Both the position numbers and the translations under genes were made by a program. Below, in pieces: positions 1 through 64,000 of a stretch of 64,000 nt of DNA (within the stretch, counting starts at the first letter, position 1; every line of letters begins with the position of its first letter). Under the pieces are notes generated by a model, which had not been told where the DNA came from, did not search any database, and was given only the letters and a program-made list of their open reading frames with translations. The stretch lies in the NCBI GenBank assembly GCA_963664815.2, contig CAXXHB010000003.1, positions 1,664,001 through 1,728,000 on the forward strand, read 5' to 3'. This DNA comes from Spirochaetota bacterium (lineage in GTDB: Bacteria; Spirochaetota; UBA4802; UBA5550).

Positions 1-2026
1 TTCCGCCAGGCTTCTGCCTGAAACAGGCTGGATGCAGGGCGTTCTTGTCGACATTACAGAGCTTAAAAATACACAGGATGCCCTCCGTATAAGTGAGAAC
101 AAGTACAGAAGAATATTTGAAAATGTACAGGATGTGGTCTATCAGGTTGATCTTTCGGGAACTATTATCGAAGTCAGCCCCTCAATAGAGACTTTCTCCG
201 GTTATAAGCGTTCTGAACTGATTGGAACGTCCGTTCTGGATATTTACCATAATCCGCTGGAAAGGGAACGGTTTTTAAAAATGATTTCCGTTAACAGCAG
301 TGTTATTGATTACGAATTAGAGATGAAATTAAATAGTAACAGCCTGATTACAGTTGCTGCAAATTCTCATTTAATATATGATCAGGATGGGAGACCGGCG
401 GGAATTGAAGGTTCACTTCATGATATTACACTGCGCAAAAAGGTGGAGGAAGCTCTTATCAATGAAAAGGAGCGTCTTGACGGTGTGATCAGGGGTACCA
501 ATGCAGGCTCCTGGGAATGGAATATCCAGACTGGCGAGGCTGTTCTTAATGACCGGTGGGCTGAAATTATCGGTTACAGGCTGGAAGAACTTTTCCCGAT
601 ATCTATTGAGACATGGATTGCACATCTGCACCCTGATGATCTGTATAAAGCCCGGGATCTTCTTCGTAAGCATTTTAACGGCACACTCGATTATTTTGAT
701 GCAGAACTCAGGATGAGGCACAAAAACGGAGGCTGGGTCTGGGTGCTTGACCGCGGCAGGGTTTCAAAATGGTCTCCCGGAGGGAAACCTCTTCTTATGA
801 TGGGGACTCATATGGATATATCCGGACGTAAGGAGTCTGAAGAGAAGATATACCAGATAAACAGAGCTAAGTCGATGTACCTTGCAAGGCTGGGTCATGA
901 AATAAGAACGCCTTTGAGTGCAGTAACTGGAATGATAGAACTGGCGCTCGGCACCGATCTTGAAAGCGAGAGACTTGAGTATCTTAATACTGCAAAACAG
1001 TCATCTTCTCACCTTATAAGCCTTATCAACGATGTCCTTGACTATTCAAAAATTGAGGCCGGGGCTCTTGTACTAGAGTCTGTTCCCTTTAATCCACTTG
1101 AAGAGATACGGAATGTAATATCAATTTTTAAATATATCTGTTCAGAAAAAAACATATACCTGAACCTCAATGCGGATAATAATACATTGAATTACTGTTT
1201 TTCAGGTGATCCGACGCGTTTCAGGCAGGTTATTATCAACATTATAGGTAATGCCGTGAAGTTTACTGAAACCGGCGGCATTAATGTAATCATGGAATAT
1301 TCGGACGTCGGTTTTACTGACGGTATCGTTAATCTCAATATCAGGATTAAGGATACCGGTACTGGTATTCCGGCAGAGAAAATTGATATTATTTTCGATA
1401 ATTTCTCACAGGCAGAACCCGGCATATCGGGGAAGTATGGCGGATCTGGCCTTGGACTTGCAATTACCAGGGAACTTGTTGAAATGATGGGTGGGCGGGT
1501 AATGGTTGAAAGTTCCCCAGGCAAAGGGAGCCTTTTTATTATTGATATACCGTTGAAAACAGCATGTATGCGTGAAGGAGCTGCCACTGAAGCGATTGAA
1601 GAAAGAATGCATGAATGCCGGATTAACTGCAATACGGGCTACTCGGTTCTTGTTGCAGAAGATAACCCGGTTATAATGAAGCTGGTCTCTGTATTGCTGG
1701 GGAAAAACGGTTTCATGGTAACCGGAGCTGTTAATGGAGCAGAAGTAATTGAAACCCTGTCTGAAAAAAGGTTTGATGTCGTTCTTATGGACCTGGAAAT
1801 GCCTGTTTTTGACGGGCTTGAAACAGCCGGGAGAATAAGGAGTGGCATAGCGGGGGGAGAAAATATAGATATACCGATTATTGCGCTTACAGCTCATAAA
1901 TCGGATGAAATTAACAGCAAATGCATTGAAGCTGGTATGGATGGTATACTGCTAAAACCTATGAAGATTGATCTCTTTATATCGATGGTTAAAAGCCTTA
2001 TTGAGACAAAAGGCAGGAATTGTTAA
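1..2026 (+). CDS. PAS-domain hybrid sensor histidine kinase/response regulator (5' end lies outside the window)
   Basis: The frame is open from base 2 up to the first Met at 32. Two PAS/PAC domains, H-box LGHEIRTPL, N-box NIIGNAVKFT, G-boxes DTGTGI and GGSGLGL, C-terminal REC domain (AEDN, LMDLEMP). Confidence 0.93.
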   Translation, partial: SARLLPETGWMQGVLVDITELKNTQDALRISENKYRRIFENVQDVVYQVDLSGTIIEVSPSIETFSGYKRSELIGTSVLDIYHNPLERERFLKMISVNSSVIDYELEMKLNSNSLITVAANSHLIYDQDGRPAGIEGSLHDITLRKKVEEALINEKERLDGVIRGTNAGSWEWNIQTGEAVLNDRWAEIIGYRLEELFPISIETWIAHLHPDDLYKARDLLRKHFNGTLDYFDAELRMRHKNGGWVWVLDRGRVSKWSPGGKPLLMMGTHMDISGRKESEEKIYQINRAKSMYLARLGHEIRTPLSAVTGMIELALGTDLESERLEYLNTAKQSSSHLISLINDVLDYSKIEAGALVLESVPFNPLEEIRNVISIFKYICSEKNIYLNLNADNNTLNYCFSGDPTRFRQVIINIIGNAVKFTETGGINVIMEYSDVGFTDGIVNLNIRIKDTGTGIPAEKIDIIFDNFSQAEPGISGKYGGSGLGLAITRELVEMMGGRVMVESSPGKGSLFIIDIPLKTACMREGAATEAIEERMHECRINCNTGYSVLVAEDNPVIMKLVSVLLGKNGFMVTGAVNGAEVIETLSEKRFDVVLMDLEMPVFDGLETAGRIRSGIAGGENIDIPIIALTAHKSDEINSKCIEAGMDGILLKPMKIDLFISMVKSLIETKGRNC

Positions 2027-2151
2027 CCTCAATCTGTTTGAGATCCTGCCAAAATACGTCACAGTCCCGTATATTATAAAAACAAATACCATGATATCGT
2101 ATAAGATAGACGTTAAGGCTGTTTCTCTGATTTTATAATTCCTATGTTTTA

Positions 2152-2217
2152 ATTGCGACTCCGGTGTTATTTCTGTCAATATTGACATAGTATTAAATTA
2201 TTCACCGGAGCCGCAAT
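2152..2217. terminator. Long hairpin between convergent genes, probable bidirectional terminator
   Basis: ATTGCGACTCCGGTG (2152-2166) pairs with CACCGGAGCCGCAAT (2203-2217), with one mismatch. The loop contains the palindrome TGTCAATATTGACA. Confidence 0.5.
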
Positions 2218-2266
2218 CACAACCGGGTATTTTTAGAGGAATAGCTTTTTTAATGATATATAATTG

Positions 2267-4423
2267 TTACATAAATTTTCTTGAATCATTTTTTATTGCT
2301 TCAAAGACCAGCTCTGCTATATCCATAACCTTAATTGTTTCATAACCGAGTTCAGTTACACCGTCTGAAAGCATAGTCATGCAAAACGGACAGGCAGTGC
2401 AGATGCTGCCGGCGCCTGACCTTTTGGCATTCTCTGCTCTGAAACGGTTAATACGGCTCCCCAGGTGTTCTTCAATAAACATCCGGCTGCCCCCTGCGCC
2501 GCAGCAGAAGCTTGTATCATGATTTCTGCTCATCTCAACATATTCAGTACCGGGAACAGCCTTGATAACATCCCTTGGCTGTGAATAGATATCATTATAT
2601 CTGCCGAGAAAGCATGAATCATGATATGTAATTTTCTCTTTATAAGCCTGTTTCAGCTTAATTTTTCCGCTCCTGACAAGATCGGAAATAACTTCTGTAT
2701 GGTGGAATACTTCAATATTATATTCAAGAGGTTTCCCGTCGGAACCGATACCTATTTCAGCAAAAGAAGCATATTCTTTCTTAAAAATATTATATCCATG
2801 AGGACATGTTGTAATAATCTTTTTAACACCGTAGGATTTGAATGTTTCAAGATTCTGTGTCGCAAGAGAATGGAACAGGTATTCATTCCCGCCTCTCATC
2901 GCTGCATCTCCACAGCATGCCTCTTCTGCGCCAAGAATACCGACTTTGAGACCGGCTTTTTTCATAATGTTAAGAAGGGCTATTGCAACTTTCTGGTTTC
3001 TTTTGTCATATGAAGCGGCGCATCCAACGAAATAAACATAGTCAACCTCGGGATCTTCCGCAAGCGTTTTTACTCCAAGATCAGCCGGGAGCCATGCACC
3101 TCTTTCACCGAATGCAAAACCATACGGATTAAAGTTTGTTTCCATATTCATGAAAGTTGTCTGCAGTTCGGGTGCCATATCCCCTTCCATGAGAACCTTG
3201 TATCTTCTCATATCGATTATTTTAGGGACATGCTCAATATTTACCGGGCAGGCATTCATACATGCTGCACAGTTTGTACATGACCAGAATTCATCAGGCT
3301 GTACTGATCCGGAACCATCAGTATTGTTTCCGATAAGAGGAAAAGTTTCCGGAATCGCCATGTTCTCAGCAGCAATAAGCTGAGGTATACGGATATCCAT
3401 ATTATCTTTTACATCATTGATCAGTTTTTTAGGGGAGAGAGGTTTTTCTGTGAGGTAAGCCGGGCAGTTATCCTGGCATCTTCCGCATCTTGTGCATGCG
3501 TCTCCATCCATCAGCTGTTTCCATGTAAACTCCTCTACTTTGTTTACTCCGAAACTTTCTGATGTTTCAAAGACTTCCGGATTGATTACAGGAACTGAAT
3601 ATCTGGTCTTTGGCGATTCATTTTTAAGATTTCCATAATATATATTCAGAAATGAAATAGCAATATGACCCAACTTATCTGTTGCAAGAAGTCCTATAAA
3701 ACTCCACGCTGCAACTGCATGTATCCACCAGTTGATATAGTGAGTAGTCCTGAGAACACCTTCTCCTGCCAAAGAGAAAGGCATAGCAAGAACATAACCG
3801 AAAGGTGATGCAACTTTTTCAAACACAGGAAAATCTGTAAGAGCAATTCTTATTGCTTCATTGACAAAGCCGCTGATAATAATCAGTGTAAGAAAAACCA
3901 GAGCAAAAGTATCAACTCCCTTTGTGTCGAGTCTTGAAGGCTTTAGTACATATCTTCTGTATATTGCCATACAAAGACCAATAAGAACAATCAATCCGAA
4001 TATATCGCCAGTCAGAGACCAGATTATATAAAAATTACCATGTATGAAATGATAATTAAAAAACAGCCCGGTGAAATCTTCCTGTATAATGATTGTTATT
4101 GTAACAAAAAAAAGAACAACAAAACCGAAAAAAATAGTGGCATGCATTATACCTGCGTATTTTTCTTTGATAACTTTTACCTGCAGAAAGCCATATTTGA
4201 TAACAGCCAGAATCCGTTTTTCGGGGAAATCTGTCCTGAGCTCCTTTACCCCATGTCTCCATATCTGCACTTTCTTAATAATAGTGTAGATCATATAAAA
4301 AAGAGCGGTAAACCCGAAAAGGTAAATTCCCCATCTCATAAATCCATGCGGTCCTCCGACATTAAAATAAAACTCGCGTGTAATGTCGGTATTTGCTATA
4401 CCAAAAGAATCGGCAATACTCAT
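2267..4423 (-). CDS. Membrane-bound Fe-S oxidoreductase with two CCG domains (HdrF/FadF/DUF224 type; candidate ETF:quinone oxidoreductase)
   Basis: N-terminal NarI-like TM helices with His residues. Two [4Fe-4S] motifs (CTRCGRCQDNCP, CTNCAACMNACP) and two CCG motifs (ACCGD, FCCGAGG). Start placed at ATG 4423 after GGAGGA rather than the ORF-track start at 4498. Confidence 0.88.
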   Translation of the reverse strand: MSIADSFGIANTDITREFYFNVGGPHGFMRWGIYLFGFTALFYMIYTIIKKVQIWRHGVKELRTDFPEKRILAVIKYGFLQVKVIKEKYAGIMHATIFFGFVVLFFVTITIIIQEDFTGLFFNYHFIHGNFYIIWSLTGDIFGLIVLIGLCMAIYRRYVLKPSRLDTKGVDTFALVFLTLIIISGFVNEAIRIALTDFPVFEKVASPFGYVLAMPFSLAGEGVLRTTHYINWWIHAVAAWSFIGLLATDKLGHIAISFLNIYYGNLKNESPKTRYSVPVINPEVFETSESFGVNKVEEFTWKQLMDGDACTRCGRCQDNCPAYLTEKPLSPKKLINDVKDNMDIRIPQLIAAENMAIPETFPLIGNNTDGSGSVQPDEFWSCTNCAACMNACPVNIEHVPKIIDMRRYKVLMEGDMAPELQTTFMNMETNFNPYGFAFGERGAWLPADLGVKTLAEDPEVDYVYFVGCAASYDKRNQKVAIALLNIMKKAGLKVGILGAEEACCGDAAMRGGNEYLFHSLATQNLETFKSYGVKKIITTCPHGYNIFKKEYASFAEIGIGSDGKPLEYNIEVFHHTEVISDLVRSGKIKLKQAYKEKITYHDSCFLGRYNDIYSQPRDVIKAVPGTEYVEMSRNHDTSFCCGAGGSRMFIEEHLGSRINRFRAENAKRSGAGSICTACPFCMTMLSDGVTELGYETIKVMDIAELVFEAIKNDSRKFM

Positions 4424-4765
4424 ATTATTTATCCTCCGGAGATATCGTACATGTAAATTATTAGATATCTGAATGCTGATTTTAATAAAAAACAGCATTC
4501 CTTTAACATCTGCATTTCATCCCGATTTATTTTTAAATTCAGTTTTTAATAGACTATTAATTACCAACTGTCGCCCGGGTTACTAAACCCGCACCATTTT
4601 CTTAATAATGCCGAGAATTGTCTGATAATTTTAAATAGCTGTTAATTAAAAAAAGAACAGGTTAAAAATTTGGATTAAGGTGCAGCCAGGATTCCTCATC
4701 CAGCTTCATATTTGTACATCTGTTACTGCAGTTACTGCAATGCCCGGCAGGCTGATATTCAGTTT

Positions 4766-5893
4766 TTAATCGGATAGATTTGTGCGGTATTCTTTTGGTG
4801 TTTTTCCGGTAAATTTTTTAAACATGGTGTTGAATGTTGACTTGGAATTGAACCCAGAGTTGTAGGCGATTGTCAGAATGTTCTGGTCGTTGTAGTCCGC
4901 GTTAATCAGTTTCTGTTTTACTTCATCAACACGGTAGCTGTTTATAAAGTTATAAAAATTCTGTTTAAAGTGAATGTTCAATATCATGGAAAGATGGTGC
5001 GTGGATAGAGAGAGTTCGTCAGACAGATCCTGGAGTGTCAGTTCCTCACGAAGGTAGGGCTTTTCTTTGATCATGAATTCCTGCAGTTTTTTCACATAAT
5101 ATTCTTCTTTAAATGCCGGCAGCCGGAGTTTTTCATATTTTGGCTGTGATACCATTCGATCATTGGGTATGGTATTTTCAATTATATGTATCCGGTTGAA
5201 TATTTCAGGCTGTAATATTGCAATAAAAGCAATTCCAAAAAGAAGACCAAGACCGCTGAGGATTGCAATAACATCATATAATTCAAGATTCTGTCTAATA
5301 TGATTTTCCCGTGTGTAAGGCAGAAATATTAAAATAACAGTCAGAATCAGAACAACCAGGACTACACGAAAAAGTGACAGCTTCATTGTGTCTATATCGG
5401 AAAAATAATCTTTCAGCCGCCCGATATATTTCTGAAGTATTACAAGGGAGAGAATATAGAGTATGGCTTCAAAAAACAGTCCACCTCCATTAATTAATAT
5501 ATTTGCATATATTATAATTTCCGGTATTTGTGGTGTGTTGAATGTGTAAAACAGGATGATATTGACTCCAAGAGCAGTTATGAATGGCACATAAAGCAGC
5601 AGGTATTTCTTTGAAGAAATATTTATCCGTGCAGTCAAAAGAGCAATGTATAAAAACATTGACGGGCCGAAGATAAATGAATATGGAATTATACTCAGCT
5701 GGTATGGGCGTGCCGGGCCGATGAGTCCCCTGGAGCCAAGATATAGTTCGAGCATATCTAAAGCTGTAAAAAACATAATAAGCGCAAGATACCTGTTGGC
5801 TATACGGTTGTTTTTTTTGACTAGCAATACAAAAAATAAAAATAAGGCCTGGATTGTGCCGAACAGACAGATTGTTTCAAATATTCCCCTCAT
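4766..5893 (-). CDS. AraC family transcriptional regulator with N-terminal multi-TM sensor region
   Basis: About 6-7 hydrophobic segments, then the AraC C-terminal signature FINSYRV..ILTIAYNSGFNSKSTFNTMFKKFTGKTPKEYR. Confidence 0.92.
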   Translation of the reverse strand: MRGIFETICLFGTIQALFLFFVLLVKKNNRIANRYLALIMFFTALDMLELYLGSRGLIGPARPYQLSIIPYSFIFGPSMFLYIALLTARINISSKKYLLLYVPFITALGVNIILFYTFNTPQIPEIIIYANILINGGGLFFEAILYILSLVILQKYIGRLKDYFSDIDTMKLSLFRVVLVVLILTVILIFLPYTRENHIRQNLELYDVIAILSGLGLLFGIAFIAILQPEIFNRIHIIENTIPNDRMVSQPKYEKLRLPAFKEEYYVKKLQEFMIKEKPYLREELTLQDLSDELSLSTHHLSMILNIHFKQNFYNFINSYRVDEVKQKLINADYNDQNILTIAYNSGFNSKSTFNTMFKKFTGKTPKEYRTNLSD

Positions 5894-6252
5894 ATTGTTT
5901 TTGACCTTTTTTTAAATAATTGTTTGCAGATTATGATTACGTGTCAAGAAATATGCTATTTTACAGTCCATCTGACCTTAAAACATAAACTAAAGAAAAC
6001 CGACATTATCAGCATTACAAATGATAGTGGTAAACAGAAAATATATTTGCAAGTTATACAATATTTAATATAATGTAATATCTGATGAACAGTACTGATT
6101 GAGTGATTTAATGGGTAAATACAATTTTTCATGTTGTATCAAGTCTTTATAATAAAGGGATTGAATTATTACATGTTAACGTCGGGGAATGTTCAAAGAG
6201 ACCTGTAATTGACGATTATGATTTCAGAGCAATCTGAGAAAAGGAGAATATT

Positions 6253-7113
6253 ATGGAACTAAAAGGAGTATGGCTTCCGGTTATCACCCCGTTTATTAAT
6301 AACGAAGTAGATTATATATCCTACAGAAAGCTTATTGATTACTACATAGATAAAAAGATTTCAGGAATAATTCCTCTTGGCACAACAGGTGAAAGCTCTG
6401 CCATCGAAGAGGATGAATTTATACAAATTGTGGAAACAACTATCGAAACTGTAAATAAGAGGGTACCTGTCTTTTTCGGTGTTGGCGGGAATTATACGGA
6501 TAAAGTTGTCCGTCAGATTAATAAAATAGAAAAGTATGATTTTGACGGGATACTCTCTGTTTCCCCTTACTTCATCAGGCCGGGGCAGACGGGAATTTTT
6601 GAGCATTTCAGAAGAATTTCAGATAATACCGCTAAAAATATAATCGTATATAATATACCTTACCGCACAGGCCGCAATATAGAGAATGAAACGATATATA
6701 AACTGGCTTCGCTTGAAAATATTAAAGGAATCAAGGATTCATGCGGCGATATTAAACAGACCATGGAACTGCTGCTTAATAAACCTGATAATTTTTCAGT
6801 TTTTACTGGTGATGACCTGATGTTTTATTTGACACTTACCCTGGGAGGTGACGGCGGTATACTTGCCGCTGCTCATATTGATACGGAGAAATATATTAAA
6901 ATATATGAACTTGTAAAATCAAATGATCATTTTAGTGCAGTGGAATACTGGAGGTCGCTGGCCGGTCTGATTCCGCATCTTTTCAATGAGCCCAACCCTT
7001 CACCTGTAAAGTACATGCTAAGGCGCATGGGTCTCATATCCAGCAGTGAAACAAGGCTTCCTCTTATCGATATCAGTGAAAATCTTAAAGCACAGCTGGA
7101 CATGTTTATTTAA
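6253..7113 (+). CDS. dapA: 4-hydroxy-tetrahydrodipicolinate synthase
   Basis: GTTGE, YNIPYRTG and GIKDS (Schiff-base Lys) motifs; AAGGAG RBS. Confidence 0.92.
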   Translation: MELKGVWLPVITPFINNEVDYISYRKLIDYYIDKKISGIIPLGTTGESSAIEEDEFIQIVETTIETVNKRVPVFFGVGGNYTDKVVRQINKIEKYDFDGILSVSPYFIRPGQTGIFEHFRRISDNTAKNIIVYNIPYRTGRNIENETIYKLASLENIKGIKDSCGDIKQTMELLLNKPDNFSVFTGDDLMFYLTLTLGGDGGILAAAHIDTEKYIKIYELVKSNDHFSAVEYWRSLAGLIPHLFNEPNPSPVKYMLRRMGLISSSETRLPLIDISENLKAQLDMFI

Positions 7114-7256
7114 AAATTTTTTAAAATCATACTTTACATTGTATATGCTTTAAGATAAAATATAACAGATAACTTTATCTTATCTATTAATTATCCGGAT
7201 TTCATAATTGTGTCTCTATTCTGATAATATAATTTATTTTTAAGGAGTTTTAATTT

Positions 7257-8264
7257 ATGAAAAAAGTATTATTCTCATTAGTCTCTTTTGTACTTGGTCT
7301 ATCTCTTGTTCTGGGAACAACTGCTTTTGCACAATCAGCGGCTGATTCAAAAGATAAGGCAACAGTTCAGGATAAAAAGGCTGTAGACGACAAGAAAGCA
7401 GCTGAAGAAAAGAAGGCTGCAGATGCAAAGAAAGCAGCTGAAGACAAGAAGGCCGCAGATGCAAAGAAAGCAGCTGAAGACAAGAAGGCCGCAGATGCAA
7501 AGAAAGCAGCTGAAGACAAGAAGGCCGCAGATGCAAAGAAAGCAGCTGAAGACAAGAAGGCTGCAGATGCAAAGAAAGCAGCTGAAGACAAGAAGGCCGC
7601 AGATGCAAAAAAAGCAGCTGAAGACAAGAAGGCCGCAGATGCAAAGAAAGCAGCTGAAGACAAGAAGGCCGCAGATGCAAAGAAAGCAGCTGAAGACAAG
7701 AAGGCCGCAGATGCAAAGAAAGCAGCTGAAGACAAGAAGGCTGCAGATGCAAAGAAAGCAGCTGAAGACAAGAAGGCCGCAGATGCAAAGAAAGCAGCTG
7801 AAGACAAGAAGGCTGCAGATGCAAAGAAAGCAGCTGAAGACAAGAAGGCCGCAGATGCAAAGAAAGCAGCTGAAGACAAGAAGGCTGCAGATGCAAAGAA
7901 AGCAGCTGAAGACAAGAAGGCCGCAGATGCAAAGAAAGCAGCTGAAGACAAGAAAGCCGCAGATGCAAAGAAAGCAGCTGAAGACAAGAAGGCCGCAGAT
8001 GCAAAGAAAGCAGCTGAAGACAAGAAGGCCGCAGATGCAAAGAAAGCAGCTGAAGACAAGAAGGCTGCAGATGCAAAGAAAGCAGCTGAAGACAAGAAAG
8101 CCGCAGATGCTAAAAAAGCAGCTGAAGACAAGAAGGCTGCAGATGCAAAGAAAGCAGCTGAAGACAAGAAAGCCGCAGATGCTAAAAAAGCAGCTGAAGA
8201 CAAGAAGGCTGCAGATGCAAAGAAAGCAGCTGAAGACAAGAAGGCCGCAGATACAAAGAAATGA
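7257..8264 (+). CDS. Exported low-complexity Ala/Lys/Asp/Glu repeat protein
   Basis: TAAGGAG RBS. Sec signal peptide MKKVLF..TTAFA/Q. Residues 48-335 are 24 copies of AAEDKKAADAKK. A terminator follows. Confidence 0.85.
   Translation: MKKVLFSLVSFVLGLSLVLGTTAFAQSAADSKDKATVQDKKAVDDKKAAEEKKAADAKKAAEDKKAADAKKAAEDKKAADAKKAAEDKKAADAKKAAEDKKAADAKKAAEDKKAADAKKAAEDKKAADAKKAAEDKKAADAKKAAEDKKAADAKKAAEDKKAADAKKAAEDKKAADAKKAAEDKKAADAKKAAEDKKAADAKKAAEDKKAADAKKAAEDKKAADAKKAAEDKKAADAKKAAEDKKAADAKKAAEDKKAADAKKAAEDKKAADAKKAAEDKKAADAKKAAEDKKAADAKKAAEDKKAADAKKAAEDKKAADAKKAAEDKKAADTKK
7398..8261 (+). repeat. Coding tandem repeat, 36 bp x 24
   Basis: Unit GCAGCTGAAGACAAGAAGGC(C/T)GCAGATGCAAAGAAA. Variants are synonymous except in the first (EE) and last (DT) units. 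Confidence 0.97.
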
Positions 8265-8370
8265 AATACATCAATGTTATATTCTTTTCAGAAATTTAAA
8301 CCTTGGCCTAAAGCAGACCATCTGGAAAATTGATTATTAATTATTATTGCATAAACGTTTCGTATTTTTA

Positions 8371-8412
8371 AAAGACAGCAGGGAGATCATAGAAAACTCT
8401 CTGCTGTCCTTT
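8371..8412 (+). terminator. Rho-independent terminator
   Basis: GACAGCAGGGAG ... CTCTCTGCTGTC stem followed by CTTT, downstream of the repeat gene. Confidence 0.7.
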
Positions 8413-8730
8413 AATGGATTTTCATATTTGGTTAACACTTCGACAAGAACAGATTGCAGCTTTTTGAATTAAAAAATGAAAGGCCGATCTGCCATGATTT
8501 ATAATTCTCTGTTATTTTAATTTAGAAATAATTACCGCATAATTTTCTCTATCCAAATGGATCGGTGGTTCAGAATTTTTTTACATTATCAAAAATAGCT
8601 GTTTTACCGGGTAGGCTTTTATTTTCTTATAAATTCTCCATGAAAAATCAACTCTGTAAATTTTAATTCAGTAAAAAATGAGAAGTGTTTAAGTTGTAAT
8701 GATTTATAATAAACAGTATATTAAAAGGGT

Positions 8731-10104
8731 ATGGGTTCGACGTATAAAATAAACTTACTGAATAAAAATCATGAATTTTTAGCATTTCGTGAACGGAATT
8801 CAAGATTATATTCTCATTTAATGGTTATACTTTGTATTATCATGATTATGGGGTTTTATATCCTTGATATTATTTTAAAACAGAACAATCTTCGTGAACT
8901 TTTGCTTGTCAGATCTGTTACAAGTATTATTTTAGTAATTTTATCAATTATTATCGCATTCTCAAGGCCAAGCCGTATACTCAACAAAATTCATATATAT
9001 GCCGGTTATTATATTGTTGTTATATATTCAGGCATTTTAACACACTTTTCTGGCGGCATACATAGCTCATATTGGGGTGGAATGAATTTTGTGCTGCTAT
9101 TCTGGTTAACGCTTGTCCCTTTTTCATACAAAGAGACTATTGCTAATTCATTCATTTTTATTACTGTTTATGATTCTATAGTATTAATGTTAAATACAGG
9201 TACTATCTCATGGGATAAGTTTACTGAGTATCACTTCTTTTTTTTCGGGACATTGATGCTCTGTTCACTGGTTTCATATGTTTCAAACAGAAATGAAGCT
9301 ATTATTTATACAAAACAACAGGAGCTAGAAAATGAAAGGAATAAACTTAAATTAAAAAATGATATTTTAGAAAGAGACATTTCTCTTGCCAAAAAAATAC
9401 ATTTTCAGCTGATACCAAAACCTGATCCTACTGAATATATCTACTCTCTTTACAAACCGATGCAGGAAGTTGGCGGCGATTTATATGAATTTGTAAGATT
9501 CAGGGATTCGAAGAAAATCGGAATATTTATCAGCGATGTTTCCGGGCATGGAGTTCCGGCAGCTCTTATATCATCAATGATAAAAACGACGATACTTCAA
9601 TCAGGAATGAGAAAGGAAAATCCTGCAGAGTTGATGAATTATATTAATGAGGTTTTACAGGATCAGACTGCCGGAAATTTTATTACAGCTTTTTACGGGA
9701 TTTATGAACATGAAAAGAGTTCATTGCTTTATGCGAATGCAGGTCACCCGCGACCTTATTTAATTACTGATAGTGGAATAACTCAGATTCCAAAAGGACG
9801 AAGTACTCCATTGGCAATGTTTCATAACAATATAATGGCCGGGAAAAATAAATCTTATCAGAATTTCGAAATAAATCTTCCTTCCAATTCAAAATTATTA
9901 TTTTATACTGACGGGCTGACTGAAACGCGTCCGATTAATGATAATATATTTTTCGAGGATAGTATAATGACTCGTATTTTTATGAAGCACAGGAATAATC
10001 CTTCCAGATTGTTTATTTACAAATTATTTCAGAGTTTAGTAGCTTTCAGGGGTAAAGATTTTTTTGAGGATGACATCTGTCTGGTTTGCCTGGATGTTGA
10101 ATGA
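8731..10104 (+). CDS. Membrane-anchored PP2C/SpoIIE (RsbU-like) serine phosphatase
   Basis: About 6 TM helices, a coiled coil, then VGGDLY, ISDVSGHGVPAAL, NAGHP, FYTDGL and EDDIC motifs. Confidence 0.92.
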   Translation: MGSTYKINLLNKNHEFLAFRERNSRLYSHLMVILCIIMIMGFYILDIILKQNNLRELLLVRSVTSIILVILSIIIAFSRPSRILNKIHIYAGYYIVVIYSGILTHFSGGIHSSYWGGMNFVLLFWLTLVPFSYKETIANSFIFITVYDSIVLMLNTGTISWDKFTEYHFFFFGTLMLCSLVSYVSNRNEAIIYTKQQELENERNKLKLKNDILERDISLAKKIHFQLIPKPDPTEYIYSLYKPMQEVGGDLYEFVRFRDSKKIGIFISDVSGHGVPAALISSMIKTTILQSGMRKENPAELMNYINEVLQDQTAGNFITAFYGIYEHEKSSLLYANAGHPRPYLITDSGITQIPKGRSTPLAMFHNNIMAGKNKSYQNFEINLPSNSKLLFYTDGLTETRPINDNIFFEDSIMTRIFMKHRNNPSRLFIYKLFQSLVAFRGKDFFEDDICLVCLDVE

Positions 10105-10207
10105 ATTAGACAAGGAACGTCACCTGGTTTATACAATAGAAATGTCACCATTCTGCCTGTAGCGGAATGATAAAAGCGCTCATCAAATTTGAGTATTTGT
10201 GTTGACT

Positions 10208-10227
10208 ATATTTGATGTATCAAATAT
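10208..10227. promoter_or_regulatory. Palindromic operator, probable MarR autoregulatory site
   Basis: ATATTTGAT-GT-ATCAAATAT lies immediately after a TTGACT -35-like hexamer, upstream of the marR gene. Confidence 0.5.
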
Positions 10228-10419
10228 TGATTTAACAAGTTTATTCTATACAGAAGTAGATTATATATAATTATCTGTTAATAGAGGTGTACCTCAATAT
10301 TACTGACAATATTATTGTCAGGAAATGGGAAAATGTATATGGCAGGGAAAGGATAGAAAACTGGATAAGGACGCCTTAAAACAGTAGCGGTGAACTAGAT
10401 TTTACAGAGAAGATATAGC

Positions 10420-10857
10420 TTGAAGGAGCATAGTGTGGATAACCGGATATTTTTTCTCATTTCAAAAACAGAAAATGCGATGAACTCATATATAAAACAG
10501 CAGTTTGCTAAAGCCGGACTTAAAGTCACTCCGGGACAGCTCGCTATCCTTTTTCTGCTTAAAGGAAAAAACAGGCAGAGTATGACTGATCTGAGCCAGG
10601 GGCTTGAAATAGACAATTCGGCGATGACAAGACTGATAGACAGGCTTGAAAAAAACGGTCTTGTAGAGAGAAATAACAGCACGAATGACAGAAGAGAATA
10701 TCATATAATAATAACTGAAGCAGGAATTCTTGAAACAGAAAGGGTCAAAAAGGTTATCGTTGCTATAAATAAAAAAATTGAAGATGAATTTTCACTAAAA
10801 GAGCTGGATGAATTTAAAAGGACATTAATGAGAATGAACTCATTATTTATGAATTAA
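10420..10857 (+). CDS. MarR family transcriptional regulator
   Basis: VTPGQL..SMTDLS..IDNSAMTRLIDRLEKNGLVER..DRR wHTH pattern; TTG start. Confidence 0.93.
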   Translation: MKEHSVDNRIFFLISKTENAMNSYIKQQFAKAGLKVTPGQLAILFLLKGKNRQSMTDLSQGLEIDNSAMTRLIDRLEKNGLVERNNSTNDRREYHIIITEAGILETERVKKVIVAINKKIEDEFSLKELDEFKRTLMRMNSLFMN

Positions 10858-10982
10858 ATATTCTATCCGGAATTACTGTTCTGTGCGTTCCGGATGAATA
10901 GAAGATCTGTAGTGGATTCACATGTTATGTATTTCCGCAGTTTCAAGGTATTGATAAAAGTCTTTTCATAAAGGGGGAGAAG

Positions 10983-12005
10983 ATGAACAGTAAAAACCTG
11001 AGTGGTCTTATTGAAGAGAGAAACGGCATATATATTATCCGCCAGCAGATGCCCTATCCATTGAAGGAGAATAACGCATATCTTGCTGAATCGTCCGACG
11101 GTTGGACTGTTATTGATCTTGGCATTGATATTCCTCAAACGAGGGAGTTGTGGAGTGAGGCGATAAAAACAGCAGGTATTAAATTTTCCCATATAAACAA
11201 AATTATTGTTACACATTGTCACCCCGATCACCTGGGAGCTGCGGCGTGGATGCAGCGCGTTACCGGAGCGCCTGTTTACATGTCGCAGATTGACATGGAT
11301 ATTGCAAATACCTATGTTTTCCTGAAAGGGGATAAGTATAAAACATATGAAAAAGCCATAAGAGAAGCAGCCGAAAAAAATGATTTTGGTGAAGATAAAA
11401 TAAGACGTCTTGTGGTTGACTGGTGCGATAATGTTATACCGCTTTTCCCCGAACCGGATGTTATTGAAGTTCTGAATGAGGATGAAGAGATTATACTTTC
11501 AGGTTTTCCTTATCATGTAAAAATCCTTCCGGGGCACAGCGACGGACAGATAGTTCTATGGTGCAGGGATAACAGAACTCTTTTCTCAGGGGATATCTTC
11601 ACAGAAAATGGATATCTGCATTTTGCCGATTGGCCTCATACAAATAATAATAATCCTCTGAAAGATTTCCTGAATTCAGTCAGTATAATTGAAGAGATGA
11701 ACCCGGAAATCATTTACCCTGGTCATGGAAGACCGGTTACATCCTGTAAAGAAATTTTTTCCAGGCTTCGTTACAGGCATAACAAACTTCTGGAAACATT
11801 CGCGAATTTAATTACAGAACCGGTTACAGTGGGGAAACTATACGAAAATGTATTTCCGGTACCGCAGGAAGGGGAATATGCCGACTATATTCATCATCAC
11901 AGAATTCTTATGGGAGAGACTGAAGGTTACCTTAATTACCTGGCCTGCAGCGGCAGGATCTCTGTAAGGACAGAAAGGGGTAGAGTTGTTTACTATCCCC
12001 TATAG
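10983..12005 (+). CDS. MBL-fold metallo-hydrolase
   Basis: THCHPDH, PGHS, FSGD and YPGHG motifs. Confidence 0.9.
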   Translation: MNSKNLSGLIEERNGIYIIRQQMPYPLKENNAYLAESSDGWTVIDLGIDIPQTRELWSEAIKTAGIKFSHINKIIVTHCHPDHLGAAAWMQRVTGAPVYMSQIDMDIANTYVFLKGDKYKTYEKAIREAAEKNDFGEDKIRRLVVDWCDNVIPLFPEPDVIEVLNEDEEIILSGFPYHVKILPGHSDGQIVLWCRDNRTLFSGDIFTENGYLHFADWPHTNNNNPLKDFLNSVSIIEEMNPEIIYPGHGRPVTSCKEIFSRLRYRHNKLLETFANLITEPVTVGKLYENVFPVPQEGEYADYIHHHRILMGETEGYLNYLACSGRISVRTERGRVVYYPL

Positions 12006-12077
12006 AACAGATAAAATTATTATATAAGAAAAGAGTTTGTTTGATATGCCTCGTCTACTGATAATTTAGGAGATCTA

Positions 12078-12761
12078 ATGATGGAAACAGACATTGTATC
12101 AGCCAGATTTAACCAGATTGCTTCAAAGTATGATGAACAGCGACGATATTTTATTCCCGGTTTTGATGATTTTTATAAAACGGGTATTTCGCTTGTTTTA
12201 AAAATCAGGAGAGAGATTAAATCAATACTGGATCTGGGAGCAGGTACCGGTCTGCTTACAAAATATCTCTTTGATAATTATCCGGATGCGCGCTTCACCC
12301 TGGTCGATGTTTCAGATAAAATGCTTGATATTGCCCGTCAAAGGTTTTCCGGCATGGAAAATTTTAAATATGTTGTTTCCGATTATTCTGAGAGACTGCC
12401 TGGTAATAATTTTGATCTGATAGCTTCTGCCCTCTCTATTCATCATTTAACTGACGAGAGCAAATTGAATCTGTATTATAATGTCTACGACAGACTTGAT
12501 GAAAAAGGTCTGTTTCTTAATCTGGACCAGTTCAACGCTGAAACGGAATTGATTAATAAATGTTATAATGAATTGTGGTATGATTATCTACTCAGAAGTA
12601 ATCTTGCAGCGGATGAACTCGAATCCTGGCGGCAAAGGCGTGAACTGGATAGGGAGAATTCAATATCGGATACACTGAATTTGTTGAATAAAGCAAGATT
12701 TAAAACTGTAGAGTGTATCTACAGCAATATGAAATTCGGAGTTATCCTGGCAATGAAATAA
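12078..12761 (+). CDS. Class I SAM-dependent methyltransferase
   Basis: ILDLGAGTG motif I and SALSIHHL; GGAG RBS. Confidence 0.9.
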   Translation: MMETDIVSARFNQIASKYDEQRRYFIPGFDDFYKTGISLVLKIRREIKSILDLGAGTGLLTKYLFDNYPDARFTLVDVSDKMLDIARQRFSGMENFKYVVSDYSERLPGNNFDLIASALSIHHLTDESKLNLYYNVYDRLDEKGLFLNLDQFNAETELINKCYNELWYDYLLRSNLAADELESWRQRRELDRENSISDTLNLLNKARFKTVECIYSNMKFGVILAMK

Positions 12762-12841
12762 ATCAGTTCTTCGGATATGCAAACTGTGATTAATCTGTTC
12801 AGCAATGTGGATTAAATATAAAGGATTATGACACAGAATTT

Positions 12842-13603
12842 TTAAGGCATAATGTGTATTTCAGTACTGCGTCGATTCATGCTTTGTTTTCGCCATTTGT
12901 TGAATTCTTTTTCCAGGATGGCTACTGCCGAATTACCATGTTTGTCAAGTCCGTAGACGACAATATCAAGGTATGGATTTTTTTTATTATTTCCTTTTTT
13001 ATAAACTGTAACAAATGCTGAACTGGCTCTCTGTTTACCGCAGCGTTTATCACCACCGGTATAAGCTCCTGTTGATAATGCAGCTACAAGACGTTCAGCA
13101 AGCTTTTTCTTTCTCCCTTTATAGAATGCTGAGTATGCCTTATCGATCATATCTTTGTTTGCAAGGCAGTTTCCAAGAACAGCAACTTCTTTTCCTGTTT
13201 TAACTTCTTTACAGTTGGAGATCTGATCACCGGAGTAAGTTGCTGCCGGTTCACCGTCATTCAGTAATACAATGCCATACTGCTGGTTTTCCGGATCAAA
13301 GCGTTTGTCGCGCAATGCTTCAATGATCTCCGAGGATGTGGCTCCTTCATCTATCAGCCTGGCTCCATGCTCACGCGCATCTTTGTTACTGCACGCCTGG
13401 ACTACAATAACACCTTTACCGGGAATAACATCCCCGATGCCATGTACATTATATGTGCATGAGGCTCCGGCAATGCCAACTTCACCGGTTTTACGGTCTA
13501 CAGCTATTATAGACCACGTAGCATGCGCGTACGTGGCAGCGTAAAGTGATATGATTATAGTAAGATATAATTTGCGCATTGTTTGTATTTTTATGCTTCC
13601 CAT
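12842..13603 (-). CDS. DUF1028 family Ntn-hydrolase-like exported protein
   Basis: Signal peptide ending AHA, mature N-terminus TWSIIAVD..TGEVG, GGDKRC motif. The true start may be ATG 13579. Confidence 0.85.
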   Translation of the reverse strand: MGSIKIQTMRKLYLTIIISLYAATYAHATWSIIAVDRKTGEVGIAGASCTYNVHGIGDVIPGKGVIVVQACSNKDAREHGARLIDEGATSSEIIEALRDKRFDPENQQYGIVLLNDGEPAATYSGDQISNCKEVKTGKEVAVLGNCLANKDMIDKAYSAFYKGRKKKLAERLVAALSTGAYTGGDKRCGKQRASSAFVTVYKKGNNKKNPYLDIVVYGLDKHGNSAVAILEKEFNKWRKQSMNRRSTEIHIMP

Positions 13604-13825
13604 GTGATGATTGCCTTTATATTTTAAACAGCTTTTTTATTAATATCGGTAAGTTGCAGGAATAATAGATATAATAACCGGAATATTTTTTCGGAATAAT
13701 GCTTATTATATGCTACCAGCAACCCGGTTATTCTGTGCTGTAAGTATAAAATCAGGTTGAAATATTTTCATTTGATTTTTTATTTTATTATTTATCATAT
13801 AATCATAAAGGAAAATGGTTACGGT

Positions 13826-14398
13826 TTGAATGGTAAAACTATTATTATAATACATGAAATATATGGCGTTACAGGTAATCTTTTAAAGCTTAAAAGCAGA
13901 CTTATAAAAAAAGGATTCTCCGTAATTTTACCGTCACTATACGATGACAACTATTGCGGGTTTGATGAACAGAAATCATACAAAAAATTTTATGATGAAG
14001 TCGGAGTTGATAAGGGATTTAAATTAATTGATAAGGTAATCACAGGGAATGCCGACTCTGAAATAATTCTTGTTGGATTCAGTGTCGGTGCAACTATAGC
14101 ATGGCTGCATTCAGCGGATAAAAGAATAAGCACTGTAATAGGAATTTACGGGTCGAGGATAAGAGAATATCCTGACATTACACCTTCAGCTCAGTCATAT
14201 CTATTTTTCTGCAGGGAAAAATCATTTGATATTATTCCTTTAATTGATGAACTGAATAAGAAAAATAATGTAACAGCATGCATTATAAATGGGGAGCATG
14301 GATTTTACAGCTTTTCAGGAGAAAATAATAAAAGTTTAATAACAAAAATTGATAAAAAGATATTCAGAATACTCGGGTTTAATGAAATCCTGTTTTAA
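13826..14398 (+). CDS. Dienelactone hydrolase family alpha/beta hydrolase
   Basis: HEIYGV, GFSVG nucleophile elbow, YGSRIR and HGF motifs. Start uncertain (TTG 13826 versus ORF-track 13757). Confidence 0.8.
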   Translation: MNGKTIIIIHEIYGVTGNLLKLKSRLIKKGFSVILPSLYDDNYCGFDEQKSYKKFYDEVGVDKGFKLIDKVITGNADSEIILVGFSVGATIAWLHSADKRISTVIGIYGSRIREYPDITPSAQSYLFFCREKSFDIIPLIDELNKKNNVTACIINGEHGFYSFSGENNKSLITKIDKKIFRILGFNEILF

Positions 14399-14507
14399 GC
14401 AGTATGGACCTGGTTTAAACATCAATTGTTGTATATCCCAAGATAAAAAAATGCACCAATATCAAAAATTAATGTCGATAAAAGAGTAAATGGAGTTGTA
14501 ATATTAC

Positions 14508-14999
14508 ATGAATGAATATCTTAAACTTATAGGGTTTTTCAACGATTTTTCAGACGATGATCTGAATGTCGTGAGTCGCATAATCGAGGTGATCTCAACC
14601 AGAGACATGGAAATGATTATCAGGGAAAATGATGATCCAACAGGTCTTTATTTCATCGTAAAAGGGGACTTCGATGTAGTGAAACAGATAAGTGGTAATA
14701 AATATAAGCGCCTTAATCAACTTGAACGCGGAGATTTTTTCGGAGAGATGTCTATCCTTAATAATGAAAAGTATTCAGCCTCAGTTGTGTGTCGGAGCAG
14801 TGGAATTCTGTTATTTATTTCGAAAGGAGCCTTTGACGATATGAGTAAGAATGACTCGCGATTTTCACTGAAAATAATGAAAGAGCTGGCAACAGTTCTG
14901 GCACAGAGATTGAGACGTATGAATATGAAATACGGCATGTCTGTGGCTCAACTGGATTCAAAATCCGTTAACCGGGATTTTAAATCAATTTATCAGTAA
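14508..14999 (+). CDS. Stand-alone cyclic nucleotide-binding domain protein
   Basis: LYFIVKG..GDFFGEMSIL..SASV cNMP pattern; no Crp HTH follows. Confidence 0.85.
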   Translation: MNEYLKLIGFFNDFSDDDLNVVSRIIEVISTRDMEMIIRENDDPTGLYFIVKGDFDVVKQISGNKYKRLNQLERGDFFGEMSILNNEKYSASVVCRSSGILLFISKGAFDDMSKNDSRFSLKIMKELATVLAQRLRRMNMKYGMSVAQLDSKSVNRDFKSIYQ

Positions 15000-15020
15000 A
15001 AAAATATTCGTGAGCAGATA

Positions 15021-15419
15021 ATGAAAAGAATACAAACAATAATTACATACATTTTAATATTTGAATCGCTATTATCATTCTCCTGCATCAGTGAGGTCAG
15101 GGTAAAAGGACAGGCTGTTAATCCGGAAAAAGAGGGAATGATCACGATACAGGTAACCGTCCTTGAATATCTTCCATTTGCATTTCATTCGGAGATTGAG
15201 GGTTGGCCGGACCAATGGTTGGACGGCTCACGGGTAAAAATTACACAGCCGGCAGTAGAGGCAGCGGAGATAATTATATATCACAATGAACCTGTACCGC
15301 AGAAATCACTTTGGAGAAAAAATGGTGCAGTGGTGACAGTTAAATTGCCCGAGACGTATCTGCATACAGAACCGGGTAAAACTGTACAGATTTTTATTGA
15401 TAAAACAAATATTCCATAG
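15021..15419 (+). CDS. Hypothetical protein, possible lipoprotein
   Basis: Basic N-terminus, hydrophobic stretch and LSFSC lipobox-like Cys. Confidence 0.55.
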   Translation: MKRIQTIITYILIFESLLSFSCISEVRVKGQAVNPEKEGMITIQVTVLEYLPFAFHSEIEGWPDQWLDGSRVKITQPAVEAAEIIIYHNEPVPQKSLWRKNGAVVTVKLPETYLHTEPGKTVQIFIDKTNIP

Positions 15420-15751
15420 ATGTGAATGCTTATAATTTATTCATCAGGAAAAGCTCTCTGTCGCAGCAGAGGGGAAATAACAAAATCATATCAATCCTTT
15501 TAACATGTAATCGTATTCATTTAACTGTTAAAATCCGACATTAACTAAATTTCAGATTAAAATATTTCTGTTGAAAATTAAACAAAATTTATTATATTAT
15601 ATAGTAATAATGATTCATGAACTTTCTATAATGGAAAATACTTTTTCCTTCAATATGCCGCAGGCAGATTGGAAGTATAACATTTTATTTTAAATAAAAT
15701 ATAACCGGGAAGTTAGATAAATGATTTAAAATATAATAAGGAGTGAAATAA

Positions 15752-16384
15752 ATGAATATACTTGATGCAATTAAAGAGAGAAGGTCTATTAATTTTTTTG
15801 ATCCGGAAAGAAAAGTAACAGATGAGCAGATAAATGAGCTTATCTCGCTTGCAAACCTTTCACCATCTACTCTCAATCTTCAACCGTGGGAGGTAATTGT
15901 AGTAAATGATCCTGAACAAAAAGTAATTCTCCGTAAATGTGCCTATGATCAGCCGAAGGTAACTGAAGCATCTGCCACATTGATTATAATAGCTAATCCC
16001 AATGCTATAGAAGAAAACGTAGACAACATGGTAAAAAGCTGGATTGATCTCGGATATATCAAACCGGAAGCGGCTGCGGCAACAAGACAGATGCCTTTCG
16101 GCGCACATGGTGATAAGGATAGTATGCAGAGGAAATTCTTTGCAATAAAGAATACAGCCTTCTTTGCAATGAGCCTGATGATTGCAGCAAAAGGGCTGGG
16201 TCTTGAGACCCACCCCATGGACGGGTTCTCTTCCGATATGGTAAAGTCCGAATTTAAAATACCTGAGGACAGATTAATACCGCTTCTGATATCTGTGGGG
16301 TATCTTAAACCGGGAATAAAACTTCTTCCTCGTGCATGGAGAAGAGAGTTAAAATCATTTGTCAGGTTCAACAGTTATAAGTGA
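15752..16384 (+). CDS. Nitroreductase family protein
   Basis: RRSI..F, LSPSTLNLQPW and GLETHPMDGF motifs; AAGGAG RBS. Confidence 0.92.
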   Translation: MNILDAIKERRSINFFDPERKVTDEQINELISLANLSPSTLNLQPWEVIVVNDPEQKVILRKCAYDQPKVTEASATLIIIANPNAIEENVDNMVKSWIDLGYIKPEAAAATRQMPFGAHGDKDSMQRKFFAIKNTAFFAMSLMIAAKGLGLETHPMDGFSSDMVKSEFKIPEDRLIPLLISVGYLKPGIKLLPRAWRRELKSFVRFNSYK

Positions 16385-16443
16385 TTGAGCGGGCGGTTGT
16401 CTTGTATAAATTTTCTGCGATGTAAAATGATGTAAAATAAGGA

Positions 16444-16486
16444 ACCCGGTTTTATAAATGTTTATTGATGCTTGATAAAACCGGGT
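16444..16486. terminator. Bidirectional terminator between convergent genes
   Basis: ACCCGGTTTTAT ... ATAAAACCGGGT inverted repeat. Confidence 0.6.
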
Positions 16487-16492
16487 AAAATT

Positions 16493-16939
16493 CTATTTCT
16501 GTTTATTCTCCCCGAAAGTTGAAATAAGTCCTTTTATAAACTCCTCTTTTTCGGCTGGTGTCAGTTTGGCTTCAGGATGTGCCGGTAAATAAAAAAACGG
16601 GGGCATTTCACCATCTCTTAGTTCACTGGCAGTTTCATTTCCCTTGTTCTTCGAGTTTCTTCCCCATTCTGAAACATTAAGATTTTCACGGCCCTCATTA
16701 ACATCAGACTGTATTAACCATGAAGCAGGGGCAATTCTGCTGTACCAGGGCCATGTTGTTTTGTTGCTGTGACAATTACCACACACACGATAAAAAAGTC
16801 CCTGAGTGCGGGGTGAATCCCATTTCGGTTCAGCTACAATCGGGGGATTTGTGTGATTTTTACCATACGGTATTAATTGAATAAAGGCGAACAGAAGAAC
16901 GAGAATAATCAGAATTTTAAAAATTTTTTTAATATCCAT
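16493..16939 (-). CDS. Heme-binding domain (monoheme cytochrome c) protein
   Basis: N-terminal TM anchor, CGNCHS heme motif, WPWYS..P and MPP. Start placed at MDIKK (16939), after GGAG. Confidence 0.85.
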
Positions 16940-17060
16940 TTTTAACTCCGTCGTTTTAATATATTTAATCAAACTGAAATTACTTATTAATATAGGCAAT
17001 TATAAACTAATTGTCAAGTAATGAATAATGTTAAATTTTATTGCAGATTGAACATCAGGT

Positions 17061-17108
17061 TAAGACATTAAAAAGGCCGCCTTGAATAGCAGCCTTTTTA
17101 ATGTCTTA
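17061..17108 (-). terminator. Rho-independent terminator of the cold-shock gene
   Basis: TAAGACATTAAAAAGGC ... GCCTTTTTAATGTCTTA stem. Confidence 0.75.
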
Positions 17109-17124
17109 AATATCAACCTGATGG

Positions 17125-17331
17125 TTAGATTACAGTTACGTTTATTGCTCTGGGACCTTTGTCACCCCTTTCAGATTCGAAAGTAACTTCGGCTCCTTCG
17201 GCAAGTGTTTTGAAACCCTGTGAATTTATACCTGAATGATGAACGAATATATCTTCGCCTTTCTCGGATGTGATAAACCCGAAACCTTTCTGATCATTAA
17301 ACCATTTTACTGTGCCTTGTTGTTGTGCCAT
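17125..17331 (-). CDS. cspA: Cold-shock protein
   Basis: GTVKWFN, KGFGFI (RNP1) and DIFVH (RNP2) motifs. Confidence 0.95.
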
Positions 17332-17547
17332 TTGCGGACTCCTGTGATAAAATATAGGGATTACCCCTTCGAAGTACTCTATTAAAAACTGCTATGATAT
17401 TTGCCCGGGAAAAAACGAGGAAAGTGATAGTAGAGAAAAAATATGTAATCGATAAAACCATTATTAGAAGATGTATATAATTGTCAATGTAAAAAAATAA
17501 AAAAATGAGCATAATTTAAAAAAATCACAAAAGATCAGAATATCAGG

Positions 17548-17615
17548 ATATCCCGTAATGACTCCCTTTATCTCTTCGCCATGAAAGTGAAATAAAGGGA
17601 GTTATTACGGGATAT
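17548..17615 (-). terminator. Long stem-loop downstream of the acyl-CoA ligase
   Basis: ATATCCCGTAATGACTCCCTTTAT / ATAAAGGGAGTTATTACGGGATAT, a 24-bp stem with one mismatch. Confidence 0.7.
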
Positions 17616-17622
17616 TAAAAAT

Positions 17623-19335
17623 TTATTTCTTTATCTCCTGCAGAGCTTTTTCGCGCAGAGCTTTTCTGTCGGCTTTTCCAACGGCTGTGCGGGGTAGTTC
17701 TTCAACAAACTCTATAAAACGGGGGACTTTATAACCTGAAAGCGATTCCCTGCAGTATGTTGCAAGTTCCTCGGCTGTGGCGGTTTCACCGGGGTTAAGT
17801 GCTACATATGATTTAACAGACTCACCCTGTTTTTCGTCTGGTATACCGATTGTACATGCCTCTCTTACCTTGGGATGTTTAAACAGAACCTCATCTACAT
17901 CACGTGGATAAACATTCAACCCGTTTACAATTATCATATCCTTTTTACGGTCTAATATGAAGAGAAACCCCTCCTCATCTATTGTTACAATATCACCGGT
18001 ATAAAGCCATCCGTCAATAATTGTCTTTGCCGTCTCTTCAGGGTTTTTCCAGTATTCAGTGATAAACTGCGGTCCGCGGCATATAAGCTCGCCTGGTTCG
18101 TTCCTCGGCATAACCTTTCTTCCCGTTTCAACATCTACAACCACAAGATCTGTATCGGGCCATATAATTCCGCAGCTTCCGAATTTGCGTTTTGTCCTTA
18201 CCGGATTTACCGTGTAGATATTAATTGTTTCTGACATTCCTGCTCCCTCTACAATTCTTCCGCCAGAAAGTTCTTCAAACTTCTGAAGTGTTCCGACTGC
18301 AAGAGGAGCTGACCCGCAGAATATCCCTTTTATAGCTTTAACCTTGGATGTTCCGATCTCCGGATGATTAATCAGACCGATAATCATTGCAGGTATTGAT
18401 GCCCATATATTCGGTTCATGCTTATTAATAGCTTCAATAAGGTTATCAGGTGTGGGTTGGGCAACAAGTGTAATGGAACCACCTGTATGCAGGTTGCTGT
18501 TTACACATCCGTTATAACCGTAAATGTGGTTAAGGGGGATAGCGCAGAGGGTGTTCATGATCTCTCCGGGAATAGCTTCGGAAAGCCAGTCTCCAGTCCG
18601 CACAGCCTGTGTCATGTTCATGGCATTGGTGTGGACGCAGCCCTTGGGGACACCGGTAGTTCCCCCTGTATACTGTAGTTTTGAAATATCTGAGGGATAT
18701 ACGGCTATATCGGGCTCCCTGTCGGATGCAGCCCCGGCTATTGCATTAAAATCAAAGATATCCGGAGCCTTTTCAACTTCGACCGGCGCCGCAGGTGATT
18801 GTACTACAATAACACGCTTAACCGGTGTGGCAGGGTTTCGCATTATAGTAATAGCCTTCTGGGCAAAGGGAGCAAAGACGATAATTGTTTCAGCACCGCT
18901 GTCGGTTAATTGAAATGTAAGCTCTGGCACCGTATAAAGAACATTTGTAGGGACTTCAATTCCCCCGAACTTGAAAAGAGCCTGCAGACTGATTATGTAC
19001 TGAGGAATATTCGGAAGCATAACTGAAACCCGGTCACCTTTTTTTACACTGAGATCAATGAGCGCATTGGCAAGCTTCTTTGCGAACGTATTGACTGTGG
19101 CATAGTTAAGTTTGACATCATTAAAAATCAGGTAACTTCTTTCGGGATTCTTTTCGGTCCATTTGTTAAAAAGATCCTTAAGCGGTACATCTGGATAAAC
19201 AGGATTGGCAAACTCTTTTCTGTCGTAGAATTGTATCCATTTGTCGCGCCATTTTAATATATCATCATCAAAGTCTTTGAGCCATGGTTTTTCGGCATAC
19301 ATCAGTGAACTTTTTTTTATTCTTTCCCTATACAT
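17623..19335 (-). CDS. Long-chain-fatty-acid--CoA ligase
   Basis: AMP-binding motif QYTGGTTGVPKG, plus EGAGMSE, GWLYTGD and DRKKDMII; GGAGG RBS. Confidence 0.9.
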   Translation of the reverse strand: MYRERIKKSSLMYAEKPWLKDFDDDILKWRDKWIQFYDRKEFANPVYPDVPLKDLFNKWTEKNPERSYLIFNDVKLNYATVNTFAKKLANALIDLSVKKGDRVSVMLPNIPQYIISLQALFKFGGIEVPTNVLYTVPELTFQLTDSGAETIIVFAPFAQKAITIMRNPATPVKRVIVVQSPAAPVEVEKAPDIFDFNAIAGAASDREPDIAVYPSDISKLQYTGGTTGVPKGCVHTNAMNMTQAVRTGDWLSEAIPGEIMNTLCAIPLNHIYGYNGCVNSNLHTGGSITLVAQPTPDNLIEAINKHEPNIWASIPAMIIGLINHPEIGTSKVKAIKGIFCGSAPLAVGTLQKFEELSGGRIVEGAGMSETINIYTVNPVRTKRKFGSCGIIWPDTDLVVVDVETGRKVMPRNEPGELICRGPQFITEYWKNPEETAKTIIDGWLYTGDIVTIDEEGFLFILDRKKDMIIVNGLNVYPRDVDEVLFKHPKVREACTIGIPDEKQGESVKSYVALNPGETATAEELATYCRESLSGYKVPRFIEFVEELPRTAVGKADRKALREKALQEIKK

Positions 19336-19673
19336 TTAAACCTCCTGACAGTTAAATAAGTTCTGAAACAGAGTTTTAAAACGTGCTGTTTCATAGTGCA
19401 TCGAAATAAAAATAGAACTACAGACTGGAATTATGCATAAAAAAATAAGTAAGTCAATATATAAAATAAAAATATATTACAATATATAATTATTGAGAGT
19501 TAAAATATAATAGATGCTTCTATATAATGAGTAAAAACAAACCAGATGTTATAAAATCTGTTTTCAATTGTATACCGGATATAAATAATCTTCAGGATTT
19601 TCAATGGGAATATTGAGAGATATTGATTGACAATTAATAATATATTATCTAAAAAGTCTAAAATTTTAATACC

Positions 19674-19702
19674 TTGCATTTTGTCTAAGGGGGGGTTATG
19701 CT
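19674..19702 (+). promoter_or_regulatory. Sigma70-type promoter of the RNHCP-rsgA operon
   Basis: TTGCAT-N17-TATGCT. Confidence 0.45.
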
Positions 19703-19958
19703 GGATTTTGTTAGAGGGATGTTCCTGCCCAGGGATTGACTTCGGACATAATTTTATTCTTAAAAAATTTTTCCGCAAATAATTCATTTTAAGTCTTTCC
19801 TTCTTTTTACCCTGTGTAAACAGGGCAGGTCATCGTTATCTTTTTAAATTACATGTCATTGTCTTGAACCCAAACAGGTTTACAACAACTATGTTCATAT
19901 TGTCAGGGGGCAAGCTTTGCAGCATAATTATCTATAAAAAATGATTCAGGGGAAAACA

Positions 19959-20357
19959 ATGTCGAGAACAGAAAACAAAGTTAAAAATAAAACGGAAGCT
20001 TTTATATGTAAAAAATGCGGGAAAGGAGTGCTTGAGCCGGAAGCGGGGACCATGTACAGGAATCATTGCCCGGACTGTTTGTGGAGCATGCATGTTGATC
20101 TTTGTACCGGAGACAGGATGTCTGTATGCAGGGGTATGATGGAGCCTGTCGGTGTGTGGGTGAAAGACAGTAACGAATGGTCTCTTATTCATAGATGTGT
20201 GAAATGCGGTTTTATAAGGGCTAACAGGATAGCGGGGGATGACAGTCAAACAATGTTAATGAAAATCGCGCTTAAGCCTGCAATAAAGTTTCCATTCCCG
20301 CAAGATATTTCAGATGAAGAAAAACAGAAGTCCGAGAATTACGGAGGATTAAAATGA
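19959..20357 (+). CDS. RNHCP domain-containing protein
   Basis: FICKKCG, YRNHCPDCLWSMHVD, HRCVKCG and RIAGDD motifs. The stop overlaps the rsgA start (ATGA). Start is 19959 (after AGGGG) or 19941. Confidence 0.9.
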   Translation: MSRTENKVKNKTEAFICKKCGKGVLEPEAGTMYRNHCPDCLWSMHVDLCTGDRMSVCRGMMEPVGVWVKDSNEWSLIHRCVKCGFIRANRIAGDDSQTMLMKIALKPAIKFPFPQDISDEEKQKSENYGGLK

Positions 20358-21433
20358 AATCTGGAGTTTTTGGATGGAACAGCTTCTTCGAAGAGCAGTA
20401 CCTGCGCCGGAGCGGGGCCGGGCTTGTACCTGGCAGGATAACCGGAGAATCGGGGTATATATATGATGTTGAGACTGATAATGTAAGGTTAGAAGCTCAG
20501 GTTTCGGGGCATTTTAAGTATACTGCCGCCGGTCGGGCCGATTACCCTGTTGTGGGGGACTGGGTTCTGATGAGAGGTGATTCGAATCCTCTTATGATAG
20601 AAACAGTTTTTGAAAGAAAGAGTTTTTTCTCCAGACGTGCGTCGGGTAACAGGTGCGATGAACAGGTTATTGCCGCCAATATTGACGTGATGTTTATTGT
20701 AGCATCTCTTGAAGGGGGAAGGAACTTTAATCAACGCGGTATTGAAAGGTATATTGTAATGGTGAGTGACGGCGGATCGGAGCCGGTGATAATACTTAAC
20801 AAGTGCGATTTATGTTCGGATACAGAAAAAAAAGATTTTCTGAAGCTGGCAGAGGCAGTCTCAGGGGATATCCCTGTTATTATGGTGAGTGCAGTTACAG
20901 GGGATGGTATGGATCGGTTGAAGTATTATTTAGCTCCTGGTGTAACGGCGGCGTTCACAGGTCCTTCAGGTGCTGGAAAATCGGCTCTTATCAATAATCT
21001 GCTTGGAAGGAATGTGCAGAAAACCGGAACATTAAGGGAGGATGATCTGCGCGGGAGGCATACTACAACGAACAGAGAGCTCTTTGTTCTGGATAACGGT
21101 GCGATGGTTATAGACACTCCGGGGCTTAGGGAACTGAGCCCGTACGGTGATACAGAATCTCTTGATGTTGCTTTCCCTGAAATTGCCGATGCTGCCGACG
21201 GATGCAGGTTTGGCGACTGTACTCATATTGATGAACCGGGGTGTGCGGTGGTGGATCTTGTTTCCCGAGGAGGTATTGAATATGCAAGGTATCAGAACTA
21301 TATCACAATAAGGGATGAGATGGTATCACTCGACTCACTTAAAAGTGAAAAGGGAAGAATGGAGAGAAAAGCGCGTGACAAAGCCCTTTCAAAACTTGTG
21401 AAGAATTATCGCAGGGATTTCGGGAAACAATAG
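20354..21433 (+). CDS. rsgA: Ribosome small subunit-dependent GTPase A
   Basis: Circularly permuted GTPase motifs NKCD, GPSGAGKS, GRHTTT and DTPG; Zn finger CRFGDCTHIDEPGC. Confidence 0.93.
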   Translation: MKSGVFGWNSFFEEQYLRRSGAGLVPGRITGESGYIYDVETDNVRLEAQVSGHFKYTAAGRADYPVVGDWVLMRGDSNPLMIETVFERKSFFSRRASGNRCDEQVIAANIDVMFIVASLEGGRNFNQRGIERYIVMVSDGGSEPVIILNKCDLCSDTEKKDFLKLAEAVSGDIPVIMVSAVTGDGMDRLKYYLAPGVTAAFTGPSGAGKSALINNLLGRNVQKTGTLREDDLRGRHTTTNRELFVLDNGAMVIDTPGLRELSPYGDTESLDVAFPEIADAADGCRFGDCTHIDEPGCAVVDLVSRGGIEYARYQNYITIRDEMVSLDSLKSEKGRMERKARDKALSKLVKNYRRDFGKQ

Positions 21434-21560
21434 TTGCGGCCGGGAACCTTCCATAAAGAAAAATTCCAGCCATTGATATGGTGAGGCCGGGATGGTGATA
21501 TCGGGGTCTATATTATAAGGTTTTGCATTGCTCCTGTAACCACTCGGCCTCACTCAATTT

Positions 21561-21598
21561 AAACCGGACTTGTTTCTTTGACTACAGACCGGTTTTTT
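21561..21598 (+). terminator. Rho-independent terminator
   Basis: AAACCGG ... CCGGTTTTTT downstream of rsgA. Confidence 0.55.
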
Positions 21599-21813
21599 AT
21601 ACGTGTGTCCTGTTATACTTCAGATTGTTTTTGGATGTTGATTAAAATTCTCTATAAAAGTTATGTAAAGGTCTTTTTAATAGTTAAATACGATCAGGAA
21701 ATAAAAAAAAGTTTACAGATAAATATTTATATGTATTGTTTACATCATGAAAAGATAAGATATATTCAAAAAACATTGCTTCTTAAAATCAACGCAATAG
21801 GAGTAAAAATTAA

Positions 21814-22659
21814 ATGAAAAGGTTTATTGTGGTTTCAATGATTATTGGTGCATCGGTTGTGTTCATGTCTATACCGCAGAAGTCTCATGCCGCAGATCAT
21901 ACCATAGGAATTTATACCTTCGAGGCATGGTGGGAACCGTCATTCAGAAACCAGTATACAGATTTTAACACAAAACCTGTTTTTCTTGCAGGTCCAATCT
22001 ATTCTGTCGCGCTTGAAAACGGGATTACAATTACCGGACTTGTACTTTTACCGCTTAGCGACGGGAATACAAGTTATAATGTTGAGGGGAGCAGCTCCGG
22101 CACTCCATATAATCTTCATTTTGATACGTCGATGACAAGGGCGGACTTTGATTTAACTGTATCATATAAATTTATTCAAAATTTAAGCGGATTCTTGGGT
22201 TTTAAAGCAATACTGAATTGTTTAAACGATAGTGATGACACTGAACTAACAGTCAAAGATACATTGGGTAATTATTCTGTGAGCAGCGGCAGTGAGTGGG
22301 ACGATAAGATAAGTTTCGGGTATGGTCCCGCGGTGGGTGCAACCTACACTATACCGCTGAATGATTTTCTTTTTATCAGCGCCGGAACATCTCTGTTGTA
22401 TTCAAGGTTTTATGTTGAAGACCTTGAAATTGCAGTTACAGGAACAGCTATTGCGGAGGGGAAGGAGGTAAAATATAACTATAACGCATTTGGTAACAAT
22501 TCAACTCTCAACTTTACATGCTATATTGATTCACTGAGCACTTCAATTATCCTCGGTGGAAGGTTTCAGGTGTTAAAGTATATAGCAGCTGATAATGGTC
22601 CTGATCTTGCAAATGATTACTTTTATGGCTTCACTATAAGTGCATTGTATCATATATGA
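21814..22659 (+). CDS. Hypothetical exported protein, probable outer-membrane beta-barrel
   Basis: AGGAG RBS, signal peptide (SHA/A), alternating aromatic/Gly strands and a terminal strand YGFTISALYHI. Confidence 0.65.
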   Translation: MKRFIVVSMIIGASVVFMSIPQKSHAADHTIGIYTFEAWWEPSFRNQYTDFNTKPVFLAGPIYSVALENGITITGLVLLPLSDGNTSYNVEGSSSGTPYNLHFDTSMTRADFDLTVSYKFIQNLSGFLGFKAILNCLNDSDDTELTVKDTLGNYSVSSGSEWDDKISFGYGPAVGATYTIPLNDFLFISAGTSLLYSRFYVEDLEIAVTGTAIAEGKEVKYNYNAFGNNSTLNFTCYIDSLSTSIILGGRFQVLKYIAADNGPDLANDYFYGFTISALYHI

Positions 22660-22892
22660 GTATATCAGAATCTGTCTGATAAACGGAGAATTAAAAAAAT
22701 AATTATTCAGGTTTAAACTGGAAGAGGTCAACCCCGGATGTTATTTTTTTTAACTGCCGGCGGAAGACCTTTTAATAAAATCTACGGGAAGATGCAGTTA
22801 ATCTGTTATTATGCATCAGGCATTTGTACGGTTATCAGCATCTGCTTCAGCCAATCAATATTGACATTGTTGTACTTTTTAATTTCGTTCCT

Positions 22893-24563
22893 CTATTTAT
22901 TCAGTTCTTCTCTCAGTATTTTACGCATGATTTTCCCTGTTGCACTTTTCGGAAGAACGTCTCGAAATTCAATCTGACGCGGATACTTGTAAACCGACAT
23001 CTGGTCTTTAGCCCAGTCTATAATCTCCTGAGCGGTAATTTTACCCTTCCACTCCTCTTTCAGTATTATGTAGGCTTTCACATCCTCTCCGCGGTATTCA
23101 TCCGGTACCCCTATTACACAACATTCACCTATCGCCTCGTGCTGGTAGAGGTACTTTTCCACTTCGGCCGGGAATACACTGTACCCGGAAGCCTTTATCA
23201 TCTCCTTGGTTCTTCCAACAATAAAGATGTATCCGTCTTCATCCATTATGATAACATCCCCCGTGGCGAGCCAACCCTCATCCCTGAAACTTTCTGCCTG
23301 AGCCTCTGGTCCCTGCTTCCAGTATTCGCGTGCAATTGAAGGTCCTCTCATCCACATTTCACCTTCCTGACCGCGGGGAACATTCTTTGTCGGCTCAACT
23401 AGGTCGGCTACGCGGACATCAAAGCCGCGGACAACAATTCCGCAGCTTCCGGCTTTTACATGGCCTGTGGGGCTTACTAATGGGGCTGATGCGGTTTCAC
23501 TCATTCCCCATCCGTCTATCAGGTCAAGTCCAAAAACATCCTTATAACGTTTAATTAATTCGGCCGGTACCGGCGCTCCCCCTGTTCCTATTGCTTCATA
23601 TGATGAGAGATCGTATTTTTTAAGATTCGGGTGGTTGATTACTGCTATATTCATTGTTGTAATTGCTACCCAGCATGTTATCCTGTAGAGTTCAGATCCT
23701 TTCAGAAAAACTTCTGTGTCAAATCGTGTAAAAAGCACTATAGTCGCACCCAGGAAGACAGGGCCGTTCATGTTGTTCTGCATGCCGGTAATGTGAAAGA
23801 TCGGCACAACCGCTCCATATACACTTTCTGAATGACCTCCAAGGAGTATTGGGAGCTGTATGGCGTTAACAAGTATATTGCGGTGTGTGAGCATCGCTCC
23901 CTTGGGTACTCCGGTTGTTCCTGATGTGTACTGAAGGCAGGCAAGATCTTTATCGAGATCAATTGTTTCGTACTTTTCTATCGGTTCATTTTTTATGAAA
24001 TCCTTCCAGTTTATGGACCCTGTATAGTCGAGTCCTTCAACCGTCATTCCTGCAGGGACTGGAATCTCCGGCGAGGAAGGGAGGTATTCCGCAAGTGATG
24101 TGACCACTACAGATTCAACTTTAACCTGGTTGCGGATTTCATTGAAAATCGGGTAGTTATCCTCTTCAATTATTGCAACTTTTGCTCCGCAGTCATTGAG
24201 GATATAACTCATCTCACCTTTCTTGAACATAGGGCTTCCGCCGATGATTACACCACCAACTGCCATGGACGCATAATATGATATTATAAACTGTGGGCTG
24301 TTCTGCATCCCCAGGTATACTCTGTCCCCTTTATGTACCCCGAGTTTCTTTAAACCCCCGGCAGCGTGAAGTACAAGATTCTCCAGTTCCCTATAGCTGA
24401 TCCTTGTCCCGTAAAAGATGATGGCCGTTTTATCCGGATGACGAAGAGCATTTGAATGGAGATGCCATACTATCGGCATGCTGCCATGCTCAAAATATTT
24501 CGGCCATGATTCCGGCCATACTCCTTCTTTTTCCCAGTTTCTTGTTTCCGGCTGGTATTTCAT
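22893..24563 (-). CDS. Long-chain-fatty-acid--CoA ligase / AMP-binding enzyme
   Basis: QYTSGTTGVPKG, DGWGMSE, GWLATGD, GRTKEMIK and LPKSATGKI motifs. Confidence 0.9.
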   Translation of the reverse strand: MKYQPETRNWEKEGVWPESWPKYFEHGSMPIVWHLHSNALRHPDKTAIIFYGTRISYRELENLVLHAAGGLKKLGVHKGDRVYLGMQNSPQFIISYYASMAVGGVIIGGSPMFKKGEMSYILNDCGAKVAIIEEDNYPIFNEIRNQVKVESVVVTSLAEYLPSSPEIPVPAGMTVEGLDYTGSINWKDFIKNEPIEKYETIDLDKDLACLQYTSGTTGVPKGAMLTHRNILVNAIQLPILLGGHSESVYGAVVPIFHITGMQNNMNGPVFLGATIVLFTRFDTEVFLKGSELYRITCWVAITTMNIAVINHPNLKKYDLSSYEAIGTGGAPVPAELIKRYKDVFGLDLIDGWGMSETASAPLVSPTGHVKAGSCGIVVRGFDVRVADLVEPTKNVPRGQEGEMWMRGPSIAREYWKQGPEAQAESFRDEGWLATGDVIIMDEDGYIFIVGRTKEMIKASGYSVFPAEVEKYLYQHEAIGECCVIGVPDEYRGEDVKAYIILKEEWKGKITAQEIIDWAKDQMSVYKYPRQIEFRDVLPKSATGKIMRKILREELNK

Positions 24564-25032
24564 TTCACTACCCCCTCACATTATATCTTTTGTCTTAAAA
24601 AAACTTTAGAAAAGGGCTGCGGTCAACTGTGAAAAGGAAGATGCAATATGCATTTTGGGTAATAACAGGCTTCACAGAGAACGAGCACAGCTGAATTAAG
24701 CAATTAATTTATATAAAGTACGGTGTTGTTATATGCCGGTTATTGATTTCAACAAAAAAGTCCTGAATGAATATGGTTTGCAGTAAGAACAATGATAATA
24801 ATAAAGTTATTATAAAAATAATCAATGAATAATCAAGTAGTAATTTAAAAATAGTATTTAAAAAATAGATAACCTAATAAAATAAAAACAGAATAATATT
24901 AAATGTGTTGAATCATAATATAAAGAATAGCGTCGGTATAAAAATTAAATATACCGTGAATTTAATAATAAACAGAATAACAGGATATTATTATGTAATG
25001 TATATGCAAAAGGATTTAAAACAATTTTTTGC

Positions 25033-25062
25033 TTGCACTTCCAGTGTGCAAAAATATATACT
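25033..25062 (+). promoter_or_regulatory. Promoter with an overlapping inverted repeat
   Basis: TTGCAC-N18-TATACT. The dyad TTGCAC-N7-GTGCAA (25033-25051) covers the -35 hexamer. Confidence 0.45.
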
Positions 25063-25068
25063 TGTCAT

Positions 25069-26214
25069 ATGATTAGTATTCATAAAAAACCTGATACAAT
25101 TGAAAAACTTGAGATTCTATCACAGGATTCCCAATATGACCTTGCATGCGCCTGCGGCACCAGGAATCCCGATGAACATAGAAAACGTTCAATTGACAAC
25201 AAGTGGATATACCCTGTTGCTCTGCCAGATGGAAGGCGGACTTTCCTGTTTAAGACGCTTGTTTCGAACAGCTGTATAAATGATTGCAGGTATTGCCCGC
25301 TGCGTGCAGGTGCTGACAGCCGCAGGTGTACTCTTACTAATGAGGAAATTGTAAATGCTTTTCTTCACTATTACAGGACGGGTATAGTATCCGGTCTTTT
25401 TCTTACAAGCGGTGTAACAGGGAATCCGGACAGAACAATGGAAAAAATCAACAGCGTTGCTGCCATTCTTCGTAAAAGAGAGGAGTTTAAGGGATATATG
25501 CACCTGAAGGTAATACCCGGTGCCTCGGATGCGGCAATAGAGGAGACTATTTCGTTTGCCAGTGCAGTCTCGGTAAACATAGAGACCCCCGGTGAAAAAA
25601 ATTTTAAATTACTGACTAAGGGCAAGGATTATATGAAAGATATAATCAGGCCAATCAAACTGATAAGCAAACTCACTGCAAGGGGTGAGCGGTATGGTCG
25701 GGTGAAGCAGACAACCCAGTTTGTTGTCGGTGCGTCAGGTGAATCTGACAGTGAGATTGTGAAATACACATGGGGTCTTTACCGTCGGCTTAATCTGTCA
25801 CGTATATATTTCAGCGCGTACCAGCGCGGGTCAGGTGACAGAGATCTTCCTGGTGAGCAATCAAGTGTGACAAATGACGAGATGCTTGTGCGTGAGCATC
25901 GACTTTACCAGACTGACTGGCTTTTTCGTAAATACGGTTTTAATGAGGATGAAATCCTGTTTGATGATAAGGGTAATCTCAGTCTTAAGAGCGATCCGAA
26001 AGAGGTATGGGCAAATAATCACCCGGAGTTCTTTCCTCTTAATATCAATAAGGCCGACTTGATGGAACTGCTCCGTGTGCCGGGATTAGGTCATGTGACT
26101 GTTGATATTATTGCGAAAGCAAGGAGGGAGGGGAGGATAAGATCTCTCGATGATCTTGGAAAAGTCGGCAGACGTCTTGGCAAGGCTGGTAAATATATTG
26201 AATTCGGTTTATGA
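25069..26214 (+). CDS. Putative DNA modification/repair radical SAM protein with C-terminal helix-hairpin-helix
   Basis: CINDCRYC radical SAM motif, GLFLTSG, YMHLK, REHRLYQTDWL..YGF and LNINKA..LLRVPGLG (HhH). Confidence 0.88.
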   Translation: MISIHKKPDTIEKLEILSQDSQYDLACACGTRNPDEHRKRSIDNKWIYPVALPDGRRTFLFKTLVSNSCINDCRYCPLRAGADSRRCTLTNEEIVNAFLHYYRTGIVSGLFLTSGVTGNPDRTMEKINSVAAILRKREEFKGYMHLKVIPGASDAAIEETISFASAVSVNIETPGEKNFKLLTKGKDYMKDIIRPIKLISKLTARGERYGRVKQTTQFVVGASGESDSEIVKYTWGLYRRLNLSRIYFSAYQRGSGDRDLPGEQSSVTNDEMLVREHRLYQTDWLFRKYGFNEDEILFDDKGNLSLKSDPKEVWANNHPEFFPLNINKADLMELLRVPGLGHVTVDIIAKARREGRIRSLDDLGKVGRRLGKAGKYIEFGL

Positions 26215-26753
26215 AATCCGGTTCATATTACTATTTTTTTCAGGAGAATTTTTTCATGAATGATTATACATTCTGTCCAGTATGCGGTAATAAGCTTGAG
26301 AATGGAGCAGTTGAAGGTAAGGAGCGTTTGCAATGTTCGTCTGACAGATGTGAATATGTTTACTGGGACAATCCGGTTCCGGTGGTTGCCGGAATTGTTG
26401 AGTATGAAGGGAGAATATTACTGTCCAGAAATAGAAACTGGCCTGAAAAAAGGTTTGCACTGACAACGGGATTCCTTGAAAAAGATGAAACTCCCGAGGA
26501 AGGTATTATACGTGAAATAAAGGAGGAGCTGGATCTTGATGCTGAGATAATAGATTTTATAGGATTGTATTCTTTTTCTATGATGAATCAGCTTCTGATT
26601 GTATATTTTGTGAGTGCAAAAGGGAGTATTACACTGAACGATGAAATTGCTGAAGTAAAACATGTTCCATTTGAGGAAGTGAAGGCGTGGCCCATTGGAA
26701 CCGGCCCGGCAGTGAGTGACTGGATAGATAAATATGTAAAGAGAGAGGAATAA
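26211..26753 (+). CDS. NUDIX hydrolase with N-terminal zinc ribbon
   Basis: FCPVCG..CSSDRC zinc ribbon and Nudix box GFLEKDETPEEGIIREIKEELDL. The start may be ATG 26256. Confidence 0.9.
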   Translation: MKSGSYYYFFQENFFMNDYTFCPVCGNKLENGAVEGKERLQCSSDRCEYVYWDNPVPVVAGIVEYEGRILLSRNRNWPEKRFALTTGFLEKDETPEEGIIREIKEELDLDAEIIDFIGLYSFSMMNQLLIVYFVSAKGSITLNDEIAEVKHVPFEEVKAWPIGTGPAVSDWIDKYVKREE

Positions 26754-26863
26754 ATTAATTTTAGACAATAAACATACAGTCGGAAATAATATTGTTTTAT
26801 TTGACATTTTCCCCGCATTATTAAATCATTAATATATCATAATTGTACACGGCAGGTCGAAGC

Positions 26864-29419
26864 ATGAAGAAACGTTTACTAAAACTGGCCGGCCCTGCAG
26901 CTGGATTAGCAGTTTTAATAATAGCGCTTGTATTTCTTTTCAGAGAGCTGAAAAGCTATCATATTAATGAAATAATCTCAAGGTTGAAGGTATTTCCTGC
27001 CGGAAAAATAACAGCCGGTTTTTCTCTGACAATTCTTTCATACTTTATCATGACATTTTATGACCGGCTTGCGCTGGTATACATAAAGCGAAAACTGCCT
27101 GGATTGAAGGTGACATTTACTTCGCTTGTTGCGTATATTTTCAGTAATAATATCGGTCTGTCAGTTCTGAGCAGCGGTGCAGTCCGTTTCAGATTTTATG
27201 GTATGCTTGGATTATCTTCACTTGAAATTGTGAAGATAATTGCTTTCAATGCTTTCACATTCTGGATCGGAATAATTACTGCATCCGGAATAATGTTTAT
27301 TTCAGAACCTGTCAGTCTCCCTTCAATTCTAAAATTCCCTTTTGAATCTGTAAAGCCGGTCGGTTTTATAATGATTTCAATAGTTGCAGCTTATCTGGTT
27401 GCCGCATTTTTATATAAGAAGAGCATAACATTTAAAGATATTGAGATTGAGTCTCCCGGTAAATGTATTGCCATTGGGCAGGTTCTCATTTCAACAGCGG
27501 ACTGGATGGCTGCCGGTACGGTGTTTTATATCCTGCTTCCGCCAGGTAACGGAATCAGTTATCCTTTTGTTATCAGCATATTCATGCTCGCTCAGACTGC
27601 CGGTCTGATAAGCCATGTCCCCGGCGGTATCGGTGTATTTGAAACTGTTGTACTGATGATGCTTTCCGGGGTCGTGCCAGCTGCTGATATTTTCACGTCT
27701 CTCCTTTTTTACAGGATTGTTTATTATATAATTCCATTTGTTGCCGGAATTCTTCTTTTTATTGCAGGGGAGATGTGGATCCGAAGACCCGCCGCAGGGG
27801 GAGCTGTAATTTCTTTTGGCAGATGGTTGCCGCGAGTATTCCCCAGTCTGATGGCTATTCTGATTTTTATAAATGGGGTTCTGCTGCTTGTTTCCGCCGC
27901 GCTTCCTAACATCGAATCGAGGATGCACAGGCTTGGTATGATTCTGCCGATAAATGTAATTGAGGCATCTCACTTCCTTTCGGCACTGGCAGGTACCGCA
28001 TTACTTTTTCTGGCTGACAGAATACAGAAAAGGGTTGATGCTGCATATTATATAACATTGATTCTTCTTGTATCCGGCGCGGCATTTATGTTTCTGGGTG
28101 GACTAAATTATGAAGAGGCGCTTTTTCTGCTTCTTTCAATTGCTGCTTTTATACCATCCAGAAAATCTTTCAAGAGGAAGACACCGCTCTTATCGATTGG
28201 ATATTCACAGGTATGGGGCTTTGCAGTTTTAATGGTGCTTGCACTGTTTACATGGACAGGTTTATTCGCTTACAAGCATATTGAATACACTCACAGCCTC
28301 TGGTTAAAATTTGAACTGCTTAATGATGCATCAAGATTTATGCGTGCAGGAATTGGTATTGCATCATCTGGAATTCTTCTTGCAGTGTATATTCTCACAA
28401 GGCCTGTGCGGGAGGGCATAATGCCTCCTTCAGCAGAAGAACTCGAAAATGCAAAAAGAATAACCATGGCCTCTGAAAATCCAGACGGGAACATGGTATT
28501 GCTTGGCGACAAGTATATTCTTTTCAGCAGAGACAGTGATGCTTTTATAATGTATGGTGTGCAGGGTAGCAGCAGGATTGTGCTGGGCGATCCGGTAGGA
28601 GCTGTAGATGGATCAACGGAACTGATATGGAACTTTTGCGAGCAATGCGGGGAGGATGGGGCTAATCCGGTATTTTTCGATGTCAGCACGAGATTTCTTC
28701 CCGTTTATATTGAACTTGGAATGAGCATACTTAAAATTGGAGAAAAAGCCAGAGTGAAACTCTGCGAATTTTCAATTGACGGGTATGATAACAGGGGTCT
28801 CCGTCATGCATATAACAGGACTAAAAAAGAAGGGTATGAATTCGAAATAATTCCTGCCGATTCCCTTTCATCTGTGATTGATGAGATCCATGAAGTCTCG
28901 GATTCATGGCTTTCACTGAAAAAGACGAGGGAGAAGAGCTTTTCAATAGGATTCTTTAATAAAAGTTATCTGTCTAATTTTCCCTGTGCAGTTGTAAAGC
29001 AAGAGGGGAAAATAGTTGCTTTTTCAAATCTGATGTTCACTTCGTTAAAAAAAGAATTTACAATTGACCTGATGCGGCATGACGCGAAAACCCCGAACGG
29101 GATAATGGATTTCATGTTTACAAATATAATGCTCTGGGGAAAAAACGAAGGTTATGAGTATTTTAATCTTGGAGTTGCGCCGCTTTCAGGGATAAAGAAG
29201 AGTCCGGCAGCGCCGTTATGGAACAGGGTTGCATCACTGGTTTTTGGTCATGGTGAGATGTTCTATAATTTCAAGGGTCTCGCCGCATATAAAAGAAAAT
29301 TTCATCCTGAATGGGAGCCTGTACACATTGTGTATTCGAAGCCGCTTTCACTGCCGGGTATTCTTGCTGATATCGCAAAAGTATCAAGTGGAGGTATCAG
29401 GGGAATAATCAGCAAATGA
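26864..29419 (+). CDS. mprF: Bifunctional aminoacyl-phosphatidylglycerol flippase/synthetase MprF
   Basis: About 14 TM helices with HVPGGIGVFE, then a DUF2156 catalytic domain (LGDPVG, DLMRH, PNGIMD, FYNFKGL..YKRKFHPEW). Confidence 0.92.
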   Translation: MKKRLLKLAGPAAGLAVLIIALVFLFRELKSYHINEIISRLKVFPAGKITAGFSLTILSYFIMTFYDRLALVYIKRKLPGLKVTFTSLVAYIFSNNIGLSVLSSGAVRFRFYGMLGLSSLEIVKIIAFNAFTFWIGIITASGIMFISEPVSLPSILKFPFESVKPVGFIMISIVAAYLVAAFLYKKSITFKDIEIESPGKCIAIGQVLISTADWMAAGTVFYILLPPGNGISYPFVISIFMLAQTAGLISHVPGGIGVFETVVLMMLSGVVPAADIFTSLLFYRIVYYIIPFVAGILLFIAGEMWIRRPAAGGAVISFGRWLPRVFPSLMAILIFINGVLLLVSAALPNIESRMHRLGMILPINVIEASHFLSALAGTALLFLADRIQKRVDAAYYITLILLVSGAAFMFLGGLNYEEALFLLLSIAAFIPSRKSFKRKTPLLSIGYSQVWGFAVLMVLALFTWTGLFAYKHIEYTHSLWLKFELLNDASRFMRAGIGIASSGILLAVYILTRPVREGIMPPSAEELENAKRITMASENPDGNMVLLGDKYILFSRDSDAFIMYGVQGSSRIVLGDPVGAVDGSTELIWNFCEQCGEDGANPVFFDVSTRFLPVYIELGMSILKIGEKARVKLCEFSIDGYDNRGLRHAYNRTKKEGYEFEIIPADSLSSVIDEIHEVSDSWLSLKKTREKSFSIGFFNKSYLSNFPCAVVKQEGKIVAFSNLMFTSLKKEFTIDLMRHDAKTPNGIMDFMFTNIMLWGKNEGYEYFNLGVAPLSGIKKSPAAPLWNRVASLVFGHGEMFYNFKGLAAYKRKFHPEWEPVHIVYSKPLSLPGILADIAKVSSGGIRGIISK

Positions 29420-29478
29420 AGCTCTATGAAACTTCCGGTAAAAAGTTTTATGTTTATAAGATGAAAAATAATTATTGT

Positions 29479-30480
29479 TCAGAAATGCAGACCACTATAT
29501 AATTCTGTTGTATATGTATTTGTAAGTATCCTGATACCTGAATAATTCGCTATACTGTCAAACACGAATGTTAATCCATAGAAAAAACTGCTTCCATTAT
29601 AACCGATTGAACTTTTAGCATTAATTCTGTAAAATCCGTCATTATCTGTTTTAGTGCCATCAAAAGTCTGATATGTGCGGAGCATATAACCGCTTCCGAA
29701 ATATGAAACAGCTGTGAAAAGATAATCTTTATAAGGATATGTTATTCCGAATCCGGCTCCTGCGGCAATACCTTTAAAGACACCGCTTTTTAAACCGGCG
29801 TTACTGCCGAAAGCAGTTTCATCTTGTTCAGGTATTAATGAAAAATCACTATTGAGTGATTGATATACCGATGATAGAATTGCTATTATAGTCCAGTCCC
29901 ATTCATTCTGCCTTTCGTTCTGCATGAAAGCAGCTCTTAGAGAAAAATCATCTGAAAACAAATAAAAAATAGAAGCGGAATATGTCCGTAAATGTATATC
30001 TGATCTTTTTATTTTTGAATCGTTGTCGGAATAACCATGTTCATTGCTGTTAGTTAGAGAGAACCCTTTGTAATTCATATAAACCAGATCTGCTCCGAAT
30101 TTCCTGCTGTATTCATTAAGTCTGATATCGGTATAATCTGTAATGGATTGCCCGTTGGCCGTGGGAATGTCAGTGATTTTGCTGACATATGAAAAGCCGT
30201 AATTATTATAATAAAGGCCTATACCGCCACTCAGCCTTAAATCAGGCATATATGTGATATGCGCATCCTCCTTTGCTTTTTCTTCACTCTTTGTTTCATT
30301 TCCTCCAGTGAATGGTTTGATGCTCACTAAAAAAACCGGGATCTGAAATGCAAATCTTACAGTTACCGGATCTTTAAAAGGGCTTACAATTATATTATCA
30401 TTACCTGCTGCATAGACCGGTATTGTAATCAAAGTGCAAACGAGGAAAACTATTGTTATTGCAAAGATTCTGATATTCAT
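29479..30480 (-). CDS. Exported beta-barrel-like protein (DUF4421-like)
   Basis: Signal peptide, YKGF..RSDI, FSLRAAFMQNERQ and a C-terminal Phe (YSGLHF). Confidence 0.65.
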   Translation of the reverse strand: MNIRIFAITIVFLVCTLITIPVYAAGNDNIIVSPFKDPVTVRFAFQIPVFLVSIKPFTGGNETKSEEKAKEDAHITYMPDLRLSGGIGLYYNNYGFSYVSKITDIPTANGQSITDYTDIRLNEYSRKFGADLVYMNYKGFSLTNSNEHGYSDNDSKIKRSDIHLRTYSASIFYLFSDDFSLRAAFMQNERQNEWDWTIIAILSSVYQSLNSDFSLIPEQDETAFGSNAGLKSGVFKGIAAGAGFGITYPYKDYLFTAVSYFGSGYMLRTYQTFDGTKTDNDGFYRINAKSSIGYNGSSFFYGLTFVFDSIANYSGIRILTNTYTTELYSGLHF

Positions 30481-30560
30481 AAAAGATTCAGGAGTTATAC
30501 TGCTGATTAAGATTCAGTTTCATTTTAATTTAATCCGTCTGATGAGGCAGGCCTTGGAGT

Positions 30561-30707
30561 TTATTCTCCCTGCAGTTGCTTCTTGATCTCTTTCAGTTTT
30601 TCAATGTCATCAGGCGAAAGAGTCTTGTCTCCAGTGATAGCTTTTGATATTAGTCCAATCAGCAAACCCTTGCCGTAGTTGTCGAGATTCAAGCTGCTTT
30701 TTTTCAT
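30561..30707 (-). CDS. Small hypothetical protein (48 aa, not in the ORF track)
   Basis: ATG 30707 to TAA 30561 gives MKKSSLNLDNYGKGLLIGLISKAITGDKTLSPDDIEKLKEIKKQLQGE. The sequence is more GC-rich than its AT-rich flanks; GGAAAG lies upstream. Confidence 0.5.
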   Translation of the reverse strand: MKKSSLNLDNYGKGLLIGLISKAITGDKTLSPDDIEKLKEIKKQLQGE

Positions 30708-31332
30708 TAAATACTTTCCATGTTTAATAATATATAAGGTTAATGTTTTATGTACAATTATTCGGGATTATTTATTAACTTTTAAATTATGTTTATATAA
30801 TCCTTTTTTTCATGGTTGAATGATAATATAATTTTTCATTAATAAAATTTAAGCAATTAATGCCGAGATATTATATTTAACCTGAGTTTTGATAAAAATA
30901 AAAAATACATTAAATTGTCAACTTCAAATTATCAGTCTGTTTTGAATATTGTAAGATAATAGCTCTGAGTTCTTTTACTTGACATTTGTATTGAAATAGA
31001 GTTAATTAATAAAAGGTCAGGTTATTGATAGAAAATTTCTTATGTTATATTAAAAAGTTCGTTTAAAAAGATGTGTCGGCTTCAAAGTTTACTGTAATAC
31101 TGTTTACAGCGGGTTACTAACAGATTAGAACTTTGTCATTGCGAATATAGAGAAGGATTTTATTTTAGAAATATGTCTTTCATTGTATTAAGCAGGTGTT
31201 CAACAAAAAGACTTTCATGGTATTTAATGTCTTTCAGTGACATTGTTTGTAGTTATTAAATCTCTTACTGATATAATCTGATTAATTCTTTAAAATTACA
31301 CTTTGCGATGAAATAAAAACAGGAGATCAGAA

Positions 31333-32253
31333 ATGACGGAAATACTATCCCAGAATGAAATTGATGGTTTGCTCCTGGCGATATCTTCCGGAGATGTTGA
31401 GTCTGACGGTTGTTCCGGTGTCAGAGAGAAGAAAAAGTTAAAAATATATGATTTCCGCAGACCGGATAAGTTCACCAAAGAACAGTTCCGGATGCTGCAG
31501 ATGATGCATGAAACATTTGCCCGATTGACAGCCTCAATGCTTGCAAATCGTCTTCGTATAATGACGACAGTTACAGTTGTATCGGTTGACCAGCTTACAT
31601 ATGAGGAGTTTACCCGCTCAATACCTGATCCGGCAGTTCTTGCAGTGTTGAGTATGGAACCATTGCCAAATCATGCTGTGATTGAAATAGATCCCGGTGT
31701 AGCTTTTGCAATTATTGAGTGTCTTCATGGCGGTGGTAATACAGAATATGCGTCAATATCACGTGAACTTACAGATATTGAACTCCTTCAGATGGAACGG
31801 ATTATTACTGCCATGATATCAAACCTGAGTTATACATGGGCCAGTGTTCTTGATTTGAAAACCGGATTATCCAGTCTGGAAACTAAACCTCATTTTGCAC
31901 AGATAGTTCCACCCGAAGATTTAACAGCACTTATTACTCTTGAGATCAATATCGGGTCAATCGCAGGTTTGATGAACATATGTTTACCATACATAACAAT
32001 TGAGCCGGTAATAGACCTCTTATCACAACAAGGGATTCAGGATTTTAACAGCAAAGCGACTGAAAAAGCAGGTATAGATACTTGCAATCACTTCTTTAAA
32101 CGCTACATAGACTATTCCGGAGCAATTCCCAACATGAAGCCTGATGATTTGAGAAAGCTGAAGACTGGAATGAAAATTGAGCTTAACACAATGGCCTCGG
32201 CAAAAAATGTTTACGAATTTGCCGGAATAAAAAAGGTGGCACACAATGTCTGA
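31333..32253 (+). CDS. fliM: Flagellar motor switch protein FliM paralogue with a degenerate C-terminal SpoA domain
   Basis: N-terminal LSQNEIDGLL CheY-binding motif, YDFRRPDKF, MHETFARL, VDQLTYEEF, ELTDIE and GLMNICLPY; AGGAG RBS. Confidence 0.85.
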   Translation: MTEILSQNEIDGLLLAISSGDVESDGCSGVREKKKLKIYDFRRPDKFTKEQFRMLQMMHETFARLTASMLANRLRIMTTVTVVSVDQLTYEEFTRSIPDPAVLAVLSMEPLPNHAVIEIDPGVAFAIIECLHGGGNTEYASISRELTDIELLQMERIITAMISNLSYTWASVLDLKTGLSSLETKPHFAQIVPPEDLTALITLEINIGSIAGLMNICLPYITIEPVIDLLSQQGIQDFNSKATEKAGIDTCNHFFKRYIDYSGAIPNMKPDDLRKLKTGMKIELNTMASAKNVYEFAGIKKVAHNV

Positions 32254-34312
32254 TGGACCGTTGAGCCAGGAAGAGATTGATGCCCTGCTTCAGGGAGCCG
32301 GCTCTGTTCTCAAATCTGAGAAAAAAACGGAAGTGAGCGCTGTATCAGAGAATGAACCTGAAGAAAAAGGGGATTTTGATGAATTTCCGTTAACTGATAA
32401 TGATACGTTTGAAGAACCGTCGGGCATGAAAAACTGTTCAAAAACTGAGGCACCGCAGGAAGCTGCATCGAGGTTGATTCATATCAGAAGTGAACAACTT
32501 TACACCGGGAAACTTACTGTAAGAGAATCATTCAGCAATAAACTGATATCTTATCTGAACGGGAATGGTAAAAAGGCTTTGAAGAGTAAATACCTGTCAA
32601 CATTTTACAATGATATTCTTGATCCTGATGAAAAGAAATTTATATCCGGAGATGATTATGGTGATGAGTATGACGGCAGTGTTATGAAAGGGATATTGAA
32701 GAGAATCAGGAACTCAATAACTGGGGTTAATAAATTGGTTCCAGATGTATCCTGCGGATATGAGTTGAATCTTGAAAAATTCAGATTCCCTGTAACTGTA
32801 AGGGTTGAAGCAGGTACCGTTGTGTATAATGAAATAATCAGGGGAGAAGACCAGGTTCCTGTTTCAGATATATCGGGAAGAAAGGCGTTACTTGTTATTG
32901 GAGATATGGAGATCGGAAGCGGGAAGATATCCGCAAAAGATGGCAAAGTGGCATTTATTGAGCTTACTGATACTGTCATGAACAGCAGATCAGGAGCTTT
33001 GCCGTTGACAGATTTGCTTCACGAATACCGCTTTAATATATCGGTTGAGGTGGGGAGAAAGAGTATCCACCCGCTTGAAGCGGAGGAGATTTATAATGGA
33101 ACAGCACTTGTTTTTGATAAATACGCGGGAGAACATCTTGATGTAATTCTTGAAGATTATGATCTGGTTATTGCAAAGGGGGAGGCATGCATTCTTGGTG
33201 AAGTGACGGCTGTACGAATTACAGAAATGGTAAATATTAACCTGCCCGGAGTTCTTAATGGGGAATATGAGAAGAAGAGAGATATCGGGCCGGAGGCTAT
33301 TGTTCCCGTACGATTCGTTTACGGAAGAAGAAAAATGACAATTAAGGAAGTTATTGGTCTTGGAGAGGGGAGTGTTTTGGAACTGGACAGAATATTCCTG
33401 GTTCCTGCCGAGCTTATGTTCGGGGATGAACCGGCAACACGGGCAGAGCTAATTGTTGTTGATGGAAAGCTTGGTGCAAGGGTTCCGGTAGCAAGATTGA
33501 AAAATCTGTATGGTAATAAGCCTGTGAAATCCGTACTGGAATCCTCCTGTGAAAGAGAAGATGTGTCGGTTGGTGAAACTACCGGGCAGGATTATACTTC
33601 TGGAATGGATGGAGCAGATAAACCCTTCAGCTTTTTCAACGAAAACAATATTGAGCATACATTATCAGTTCTTGAAAACGAACATCCTCAGACAATAGCG
33701 CTTGTTCTGTCATATCTTGAAGCTAAACATTGTGCTATGATTCTCTCGTATCTTCCACCTGAAGTCCGTATTGCTGTTACCCGGAGAATTGCATGTATGA
33801 GGGGAGTTTCTGTAACAGTGATCGAGGATTTGGAAAAAGTGCTTCGAAAAAAGCTTTCAAGGATATCATCAGATAGATATCTTTATTCCGGGGGACTTGA
33901 CCATACCATTGAAATAATTAAAAATACCGATCATGGTATGGAAAAGTCTCTTATTGAGGGTCTTGAAGAGACAGATCCACAAACAGCAGCGGAGATAAAA
34001 AATGGAATGTTTTTATTTGAAGATATTGTATTTCTTGAAGACAGATCCGTACAGAAGGTGCTTAGAGAAGTAGATACTCAGGATCTTGTAAAAGCGCTCA
34101 GGGGAGCCAGTAAGGATGTGCATGAGAAAATATTCAGAAATATGTCAAAACGTGCAGTCAGTCTTATAAAAGAGGATATGGATTTCATGGGATCGATTCT
34201 TCTGATAGATGTTCAGAATGCTCAGGAAAAAATAATAAAAATCATTGGAAAACTGAAGGATTCCGGAGAAATATTAGTTCTTCGTCCGGGGGAAGATTAT
34301 CTGGCAAAGTAA
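32246..34312 (+). CDS. FliY/FliN-FliG fusion protein (CheY-binding N-peptide, 2-3 SpoA-like domains, FliG middle and C-terminal domains)
   Basis: MSDGPLSQEEIDALL N-terminus. SpoA-like segments ISVEVGRK..IAKGE..AVRITE and VRFVYGRRKMTIKEVIGLGEGSVLELD. From aa ~459: PFSF, EHPQ, GG, MFLFEDI and NMSKRA..EDM. Confidence 0.8.
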   Translation: MSDGPLSQEEIDALLQGAGSVLKSEKKTEVSAVSENEPEEKGDFDEFPLTDNDTFEEPSGMKNCSKTEAPQEAASRLIHIRSEQLYTGKLTVRESFSNKLISYLNGNGKKALKSKYLSTFYNDILDPDEKKFISGDDYGDEYDGSVMKGILKRIRNSITGVNKLVPDVSCGYELNLEKFRFPVTVRVEAGTVVYNEIIRGEDQVPVSDISGRKALLVIGDMEIGSGKISAKDGKVAFIELTDTVMNSRSGALPLTDLLHEYRFNISVEVGRKSIHPLEAEEIYNGTALVFDKYAGEHLDVILEDYDLVIAKGEACILGEVTAVRITEMVNINLPGVLNGEYEKKRDIGPEAIVPVRFVYGRRKMTIKEVIGLGEGSVLELDRIFLVPAELMFGDEPATRAELIVVDGKLGARVPVARLKNLYGNKPVKSVLESSCEREDVSVGETTGQDYTSGMDGADKPFSFFNENNIEHTLSVLENEHPQTIALVLSYLEAKHCAMILSYLPPEVRIAVTRRIACMRGVSVTVIEDLEKVLRKKLSRISSDRYLYSGGLDHTIEIIKNTDHGMEKSLIEGLEETDPQTAAEIKNGMFLFEDIVFLEDRSVQKVLREVDTQDLVKALRGASKDVHEKIFRNMSKRAVSLIKEDMDFMGSILLIDVQNAQEKIIKIIGKLKDSGEILVLRPGEDYLAK

Positions 34313-34331
34313 TTATTAAGGAAATTTACAT

Positions 34332-34976
34332 ATGGAACTGATAGACTTTACAGGGATATACCAGACAGGCGGAAAGTTTTTAAAATTTACCGGTTATAGT
34401 GAGCTGGCTGACAAATTGACCGGTATCAGCGAGAAAACCAGGAAAGAGGGATTGCTGGCTATTGAAGATGACCTGGAATATATGGATAATATAATGATGA
34501 AAAAGCAGTTTCAGCTGGTTGTAGATGGAACCGATCCGGAGATTGTTAAAAATATAGGTTCACTGCGGCTCTGTAATCTGCTTTATACCTTGAAGGAGAT
34601 TCTTGCATGTGCAGAATTCACGCTTTTCATGGATGCTGAAATGGAATTTGAATTATATCTGGCAAGTCGTGATGCAGCTTCCAGTGCGGTTCTTATAAAA
34701 GAGATGAGAGAGCAGATACTTTTTCTCAGAAAAGGGAATGAACAGGGAATTGAACTTCCTGAAAGGTTCAGAGCTGTTATTGATACGGTAAACTCCGGTA
34801 TTGACTGTGAAATAAAAAAGAATATTATAGAAAACCACATATGTTCAATACTTAATATAAACAGAATATATAATGAGGTCATAATAGCTGGTGTATTGGG
34901 AGTTCAGGCAGGTGACAACCCCTCGGTTCTCAGGGAGAAGCTTGATGCGATAACAGGTAATATCATTCAGGCATAA
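34332..34976 (+). CDS. Soluble MotA-like protein (cytoplasmic segments only, no TM helices)
   Basis: EKTRKEGLLAIE..QLVVDGTDPE matches the MotA cytoplasmic loop. EVIIAGVLGVQAGDNP..LREKL matches the MotA C-terminal tail. No long uncharged hydrophobic segment is present. Confidence 0.72.
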   Translation: MELIDFTGIYQTGGKFLKFTGYSELADKLTGISEKTRKEGLLAIEDDLEYMDNIMMKKQFQLVVDGTDPEIVKNIGSLRLCNLLYTLKEILACAEFTLFMDAEMEFELYLASRDAASSAVLIKEMREQILFLRKGNEQGIELPERFRAVIDTVNSGIDCEIKKNIIENHICSILNINRIYNEVIIAGVLGVQAGDNPSVLREKLDAITGNIIQA

Positions 34977-34981
34977 ATTAC

Positions 34982-35533
34982 TCAATCGAACATAACGTAA
35001 CTCACGGAAGACTCAATTTTTTTCTCTATCTCTTTTCTCTTTAATTTGAGATTTTCGAATTCACTTCGTGCTTCAGAGGTTTTTATCTTCTGCATAAGGA
35101 CGTCGCCAGTGTGTGTGTAGAAAAAAATTTTTCTTGAATTATATCCTCCGAAGTTGTAATTAACTATTGGTATTTTTTCTGTAATGAGAAAATCAACAAC
35201 CATTTCGACGTTTTTCAGCCCCATGGCCAGTTCATGGCTCATGGAGGGAAGCAGCTGAGCACCGCCGAAAATCTTTGCCTTTAGCCTGTATCTGTTCGTT
35301 CCGAGTTTCATCAACTGGTTTATAAGAAGCTCCATTGCATTGATTGCGTATCTTGCATCTCCCGGAGTTGATTTGCCTGATTTCTCTTCAGGGAGTAGTA
35401 TATGATTCATTCCCCCAGTTTTGCTGTATGGCTCAAAAAGACACACAGCAACACATGGACCGAGAATTGTTGTTATAACGGCAGGCTCTGCCGAGGAATA
35501 GTACTCGCCTATATGTATATTTATATTCTTCAT
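34982..35533 (-). CDS. cheD: Chemoreceptor glutamine deamidase CheD
   Basis: TILGPCVAVC, GGMNHILLP, KIFGGA and MGLKN motifs. Confidence 0.92.
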   Translation of the reverse strand: MKNINIHIGEYYSSAEPAVITTILGPCVAVCLFEPYSKTGGMNHILLPEEKSGKSTPGDARYAINAMELLINQLMKLGTNRYRLKAKIFGGAQLLPSMSHELAMGLKNVEMVVDFLITEKIPIVNYNFGGYNSRKIFFYTHTGDVLMQKIKTSEARSEFENLKLKRKEIEKKIESSVSYVMFD

Positions 35534-35577
35534 TTCAATCTCATAAATAATATAGAAAATTGACTCATATATTAGGA

Positions 35578-35616
35578 TAACACGATTGTGTTAGTTTTTT
35601 TAGCACGACTATGTCA
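35578..35616. promoter_or_regulatory. Tandem 16-bp palindromic operator pair (cheD / response regulator divergent region)
   Basis: TAACACGATTGTGTTA (35578-35593) and TAGCACGACTATGTCA (35601-35616). Confidence 0.6.
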
Positions 35617-35679
35617 TTGACTGACAGAAAGCATATGGTAATTTAATATCAATTCTTTTTGTTTTCCTTAAGAGGTATT

Positions 35680-36360
35680 ATGGAAAAAATTGTTATTGTT
35701 GATGACCACCCGGTTATTATAAATGGCCTTCGCGTTATTCTTGAGGAAAGCGGCCGTTATACCGTCACAGGTGAAGCCTTAAACGCAGAAGAGGCTATGA
35801 TGATACTTAATAAGGTTAGTGCTGATCTGATGATAATTGATGTAGAGCTTGGATGCGGATTAAACGGTATTGAACTTGTGAAGAAAATTTGCAAAGATTA
35901 TCCCGAAATAAGGATGCTGGTTATGTCAATGGATGACGGGGCTCTATATGCCGAGAGGGCATTAAAGGCCGGCGCGAAAGGATTTATATCCAAGGTTAAT
36001 GTGGCGGATGATATTTTTACGGCGATTGAAACTGTTAAAAAAGGTCAAATATATCTCAGCAGTGAGGTCTGCAATATAATAGCAGGTAATTATTTCAGAA
36101 ACTATATTAACCCGGTTGTGGATAATGATATGGCCAGCCTTACCGACCGTGAACTTGAGGTTTTTCAGCTTATTGGAAGAGGATATAAAAGGATGGAGAT
36201 AGCAGAAAGGTTGAATATAAGTGTAAGTACATTTGAGGCCCACAGGCGTAAAATAAGGAAAAAAATGAGCATAGAGACATCCTCGGAGCTTATTAAAACA
36301 GCAATTAAACACGAAGCTGAGCGATTTCATATCCAGCCATTATCTGAACCACGGCTGTAG
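35680..36360 (+). CDS. NarL/LuxR family response regulator
   Basis: IVDDHP..IIDVEL REC domain and LTDRELEVF..IAERLNIS HTH. ATG follows GAGG. Confidence 0.93.
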   Translation: MEKIVIVDDHPVIINGLRVILEESGRYTVTGEALNAEEAMMILNKVSADLMIIDVELGCGLNGIELVKKICKDYPEIRMLVMSMDDGALYAERALKAGAKGFISKVNVADDIFTAIETVKKGQIYLSSEVCNIIAGNYFRNYINPVVDNDMASLTDRELEVFQLIGRGYKRMEIAERLNISVSTFEAHRRKIRKKMSIETSSELIKTAIKHEAERFHIQPLSEPRL

Positions 36361-36424
36361 ACTGTATCTAAATTTGATAAATATGACAATTTAATTATTC
36401 CCTGATTTCCGGTATTATCCCCCC

Positions 36425-36462
36425 TAACACGAACATGTTATATCATTGTCACGATCGTGTTA
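36425..36462. promoter_or_regulatory. Tandem 16-bp palindromic operator pair upstream of the cheR-MBL-MCP operon
   Basis: TAACACGAACATGTTA (36425-36440) and TGTCACGATCGTGTTA (36447-36462). Confidence 0.6.
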
Positions 36463-36680
36463 TCTTTAAAAACATTTAGGTGTTATTGCCGGAGATTCAT
36501 ATTTCTATATTTTAATATTAAGTATAAGAAATTATCTCAGAGTAAAATTCCCAATAAAGCAGGGCAGGAGATAGTTGAACGTATAGCAAAAACAGCAAAA
36601 GAACTCGTCATAATTTTTTAATGTGTATAAACATTTCATTGAATACGAAATCGATGAAATGCAGGGGAGATGATAAGGTT

Positions 36681-37286
36681 ATGGCATTTACATACTTTTT
36701 CAGGGATATGCAGACCCTTGAGATGATAAGGGATTACGCAATACCAGTGCTGAGGACCAAGAGATATATAAATGTATGGGATGCAGGATGTGCCATGGGG
36801 CCTGAACCTTATTCACTTGCTATTATACTCAGGGAAAACATGGGGAACATGATTTTCAGAAATGTAAGAATATATGCCACTGATATAGACGGGAGTAATC
36901 TTTTTCAGGAGATTATAGAATCCGGGGAATACCCGAGGGAACAACTGGACAGAATTCCGTCAGATATATTCAACAGGTATTTTTCTAAAGTGGATGATGG
37001 TGAAAAATACAGGATATCGGAAGACATAATCAGATGCCTGCATTTTATAAGGCACGATCTTCTCTCACTTCATCCGGTAAAGAATGATTTCAGTATGGTT
37101 TTATGCAAGAATGTTCTGCTTCACTTTAAACATGAAGAGAGAGTTAAGGTTATAAAGATGTTTCATGAAAATCTTCTAGAAGGGGGATTCTTTGTTACTG
37201 AACAGACCCAGAAGATGCCTGAGGAACTGGATGGTTTTTTTGAACAAGTAGTATCTAATGCACAGGTGTACAGAAAGGTCGGATAA
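36681..37286 (+). CDS. cheR: CheR-type methyltransferase, catalytic domain only
   Basis: Starts MAFTYFFRD. Motifs WDAGCAMGPEPYSLA, ATDID, HDLL and CKNVLLHF. The N-terminal all-alpha domain is absent. Confidence 0.8.
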   Translation: MAFTYFFRDMQTLEMIRDYAIPVLRTKRYINVWDAGCAMGPEPYSLAIILRENMGNMIFRNVRIYATDIDGSNLFQEIIESGEYPREQLDRIPSDIFNRYFSKVDDGEKYRISEDIIRCLHFIRHDLLSLHPVKNDFSMVLCKNVLLHFKHEERVKVIKMFHENLLEGGFFVTEQTQKMPEELDGFFEQVVSNAQVYRKVG

Positions 37287-37894
37287 TGAGAGCGGATAAT
37301 GTGAAAATATATAATCTCACTGAAAACAGTAAAGTTTATACATCAAATGTTTATCTTATAACAGGAACTTGGAACAGGATTGATGATGTTAATGCACTTA
37401 TTGATGTCGGACGTGATCTTTCTATACTTGAAATGATTCTTGAAATCCCCACCGGCGTTGGTAAAAAACAGGTTGAGAAAGTAGTAATTACTCACAACCA
37501 TTACGATCACACATCAATGCTTCCAAATGTGAAAAAAGTATTTAATTCCAGGGTATGTGCTTTTTCAAATTCAATAGCTGGAGTAGATCGCATACTGAGA
37601 GACGGAGACATGATAAAACTTGGAGACAGGTTATTTGAGGTTATACACACACCTGGTCACAGTAGTGATTCAATATGTCTCTATAACATGGATGATGGTG
37701 CTCTTTTTTCTGGAGATACATCTCTTGTTATACGTAACACTGAATCATACTATGATGATGAATTTATCAGAGCTGTGGAAAAACTGTGCAGACGTGATGT
37801 GCAAATAATATATCCGGGGCATGGAGAAACTATTCGTGAAAAGTGTAATGATAAGATAAGGGAATCATTGAAAAACCTGAGGAAAAATAATTAA
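37286..37894 (+). CDS. MBL-fold metallo-hydrolase
   Basis: THNHYDH, TPGHS, FSGD and YPGHG motifs. Translationally coupled to cheR (TAATG). Confidence 0.88.
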   Translation: MRADNVKIYNLTENSKVYTSNVYLITGTWNRIDDVNALIDVGRDLSILEMILEIPTGVGKKQVEKVVITHNHYDHTSMLPNVKKVFNSRVCAFSNSIAGVDRILRDGDMIKLGDRLFEVIHTPGHSSDSICLYNMDDGALFSGDTSLVIRNTESYYDDEFIRAVEKLCRRDVQIIYPGHGETIREKCNDKIRESLKNLRKNN

Positions 37895-37999
37895 ACGAAA
37901 TTTATGTTTATCTTATCAGTGGAATTGAACCGGGTATAATGTTATAATCCGGATTTTAATAATTTATTTTATACAATATAGTGCAATGAGGAGGATGTA

Positions 38000-40291
38000 A
38001 TGTTCAGGAATATGAAACTTGGTATTAAAATTCTTACAGGATTTACAGTTCTCACTTTTCTTATAATAGGTGTTGGGGTAATTGGAATTGTTAACATCAG
38101 GCAAATTAATAGCGCAGATACAAAACTATATGAAAAAATGACTCTGCCGCTGGGTGATCTTGGACAGGCGGGAATGGACTTCCACCGTATAAGGGTTAAC
38201 CTCAGGGACGCTATATCGTCAACCAGTATATCTGACAGAGATAATTTTATAAAGAGAGTGGAAGAGCTTGGAAAAGATATGATTAATAATCTTGATGATT
38301 ATGAGAAAACAATACTTACAGATGAAGGAAGGCGGCAGTTTACTGAAATGAAAAAATCCATTGATGATTACACTATTCAGCAGAATGAAATGATACGGTT
38401 AATAAAGGATAATAAAAATGCAGAAGCCTCAGTTATTCTTTATGGTGAGGGCGGGAAATGTGCAAGAAAAATAATTGATCTTGTTGACAAGATGTATGAA
38501 CTGAAGACTTCCATGGCCAAAAAAACATCAGACGAAAATACAGTGCTGGCAAATTCATCTGTGACATTAATGATGATTTTAATTATATTTGCCGCTGTTT
38601 TTTCAGCAATACTAACTTTTGTACTTACCGGAAACATAAAAAAAATTATTAAAAATCTTCTGGATGAAGCCGGGCGTCTTGTTGATGCTGCGGTAAACGG
38701 TAAACTCGATATAAGGGCTGATCCGCAGAAGATAAATTTTGAATTCAGAGATATAGTGGTTGGAGTAAACAATACTCTTGATGCGGTAATAGGACCATTG
38801 AATGTAGCAGCCGAATATGTGGAAAGAATTTCTAGAGGAGATATTCCGCCTAAGATTTCTGATACTTATCATGGAGACTTTAATGAGATAAAGAATAACC
38901 TCAATATGTGTATCGATGCAGTAAATCTGCTTGTGAATGATGCCGGCATGCTCTCAAAAGCTGCAGTTCAAGGGAAACTGGATACCCGTGCAGATGCGAG
39001 CAGACACCAGGGGGACTTCGCAGCGATAGTGAAGGGTGTAAATGATACACTTGATGCGGTAATAGGCCCGCTGAATGTTGCAGCAGAGTATGTTGAGAGG
39101 ATCTCTAAAGGTGATATCCCGCCGAAAATTACTGACAGCTACAATGGAGATTTTAATGAAATTAAGAATAATATAAATATTCTTACCGATGCCATGAACA
39201 AAATTACTGATGTTTCCCAGGAGATTGCAGGAGGAAACCTTATGATTCAGGTGGAGGAAAGGTCGGCACAGGATAAACTGATGATTGCTCTTAAAAAAAT
39301 GGTTAGTGATCTGACGTCAATAGCAGTCGATGTTCAGACAGCGGCCAACCAGGTTGCAACAGGGAGTGGTGAAATGAGCTCATCTGCAGAGGAGATGGCG
39401 CAGAGTGCCAATGAACAGTCCGCCAGTGTTGAGCAGGTGTCCAGCTCAATGGAGGAAATGAACAGTTCGGTTATTCAGAATGCCGATAACGCAAAACAGA
39501 CAGCTGCGATTTCAGACAAGGCGGCGAAAGATGCAAGGGATGGAGGAACCGCCGTTGCTGAAACTGTAAAGGCAATGAAGAGTATAGCGGAAAAGATTTC
39601 CGTAATTGAAGATATAGCAGCACAGACCAATATGCTTGCGCTTAATGCTGCAATTGAGGCAGCCAGGGCGGGCGAACATGGGAAGGGTTTTGCCGTGGTT
39701 GCGGGAGAAGTAAGGACATTGGCAGAGAGGAGCGGCAACGCGGCCAAAGAGATAAATAATCTTTCAATGCAGAGTGTTGAGGTTGCAGAACGTGCGGGAA
39801 AACTCATCGAGGATATAGTACCTCAGATACAAAAGACAGCAGAACTGGTGCAGGAGATAAATGTGTCAAGCTCGGAACAGGCTAACGGAATTGCTCAGGT
39901 AACTCAGGCTGTTGAACAGCTTGATAAAGGGATACAGCAGAGTGCAACTGCAACTGAAGAGATGGCATCAACTACAGAGGAGCTTCTTGGACAGGCGGAA
40001 CAGTTGCAGCGGGCAGCATCATTCTTTAAAGTAAAAGATAATCAGTTTGATGCTGGAGGTGGTAATGGTAACGGAAGACATCCCGGCAGGGAGCATTACA
40101 TTCCCGATAAACGTCAAGGGAAAGCAGGTATTTCAAAGATTTTAAACAGGCAGAATAAACAGATCGAACCTGTCAACAAAGGTTCTGAATTGGAGGCAGT
40201 TAAAAAAAGCTATGGCAACAATGATGTAATAACTGCAGCAGGTGGTGTTGATATAAATCTTGCAAGTGACAGTGAATTTGAAAGATATTAA
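38000..40291 (+). CDS. Methyl-accepting chemotaxis protein (four-helix-bundle sensor, poly-HAMP)
   Basis: Two TM helices, duplicated HAMP block, hairpin tip [27 protein letters not shown] and C-terminal EFERY. Confidence 0.95.
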
Positions 40292-40297
40292 AATTCT

Positions 40298-41203
40298 GTG
40301 ATGGAGTTGAACATGCTGACAGGAACCGGAGTAAAAACAGATATATCCGTGATGAACAGTGAAACAGTAATGTCAGAGAAGGAGTTTGCGCTTTTCAGCA
40401 GCATGATATATTCAGGAACGGGGATTAAAATGCCCCCTGTAAAAAAACTGATGCTTACTTCAAGACTGATTAAAAGGATGAAGCTGCTTGAAATAAAATC
40501 TTTTAAGCAATATTATGAGTATGTGTGCAGTCCTGAAGGAAAGGTAAATGAATATTTCAGAATGATAGATGCTGTAACAACAAACAAAACCGATTTTTTC
40601 AGAGAGAACGCGCATTTTGAAATTCTTGTAAACATGGTACTGCCGGAGTTGTCCGCCAAGGAAAAATTTGTTAAGGGAAATCCGGTAAATATATGGAGTG
40701 CGGGATGTTCTACGGGAGAGGAGCCTTATACAATTGCTATGGTAACATCGGACTTTTTCAGTAGAGAAAGAATGAAAGGTAAAGAACCTGTTTCGATCCT
40801 TGCAACAGATATTTCTACAAAGGTACTTAATTCTGCAGTTAATGCTGTATATTCAGAAGATTCAATCAAGCCTGTACCGCATACTTTGAGAAAAAAATAT
40901 CTGCTCCGGGGGAAAGGAGAAAAACAGGGGATGTTCCGGATTGCACCGGAGATAAGAAAAATGGTAAATTTCAAAAAACTTAATCTTATGGATGAAAGGT
41001 TTAATCTTGATGTGGAGATAGATATAGTGTTCTGCAGAAACGTGATTATATATTTTGACAGAGATACCCAGAGGGAACTTTTCAACAGGTTTTATGATGT
41101 TATTTCACCCGGTGGTTATCTTTTTATCGGGAGTTCAGAAACACTTCAGGGACTTAATGACAGGTTTGTCCCGGCGGGACCGACTGTCTACAGGAAGCTG
41201 TGA
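40298..41203 (+). CDS. cheR: Chemotaxis protein-glutamate methyltransferase CheR
   Basis: TTNKTDFFRE, WSAGCSTGEEPY, ATDIS and FCRNVIIYF motifs. Confidence 0.94.
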   Translation: MMELNMLTGTGVKTDISVMNSETVMSEKEFALFSSMIYSGTGIKMPPVKKLMLTSRLIKRMKLLEIKSFKQYYEYVCSPEGKVNEYFRMIDAVTTNKTDFFRENAHFEILVNMVLPELSAKEKFVKGNPVNIWSAGCSTGEEPYTIAMVTSDFFSRERMKGKEPVSILATDISTKVLNSAVNAVYSEDSIKPVPHTLRKKYLLRGKGEKQGMFRIAPEIRKMVNFKKLNLMDERFNLDVEIDIVFCRNVIIYFDRDTQRELFNRFYDVISPGGYLFIGSSETLQGLNDRFVPAGPTVYRKL

Positions 41204-41242
41204 ATATAAATGGAATCTGTATGTAAATGACCGGGAGAGATT

Positions 41243-42319
41243 ATGGAGAGGAAGATAAAGGTGCTTGTTGTTGATGATTCGGCTGTTGTAAGAAAGGCAA
41301 TGACCGAAATACTTGAATCAGATCCTTCAATTGAAGTAATTGATACTGCTTCAGATCCATATATTGCCGTGGAGAAAATAAGAAAAGTGATCCCTGATGT
41401 TATAACACTTGATGTTGAGATGCCGAGAATGGATGGAGTAACATTTCTTCACCGGATTATGAGTCAGCATCCCATACCGGTGGTGATGTGCTCAAGTCTG
41501 ACTGAAGAGGGTGCCGAAACAACGCTCAGAGCACTTGATTATGGTGCGGTTGATATTATAACAAAACCTAAAATGGGAGTGCAGAAGTTTCTGGAGGAAT
41601 CACAGATAAGGATATGCGATTCTGTAAAAGCGGCGTCACAGGCAAAACTTAAAATACTTACTGCGGGGAAAAAGCATCATCGGACGACGGAAAAACTCAC
41701 AGCTGATGTAATTCTAGCACCGCCCACAGGCAAGTCAATGCTGAGAACAACGGAGAAGATTATTGTAGTAGGGGCATCAACTGGCGGTACAGAAGCATTG
41801 CGTATATTTCTTGAAAGTATGCCGCAGGATGCGCCCGGAATAGTTATAGTGCAGCATATGCCGGAGAATTTCACCAAGGCTTTCGCCAAACGCTTAGACG
41901 GTATATGCAGTATTGGAGTGAAGGAGGCAGAAGACGGAGATACAATAATCCGGGGTAGGGCGTTGATTGCTCCTGGTAATAAACATATGCTGATTAAAAG
42001 AAGCGGGGCGCGCTACTATGTGGAGATCAAAGATGGTCCGCTGGTGTCGCGCCACAGGCCGTCTGTTGATGTACTGTTCAGGTCGGCGGCTGAGTATGCT
42101 GGTGTAAATACGGTCGGTGTTATAATGACAGGAATGGGCGATGACGGCGCAAGGGGGATGCTAGAGATGAAACATGCCGGAGCATTTAACATAGCACAGG
42201 ATGAGAAAAGCTGTGTTGTATTCGGCATGCCTAATGAGGCCATTAAACTTGGTGCTGTTGATTCTGTGCTGCCGTTACTGTCTATAGCGGGGAGTGTACT
42301 TAAAGAGTGCTTGAAATAA
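41243..42319 (+). CDS. cheB: Chemotaxis response regulator methylesterase CheB
   Basis: REC domain plus GASTGG, QHMP, HRPSVD and MTGMGDDG motifs. Confidence 0.96.
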
Positions 42320-42337
42320 AAAAAATGGAGTGAAATT

Positions 42338-42880
42338 ATGGGTGAAACGATAAACTGTATAAGCCCGGATAATAATATCAATTATTCATATGGAACAAAC
42401 TCCGAGACAAAACAAGAAGGAACAGATAGTGTTAAGCTTTATTTTACATTTAAAATAAGGAATGATCTTTTCGGAATACCGGTAAATACAATAAGGGAGG
42501 TTTTGAAATATACAAAAGTATTCAGAACTCCGAGAGTACCTGGTTATATCAAGGGTGTTATAAATCTGCGTGGAGAGGTTGTACCCGTGATAAATCTTCC
42601 CTGCAGGTTTTATGATATGGAAAGCGGGATAACGGAGAATACATCAATAATAATAATTGAGATTACAGAAAATGATGAAAAAATACCAGTGGGGGTTATG
42701 ATCGATTCAGTAAGAGAGGTCACTGAACTTAGCGATGAAAGCATTGAATCTACTCCGGAGGTCGGTAACAGGATAAAGCCGGATTATATCGAAGGGATTG
42801 GAAAGGTTAATGGAGAGTTTGCTATTCTGCTTAAAATTGAAAAGGTTTTGAAGATAGATGAGCTTTCAGATTTTAACTGA
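42338..42880 (+). CDS. cheW: Chemotaxis coupling protein CheW
   Basis: IREVL..PRVPGYIKGVINLRGEVVPVINL..GVMIDSV. Confidence 0.94.
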   Translation: MGETINCISPDNNINYSYGTNSETKQEGTDSVKLYFTFKIRNDLFGIPVNTIREVLKYTKVFRTPRVPGYIKGVINLRGEVVPVINLPCRFYDMESGITENTSIIIIEITENDEKIPVGVMIDSVREVTELSDESIESTPEVGNRIKPDYIEGIGKVNGEFAILLKIEKVLKIDELSDFN

Positions 42881-43055
42881 CAGGAAGTTATAATATTTTG
42901 AAGTTGTCACATAATGTTTGAGTGGAGAGATATATTTATTTTTCAATAAACAGTTTGTGAAGTGAATTTTTATTTATTAGTGGAAGATAAAATATATAAG
43001 TTAAAACAATTATTGTGAGTGTAGGCATAAAGAATTATTAATAGGGAGGATTCTT

Positions 43056-43424
43056 ATGGCAAAGAAGGTTATGGTGATTGATGATTCAAATGCTATCAGA
43101 CAGTCACTTGTTTATACGTTAAAAAGCGCCGGTTATGATGCAATCGAAGCTTCTAACGGTGCTGTAGCGCTTGATCTTATGAAACAGTGTTCAATAGGCC
43201 TTTTTATTTCAGATGTGAATATGCCTGAGATGGACGGGATTACACTGTTAAGAAAAATCAAGGAGGATTCTTCTTATAAACATACGCCGGTTATCATGCT
43301 CACAACAGAGTCATCATCTGATATGATTGAGTCGGGGAAAAAAGCGGGTGCAAAAGCGTGGATTATAAAACCTTTCCAGCCGGAACAGCTTCTCGATGCT
43401 GTTAAAAAACTTTTTGTAAACTGA
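43056..43424 (+). CDS. cheY: Single-domain response regulator CheY
   Basis: VIDDS, ISDVNMPEMDG, MLTTES and WIIKPF motifs; GGAGG RBS; upstream of STAS-cheA. Confidence 0.9.
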   Translation: MAKKVMVIDDSNAIRQSLVYTLKSAGYDAIEASNGAVALDLMKQCSIGLFISDVNMPEMDGITLLRKIKEDSSYKHTPVIMLTTESSSDMIESGKKAGAKAWIIKPFQPEQLLDAVKKLFVN

Positions 43425-43450
43425 TTCATTTCAGAGATGGAGAAGCGGTT

Positions 43451-43744
43451 ATGAAACTGAGTATAGAAAAGAAGAAAAATGAAAACAATATAGTTTCAAT
43501 GATTATGAAAGGGGAACTGACAGTCTATACAGTTGTGAAGCTTAAGGATATTATCATTAAGGAACTTAACTCTTTTTCAGGGATGGTGTTGAATCTTGCC
43601 GGTATTGATGAGGCTGATTCTGCAGGATTCCAGTTTCTCATTTTTATAAAGCGTGAGGCAGAAAAATCAGGCAAGAGTCTGGTTATAGACAATGCAAGCG
43701 GAAGGATAAAATCAATTTTCTCTCTTTATAATGAGAATCTTTAA
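43451..43744 (+). CDS. STAS domain protein (chemotaxis-associated)
   Basis: GELTVYT..LNLAGIDEADSAGFQ; lies between cheY and cheA. Confidence 0.88.
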   Translation: MKLSIEKKKNENNIVSMIMKGELTVYTVVKLKDIIIKELNSFSGMVLNLAGIDEADSAGFQFLIFIKREAEKSGKSLVIDNASGRIKSIFSLYNENL

Positions 43745-43758
43745 TCGGGGGTCTCGGG

Positions 43759-45930
43759 ATGTCTATCAGCAGCAGTGACAAAAATTTTAAGAAAGAATAT
43801 TTTACCGAGAGCAGGGAGCTGCTTGATGCAATGGAAATGTCACTTCTGGCTCTTGAGAAAAATAATAAAGATGAGGATTCAATAAATTCAATTTTCAGGA
43901 GCGTTCATACTATCAAGGGGAACTCCGGAATGTTCGGATATGAAAAGATCGGTGAGTTCACGCATCTCCTTGAAAATATACTTGTATGTGTCAGAAGTGG
44001 AAAACTTGACATGAACGGTGATCTGACTGTGATTTTTCTTGAATGCCATGATTTTATAATGAACATGATAGATTTTTTTGAGGATAATAATAATCAAAAG
44101 CTTGATGAAATGAATGAAAAGATTTTCAACGAAATTGCAGGAAGACTGAATTCTTATATTGAAATGCATGATTGTATTCCGGTTGCAGAGAGAGAAGAAT
44201 ATGTTCAGGAGATAACTTCCTGCGTTGATGATGACACGAAAGTCTGTAATGATTGCTGGCATATATCGCTCAGGTTTGGTGAGAGAGTTTTCCAGGACGG
44301 GCTTGATCCGTATTCGTTCATAAGATACCTTGCTGAAAAAGGTGATATAGAAAATATGAGAACTGTCTGTGACCGTATACCAGACGCAGATCATATGAAT
44401 CCGGAGATATGTTATCTTGGTTTTGAAATTGATTTTAAAAGTTCCATAACTAAAAGCGAAATAGAGAATGTTTTCGAATTCGTCAGAGAAGACTGCGAGA
44501 TAAGAATCCTTCCGCCGTTTACAAGCATCTCGGAGTATGTGAAGCTGATAGAAGCCCTGCCGGAAACAAATATGCGGATCGGTGAAATGCTGAAAGAGAT
44601 CGGGTCACTTACCTCGTCTGAACTTGTTCTGGCACTTCAGCTGCAGAGTCTTAACAGCAGTGATTCATTTGATGAAACTGATAAACAGTTTGTAGGGAAA
44701 ATACTTGTAAATGAGAAAATGATTCAGAAGCCGGTACTCGAAGCAGCACTTGAAAAACAGCAGACGGTAAGAAGGAGGGAGGAGAGTGACCGCAAAACAA
44801 TCCGTGTTGAAGCCGGAAAGCTTGATAAACTGATTAACCTGATTGGTGAACTTGTGATAACCGGATCAAACGTAAAGCAGATATCTGAATCGGATGAAAA
44901 AGCCGGTCTCGTAAAAGCTGTCAATGATATGTCGAAGCTTATCGAAGAAATACGCGGAAGTTCAATGGGGATCAGGATGGTACAGATAGGTGAAACTTTC
45001 AGCAGGTTTGAGCGTGTTGTAAGGGATTTGAGCAGGGAGAGGGGCAAAAGAATAAACTTTGTTATTATGGGCGGAGATACTGAACTTGATAAAACTCTGA
45101 TAGATAAATTGTCAGATCCTCTTATACACCTTGTAAGGAACTCTGTTGATCATGGAATAGGGACTCCGGAGGAGAGAACTGCAAACGGAAAATCTGCTGT
45201 CGGTACACTTACACTGAACGCATATCATGAAACCGGGAGTATCGTAATAGAAGTGAAAGATGACGGACACGGGCTGGATAAAGAGAAGATACTTGGAAAG
45301 GCTATTGAACTGGGACTTGCCAAACCTGACCAGGTATATCAGGATTTTGAAATACACCAGTTCATATTTCAGCCCGGATTCTCAACGGCGGCTGAGGTTA
45401 CGAATATTTCCGGCCGCGGCGTTGGTATGGATGTTGTAAAAAGAAATATTGAGTCTCTGCGTGGTAATGTGATGATAGAAAGTGAGACCGGTATGGGTAC
45501 AACAATACGAATACATCTCCCGCTTACACTGGCAATCATAGATGGTTTTATGGTAAGGATTGCCGATTCTTATTATGTTCTGCCGCTGGATATGGTAACT
45601 GAATGTACAGAGGTACATAAAGACGAACTGGAATCAAGAGAGGGGGGTAATTACATAAACCTGCGTGGAGATGTTCTACCTTTTATGAAAATGCGTGAAT
45701 TTTTCATGGAGACAGGTGAAGAACCTGTAAAACATAAGGTTGTAGTTGTAGAACATGCGAGAAGGAGAGTGGGACTCATTGTGGATGAACTTGTCGGTGA
45801 ATTCCAGACGGTTATAAAACCGATGGGAAAAATATTCAGTAGTCTGCAGTGGGCAAGCGGATCAACGATACTTGGTACCGGAGAGGTAGCTTATATTCTT
45901 GATATACCGAAACTTATACAGACGGAATAA
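43759..45930 (+). CDS. cheA: Chemotaxis histidine kinase CheA
   Basis: HPt IFRSVHTIKG, dimerisation LDKLINLIGEL, HLVRNSVDHG, PGFSTA..SGRGVGMDVV and C-terminal CheW domain. Confidence 0.96.
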   Translation: MSISSSDKNFKKEYFTESRELLDAMEMSLLALEKNNKDEDSINSIFRSVHTIKGNSGMFGYEKIGEFTHLLENILVCVRSGKLDMNGDLTVIFLECHDFIMNMIDFFEDNNNQKLDEMNEKIFNEIAGRLNSYIEMHDCIPVAEREEYVQEITSCVDDDTKVCNDCWHISLRFGERVFQDGLDPYSFIRYLAEKGDIENMRTVCDRIPDADHMNPEICYLGFEIDFKSSITKSEIENVFEFVREDCEIRILPPFTSISEYVKLIEALPETNMRIGEMLKEIGSLTSSELVLALQLQSLNSSDSFDETDKQFVGKILVNEKMIQKPVLEAALEKQQTVRRREESDRKTIRVEAGKLDKLINLIGELVITGSNVKQISESDEKAGLVKAVNDMSKLIEEIRGSSMGIRMVQIGETFSRFERVVRDLSRERGKRINFVIMGGDTELDKTLIDKLSDPLIHLVRNSVDHGIGTPEERTANGKSAVGTLTLNAYHETGSIVIEVKDDGHGLDKEKILGKAIELGLAKPDQVYQDFEIHQFIFQPGFSTAAEVTNISGRGVGMDVVKRNIESLRGNVMIESETGMGTTIRIHLPLTLAIIDGFMVRIADSYYVLPLDMVTECTEVHKDELESREGGNYINLRGDVLPFMKMREFFMETGEEPVKHKVVVVEHARRRVGLIVDELVGEFQTVIKPMGKIFSSLQWASGSTILGTGEVAYILDIPKLIQTE

Positions 45931-45960
45931 GTTTCTTTTTTTAAATTATGCAGAGGATTT

Positions 45961-47979
45961 ATGCAGAAAGATTCTTCGGGAAATATACTTCTGGTTGAAG
46001 ATGATGATTTTATTTCAATAGCAGAAACAGTCTTTCTCAAATCTAAGGGATATGGGGTAATAACTGCTTCAGATGGAGATAAAGCTCTTAAAATTATCCG
46101 TGAAAATGACAGCATATACCTTGTGCTTATGGATATTGAACTCGGAGAGGGGATGTCCGGCGTGGAAACAGCACGTAGAATTCTTGAAATAAAAGAGATA
46201 CCTGTGGTATTTCTGACATCTTACTCAAACAGGGAGATAGTGGAACAGGTAAACAGCGTTACTAGGTATGGTTATGTTACAAAGAATGTCGGTGATTATG
46301 TACTTATTTCAACAATAGAGATGGCTCTAAAATTGTTTAATACAAACAGGGAACTGAAGGAGAGTGAGGAAAAGTTCAGGAATTTAACTGAGGTTTCACC
46401 GAGCGCCATACTGATTCACCAGAATAATCATTTTGTATACAGCAACCCTGCCGGAGAGTATATTTCCGGTTATAGTGTGAATGAACTGTGCAGCATGAGA
46501 TACTGGGATATTGTAGCTCCGGAATTTCGTGATGATGTCATGGATAGGGCTAAAATGGTAATGGATGATGACAGTTATTCCAGCCTGTATGAAATCAGAA
46601 TAATCACCCGGGATGGTCGTGAAAAATGGGTATCAATGCGGGGAAGGAACATAAATTACCGCGGGAATCCGGCAAGGATGATTACCGTTATGGACAATAC
46701 TGAAATTAAACTTTCCGAGATTAAACTGAAAAAGAACCATGAAATACTTGAAGCTGCTTTAAGGAGATCAGAAGAACTGGCTTGTCGTGCTGAATCGGCC
46801 AACATGGCAAAAAGCCGTTTTCTTGCCAATATGAGTCATGAAATAAGAACTCCAATGAATGGAGTAATAGGAATGCTTGATATTCTTGTTAACACTGTAC
46901 TCGATGAAGAACAGGCAAAATATATAGATATAGCCCGTAAAAGCGGGGATTATCTGCTAAAACTTATTAATGATATTCTTGATCTGGAAAAGATAGAGTC
47001 GGATAAGTTCACACTAAATGAAAAAATTTTCAATCTTGAAGAGGTGGTACAGAGTGTTGTATTACTTTTAAAACCGAAAGCGGATAAAAAGAATATAAAG
47101 CTGGAATATATAATGGAAGGGGATATTCCGCATGTTCTTAAAGGTGATTATGAACGGCTTAGACAGGTGCTTATAAACATTACGGATAACGGTATAAAAT
47201 TTACTGAAGAGGGAGAGGTGCTGATAAAGATTTCTCCGGAAAAGAGAAACGGGAAAAATATATCAGTTTTATTCACTGTAAGCGATACCGGCTCAGGAAT
47301 ACCATCTGGCTTTACGAAAGAGATATTTACTCCGTTTACTCAGGCTGAAAACGGGTATAACCGCATGCATGGCGGAACGGGTCTCGGTCTTGTAATATCA
47401 AAGGAAATTGTAAGCAGAATGGGTGGAAATTTAAGTTTTGAGAGCTACTATGGCCAGGGAACAATATTCAGGTTCAATGCTCTTTTCAACGCTGATAATC
47501 TGAAACATATCAATAAAAATAAAATTAACAGGCCGGAAAATGGAAATAGTATTTTAAAAGGTAATTTCAGGTTTCTGATTGTCGAAGATAACAGGATAAA
47601 CAGTATAGTAACAGGTGAGATGCTCAGAAAGCTGGGTTTCAGGTACGATTTATCTGAAAATGGTTTCCAGTGTATTGAAAAACTGAAAAAAATCCATTAT
47701 GACATGGTATTTATGGATTGCCAGATGCCCGGAATTGATGGTTTTGAAACAACCAGGAAAATACGCATTGGTGATTCCGGAGTAAAAAACAGAGAAATAG
47801 TAATTGTTGCCCTTACAGCCCATGCAATGGAAGGGGACAGGGAGAGGTGTATAGAATCGGGAATGAACGATTATATTTCTAAACCTGTTAAACTGTCAGA
47901 TATAAGTATGACCATAGGGAAATGGCTTCAACCTTACAGAGATATACAGGTACTATATAAAAAAAAAAATAATTCTTAA
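45961..47979 (+). CDS. REC-PAS hybrid histidine kinase (REC-PAS-HisKA-HATPase-REC)
   Basis: N-terminal VEDD/LMDIEL, H-box [17 protein letters not shown] and C-terminal VEDN/FMDCQMP. Confidence 0.92.
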
Positions 47980-48044
47980 GGGTTGGTATATTTATAAGGT
48001 AGTAGTAATTTAGTTTTACTCTGATATTCTTTACGGAGAAAAAT

Positions 48045-49811
48045 ATGCCTGACGAAAAAAAAACAATACTTATTGTTGAGGATGATGTAATTACATCATT
48101 AGCCGAGAAGATAATGCTTGAGACTAACGGATATATAGTGCTTACAGCCTCAAACGGCAGAAAAGCTGTTGATACCGCCATAAGATCACATGTGGATCTT
48201 GTACTTATGGATATTGAGTTAGGCGGTAATATGGATGGACATAGCGCAGCCAAAAAGATACTTGAGAAAAAAAATATTCCTATAGTATTTCTTACTGCCC
48301 ATATAGAGAAGGAGATGGTTGAAAAAGTCAGAAGTATAACAAGGTACGGTTATGCCCTTAAAAACTCAGGAGATTATGTGCTTTTATCATCAATTGAAAT
48401 GGTGTTGGAACTGTTTGAAGCTCATGAAAAGACAAGAATCAGCGAGGAGAACTTCAGGAGGCTTGTAGAGGACATAAACGATATAATTTTTTCTATTGAT
48501 GGTAACGGTTTTCTGACATACATAAGTCCAAGAGTGGAAGCTGTCAGTGGCTATAGGGTGGAAGAGGTTATAAATCATCATTTCAGTGATTTTACTTATG
48601 GGAATGATATAAAAAAAGTAAAAAAACTCATTTCAACTTTCGGAGAGGAGCGGGAATATAAAAGTGAATTCAGAAAGATCAGGAAAAATGGTGAAATAGC
48701 ATGGATCAGCGCATCTCTTCGCCCAATTTTTACAGATGGGGTTTTCGCAGGCGCAACAGGAATACTCTCGGATATCACAGAAAGGAAAAAAAGCGAAGAG
48801 AAGGTCAAACACCTCCTTGCTGAAAAGGGTGATCTCTTAAATGAAATAAACTGTCTATACAAAATATCCCGTATTGCTGAGGAAAACACTGCTTCAGAAG
48901 ATGCTGTTATTGCAGAGTCTATCATGGAAATACCCAGTGGGTTTAATAAAGCGGATAAAATAACAGTACGGATAAATTGTGATGGTCGGATATTTTTTTC
49001 CGGGAAATCAATTCTCTTTTCCGATTCGGTAAAAAAGAATATAATAGTTAACGGCGGGGTTCATGGCAATATTGAGGCCTTTTATAGTGATGGTCATTCG
49101 TTTACAGAAAGAGAGAAGTTATTTCTTGAAACTGTAGCTGAGAGATTGGGCAGAGTAATAGAACTGATTATTGCAAAGAATGAGCTGAGAGAGCTTGAAA
49201 AAGAAATTATAAGCATAAGTGAGGATGAACGTCAGAAGATTGGACGCGAAATACATGACAGCCTGGGGCAGATACTGACAGGAATAAGCTTTCTGCTTAA
49301 GACAGTCAGTAACAGTAACAATAATGGTCTTATACCTTCAGAAAAGATAGAAGAGATATCAAATCTTGTTTATGACGCAACTATGATCTGCCGGAAAATT
49401 ACAAAGGGGCTTCCTATGAAGAGTATAGGTCATGATAACCTTGTAATAGCAATTGACCAGCTTGCAATTAATATGAGGAATATTTACCAGCTTAATTGTG
49501 AGTTTGCATGTAAAGGCGAAGTAAAGCTGAAAGATGATTTTACATCGTCACAGCTTTATTATATAGCACAGGAGGCAGTTAACAATGCAGCCAAACATAG
49601 CAGCGCAGGGAATATAAAAATCCGCATAACTAAGGAAGATGATGTTATCAAACTTACGGTTCATGATGATGGTAAAGGCAGAGTCGAAAATGATTCGGGT
49701 GGGATCGGACTGAGTATAATGAAATATCGTTCTGATCTTATAGGCGGAACTTTCCGTGCTGAAAATCACTTTGACAGGGGATTTTTTGTATCAGTGGATG
49801 TCCCGTTGTAA
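48045..49811 (+). CDS. REC-PAS histidine kinase of HisKA_3 (NarX/DegS) type
   Basis: N-terminal REC, PAS, ERQKIGREIHDSLGQ, QEAVNNAAKHS, DDGKG and GIGL. Confidence 0.9.
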   Translation: MPDEKKTILIVEDDVITSLAEKIMLETNGYIVLTASNGRKAVDTAIRSHVDLVLMDIELGGNMDGHSAAKKILEKKNIPIVFLTAHIEKEMVEKVRSITRYGYALKNSGDYVLLSSIEMVLELFEAHEKTRISEENFRRLVEDINDIIFSIDGNGFLTYISPRVEAVSGYRVEEVINHHFSDFTYGNDIKKVKKLISTFGEEREYKSEFRKIRKNGEIAWISASLRPIFTDGVFAGATGILSDITERKKSEEKVKHLLAEKGDLLNEINCLYKISRIAEENTASEDAVIAESIMEIPSGFNKADKITVRINCDGRIFFSGKSILFSDSVKKNIIVNGGVHGNIEAFYSDGHSFTEREKLFLETVAERLGRVIELIIAKNELRELEKEIISISEDERQKIGREIHDSLGQILTGISFLLKTVSNSNNNGLIPSEKIEEISNLVYDATMICRKITKGLPMKSIGHDNLVIAIDQLAINMRNIYQLNCEFACKGEVKLKDDFTSSQLYYIAQEAVNNAAKHSSAGNIKIRITKEDDVIKLTVHDDGKGRVENDSGGIGLSIMKYRSDLIGGTFRAENHFDRGFFVSVDVPL

Positions 49812-49849
49812 AGATTTTAAGATTTATATTCAATGAAAAGGTATACCTG

Positions 49850-50503
49850 TTGAAAATAGTTATAGTTGATGATCACCCGGTAGTCAGAAAAGGATTAAAG
49901 ACAATTCTTGAAGAGAGCGGGTATACGGTTTGCGGCGAGGCAGAGGATGGCAATGGTGCGATTAAGATAGTCGTCGAGACTGAACCTGATCTTATTATAG
50001 TAGACATTGAGCTAAAGGGTAATGTAAACGGCATTGAACTTATTTCAGCTATCAAAAGCAGATTCAGCAGAGTGGTGATACTTGTTATGTCAATGGATGA
50101 CGGCACACTATATGCCGAGAGAGCTATACAGGCCGGGGCTAAAGGTTATCTTACAAAGGCTGAGGCTTCAGAAAATATTATTAATGCAATAGAAACAGTG
50201 ATGAGAGGTAAGCTATATCTCAGCAGGTCTATCTCCGAGAAAATTGCCGGCAAACATATACTTGGTTCAGTCGATGAGAATGAGGTAAACGTCTCGCTTT
50301 TAAGCCCAAAGGAGTTTGAAATATTCAGTCTCCTTGGAAAAGGGTACAAGCGAAATGAGATTAGCAGGCAGCTGAATATGAATATCAATACTATTGAAAG
50401 CCACAGAAGAAATATCAGAGACAAGTTTAATCTGAAGAATTCTTCAGAGATTACCAGAGCTGCCGTTAACTGGGTTATAAGAGAAAGAGGCTTAATCATT
50501 TAG
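49850..50503 (+). CDS. NarL/LuxR family response regulator
   Basis: IVDDHP REC domain and LSPKEFEIF..ISRQLNM HTH; TTG start; follows its probable cognate HisKA_3 kinase. Confidence 0.92.
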   Translation: MKIVIVDDHPVVRKGLKTILEESGYTVCGEAEDGNGAIKIVVETEPDLIIVDIELKGNVNGIELISAIKSRFSRVVILVMSMDDGTLYAERAIQAGAKGYLTKAEASENIINAIETVMRGKLYLSRSISEKIAGKHILGSVDENEVNVSLLSPKEFEIFSLLGKGYKRNEISRQLNMNINTIESHRRNIRDKFNLKNSSEITRAAVNWVIRERGLII

Positions 50504-50810
50504 CTGTTTCTGTTGTGGATTGTTGTAAGAATTCTGAATTATTTTTCTCTTCTTCAATTCCAAACATCAGAACAATTCTTTTATCACAACCGACAAGAAT
50601 CGGTTTCATACTTACAATAAGTTCATCACTTTTCCGGTATGCTTCGCGTAAAATAAGTTCAAAACCTGTAAGTTCATCATCATTTACCCGGTTCATATTT
50701 TTTAACCCGTTAACAGCAAATTTTAAGGCCTGGAATGCTGACATTATATCATATAATTTATATTCCACACCCTCGGTATTGAATGCAAAAATTTCCATAG
50801 CAGTCTCCAT
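50496..50810 (-). CDS. Hypothetical protein
   Basis: 104-aa ORF divergent from an XRE gene; no motif recognised. Confidence 0.55.
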   Translation of the reverse strand: METAMEIFAFNTEGVEYKLYDIMSAFQALKFAVNGLKNMNRVNDDELTGFELILREAYRKSDELIVSMKPILVGCDKRIVLMFGIEEEKNNSEFLQQSTTETAK

Positions 50811-50898
50811 AAAATATTAATGTTGCAATTAATAATGCTCTTTAATAGATATGTGATATAATAAGGATTAAAAAACATTTTTAATAAAAAGTATAATG

Positions 50899-50914
50899 AT
50901 TAAGTATACTTAAT
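50899..50914. promoter_or_regulatory. Perfect 16-bp palindrome, candidate XRE operator
   Basis: ATTAAGTATACTTAAT in the divergent intergenic region. A second half-site ATTAAGTA lies at 50928. Confidence 0.45.
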
Positions 50915-50958
50915 ACGTCAATTATAAATTAAGTAAAATAAATCATTTGCGGAGAAAA

Positions 50959-51465
50959 GTGCGTGATCGTTTAAAAAAATTAATCCCTGTTTCCGGGTTG
51001 AATCAGAAAGAATTTTCTGCTCGAATTGGTGTTTCTTCATCAGCCCTTACACAGTTTATTAAAGGACAATCAAAAGGTCTTAATTCAGAAACATTGATTT
51101 CGATAATAAATGAATTTGATGTAAATCCATCATGGCTCCTTACCGGAGTTGGAGAGATGTTTAATAAATATTCTCATGTGATTGATGCTGACACTGAAAA
51201 GGTCGGGGAACTGAAAAATAAAAGCTGGAGTAGTCAATCATTATACGATATAAAAGACTTTGAACAGATTTCTAATACAAAATGGTATATGAATCTGTTG
51301 AAAGAGCAGAGAGATCTTATAACTGGTCTCTGCGCTATTAAGGATCCCGATATTTTAAGAAAGTTATCTGAGATAATAAATAGAAGAGTGGTATATGACG
51401 AGACGGAAGAAAAACTTATTAGGGAGCTAAAAGATCTTGAAGACAATATTCATTCGGGGGGTTAA
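50959..51465 (+). CDS. XRE family (phage CI-like) HTH regulator
   Basis: LNQKEFSARIGVSSSALTQF..VNPSWLLTGVGEMF. GTG start after GGAG (ORF track starts at 50947). Confidence 0.85.
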   Translation: MRDRLKKLIPVSGLNQKEFSARIGVSSSALTQFIKGQSKGLNSETLISIINEFDVNPSWLLTGVGEMFNKYSHVIDADTEKVGELKNKSWSSQSLYDIKDFEQISNTKWYMNLLKEQRDLITGLCAIKDPDILRKLSEIINRRVVYDETEEKLIRELKDLEDNIHSGG

Positions 51466-51545
51466 AAGTATAAATGTTGTTTTAAGGTATCGGCATTTCA
51501 TTCTGACTGAGACTTATCAGGTAATATTTAAAGCAGATTACATTA

Positions 51546-51935
51546 TTATTCACCAAATAGTGCTGTGTATTCAGGCAGGTGCCTGAGATTCTCTTCATCT
51601 TTTGCAAGCGCCATTTTTAAAACGGCAAGAAATATCTTTTTTACTTCAATTCTTGTTACAACATCCATTTTCGCGTTAAGAAGCTTAAGCATGGCTGCAT
51701 CATCCGGTTCGATGAAATTCGGGAGTATATGTTTAATCTGTCCGAAATCGTCTAAAAAAAATTCCCACAGGTTGGTGTTAAAGAACTTACTTATTTTAAT
51801 TATCCCCTCAAGTGATGGGTAGTCGGTCCTTTCCCATGAGGATATAGTTGTCGACGGGATATCAAGTTTTTCGGCAAGCTCTCTCTGGCTATATCCATAA
51901 TGTTCCCGTAATTTTCTTAATTTATCACCATACAT
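51546..51935 (-). CDS. XRE family HTH regulator
   Basis: LRKLREHYGYSQRELAEKLDIPSTTISSWER..PS. Confidence 0.9.
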   Translation of the reverse strand: MYGDKLRKLREHYGYSQRELAEKLDIPSTTISSWERTDYPSLEGIIKISKFFNTNLWEFFLDDFGQIKHILPNFIEPDDAAMLKLLNAKMDVVTRIEVKKIFLAVLKMALAKDEENLRHLPEYTALFGE

Positions 51936-52055
51936 AATATTTGATATAGAATGATGCGCAAAAAAAGAAAGTTAATTTGCAAAAACGAGCAAAAAATTGT
52001 TGACGAAATGAGCAATATTATAGTATAAAATATTGTAGGTGAGCATTAAAATGCT

Positions 52056-52403
52056 ATGAAAACTTCAACCAATATAGCATCAGTTCTTAATACAATACAT
52101 TTTGAAACCGGTTCTCCGGATGCAACAGAAATTTCAAAACTACTCCGTGAAAAGGGACTAACGCCTTATATATTTATCAGAATGGGATTTAAATACCTCG
52201 TTCATGGGAATTACAGCAAAGCACAGAGGTATATAAATTATGCCATGGAGTTCAGGGGAGAATTTTTCAAGGCCGATACACCTGAGGATCGGGAGTATTG
52301 TGTCGAGATGCAGCTATTAAGCGCTGCATGTATATTTCTTACGCAGAAGTTTAAAAAGCTTCCGCCGGAAGTTGATCCCGAAGGGATAGAGTGGAGGAGG
52401 TGA
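52056..52403 (+). CDS. Hypothetical helical protein
   Basis: Divergent from an XRE gene; shares the GL(T/S)PYI motif with the next ORF. Confidence 0.65.
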   Translation: MKTSTNIASVLNTIHFETGSPDATEISKLLREKGLTPYIFIRMGFKYLVHGNYSKAQRYINYAMEFRGEFFKADTPEDREYCVEMQLLSAACIFLTQKFKKLPPEVDPEGIEWRR

Positions 52404-52496
52404 GTACCGGTGCAGAGGTTTGCTTTTTAATATTCCCAGGAACAGCATTCCCTCGCTGTTCGGGGTCTTTAAAATAAAAAGATAAAGAGGAAGCAT

Positions 52497-52841
52497 ATGG
52501 AAATCAATAAAATTGATGGTAAAGCAGACATCACAGGAGGATGCCGGATATCAGGCTCATCAGGTAGAGGGATAACAGCAAAGGTGTTAAAGGGTATAGG
52601 GTTATCACCCTATATTTACCTGGGTTTCGCCTGTGATCTTCTTTCGGCAGGATACAATGAGGCTGCTCTTGAGGTACTTTCATATACGGAATCTCTGTTT
52701 GGAAATAAGATTCCTGTAAGGCCTGAGTATGACAACGATTGTAGAGAATCTATTGAGCTGCTCAGGTTGATTGTTAAAAAGTATCCTGATGAATTCAGGT
52801 ATTTATTAAATAATTATCAAAGCAGTAATTCCTATAAATAG
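52497..52841 (+). CDS. Hypothetical helical protein, paralogue of 52056-52403
   Basis: GAGG RBS; LKGIGLSPYIYL versus LREKGLTPYIFI. Confidence 0.65.
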   Translation: MEINKIDGKADITGGCRISGSSGRGITAKVLKGIGLSPYIYLGFACDLLSAGYNEAALEVLSYTESLFGNKIPVRPEYDNDCRESIELLRLIVKKYPDEFRYLLNNYQSSNSYK

Positions 52842-52859
52842 AAAGGTGGCTGTATTTCT

Positions 52860-53129
52860 ATGGATCGTGTATCCGTAATAAATCATGAACACAGAACAGA
52901 GCTTGGGTTGTCAGTTGATGAGTATGTCGTATGTCTGGAGGCTGTGAAGTGCATTGATTTTGAAATCATTGAAAGAGCGGAGTATGTTTCCGCTAAATGT
53001 CTTATTCCTCTTGGAAGGGTAATAAATATACTGGCACACCTATCATCAAGGGGAATCATCTCAGCTTGCAGTGTATCTGAGAAATGGATTGATAGTTATG
53101 AAAAGTATTACGGTGTAAAGAGTGTATGA
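52860..53129 (+). CDS. Small hypothetical winged-helix-like protein
   Basis: RTELGLSVDEYVV..GRVINILAHLSSRGII resembles a wHTH; AAAGGTGG RBS. Confidence 0.55.
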   Translation: MDRVSVINHEHRTELGLSVDEYVVCLEAVKCIDFEIIERAEYVSAKCLIPLGRVINILAHLSSRGIISACSVSEKWIDSYEKYYGVKSV

Positions 53130-53238
53130 TAAATTAAGGGAATTGCATTAACAGTTCATATTACCACTTGGGAAATGGATTGTTATGAAAATGAAAAAGA
53201 TGAAAGTTTATGAGAGAGAAATTAAATCGGTATAATAA

Positions 53239-54288
53239 TCAATATATCATTGAAACAACCTTTACAAGCAGGTAAACTGTTTTTCCAGCCTTCAAACCAA
53301 GTCGGACAGCAGATGCCTTTGATACCTGGGCTGAAAGTGGTACTCCTATATTACAATGTACCAGTAAACGGACTCCATCAGTTTCTTCAAGGCTTACTAT
53401 TTTCCCTTTGAAAATATTGGTAGTACTGATGTTTTCTGGTTTGTTTAAAGAAATTGTTACGTCTGAAGCTCTGACTGCAGCTCTGATTTCGTTTTCTCCG
53501 GGATATGCGGCTGAGAGAATCCGTATTGTTCCACCTTGAAAACCGGCAGTAATGACACCGAATTCATTATTATATCTTTTAAAATTACAGTTGAAAACCG
53601 AGATATATTCGCCGTTCCCTTCATTAATACCAAGACCGTGGTATTCTCCCCCAAGGCTGCCGCTACTTTTGATGTGTCCCTTTTCTACGTGTATCAGTTT
53701 ATCACTGAGTCTCAGAATCTCACGTATTGAATGGGTGACGTAGAATACCGGGATACCGAACTGTTCCGGAAGCCTGTCTATATATGTCATTAATTCTTCT
53801 CTTCGTTCCGGGTCAAGGGAGGCTAATGGTTCATCCATAAGCAGTATATTGGGGCGCATAATAAGCGCGCGACCTATTGCCACACGTTGTTTTTCACCTC
53901 CTGACAGCTTTGCCGGCATACGTTCAAGAAGCTGTTCTATTCCAAGAAGTGCTACGGTTTCCTTCAGCATCGAGTGATCACTGTGCCTACTGTAGAGAAG
54001 ATTGCGGCGGACGTTAATGTGCGGAAAGAGCCTTCCATCCTGGAAAATGTAACCACAACGCCGTTGTTCAATAGGGCAGTTGATTTTTCTTTCCGAGTCG
54101 AATAAAAGTCTGTTGTTAATGCGGATGTGTCCCTCATCCGGTGTAAGAAGACCGGCTATCATGTTTATAATTGTTGTTTTTCCGGAGCCCGAAGGGCCGG
54201 CAAGTACGGTTATACCGGATACTTCAGAGGAGAATTCAGCATCAACATTAAAAAAGCCCAAACTTTTCTTCAGTTTTACATCAATCAT
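53239..54288 (-). CDS. modC: Molybdate ABC transporter ATP-binding protein
   Basis: GPSGSGKT, FQDGRLFPH, LSGGEKQRVAIGRAL, DEP motifs and C-terminal TOBE domain. Confidence 0.94.
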   Translation of the reverse strand: MIDVKLKKSLGFFNVDAEFSSEVSGITVLAGPSGSGKTTIINMIAGLLTPDEGHIRINNRLLFDSERKINCPIEQRRCGYIFQDGRLFPHINVRRNLLYSRHSDHSMLKETVALLGIEQLLERMPAKLSGGEKQRVAIGRALIMRPNILLMDEPLASLDPERREELMTYIDRLPEQFGIPVFYVTHSIREILRLSDKLIHVEKGHIKSSGSLGGEYHGLGINEGNGEYISVFNCNFKRYNNEFGVITAGFQGGTIRILSAAYPGENEIRAAVRASDVTISLNKPENISTTNIFKGKIVSLEETDGVRLLVHCNIGVPLSAQVSKASAVRLGLKAGKTVYLLVKVVSMIY

Positions 54289-54971
54289 ATATTAATTCTT
54301 GCAGAAGCTTTTCTGGCTGTTAACTCTGATATTGCAAGCGCTGCAATTGCAATGATTATGGAAACAGCACAGAGTCGCGCTGCCATCATTTCAGAGCCGG
54401 GTGTCTGCGTATAAGAATAGAGCGCAAGCGGAAGAGTCTGTGTCTCTCCCGGGATATTGGCAACAAAAGTAACAGTGGCGCCGAATTCACCGAGGCTGCG
54501 TGCAAATCCCAATATACTTCCGGATATTATTCCTGGAACAGAAAGAGGAAGAGTAATGGTCATGAATATTCGAAAGCTTCCGGCGCCAAGTGTACGGGCA
54601 GCCTCCTCAAGTTTGATATCAACGGCTTCGATTGACAGGCGTATGGATCGTACCATCAACGGGAAGCTCATTACAAGAGAGGCTATAACTGCCCCTTTCC
54701 AGTTGAAAGCGAATTTTATCCCTATTTTCATAAGTAGATTCCCGATAGGTGTATATCTTCCAAGCGTGATGATAAGGATATAACCTGTAACAACAGGCGG
54801 GACAACAAGTGGGAGATGAATAGCTGCATCAAGCAGTATCTTCCCTCTGAAACTGCGGCGTGCAAGCAGGTGGGCGATGGCGAGAGCAGGTATCAAACCT
54901 GCTATTACTGACCATATACCCACACGGATGCTCAGCAGAATTGCATTAAGTTCATCTCCTGAAAGATACAT
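54285..54971 (-). CDS. modB: Molybdate ABC transporter permease
   Basis: LPLVVPPVVTGY, EEAARTLGA, FARSLGEFGAT and NIPGETQTLP motifs. Confidence 0.95.
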   Translation of the reverse strand: MYLSGDELNAILLSIRVGIWSVIAGLIPALAIAHLLARRSFRGKILLDAAIHLPLVVPPVVTGYILIITLGRYTPIGNLLMKIGIKFAFNWKGAVIASLVMSFPLMVRSIRLSIEAVDIKLEEAARTLGAGSFRIFMTITLPLSVPGIISGSILGFARSLGEFGATVTFVANIPGETQTLPLALYSYTQTPGSEMMAARLCAVSIIIAIAALAISELTARKASARINI

Positions 54972-55760
54972 CTATTTGACGTTAAAACCGTATTTCAGGA
55001 GTATTTCTTTTGAATCCTTGCTATTCAGGTATTTAAGGAAAGCGGCTGCTTCTCCAATGTTCTTGCCGGTCAAGGCGCAAACAGGGTAAGTGATGGGGCT
55101 GTGAGCTTCTTTCTTGAATGTGTATATAGTTTTTATTTTGGATGAAAGCATTGCGTCAGTCTTATATACAATACCGAAATCTGCCTGTGATGTTTCAACT
55201 GCATTCAATGTTTTTCTTACATCGGGGTAGAAGGCGATTCGTTTTGATCCGGAAATTTTTTCCCACAGTTTGTGGTATTCAAGAGCTTCCTGTCCGTATT
55301 TGCCGGCGGGTACCGGTTTGGGGTCTCCCATTGCAAGATAACCTTCTCCTATAGCCTCGAAAAGTTTATCGGGGAATTTAAAACCGGTGTTTGCTTTTGG
55401 TGAAGCTACAATTACAAGAGAATTGGAGGCAAAAGTAAATATAGTTCCCTTTTCTACAAAATTCTTTTCATCAAGGTATTTTGCCCATTTTGTATCGGCC
55501 GAGATGAAGATATCAGCATTGGCGCCATTCTCAATCTGGTGTGCAAGGTCGCCGCTGGAACCGAAGATGGTCACAAACTCTGCTGAAGATTTATTGTTTT
55601 TCCTGTAGCAGTCAATAATATCATTAACAGCTTCTTTTGTCGATGCCGCGGCATAGATATAAATTTTATTAATTGAATAAAGATTATTGCTGCAGAGGAG
55701 CAGAGCAGCGCAGAATATAGAAATAGTAAAACGAGCGATATGCGACATTATATATTTCAT
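54972..55760 (-). CDS. modA: Molybdate ABC transporter substrate-binding protein
   Basis: YAAAS, GSSGDL..IENGA.ADIFISA, VPAGKY and VYKTD motifs; GGAGG RBS. Confidence 0.94.
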   Translation of the reverse strand: MKYIMSHIARFTISIFCAALLLCSNNLYSINKIYIYAAASTKEAVNDIIDCYRKNNKSSAEFVTIFGSSGDLAHQIENGANADIFISADTKWAKYLDEKNFVEKGTIFTFASNSLVIVASPKANTGFKFPDKLFEAIGEGYLAMGDPKPVPAGKYGQEALEYHKLWEKISGSKRIAFYPDVRKTLNAVETSQADFGIVYKTDAMLSSKIKTIYTFKKEAHSPITYPVCALTGKNIGEAAAFLKYLNSKDSKEILLKYGFNVK

Positions 55761-56306
55761 TTAATCCTCCTGTATAAGATAAATCTCTATTGACCGTACG
55801 ACAGAAAGTTTATTGAAATATATAGAATTGTCAATATGTTTTTAAGATACATTTTGAATTCCTCAGTTCATTCCGGATGTACCGGAATTTTTTATAATAT
55901 TCAATTAAAATGGTATTAAACACTGAAAAATTTATTATAAAAACTGGTAAATAAAATGGATTAACATACTAATCTGATTAAAAAAGTATTATATTGAAGA
56001 AGTAATATTTACCAGACAGAATTTTGACCCATCCCGACAGTTACAAATGAATAAGAAGGATTTAGAACTGCCAATAACAGAGAAAGCATATTATCCATAT
56101 ACATTAATATCAGCTTTCTACAGAACGGGAAGATGAGTTTTTAAATCATTCATCATCATTATCGCATAAAATTTGTAAAACCTGATTTCGGAAGGTGGAT
56201 GAGATTATCATATATAAAGTAATAATTTTAAAAAGTTGATTATATGTTGAATACATTAATAATAAATGAATATGGCGGGGAAGAATTAAATAACAAGTGA
56301 AAAATT

Positions 56307-57530
56307 ATGCTGGAAGTAAAAACAGTTGAAGAGGTTTTTAAAATAACCTGGAATGAATTCAGGGGATATATGATTGAGTCTGAATTTATTTCAATCCTTG
56401 ATGCTGTCGGAAGAATTCTGGCTGAAGATATAATCTCGTCAGAAAATGTTCCGTCATTTACAAGATCCTCTGTTGATGGTTATGCAGTTATTGCCTCCGA
56501 TACTTTCGGAGTATCTGAAACTATGAGCGGACAATTATTGAAGTCAGAACCGGTTGAGATGGGTGTTACTCCCTTGAATATGTTAAAAAAAGGTTATGCC
56601 GCGTATATTCCCACCGGGGGCGAGCTGCCAAAGAATGCAGATGCAGTTGTAATGATAGAATATACAGAGGATAATAACGATGAGTTTATTTATATTAATA
56701 AACCTGTCGCGCCCGGGAATAATGTTGTGTTAACTGGTGATGATATAAAGGTTGGGAGCGTCTTATTCAGATCAGGAAAAAAACTGAAAACAGCCGATAT
56801 CGGTGTTCTTGCTGCGGTCGGTATAGACCGGGTTAGTGTAAAGAGAAAACTGAGAGTAGGTATCATCGCAACCGGTAATGAAATTGTTCAGATTGAAAAT
56901 AAGCCTGAGAATGCACAGGTAAGAGATATCAATTCGAGCTTTCTGTATGCGGCAGTAAAGGAGTATAATGCTGAACCTGTTTTGTATGGTATTATTGAAG
57001 ATGATTATGAAAAGATTAAAACTGTTGCTGCAAGTGCTGTTAATGAATGTGATCTTGTCTGCATATCTGGCGGAAGTTCGGCAGGGGACAAAGATGAGAC
57101 TGCTAGAATTATAGATTCGCTCGGGAATCCTGGAGTGATGGTTCATGGTATTGCAGTAAAACCGGGAAAACCGACAATAATCGGCAGGATTAATAACAAA
57201 CCGGTTGTTGGGTTGCCGGGACATCCTGCTTCTGCCTTCATGATTTACTCTGTCTTTGTCAGAAATATTCTGGATATAATGAGCGGAGTATTGCATGAGT
57301 CTAAAAAAACTGCCGGGGCTGTGTTGTCGCAGAATTATCCGTCAGATACTGGACGCGAGGAATTTCTGCCTGTAAGGCTGGATATTCAGAGTGATATATG
57401 TTTTGCACACCCGGTTTTCGGAAATTCTGGGCAGATCAAAATGCTATCTGATGCGGACGGTTATGTTCATATTAAACGCGGAACTGAAGGGATTATGGCC
57501 GGCAGTACGATTGAAGTAATACTATTTTAA
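56307..57530 (+). CDS. moeA: Molybdopterin molybdenumtransferase MoeA
   Basis: GRILAED, SSVDGYAV, IPTGG, ADAVVMIE, SGGSSAG, VKPGKP and GLPGHP motifs. Confidence 0.93.
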   Translation: MLEVKTVEEVFKITWNEFRGYMIESEFISILDAVGRILAEDIISSENVPSFTRSSVDGYAVIASDTFGVSETMSGQLLKSEPVEMGVTPLNMLKKGYAAYIPTGGELPKNADAVVMIEYTEDNNDEFIYINKPVAPGNNVVLTGDDIKVGSVLFRSGKKLKTADIGVLAAVGIDRVSVKRKLRVGIIATGNEIVQIENKPENAQVRDINSSFLYAAVKEYNAEPVLYGIIEDDYEKIKTVAASAVNECDLVCISGGSSAGDKDETARIIDSLGNPGVMVHGIAVKPGKPTIIGRINNKPVVGLPGHPASAFMIYSVFVRNILDIMSGVLHESKKTAGAVLSQNYPSDTGREEFLPVRLDIQSDICFAHPVFGNSGQIKMLSDADGYVHIKRGTEGIMAGSTIEVILF

Positions 57531-57543
57531 AAAAGAGTAAATT

Positions 57544-59448
57544 ATGGGATTCAGTTATCTCGAAAATAAAGATCTTGAATATGTATTAAAAGAGTATATT
57601 TCATTCATTTCGGACAGGATTAATAAATCTGACGAAGAGATTGACGTCTCCTGTTGCAACGGAAGAATAACATCGGAAGCAGTTTATGCCGCAATATCTT
57701 CACCACATTACATTGCAAGCGCCATGGATGGTATTGCGGCAATCGCATCAAAAACATTCGGTGCAACTGAAACCACTCCGGTTATTTTAAAAGAGAATGA
57801 TGATTTTGAAAGAATAGATACCGGCGATCCGATACCTGATAGATTTGACACGGTTATAATGATTGAAGATGTAATTGAGCTGAATGACGGGACTGTGAAG
57901 CTGATTAGCGCCGTTTTTCCGTGGCAGAATATACGACAGATAGGTGAAGACATCTGTCAGGGAGAAATGATTGTTCCCTCGAACACAAAAATAGTACCTG
58001 CTGTAACAGGTGCATTGCTGGCTGGAGGAGTTTCTTCGGTTAAAGTATGGAAGAAACCCGTTGTAGGTATTATACCAACGGGTGATGAAATAATCAGGCC
58101 TGTAAAGAATCCAGAGAAAGGCAAGATGATAGAGTTTAATTCATCTGTATTTTCATCAATGCTTACTGACTGGGGTGCTGATTTCAGAATTTATGATATA
58201 GTTCAGGATAAATATGATCTTATAAAAAGTGCTGTATTGAATGCTGCAGGCGAATGTGATATCGTATTGATAAATGCCGGTTCTTCCGCCGGGAGAGATG
58301 ATTACACTTCCAGTGTTGTAATGGAATTGGGAAGTGTTCTTTTTCACGGTATATCTATAAGGCCAGGTAAGCCTGCGATTCTTGGAGTAGTTGAAAATAA
58401 ACCGGTATTAGGGATTCCGGGATATCCTGTATCCGGGATAATCATAATGGATCAGGTCGTAAAAAAGGTAGTGGAATTATACCTGTCAAATACTTTTGAT
58501 ACACGTCCGGTAGTTAAGGCTTCGTTGTCCAGGAAAATTATTTCTTCCCTGAAATACAAGGAATTCATAAGAGTAAAACTCGGCGATGTCGCAGGTAAAA
58601 TTATTGCGACACCTCTTACTTCAGGATCGGGAGTTATTACTTCATTTATCAGAGCGGACGGGCTTCTTGTAATTCCACAGAACACTGAGGGATATGAAAG
58701 TGGAACTATCGTTGATGTGGAACTGCTGAAGGGTATAGGAGATATAAGAAATACTATTGTTATTACCGGGAGTCATGATCCTCTTATAGATGAGATTTCA
58801 GACATTTTAAGAAGAAACAGTTTTAACTATTTTGTCGCTTCGTCTCATGCCGGCAGTATGGCAGGACTCATGGCGATAAAAAAAAAGGAGACCCATATAG
58901 CGGGAATTCATCTGCTTGATGAAAATACCGGCGAGTATAATATTTCATACATGAAAAAATATCTTAATACAGGTGAGGCAGTACTGGTTAAGGGTGTCAA
59001 GAGAATACAGGGTCTGATTGTAGCAAAAAACAATCCCCTGAATATAAAAAAAATCGGTGATCTGGGAAGGAATAATATCCGTTTTGTAAACAGGCAGAGG
59101 GGATCGGGAACAAGGATATTACTCGATTATCTTTTAAACAGGGAAAAAATAGTTCCTGATGAAATTTACGGTTATAAAAGAGAGGAATATACTCATCTCT
59201 CTGTAGCAGTTCAGATATCACAGGGAAGCGCTGATGCGGGGCTAGGGATATATTCAGCCGCAAAAATATGTGGTCTTGATTTTGTTCCGGTCTGCGAAGA
59301 GGATTATGATTTTATCATTCAAAAAGAAAACATAAACTTTGTTCTGGTGCAGAAATTTATTTCCATTCTGAAATCAGAAGATTTCAGACAACGACTTTCA
59401 GTTGCCGGCGGTTATAAACTTGAAGAGTGCGGCAGAATTATTGCTTAA
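57544..59448 (+). CDS. moeA: MoeA fused to a LysR-type/PBP substrate-binding domain
   Basis: SAMDG, NAGSSAGRDD, RPGKP and PGYPVS motifs, then GSHD, GSMAGL and VNRQRGSGTR (PBP-like). Confidence 0.9.
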   Translation: MGFSYLENKDLEYVLKEYISFISDRINKSDEEIDVSCCNGRITSEAVYAAISSPHYIASAMDGIAAIASKTFGATETTPVILKENDDFERIDTGDPIPDRFDTVIMIEDVIELNDGTVKLISAVFPWQNIRQIGEDICQGEMIVPSNTKIVPAVTGALLAGGVSSVKVWKKPVVGIIPTGDEIIRPVKNPEKGKMIEFNSSVFSSMLTDWGADFRIYDIVQDKYDLIKSAVLNAAGECDIVLINAGSSAGRDDYTSSVVMELGSVLFHGISIRPGKPAILGVVENKPVLGIPGYPVSGIIIMDQVVKKVVELYLSNTFDTRPVVKASLSRKIISSLKYKEFIRVKLGDVAGKIIATPLTSGSGVITSFIRADGLLVIPQNTEGYESGTIVDVELLKGIGDIRNTIVITGSHDPLIDEISDILRRNSFNYFVASSHAGSMAGLMAIKKKETHIAGIHLLDENTGEYNISYMKKYLNTGEAVLVKGVKRIQGLIVAKNNPLNIKKIGDLGRNNIRFVNRQRGSGTRILLDYLLNREKIVPDEIYGYKREEYTHLSVAVQISQGSADAGLGIYSAAKICGLDFVPVCEEDYDFIIQKENINFVLVQKFISILKSEDFRQRLSVAGGYKLEECGRIIA

Positions 59449-59819
59449 CCTGACTAATGTGGATTAAAGTTGATATGCTGATCACAGCAGAAAATCAACT
59501 GATTAAAGATCTCTCTGACATCATCATTTCATCGAGATGAAAAGATAATGTTTTAATTAATAAAATATAAATATTACAAAATAAATAAATAAATAAAGAC
59601 CGTCGTATATTTGTCATACGTGGGAAACAGTACATTTCATTACATTTTTTGCCCCTTCATTGCTATATTATAATACACTTCCGTTTACATAAATTTCTGT
59701 ATAATGGTAATTGTTTAAAAATTATAAATATTATATTTTAAACGAAAATAATTTTATGTGCATACGGCTTCAGCTTGTATAAAAATCTGTTATGTCGTAT
59801 CAATTATATGGAGGAATTT

Positions 59820-61172
59820 ATGTCTGGAATGGCACTTATCAGAGAACGAAAAACAAAATATTACAGCACATGGCAGGAGGAATATCAGGCAAAGCTTACA
59901 TCAGCAGAAGAAGCGGCAAAGGTGGTCCAGTCGGGGGAGAGTATTTTTTTCGGAGGAGGAACCGGAATACCAACGGCATTTGCAACTGCATTGGGGAAAC
60001 GTGCTGATGAACTTGAAAATATAACAATTTCACAGGGATATGCAATGGGACTTTTTGATTACATGAAGCCGGAGAATAAGGAAAGATTTCAGATTGAAAC
60101 GATGTTTGTAGGTCCGATGGAAAGAATATGCATGCAGTGGGGAGTTGCACAGTACAAACCTATGCATTTAAGTGATATACCTGCTGCAGCGCTCCATGCA
60201 AACTGCAGACGTGTTGCTTTCGTGGCAACACCTCCTGATGAAAACGGTTATATGAACAGGTCCTGTTTCGGATCTTTCCTGCCGAATGAGGAATGTGTTA
60301 AACCTGCCGATACAATAATTGTCGAAGTAAACCGCAATGCGCCCAGACTTAACAGCGATGATTTCAAGATACACGTGTCGGATGTTGATTTTATTATTGA
60401 AAACGATTTCCCGTTGTTTGAACTTCCGGATATCCCGATAATGGACGAGGAGAAAAAAATAGCAGAATATATTGCGGATCTTGTTCCGGATGGTTCCTGT
60501 ATACAGATAGGTCTGGGAGGTCTTGCAAATGCGGTAGGATACCTTCTCCATGAGAAAAAAGATCTCGGGATGCATGCTGAGGTTGTTACCCCATCTGTCG
60601 CAGAACTTGTTAAAGCCGGGGTAATTAACGGTTTACGTAAGAATTTTATGCCAGGAAAGGTTGTCAGCGCATTTGCTGTAGGTACAAAAAAGTTTTATAA
60701 TGAAATACATAATAATGACAGCTTTTATTTCAAGGAAGTTGGCTGGGTTAATAATCCTGACATTATAGGACTTAACGATAACCTTGTATCTATAAACAAT
60801 ACATTGATGGTAGACCTTACTGGACAAGCCGCATCGGAGTCAATTGGAATCATGCAGTATAGTGCAACCGGAGGTCAGCTTGATTTCATTCTTGGTGCCA
60901 GAAAATCCAGAGGGGGCAAGAGTATCCTGTCTCTCAATTCAACATATACCGATAAGAACGGAAAACTACAGACTAAAATCATGCCAACTTTTCCAGCAGG
61001 TACGATTGTAACAACACCAAGAACTCTCGTAGAGTATATTATTACTGAATATGGAGTAGCAAATTTAAGGCTCAGAACTGTTAAGGAGAGAGCAAAATCT
61101 CTTATTGGTATTTCACATCCGGAGTTCAGGGATCAGCTGACTTTTGAAGCGAAGAAAAACGGATGGCTGTAA
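59820..61172 (+). CDS. Acetyl-CoA hydrolase/transferase family (4-hydroxybutyrate CoA-transferase-like)
   Basis: PPDENGY, IQIGLG, DLGMHAE, VDLTGQ, GGQLDF and ITEYG motifs. ATG follows GGAGG. Confidence 0.9.
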   Translation: MSGMALIRERKTKYYSTWQEEYQAKLTSAEEAAKVVQSGESIFFGGGTGIPTAFATALGKRADELENITISQGYAMGLFDYMKPENKERFQIETMFVGPMERICMQWGVAQYKPMHLSDIPAAALHANCRRVAFVATPPDENGYMNRSCFGSFLPNEECVKPADTIIVEVNRNAPRLNSDDFKIHVSDVDFIIENDFPLFELPDIPIMDEEKKIAEYIADLVPDGSCIQIGLGGLANAVGYLLHEKKDLGMHAEVVTPSVAELVKAGVINGLRKNFMPGKVVSAFAVGTKKFYNEIHNNDSFYFKEVGWVNNPDIIGLNDNLVSINNTLMVDLTGQAASESIGIMQYSATGGQLDFILGARKSRGGKSILSLNSTYTDKNGKLQTKIMPTFPAGTIVTTPRTLVEYIITEYGVANLRLRTVKERAKSLIGISHPEFRDQLTFEAKKNGWL

Positions 61173-61222
61173 TGATCAATTCCTGGTAAAACCCGCCAGA
61201 TTTCACAAAGATATTATTATTT

Positions 61223-61265
61223 CTGTATAAATAAACCCGAAATAACAGTGGGTTTATTTATACAG
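61223..61265 (+). terminator. Stem-loop terminator
   Basis: CTGTATAAATAAACCC ... GGGTTTATTTATACAG perfect 16-bp stem. Confidence 0.65.
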
Positions 61266-61502
61266 GCATGCATTAAACATGAGATGTGATTAAATTAAAA
61301 ACTTTCAAATAAGATAGATAATAATATATGATAATCACAGGTTATTAAAACAACCATTTATACGCAAAAAAATATGTAAATAAGAATAAATTTCTTTTAA
61401 AGCGATTGACTGGAATATTAATATAATTATATATTACTAATGAAAAATCTGGAGTTTCTTAAAATCTGATATTCACTGAAAAACTATTTATGAGGTTATT
61501 AT

Positions 61503-62606
61503 ATGAAGAGAATAGCGCTGGTATTATCATTGTTACTTATATTTACTGTAGCTGCGTTTCCTAAAGCTTCAAAAAAAGCTGTAAAAAATCCAGCCAATAG
61601 TCCCTGTGTTAAAGGGAAATGTACTAATGGACAGGGAACAATGAAATATAGTGATGGCACTGTTTATACGGGTGATTTTAAAGATCAGAAGTATGAGGGG
61701 ACAGGAGTACTCGTCAAAGCGGATGGTACAAAATATGAAGGGGAGTTTAAAAACGGAGTTTATGACGGGAAAGGAACTCTTGCCAGGTCTGATGGGACGA
61801 AGTATGCAGGCGAATTTAAAGATGGTAAATTTAACGGGAAAGGTACCCTGACAATTCGGGACGGATCTCAGTTTATCGGTGAATTTATCAATGATAAATA
61901 TGAGGGAAAGGATATTATTGCTGCAGAAAATGGATCGCTGTATGTTGGTGAAACAAAAGATGGCAAATACGAAGGTAAAGGTTCGCTTGTACAGGCTGAC
62001 GGGAACAAGTATACGGGTGATTTCAAAGAAGGTGTATTCAGTGGTGAGGGTACACTCATAAAGAAAGATGGTACACAATATGCGGGAACATTCGTTAACG
62101 GTAAAGCTGAAGGAAAAGGAGTCGTGACAACTTCTGACGGTAAAAAGCTTGAAGGTCTTTTTAAGGATGGACAGATAGAAGGGAAAGGCATTCTTTCTAC
62201 AGCATCAGGTGTTAAGTTTGAAGGGGATTTTAAAGGCGGCAAGGTTACCGGTTCCGGAGTTATGTTATGGCCAAACGGAGCAAAATATGAAGGAGGCTAT
62301 GCCGATGATTATCGTGACGGCAAAGGTACATATTCATTTTCAAACGGTGATTTCTATTCAGGCGGTTATATGCTGAACATAAAAAACGGTACCGGCGAAT
62401 ATAAATGGAAAGACGGTGATGCATACAGCGGAGGCTGGAAAGATGGTCTCATGGATGGCAATGGTGTATATATATGGTCAGATGGAGTTCAGTATTCCGG
62501 GGAGTGGAAAGCCGGAAAAATTAATGGCAGAGGGAAATTAACCTGGCCAGACAAGAAACGGCTGGAAGGTACATTTGAAAATAACAAACTGATCAAAGCA
62601 AATTAG
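61503..62606 (+). CDS. Exported MORN-repeat protein
   Basis: Signal peptide, CVKGKCTNGQG cap and about 14 repeats of 23 aa (YxGxFKxGxxxGKGxLxxxDG). Confidence 0.9.
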   Translation: MKRIALVLSLLLIFTVAAFPKASKKAVKNPANSPCVKGKCTNGQGTMKYSDGTVYTGDFKDQKYEGTGVLVKADGTKYEGEFKNGVYDGKGTLARSDGTKYAGEFKDGKFNGKGTLTIRDGSQFIGEFINDKYEGKDIIAAENGSLYVGETKDGKYEGKGSLVQADGNKYTGDFKEGVFSGEGTLIKKDGTQYAGTFVNGKAEGKGVVTTSDGKKLEGLFKDGQIEGKGILSTASGVKFEGDFKGGKVTGSGVMLWPNGAKYEGGYADDYRDGKGTYSFSNGDFYSGGYMLNIKNGTGEYKWKDGDAYSGGWKDGLMDGNGVYIWSDGVQYSGEWKAGKINGRGKLTWPDKKRLEGTFENNKLIKAN

Positions 62607-62634
62607 ATAAAATCACATCAGTTATAAAGATTGA

Positions 62635-62661
62635 AACCCCTGGAAAATTCAGGGGTTTTTT
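62635..62661. terminator. Rho-independent terminator
   Basis: AAACCCCTG-GAAAATT-CAGGGGTTTTTT between convergent genes. Confidence 0.75.
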
Positions 62662-62775
62662 ATATCCGGGATGAGTTAAAAATGAGCCTCATATATAAAA
62701 ATATCCCGGATGGATATCATTGCATAATACATCCGGGATTGGTGAATTCATTCAGTTGTTTATTCTTTTTATAAT

Positions 62776-64000
62776 CTATATATATTTAAGTTTTTTGGCT
62801 TCTGAAGTGAGCCACTCCCTGAACTCCGGATGTGCAATTGCTATAAGAGATTTTACTCTATCTCTCAGGTTGAATCCCTTGAGTTGTGCTATTCCATATT
62901 CTGTTACAATATACTGAACATCATTTCTCCCGGTCGTGACATACGAACCGGGTTTGAGCATCGGCATAATACGGGATTTAAGTTCTCCTGTACCTTTCTC
63001 CTGATAAGTCGAGTAGAGGGCAAGTATTGCCTTTCCACCTTTTGAACGCCATGCCCCCTCGACAAAATCTATCTGTCCCCCGGCGCCTGAATACATGGAA
63101 CTTCCGATTGATTCTGATGCGCACTGTCCCGAAAGGTCAACCTCCAGAGTGGAGTTTATCGATATTACATTTTCATTCAGCCCTATATTATAAGGATCAT
63201 TAACTACTTCGCATGAATGCATTTCGACAAGAGGATTTTCTTTCACAAAGTTATAAAGTTTTTTAGTGCCAAGAGCAAAGCATGCAAGCCATTTTCGCGG
63301 CATAAACTGTTTCCTGGAACAGGTAATTATACCCTTCTCGTACAGATCAACCATTGAATCACATAACATTTCAGAGTGTATTCCGAGATCTTTTTTATCG
63401 CATAAATGCTGTGCTACTGCGTTGGGTATGCTTCCAATTCCCAGCTGAAGGCATGCTCCGTCAGGAACAAGATCTGCAATGTATTCGCCGATTCTGCTGT
63501 CTTTTTCATTAACATTTATCTCCGGCAGTTCAACAAGGGGAACATTATTCTCTGTAATAGCTGAAAGTTCTGTAATGTGAAAATGGTTATTCCCGAAGGT
63601 CCGGGGCATGTATTCATTAACCTCGGCAATTATTCTGCATCCGGGACTATGATTAATAAATCCGTATATGTAATCCGGATTTATTCCTGTACTGAAATAC
63701 CCGTGTTCGTCCATCGGAGAGACGGTTATCATAGCGGCTTTCATGTTTGCCACTTCAACCATTTTCGGACCGTCGAAGAGTCTGTGAGGCACGTATGAGA
63801 AAAGACCTGAATTCACAAAGAACCGGTCCAGCGGGCCGTTGTACATAACATCAATTGTATTATTCCGGTTTACTTTTTCAATAATATCACCTTTATGAAG
63901 ATCCAGGATCCGGCAGCTTAGTGCGCAGAGTAATTCGCATCCCTTAAGTTTCTCAGATGCCATTCTTGCAGCCAGTGCGTTTATGAGCGCGGGAGGCTGT
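62776..64000 (-). CDS. Acetyl-CoA hydrolase/transferase family protein (5' end lies outside the window)
   Basis: The frame is open to the window edge (QPPALINALAARM...). Motifs SPMDEHGY, LQLGIG, DLGIHSE, GGQIDF and VTEYG. Confidence 0.9.
   Translation of the reverse strand, partial: QPPALINALAARMASEKLKGCELLCALSCRILDLHKGDIIEKVNRNNTIDVMYNGPLDRFFVNSGLFSYVPHRLFDGPKMVEVANMKAAMITVSPMDEHGYFSTGINPDYIYGFINHSPGCRIIAEVNEYMPRTFGNNHFHITELSAITENNVPLVELPEINVNEKDSRIGEYIADLVPDGACLQLGIGSIPNAVAQHLCDKKDLGIHSEMLCDSMVDLYEKGIITCSRKQFMPRKWLACFALGTKKLYNFVKENPLVEMHSCEVVNDPYNIGLNENVISINSTLEVDLSGQCASESIGSSMYSGAGGQIDFVEGAWRSKGGKAILALYSTYQEKGTGELKSRIMPMLKPGSYVTTGRNDVQYIVTEYGIAQLKGFNLRDRVKSLIAIAHPEFREWLTSEAKKLKYI

Follow-up and report, generated by a model that had tools for sequence, protein, structure and literature searches.

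Can a flagellar rotor-stator interface be kept when every part that ties it to the membrane is gone, and what would such an interface do? The question is raised by three genes (A, B and C) in a stretch of 64,000 nucleotides (the window; C3:1,664,001-1,728,000) from a Spirochaetota bacterium, whose genome is called G000 below. The three products are membrane-free paralogues of one C-ring protomer (A and B) and of the rotor-facing MotA domain (C), and the trio comes in addition to a canonical motor that is complete without it.

Organization and reliability of the locus

The trio occupies 31333-34976 on the + strand, and its genes are adjacent and translationally coupled, each start being preceded by a Shine-Dalgarno-like site (Table 1). 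The ORF coordinates give an 8-bp overlap of A and B (ATGTCTGA) and a gap of 19 bp between B and C, as the preliminary description had it for three close-packed, co-oriented genes. In the region 5' of gene A, a sigma-70 scan resulted in 23 sites against 17.3 +/- 4.3 in shuffled sequences, which is no excess, and the Rfam search returned no match at E<=1. A sigma-28-like site with two mismatches at 30843 is a lead only.

Table 1. Features of the trio and its borders (positions in the window).
Feature	Position	Strand	Length or evidence
Intergenic region, presumed trio promoter region	30481-31332	+	852 bp, 28% GC, 5' of gene A
Gene A, FliM paralogue	31333-32253	+	306 aa
Gene B, SpoA-FliG_M-FliG_C fusion	32246-34312	+	688 aa
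CheY-P-binding peptide, FliY/FliM-type, LSQEEIDALLQ, B residues 6-16	32261-32293	+	sequence; predicted
Four-helix domain, B residues 92-161	32519-32728	+	AF2 model, alignment
Two SpoA (FliN-type) domains, B residues 262-412	33029-33481	+	Pfam FliMN_C in two stretches
FliG middle domain with EHPQ motif, B residues 473-542	33662-33871	+	Pfam FliG_M, E 1.7e-23
FliG C-terminal domain with torque helix RNMSKRAVSLIKEDMDFMG, B residues 572-676	33959-34273	+	Pfam FliG_C, E 7e-36
A6 homopolymer inside B, just 5' of FliG_C	33997-34002	+	contig and database comparison
Gene C, soluble MotA cytoplasmic-domain protein	34332-34976	+	214 aa
cheD, border of the che cluster, outside the trio	34982-35533	-	Pfam CheD

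The A/B, B/C and C/cheD junctions were all spanned, with 0 differences, by contigs of runs X3 (from a second study) and X4. An assembly chimera, one of the outcomes that would have spoken against the preliminary description, is contradicted by these independent contigs. The run X3 contigs end exactly at the A6 homopolymer of gene B, which is crossed without change by X4 record 15 and X5 record 24. The database variant P0001 of B reads like one added A at this homopolymer and stops at residue 591.

Domain composition of the three proteins

Gene A matched Pfam FliM (PF02154) at 39-230 over the full model (E 3e-61) and exceeded the cut-off of TIGR01397 (233.8 bits against 219.6), but only over model positions 1-239 of 320. 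The protein is 49% identical to the 341-aa canonical FliM of the genome. Its predicted N-terminal CheY-P-binding peptide MTEILSQNEIDGLL aligns with MTEILSQDEIDALL of the canonical FliM, and the FliM middle domain is full. The C-terminal SpoA domain is cut to roughly its first half; the Pfam scan of gene A gave no FliMN_C match, so a complete SpoA domain was not found. The A-type FliMs of G000, the genome G387 and the metagenome contig L024 share a common end, about 35 residues before the canonical C-terminus. The GGXG loop, which we take to be the FliM contact with FliG_M, reads GGGN in G000, GGNG in G387 and GGLG in L024 and the canonical FliM.

The product of gene B comprises, in order, a putative CheY-binding peptide, a disordered linker, a small helical domain, SpoA modules, a second linker, FliG_M and FliG_C. 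The peptide, which TIGR01397 matches weakly at 6-28, is kept in L024 and in the database protein P0002 and is missing from the aligned G387 homologue. The helical domain has no family match, is kept in L024 and P0002, and was modelled by AF2 with a pLDDT of 70-84, whereas the entire model is poor (54). Using hhalign, module 2 was aligned with module 3 at 97.4% probability, placing both as SpoA domains of the FliN/FliY type. An upstream segment (residues 184-243) is a possible degenerate third beta module, although its alignment with modules 2 or 3 was not significant (P about 0.04). In the L024 and P0002 proteins, some 180 additional residues are inserted downstream of the peptide, where FliY has its CheC-like phosphatase domain. 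No CheC/CheX Pfam match was obtained in gene B at E<=0.1, nor, with the cut-offs applied in each scan, in B, the L024 protein and P0002.

In the FliG part of B, EHPQ and RNMSKRA...EDMDFMG are both conserved in the alignments. The torque helix is near-identical to that of canonical FliG1, and N632-A637, E643 and D644 are invariant in all four B-type proteins. Gene B scored 250.9 bits against TIGR00207 (cut-off 226.7) over model positions 110-334 of 338 only, and it therefore lacks the FliG N domain; in the alignment with FliG1 and FliG2, roughly the first 100 FliG residues are missing. A weak Pfam FliG_N match at 481-560 overlaps FliG_M and was rejected as a repeat cross-match.

Gene C retains the MotA cytoplasmic loop helix, with R37 and E45 aligned to the rotor-contact Arg and Glu of MotA, and the C-tail (GVLGVQAGDNP). 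Alignment to the MotAs of the genome shows that TM1-TM2 are deleted and that polar helices stand in place of the TM3-TM4 segment. No Pfam family was matched, including MotA_ExbB (PF01618). The NCBIfam MotA/MotP/PomA models matched residues 22-76 only, equivalent to MotA 75-129, and the MotA/PomA scores were 24-55 bits against cut-offs of 237-394. The PDB MotA 8ucs_C (82-135 and 217-245) matched gene C at 27-80 and 177-205. The AF2 model has a pLDDT of 94.9, and the top 17 PDB hits of Foldseek with it are all MotA or PomA. No 19-residue Kyte-Doolittle window of gene C exceeded 1.6 (maximum 1.26), and all six soluble members tested were likewise free of such windows, whereas the genome's own MotAs have 23 and 29 of them. 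PADLOC models, including Zorya ZorAB, matched A, B and C with 0 families at E<=0.01.

The inventory in the preliminary description (CheY-binding peptides, FliM middle, SpoA, FliG_M and FliG_C domains, and the rotor-facing part of MotA) was thus recovered in full by sequence comparison. Its statement that both membrane links are missing also holds, as B has no FliG_N and C has no hydrophobic window.

The soluble MotA family

The soluble MotA proteins make up a genuine family, which falls into about two dozen clusters at 50% identity. Conservation is highest in the loop block (0.62) and lowest in the segment replacing TM3-4 (0.37). R37 is kept in 22/24 rows and E45 in 21/24 and, with the retained torque-helix charges, they bear out the claim that the interface residues are intact. 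The residue following the NP motif is Arg in 15/24 members and Ser in the G000 protein. FliG_C and the FapA beta-solenoid are both known to bind the cytoplasmic face of MotA. MotA-like repeats together with FliG_C above the Pfam cut-off were present in six of the ten long relatives scanned, and a FapA beta-solenoid in both of the extended C-type relatives scanned; the G000 and G387 C proteins have no FapA domain. These fusions are evidence that FliG_C and FapA are probable partners of the soluble MotA domain, and those with only MotA repeats and FliG_C argue that a MotA:FliG_C pair may work without ring-assembly domains.

A complete canonical motor outside the window

The genome encodes a complete canonical motor outside the window: fliF, two fliG, fliM, fliY/N, two motAB, fliL, flhA and two fapA. 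All profile matches for fliF, MotA_ExbB, MotB_plug, FliL and FlhA lie outside the window and none within it, in agreement with the earlier remark that fliF, fliL, motB and export genes are missing there. The sole MotB_plug matches, at C3:2.46 Mb and 3.52 Mb, adjoin the canonical motA genes, and no motB stands beside gene C. The search for a separate fliF-fliG/fliM-fliY/motAB set, proposed earlier as a check, was therefore positive, and the trio genes are extra copies.

Distribution and phylogeny

The order FliM', SpoA-FliG_MC, soluble MotA, with overlaps of 4-8 bp, was found in G000, G387 (L027) and L024, and a partial trio (FliG_C followed by soluble MotA) in G430/L023. For P0002 (B-type) and P0156 (C-type), the same contig of 106,976 bp is listed. 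The trio is present in 3/122 genomes of the order, 0/7 congeners and 2/401 genomes of the phylum sample; it is a conserved but rare, self-contained three-gene module. The synteny search suggested earlier thus recovered homologues, and the shared gene order favours the view that both anchors were lost in a coordinated manner and not by random decay.

In the FliG_MC tree, the trio parts form one group (support 88/90) beside canonical FliG1, and the FliG2 clade stands apart (100/100). The FliG_MC of B most resembles FliG1 of the canonical motor (55% identity). Identity among the trio copies is 47-57%, against 89-99% for canonical FliG1 from the same genomes; this fast evolution could come from relaxed constraint.

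Relation to the neighbouring che cluster

In G000, the trio adjoins a che cluster with cheD, two CheR, MCP, CheB, CheW, CheY, STAS and CheA. The preliminary description placed the trio at the head of this chemosensory island. However, cheD is encoded on the - strand and runs toward gene C, with its end 5 bp past the C stop, so the trio is a separate transcription unit beside the cluster. Contexts were also compared in G387, with efflux and fatty-acid genes as neighbours, in G430/L023, with an exo/endonuclease-phosphatase gene downstream, and in L024, which is too short to show neighbours. In the same-genus genome G006, the che cluster is present as an orthologue, down to the inversion of cheD, but the trio is missing, and synteny stops exactly beyond cheD. 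Adjacency to che genes is not conserved and the trio is no part of the che cluster; the functional tie proposed earlier was not supported by this comparison. As the genome has five cheA genes, the trio might have a different CheY as its partner.

Proposed function and alternatives

Tentatively, we prefer to read the trio as a soluble imitation of the rotor-stator interface, gated by CheY-P, which may compete at the real motor or at the FapA clutch. A and B would join by way of the FliM_M:FliG_M and SpoA contacts that they retain, and the FliG_C of B would hold C through the retained charge pairs of torque helix and MotA. CheY-P bound at the N-termini of A and B might flip FliG_C, as in the real switch, altering the hold on C, and the MotA-like face of C would thereby be freed or captured. 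C would then mimic MotA and compete where the real rotor and stator meet; its possible targets are the FapA clutch solenoid (two fapA genes in the genome), the motor's own FliG_C, and other binders of the MotA base. The number of engaged stators could in this way be tuned by the CheY-P level. This reading is favoured by interfaces kept while the rest drifts, by the solubility and MotA fold of C, by the FliG_C and FapA fusions, by the conservation of the module, and by a genome that has a canonical motor and two fapA genes. It is weakened because the chain elements are not universal (the peptide missing from the G387 B, GGGN in the G000 A, Ser in the G000 C), by the frameshifted database variant of B, and by the absence of a FapA domain from the G000 and G387 C proteins; that the trio is dispensable, patchy and fast-evolving also counts against it.

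Two other readings we regard as unlikely. The switch may have come off the membrane and taken on a new role as an independent signalling device in the cytoplasm, in which a CheY-P-sensing A:B protomer or small ring would bind or release soluble MotA by the FliG_C flip. The soluble MotA would be oligomeric, possibly pentameric, relatives in which five MotA units in tandem are fused to FliG_C would be single-chain forms of this rotor-stator pair, and the MotA mimic, once released, would act on the FapA clutch or on some process that has nothing to do with rotation. It is likewise not probable that A and B dock on the genuine C-ring as extra or alternative protomers with a MotA-like cap and alter switching or torque within the ring. 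All C-ring assembly surfaces are retained in A and B, the FliG_MC of B is nearest to FliG1 and branches beside it, and several fliG copies are common in spirochaete genomes, with three in L. interrogans according to a passage of PMC11800159; without FliG_N, however, B can take no FliF-bound position, the SpoA domain of A is truncated, and the MotA-repeat/FliG_C relatives have no FliM, FliN or FliG_M part at all.

The remaining explanations fare worse. That the trio serves only the neighbouring che system, as its output in the cytoplasm, with the CheY at 43056 feeding A and B toward a non-motor target, would fit the complete che cluster that it abuts in G000 and the predicted peptides on both proteins, yet we think it decidedly doubtful: the adjacency is lost in G387 and G430/L023, G006 keeps the cluster without the trio, the convergent cheD separates the transcription units, and with five cheA genes in the genome the partner may be another CheY. 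A CheY-P sink or buffer, whose two presumably high-affinity peptides per A:B pair soak up CheY-P or hand it to a phosphatase while the FliG and MotA parts are baggage, is very improbable; the insert of L024 and P0002 lies at the position of the FliY CheC-like domain, but the Pfam scans, with the cut-offs applied, gave no CheC/CheX match there, the G387 B has no peptide, and a sink gives no account of gene C or of why the torque helix and the MotA charges are conserved. Decaying duplicates or an assembly artefact without function, to which the long branches, the patchy distribution and the frameshifted P0001 could point, are already largely refuted and hardly credible: three intact coupled ORFs persist in lineages even though their copies share no more than 36-57% identity, the truncation points are identical in each lineage, conservation is centred on interface residues, and independent contigs back the sequence.

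Comparison with known systems

With the canonical switch and MotA5B2 stator, the trio shares FliM_M, SpoA, FliG_M, FliG_C, and the MotA cytoplasmic loop and tail, as well as the contact motifs LSQxEIDxLL, EHPQ, the torque-helix Arg and acidic pair, and the MotA Arg/Glu. In contrast to that switch, it lacks FliG_N (the FliF anchor), the MotA TM helices and a motB partner, its SpoA domains and FliG_MC share a single polypeptide, its FliM SpoA is truncated, and its genes lie outside the flagellar clusters and evolve several-fold faster. In E. coli numbering, MotA R90/E98 face FliG R281/D288-D289, as given in a part of PMC12505986.

FapA (DUF342), the stator clutch of B. burgdorferi (BB0267) that also occurs in Helicobacter pylori, is a cytoplasmic factor at the rotor-facing base of MotA, where the trio would likewise act. 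Preprint 10.64898/2026.10.14.759253 describes the D5 solenoid of Borrelia FapA as the principal MotA-binding module, which masks the FliG-binding residues, and leaves the control of the clutch open. Several soluble-MotA relatives end in a FapA beta-solenoid, and the G000 genome has two fapA genes; FapA is a MotA binder, whereas gene C is a putative MotA mimic and has no FapA domain in G000.

The YcgR/MotI brakes and the EpsE clutch are soluble and regulate torque by intrusion at the MotA-FliG interface. They have unrelated folds (PilZ; glycosyltransferase) and c-di-GMP or biofilm-state input, whereas the trio is made of motor paralogues with predicted CheY-P-binding peptides. Borrelia FliG1 is a polar FliG paralogue. 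The spirochaete FliG paralogues (FliG2 here; the three fliG of L. interrogans) are extra switch copies like the trio, but they are full-length, stand-alone proteins of about 340 aa, unlike the fused B. A passage of PMC11800159 covers both YcgR and these three fliG.

No earlier description of such a trio was found in the literature. To our knowledge, MotA has so far been described only as a membrane stator subunit. If the preferred mimic reading is true, soluble MotA, FliG_C and a CheY-P-sensing FliM/SpoA part would form a kind of motor regulator not seen before, one that works by mimicry of motor parts, chemotaxis signalling would be tied to stator engagement, and structural biologists would gain a membrane-free, expressible rotor-stator interface. 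The wider family, with MotA-FapA fusions and proteins of two to five MotA repeats and FliG_C, suggests that spirochaetes have made repeated use of the principle. In the uncharacterised MotA-repeat/FliG_C fusions (P0169, P0170, P0172 and P0178), the soluble MotA loop unit and FliG_C stand in a single chain; they differ from the trio in having no FliM, SpoA or FliG_M, and their MotA units are condensed, with two to five repeats. P0301, a cluster member of P0169, is named 'hypothetical protein [Treponema sp.]'.

Gene Layout and Assembly

Genes A (a FliM paralogue, FliM'), B (a SpoA-FliG fusion) and C (a soluble MotA) were found exactly as the preliminary description had given them, as three co-oriented ORFs with an 8-bp overlap between A and B and a 19-bp gap between B and C. 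A ribosome-binding-like site lies at the start of each gene. The assembly at this trio is sound: contigs of two public sequencing runs, X3 (from a second study) and X4, span the A/B, B/C and C/cheD junctions with zero differences, which speaks against an assembly chimera. The Rfam scan of positions 30300-35800 and the PADLOC models against the trio gave no match, and the promoter and terminator scan around the trio gave nothing above shuffles.

Two minor features were noted. A sigma-28-like motif lies in a 28%-GC spacer about 490 bp 5' of gene A; it has two mismatches to the sigma-28 consensus and may be due to chance. Inside gene B, X3 contigs break exactly at an A6 run, which contigs of the runs X4 and X5 cross unchanged. 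The database protein P0001 is identical to B up to this run, then reads as with one extra A and ends at residue 591, before FliG_C; the discrepancy may reflect either an error in sequencing or a run of variable length.

Features of the trio, of the source genome (G000) and of two other trio-bearing genomes (window coordinates unless a contig is named)
Feature	Location	Strand	Description
gene A	31333-32253	+	ORF, 306 aa
gene B	32246-34312	+	ORF, 688 aa
gene C	34332-34976	+	ORF, 214 aa
sigma-28-like motif	30843-30869
A6 run	33997-34002
metallo-beta-lactamase-fold protein	37286-37894		che cluster
fliF (one)	outside window		adjoins a 338-aa fliG
second fliG	outside window		338 aa
fliM	outside window		full-length, with SpoA domain
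fliY/N	outside window		361 aa
motAB operons (two)	outside window
fliL, flhA	outside window
fapA (two; C3:1178982 and C3:1505856)	outside window
cheA (four)	outside window		five cheA in genome in all
FliG_C-like frame	G000:C3:2339607-2339900 (outside window)		98 aa, one in-frame TGA
CheA-type ORF	G000:C3:3162753-3164879 (outside window)		1124 aa
odd FliG_C ORF	G387:C46:12810-13070		584 aa
odd FliG_C ORF	G387:C37:18186-18452		125 aa
odd FliG_C ORF	G430:C42:10438-11337		1143 aa, plus MotA-loop units
odd FliG_C ORF	G430:C9:14265-14525		670 aa

Domain Composition of the Three Proteins

In gene A, Pfam FliM covers residues 39-230 with its entire model, and TIGR01397 scored 233.8 bits, above its cut-off, over model positions 1-239 of 320 only. 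All A-type copies aligned share a common end point, about 35 residues before the canonical FliM C-terminus. The membership test rejected gene A as a complete FliM, as one defining FliM domain is missing.

Gene B contains two FliMN_C (SpoA) stretches, FliG_M at 473-542 and FliG_C at 572-676 according to Pfam; a third SpoA module, sought at residues 184-243, was not significant (hhalign P about 0.04). The TIGR00207 score exceeded its cut-off, but the match is limited to model positions 110-334 of 338; thus, the FliF-binding N domain is missing, as had been claimed from the sequence alone. In the membership test, B was not classified as FliG. The AF2 model of whole B (mean pLDDT 54, 4-row alignment) is good for the rough domain layout only. 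A different natural fusion, P0003 (636 aa), joins a full FliM to a SpoA-like stretch, FliG_M and FliG_C, and does not keep the torque-helix charges.

The Pfam scan of gene C matched no family, and the NCBIfam MotA, MotP and PomA models matched residues 22-76 alone, with scores far below their cut-offs; C was not classified as a MotA stator subunit. Aligned with the genome's own and other MotAs, C has TM1-TM2 deleted, a polar sequence of similar length in place of the TM3-TM4 segment, and a conserved cytoplasmic loop and C-terminal tail. Hydrophobic 19-residue windows number 23 and 29 in the genome's two MotAs versus none in C, so that the loss of the MotA TM helices stated in the preliminary description was upheld; six of six soluble-MotA representatives tested also had no such window. 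The AlphaFold model of C is very confident (pLDDT 94.9), and the top 17 PDB matches in the fold search were all MotA or PomA chains. Among these is 8ucs, a structure whose description is that of a MotAB stator with FliG attached; by sequence, C 27-80 and 177-205 align to 8ucs_C 82-135 and 217-245. The ESM Atlas search with C gave unnamed clusters only (score 0.90) and serves only as a lead.

A Complete Motor Elsewhere in the Genome

The preliminary description proposed a search for a separate canonical fliF-fliG/fliM-fliY/motAB set. The genome comprises 5.2 Mb, from which the window takes C3:1,664,001-1,728,000, and the set was found outside it; the motor there is complete, so the trio is an extra set. 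Two further frames were noted on the same contig. One has a weak FliG_C match (29.4 bits) and could be either a fragment or a small gene of the FliG_C type. The other, the CheA-type ORF, also matches the FliM domain weakly, under the cut-off (E 1.6e-4).

Distribution and Conservation

In an exhaustive, profile-free search with C against 1.84 billion representative proteins, 575 hits passed E<=1e-3 and 9 passed E<=1e-30, and about two dozen representatives aligned with C end to end. The same gene order was recovered in two other places, and part of it in a third. Genome G387, from another family of the same order, encodes FliM' (315 aa), a fusion of two SpoA domains, FliG_M and FliG_C (585 aa) and a soluble MotA (240 aa), successive genes overlapping by 4 bp. 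On metagenome contig L024, FliM', which is truncated by the edge of the contig, overlaps by 8 bp with an 852-aa SpoA-FliG_MC fusion, and soluble MotA comes next. On MAG contig L023, judged by length and match position to be the same contig as G430:C229, a FliG_C-ending ORF is followed after a 15-bp gap by a soluble MotA that continues into a FapA solenoid. The B-type protein P0002 (979 aa), in which FliG_N is still present, and the soluble MotA-FapA fusion P0156 are listed on one 106,976-bp contig.

Matches to the trio came from 3 of 122 genomes in the order and 2 of 401 in the phylum sample, counts that include G000 wherever it matched; the searches of the genus (0/7) and of the 40 nearest relatives (0/40) found none. 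The locus search, run with a trimmed alignment (A3) and a single peptide pattern, gave one locus per collection and so undercounts. Word-based protein searches with B are uninformative on rarity, since they missed the known relatives in L024 and G387: whole B had P0001-P0003 and ordinary FliY proteins among the matches listed, and region 88-345 gave nothing beyond the cluster of the query itself. The trio-bearing genomes G387 and G430 contain more odd FliG_C ORFs (table), and the trio-less G006 and G014 contain two canonical fliG genes only.

At the level of aligned sequences, the conservation of the trio is concentrated on interfaces. All four of the four B-type proteins agree at every one of the torque-helix residues N632-A637, E643 and D644 and in the hinge FED motif. 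R37 and E45 of C align with the MotA rotor-contact pair; among the 24 soluble-MotA rows (C included), R37 is kept in 22 and E45 in 21, with Asp in 2 more. The mean consensus identity of this family is 0.62 in the loop block versus 0.37 in the TM3-4 replacement segment. According to PMC12505986, the E. coli pair R90/E98 pairs with FliG R281/D288-D289.

In a FliG_MC tree of all 15 available rows, with P0003 on a long branch, the B-type parts clustered together (support 88/90, not decisive) beside the lineage of FliG1, one of the two canonical full-length FliGs, and FliG2 stood apart from them (100/100). The trio copies have long branches and 47-57% mutual identity, compared with 89-99% for canonical FliG1 from the same genomes. 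Protein identity to the nearest trio orthologues is only 36-57%, a divergence at which synonymous sites are saturated.

Fusion Relatives of Soluble MotA

A Pfam scan covered 10 long or extended relatives of soluble MotA. At their C-termini, P0154 (L023:550-1650) and P0156 run into the first part of a FapA (DUF342) beta-solenoid. In six others (P0166, P0169, P0170, P0172, P0178, and P0203), MotA-like units occur together with one or two FliG_C above the cut-off; P0196 has FliG_C below it, and P0173, apparently cut, has no FliG_C. By eye only, the C-terminal extensions of P0155, P0157 and P0158 resemble MotA-FapA fusions. FliG_C and FapA are the two known binders of the MotA cytoplasmic face, and the fusions lend indirect support to the idea that the soluble MotA domain functions through contacts with partners of the FliG_C and FapA types. 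A 2026 preprint on Borrelia (10.64898/2026.10.14.759253) reports that the D5 solenoid of FapA touches each of the five MotA subunits, masks FliG-binding residues and serves as a clutch; it leaves the control of this clutch open.

Counting with HMMs built for the loop block and the tail block gave exactly five loop units in 7 of 20 long proteins (three from one 90% cluster) and two or three in the other 13. The five-unit proteins (P0169/P0301/P0302, P0173, P0178, P0253, and P0242) consist of tandem condensed MotA-cytoplasmic units, as in the MotA5 stoichiometry, and of those covered by the Pfam scan, P0169 and P0178 contain two FliG_C stretches each besides. Each of the five-unit proteins may amount to a pseudo-pentamer of the stator base in one chain, tethered to its rotor partner. 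One member of the P0169/P0301/P0302 cluster is named 'hypothetical protein [Treponema sp.]'.

Possible Function of the Trio

We tentatively favor the trio as a CheY-P-responsive competitor at the real motor, acting through the MotA-like face of C. A and B would form the equivalent of one C-ring protomer lacking the membrane anchor, with C held by FliG_C of B. CheY-P on both N-terminal peptides would flip FliG_C and alter its hold on C, whose MotA-like face would compete at the real motor for FapA, FliG1 or other binders of MotA's base, and stator engagement would be tuned by this competition. An uncontrolled complex prediction of B 556-688 with C, which speaks neither for nor against their binding, scored 0.23 and 0.21 where the mark was 0.32. 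Several findings count against such a CheY-P-gated rotor-stator mimic: the fast evolution and patchy distribution of the trio, the absence of the CheY peptide from the B of G387, GGGN in A at the position of the GGXG motif, and Ser after the NP motif of C, a position that Arg occupies in 15 of 24 relatives.

That A and B dock into the real C-ring is unlikely, and slightly less likely still is a dedicated output of the neighboring che cluster. The preliminary description placed the trio at the head of this cluster, and cheD does lie, on the opposite strand, 5 bp past the C stop. The tie did not hold elsewhere: the G387 trio is flanked by efflux genes (OEP, AcrB) and fatty-acid-type genes, the soluble MotA of L023 by a downstream exo/endonuclease-phosphatase gene, and G006, a member of the genus, carries the orthologous che cluster, bordered by a likewise inverted cheD (56% aa identity), without the trio. 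As the sequence beyond cheD in G006 is unrelated to that of G000, the trio sits at a synteny breakpoint. A CheY-P sink seems improbable to us, and decay is hardly credible: the coupled ORFs are intact at such divergence, the truncation points are shared, and conservation is focused on interfaces, in line with the earlier argument from intact interface residues.

The component parts of the trio belong to known families. The literature covered, with most subscription journals outside it, described neither a soluble or truncated MotA nor a SpoA-FliG fusion, the trio or non-flagellar FliG/FliM/MotA paralogues. In a bolder reading, the trio may be a free-standing cytoplasmic switch-stator device.

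Beyond the trio, the gene order in G000 is cheD, RR-LuxR regulator, CheR-like protein, MBL/ODP-like protein, MCP, CheR, CheB, CheW, CheY, STAS protein, CheA, and hybrid kinase. The metallo-beta-lactamase-fold protein has a match to the ODP family as well (E 2.4e-7); ODP is a diiron sensor that binds oxygen and has a link to chemotaxis in Treponema. The protein is kept in the orthologous cluster of G006 with 70% aa identity.

Follow-up and report, generated by a model that had tools for sequence, protein, structure and literature searches.

The 64-kb window, which is the whole stretch of DNA analysed, contains the gene for a MotA homologue that lacks the membrane part. The protein has 214 amino acids (aa). 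Its gene ends a row of three + strand genes, after a fliM paralogue and a gene for a FliN-FliG(MC) fusion. The protein is a distinct subtype, with one MotA head that carries a helical insert of about 100 residues, in a three-gene fliM paralogue/FliN-FliG fusion operon. Judging from sequence, the three products may assemble, in soluble form, into the equivalent of one C-ring protomer with its stator face, and may act as a CheY-P-controlled switch without rotation. We put the probability of this reading at about 0.5.

MotA sits in the membrane and pushes on FliG with its cytoplasmic head. It has four transmembrane (TM) helices, and TM3 and TM4 form the ion path around MotB. The membrane-free homologue is encoded at 34332 to 34976 (+) in an ORF with an ATG start, and was assigned from the ORF call, NCBIfam and PDB matches, profile-profile comparison and a fold model. 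The ORF begins 19 nt after the upstream stop codon. An AAGGA motif resembling a ribosome-binding site was read from the sequence at 34318 to 34322 (+), 9 nt 5' of the ATG. The part that corresponds to the MotA cytoplasmic loop, the torque-generating interface, spans aa 22 to 80 (34395 to 34571, +) in the NCBIfam and PDB matches and the alignments. It contains RKEGLLAIE (aa 37 to 45) and QLVVDGTDPE (aa 61 to 70). The C-terminal cytoplasmic tail motif of MotA spans aa 176 to 206 (34857 to 34949, +) and contains IIAGVLGVQAGDNP (aa 184 to 197) and LREKL (aa 200 to 204). A family-specific, charged helical segment (aa 77 to 175; 34560 to 34856, +) lies where MotA has TM3, the periplasmic turn and TM4.

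The conserved Arg and Glu of the MotA torque interface are both present. In the alignment with E. coli K-12 MotA (NC_000913.3), R37 (codon 34440 to 34442, +) corresponds to R90 and E45 (codon 34464 to 34466, +) to E98. According to two reports (bioRxiv 10.1101/2021.01.07.425829; PMC12505986), R90 and E98 pair with FliG D288/D289 and R281. The tail pattern I-x-G-x-L-x-I-Q-x-G-x-N-P is present at aa 184 to 197, which align with the MotA tail, and G187, L189, Q192, G194, N196 and P197 are invariant in the 48-row alignment. The sequence-only reading had pointed to the Arg and Glu eight residues apart, to QLVVDGTDPE and the tail (here aa 184 to 204), and to an intact ORF with its own AAGGA site. 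All of these hold. By sequence, the motifs that it quoted are genuine MotA motifs and not chance.

The NCBIfam MotP/MotA/PomA equivalog models match aa 22 to 76 and a second stretch with E values of 7e-15 to 3e-5. These matches all fall far under the cut-offs (best 54.7 bits, cut-off 394 bits). The Pfam scan gave no match at E <= 1, including PF01618, so the protein reaches neither an NCBIfam equivalog score nor a Pfam gathering score. Nine distinct MotA/PomA sequences in the PDB match at E <= 0.01 (best 8ucs_C, 6.5e-10) and align both the loop (aa 27 to 80) and the tail (aa 177 to 205). Profile-profile comparison (hhalign) of 19 membrane-free relatives with 43 MotAs gave a probability of 99.95 and an E value of 2.4e-38 over 190 collinear columns. 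No motB lies beside the gene, and a scan of 24 neighbouring ORFs gave no MotB/OmpA domain.

The four TM helices of MotA/PomA are absent. The highest 19-residue Kyte-Doolittle mean is 1.26 (threshold 1.6), and it lies in the conserved cytoplasmic tail. All four control MotAs exceed 1.6 in the four expected segments. Residues 77 to 185 contain 17 D/E and 12 K/R among 109 and are predicted to be helical. With four MotAs as tblastn queries against the whole window, the sole match was the 214-aa ORF, in one frame and over MotA residues ~67 to 243. No coding remnant of TM1-2 was found in the window by this search. A frameshifted pseudogene is excluded, as the alignment runs in a single frame and the window has no TM1-2 piece.

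AlphaFold2 was run with two alignments. With a MotA-dominated alignment (48 rows), the mean pLDDT was 73; the model was confident only on the MotA-like parts and fell to 50 to 60 over aa 95 to 160. With membrane-free relatives only (28 rows), the mean pLDDT was 95.0 and the pTM 0.90, and the whole chain was confident (95 to 98 over the loop part, aa 22 to 80). The family-only model has short strands at aa 9 to 11 and 15 to 17, followed by helices at 22 to 39, 41 to 48 and 54 to 64. A long helix (69 to 99), three short helices (103 to 111, 116 to 133 and 144 to 154), a second long helix (159 to 193) and a last helix (197 to 208) follow. In a Foldseek search with the predicted model, places 1 to 16 are all MotA/PomA chains (TMq 0.37 to 0.53). 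About two-thirds of the predicted model superposes on the cytoplasmic part of MotA, and the remainder is the family-specific segment. A search of the ESM Atlas gave only unnamed clusters, at 0.90.

In the predicted structure, the protein is a four-helix torque interface plus the C-terminal tail, with a compact helical segment in place of the membrane hairpin. A short conserved DFTG hairpin stands in for TM1-2. From the confident family-only model, the MotA head seems to have been made soluble in nature without the membrane part. Without TM1-2 and TM3-4, the protein lacks both an ion channel and a site for MotB, and it can neither conduct ions nor bind MotB.

These results bear on the remaining structural claims of the sequence-only reading. 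It had proposed that TM1-2 are missing, that a TM prediction would give no helix and that the fold would match MotA. The hydropathy profile, the tblastn search and the Foldseek ranking agree with each of these. The outcomes that it had named as refuting were TM helices in aa 80 to 175, a frameshifted TM-coding segment nearby and lack of a structural match to MotA; all were looked for and none applies. It had also placed about 100 charged, helical-looking residues at the position of TM3-4. The charge, the helicity and the collinearity stand. The segment at aa 77 to 175 is collinear with TM3-4 and of similar length, with low hhalign confidence there. Single residues lend no support to a solubilised TM3-4, and the model has three short helices between two long ones and not a long hairpin; the segment may or may not descend from the TM hairpin. 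In a stretch where the alignment is weak, E. coli MotA P173 and P222, two prolines that matter for MotA function, fall opposite S117 and I165.

The first gene of the operon is the fliM paralogue (FliM'), which was retrieved at 31333 to 32253 (+). It encodes 306 aa and matches PF02154 over aa 39 to 230 (E 3.1e-61). FliM' contains an N-terminal LSQNEIDGLL motif of the CheY-P-binding type, the FliM middle domain and a shortened C-terminal FliN-like part. The Pfam scan gave no FliMN_C match at E <= 1. Its N terminus (MTEILSQNEIDGLL) is by eye nearly identical to that of the canonical 350-aa FliM of the same genome. The stop of the gene overlaps the start of the fusion gene by 8 nt.

The second gene (32246 to 34312, +) encodes the FliN-FliG(MC) fusion, of 688 aa, which was assigned from Pfam, TIGR00207 and the structure 1lkv. 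Its N terminus (MSDGPLSQEEIDALL) contains the motif LSQEEIDALL, with a weak TIGR01397 match at aa 6 to 28 (E 0.0046). The Pfam matches are FliMN_C (E 7e-19, two stretches), FliG_M (1.7e-23) and FliG_C (7.2e-36). The two FliN-type (SpoA) stretches lie at aa 263 to 330 and 353 to 413 (33032 to 33484, +). The FliG middle domain follows at aa 473 to 542 (33662 to 33871, +), with EHPQ kept at aa 479 to 482, and the FliG C-terminal (torque) domain at aa 572 to 676 (33959 to 34273, +). The T. maritima FliG_MC structure 1lkv matches aa 459 to 685 from end to end (E 9.3e-61). The FliG N-domain binds FliF and anchors FliG to the MS ring. The fusion lacks this FliF-binding domain, because TIGR00207 fliG covers only model positions 110 to 334 of 338. 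A weak PF14842 match falls on the FliG_M region (aa 481 to 560). Measured against a FliG with FliG_N, FliG_M and FliG_C, the fusion has the last two and lacks the first.

The fusion keeps the EHPQ and MFLF motifs in the family columns. It also keeps the torque-helix charges R636, E643 and D644 (34151 to 34177, +), which correspond to E. coli FliG R281, D288 and D289. In the pairwise alignment with E. coli K-12 FliG, R619 lies at the position of K264 and L652 at that of R297. The R297 column has R in 15 of 19 aligned FliG-type rows and L in the fusion and its closest relative (P0122). The leucine at this position counts against a working switch complex.

An intergenic stretch of about 850 bp (30481 to 31332) separates fliM' from a divergent gene for a DUF4421 outer-membrane protein. 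Promoter-like sites in it are at chance level. The sequence scan gave 26 promoter-like sites (22 expected) and 2 terminator-like sites (3.8 expected).

Downstream of the 214-aa gene is a convergent cheD, followed by a large chemosensory cluster. Its order is RR-LuxR, short CheR, metallo-beta-lactamase (MBL)-fold protein, MCP, CheR, CheB, CheW, CheY, STAS, CheA, two further kinases and a regulator. The CheY-containing cluster, whose CheY has 122 aa, lies ~8 kb downstream. At 36621 to 37894 are two genes, for the short CheR-type methyltransferase (221 aa, no CheR_N domain) and for the 202-aa MBL-fold protein; the stop of the first overlaps the start of the second. This pair and the following MCP are syntenic in same-genus genomes without the three-gene operon. 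The MCP (38000 to 40291) has two 67-residue HAMP_2 repeats, and its 3' part is present two or three times in tandem in the same-genus genomes. A 97-aa STAS-domain protein is encoded at 43451 to 43744, between cheY and cheA. The cluster ends with a hybrid kinase, an RR-PAS-kinase and a LuxR-type regulator, and these terminal genes suggest a transcriptional output beside motility.

The host genome encodes a flagellar set with FlhA, seven flagellin-type genes, two full-length FliG proteins (338 and 339 aa) and a canonical FliM. Of its five MotA_ExbB matches, two, in frames of 276 and 264 aa, are candidates for full-length MotA genes. Three genes for the FlaA sheath protein were found in it and none in the 14 control genomes. 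The complete flagellar set and the FlaA genes mark the host as a spirochaete with periplasmic flagella, and its three-gene operon is additional. Two weak matches in other parts of the genome, one FliG_C-like (C3:2339607-2339900) and interrupted by a TGA, the other to MotA_ExbB (C3:3663825-3664088) and interrupted by a TAA, may be broken copies or chance matches.

The operon is rare. The membrane-free form was found in none of 40 relatives, from genus to order, in which the best matches were ordinary MotA frames of 260 to 290 aa. At the DNA level, five same-genus genomes gave only paralogue-level similarity, to canonical fliM, fliG and motA. In a sample of 401 genomes from the phylum, 334 matches were retrieved at E <= 1e-20. 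Among the best 150 of these, full-length matches came from the host genome itself, from a genome of the same order and another family (G387, 281 bits) and from a more distant genome (G383, 96 bits). With aa 249 to 552 of the fusion as the query at E <= 1e-30, the host genome was the only one of the 401 with a match, in a search that missed the known fusion of G387. The family-specific scans gave one locus in the genome collection and one in the metagenome collection. No match came from phage records; plasmid records contained one, with 28% identity, on a 2.6-Mb record.

The operon in G387 keeps the same order, with 315 aa for FliM, 585 aa for the FliN-FliG_MC fusion and 240 aa for the membrane-free MotA. 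The starts and stops of its three genes overlap. The gene order is thus common to two families at 33 to 37% protein identity. The flanks in G387 are unrelated, with RND efflux genes on one side and a hydrolase and fatty-acid genes on the other. For this reason the che cluster lies outside the conserved unit, which counts against a chemosensory switch complex. A metagenome contig (L054) encodes a FliM (cut), an 852-aa FliN-FliG_MC fusion and a membrane-free MotA (cut). A Leptospirales contig (L053) encodes an ORF that ends in FliG_C (cut), followed by a membrane-free MotA with a FapA domain. G383 contains a distant stand-alone gene for a membrane-free MotA-like protein of 229 aa (L052:1265-1954, - strand). 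Its neighbours encode a nine-repeat WG protein and a double-PilZ protein. It has no FliG_C neighbour, and this member also counts against the proposed complex. A FliG_C-bearing gene lies directly upstream in four of five contexts (the window, G387, L054 and L053), which includes the gene immediately before the 214-aa gene. A fliM precedes in all three contexts that reach far enough.

A word-index search of 5.8 billion clusters listed 120 matches, of which 117 were ordinary PF01618 MotAs. The other three were the 214-aa protein itself, a 218-aa protein with 47% identity (P0002) and a fragment (P0003). Searched exhaustively with a profile, 1.84 billion representatives yielded 1479 matches at E <= 0.001. 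The best 150 of these contained 26 further single-stretch proteins that match the whole profile, with lengths of 164 to 628 aa (all but one 207 to 628). From these alignments we defined a membrane-free MotA-domain family, which is not a curated family. Its members have the MotA loop and tail motifs, no hydrophobic segment and an N-terminal DFTG hairpin, and are ~205 to 250 aa long or have a C-terminal add-on. The 214-aa protein is a member. Of the 28 rows, 27 stay under 1.6 in their highest 19-residue Kyte-Doolittle mean, and P0155 reaches 1.93. R37 is kept in 25 of the 27 rows that cover the position, and the E45 column has E in 24, D in 2 and A in 1. These counts, and the intact membrane-free ORF, bear out the central claim of the sequence-only reading, which was a soluble MotA derivative that keeps the torque charges. 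P0151 and P0166 are among the members that lack R37 or E45, and they count against a switch built on these charges.

Public records name the family proteins "hypothetical protein" or "chemotaxis protein MotA". All members with an organism name are from spirochaetes: a Spirochaetales MAG (P0158), a Treponema sp. MAG (P0297, with five heads) and the Leptospirales MAG contig (L053). A quick tree on all columns, including those of the trait itself, set the 25 MotA rows apart (92) and joined 23 of the 27 membrane-free rows (89). A tree on the 86 loop and tail columns alone needs 5 to 6 changes for each group, and a single MotA clade is not rejected by the AU test (p 0.94). The membrane-free form may have arisen once or several times.

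Several relatives carry further domains. A C-terminal FapA beta-solenoid (PF03961, E ~1e-15) is fused in P0147, P0148, P0149 and P0151, and also in L053:550-1650. WG repeats are fused to the MotA head in P0166 and P0198. P0178 is a direct fusion of a membrane-free MotA and FliG_C. Twelve long multi-stretch proteins were scanned, and nine carry one or two FliG_C domains. With loop and tail HMMs, 11 of the 12 (P0177 left out) have two to five "mini" MotA heads each. The tail motif of these heads, where detected, lies 10 to 30 residues after the loop.

Three metagenomic proteins (P0164, P0167 and P0172) contain five MotA heads per chain at a spacing of ~140 residues; in these, the loop motif leads to the tail motif without a membrane hairpin in between. 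Two of them, P0164 and P0167, have a pair of FliG_C domains at the end of the chain. The cluster of P0164 includes a protein from a Treponema sp. MAG. The stator unit has five MotA subunits.

The 214-aa protein differs from MotA/PomA (PF01618; 8ucs, 6ykm, 6ysf, 8brd and 9lu9) in that it lacks TM1-2, TM3-4, the ion channel and the MotB site. The operon resembles the FliG/FliM/FliN(FliY) switch in its FliM middle, FliN-type, FliG_M and FliG_C domains, in the EHPQ, MFxF and torque-helix charges and in the N-terminal peptides of the CheY-P-binding type. In contrast to that switch, FliN and FliG_MC form one polypeptide, FliG_N is missing and the C terminus of FliM' is shortened. The set is additional to a complete canonical switch set elsewhere in the host genome. 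Single-chain proteins with MotA modules and FliG_C (P0164, P0167, P0171 and P0178) share the membrane-free loop and tail and the association with FliG_C. Most of them, P0178 excepted, have 10 to 30 residues from loop to tail and modules repeated two to five times, whereas the 214-aa protein has one module, a helical insert of ~100 residues and a gene separate from its FliG_C.

The PilZ proteins YcgR and MotI, and EpsE, are soluble brakes or clutches that act at the MotA-FliG interface. The likeness to them is possibly one of function only. Their folds are unrelated, and the mechanism here would be stator mimicry. No PilZ or glycosyltransferase domain was found in the 214-aa protein (Pfam, E <= 1). 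The text covered by a full-text literature search contains no description of a membrane-free MotA or a FliN-FliG fusion operon. In the text covered of a 2025 survey of MotAB homologues (PMC12505986), neither "soluble" nor "truncated" occurs.

In the switch complex of the motor, FliM is bound by FliG_M and, through its C-terminal part, pairs with FliN; CheY-P docks on the N-terminal FliM/FliY peptide, and FliG_C reorients on switching. FliM', the fusion and the membrane-free MotA may together be a soluble copy of one C-ring protomer plus a stator face. FliM' would bind FliG_M of the fusion, as EHPQ and the GGXG-type motifs are kept, and the FliN parts of the fusion would pair with the C terminus of FliM'. 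The membrane-free MotA would dock through R37 and E45 on the torque helix of the fusion (R636, E643 and D644). CheY-P binding would change the FliG_C domain of the fusion (FliG_C') and alter its hold on the MotA-like protein, which would make the complex a signalling or regulatory switch. The LSQxEIDxLL peptide, which binds CheY-P in real motors, is present on both FliM' and the fusion, and a CheY-P-controlled change of FliG_C' would therefore be the likeliest mode. There is no ion path, and therefore no powered rotation; the contact would most likely be a regulated binding switch. We infer all of the binding steps, the CheY-P control and the output.

A soluble FliG_C appears to be the dedicated partner, because the fusion is co-operonic, because FliG_C is encoded directly upstream in most contexts and because MotA and FliG_C occur in single chains. 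By genetic context, the partner is more probably the operon's own FliG_C than the FliG of the motor, and a simple clutch on the real motor is less likely. It is also possible, though we hold it as doubtful, that an unpowered rotor-stator contact was made into a protein switch, in which CheY-P flips the soluble FliG_C and the MotA head reads its state for a target other than rotation. The FapA beta-solenoid or WG-repeat domains fused in relatives could be outputs of such a switch. In the single chains with five heads and FliG_C, the parts of such a switch would be completely fused.

Other explanations take the motor itself as the target. The soluble head may, as the sequence-only reading had suggested, be a dominant-negative mimic of the stator, which would bind FliG_C of working motors, compete with MotAB and brake or declutch them. 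The fusion might then be an antidote or a store. The equivalents of R90 and E98 and the whole torque interface are kept, the host has complete periplasmic flagella with two full-length FliG and two MotA proteins, and FliG_C of the fusion closely resembles canonical FliG, which makes cross-binding plausible. But the constant genetic partner is a dedicated soluble FliG_C (four of five contexts, and the fusions), which a free inhibitor would not need, and we consider the mimic unlikely. The FliN domains of the fusion could equally insert into the real C-ring. Together with FliM' they would co-assemble there and display an extra FliG_MC with a MotA head, as an accessory through which the spirochaete motor would adjust its switching or the recruitment of stators. 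FliM' and the fusion do keep the domains that build the wall and base of the C-ring, and the N terminus of FliM' is very close to that of canonical FliM. The absence of the operon from the 40 relatives and the five same-genus genomes speaks against a general motor part, and the C-terminal FliN-like part of FliM' is shortened, with no FliMN_C match. Such an accessory is quite unlikely.

The complex may instead buffer the CheY-P of one chemosensory pathway, with the MotA-like protein as structural ballast. Each protomer would have two LSQxEIDxLL peptides, and the che cluster with its CheY is nearby in the host genome. A sink of this kind leaves unexplained the strong conservation of the torque interface on both partners, and it leaves unexplained the MotA-FliG_C fusions without FliM or FliN parts; we regard it as very unlikely. 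The operon could also be the decaying, functionless remnant of a duplicated set of motor genes. It is rare and patchy, and in the 401-genome sample the best 150 of the 334 matches place it in two genomes plus one distant genome. However, the three ORFs are intact, the gene order is kept across families at 33 to 37% identity, the functional residues are kept and the family-only alignment gives a model with a pLDDT of 95. Decay is extremely improbable.

The operon is a variant built from known motor parts. For biochemical and structural studies, a membrane-free head genetically linked to a soluble FliG_C would offer the torque interface in a water-soluble form. If the switch complex proposed here is real, the torque interface was reused outside the rotating motor. 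The operon could be a new output or regulator of spirochaete chemotaxis signalling.
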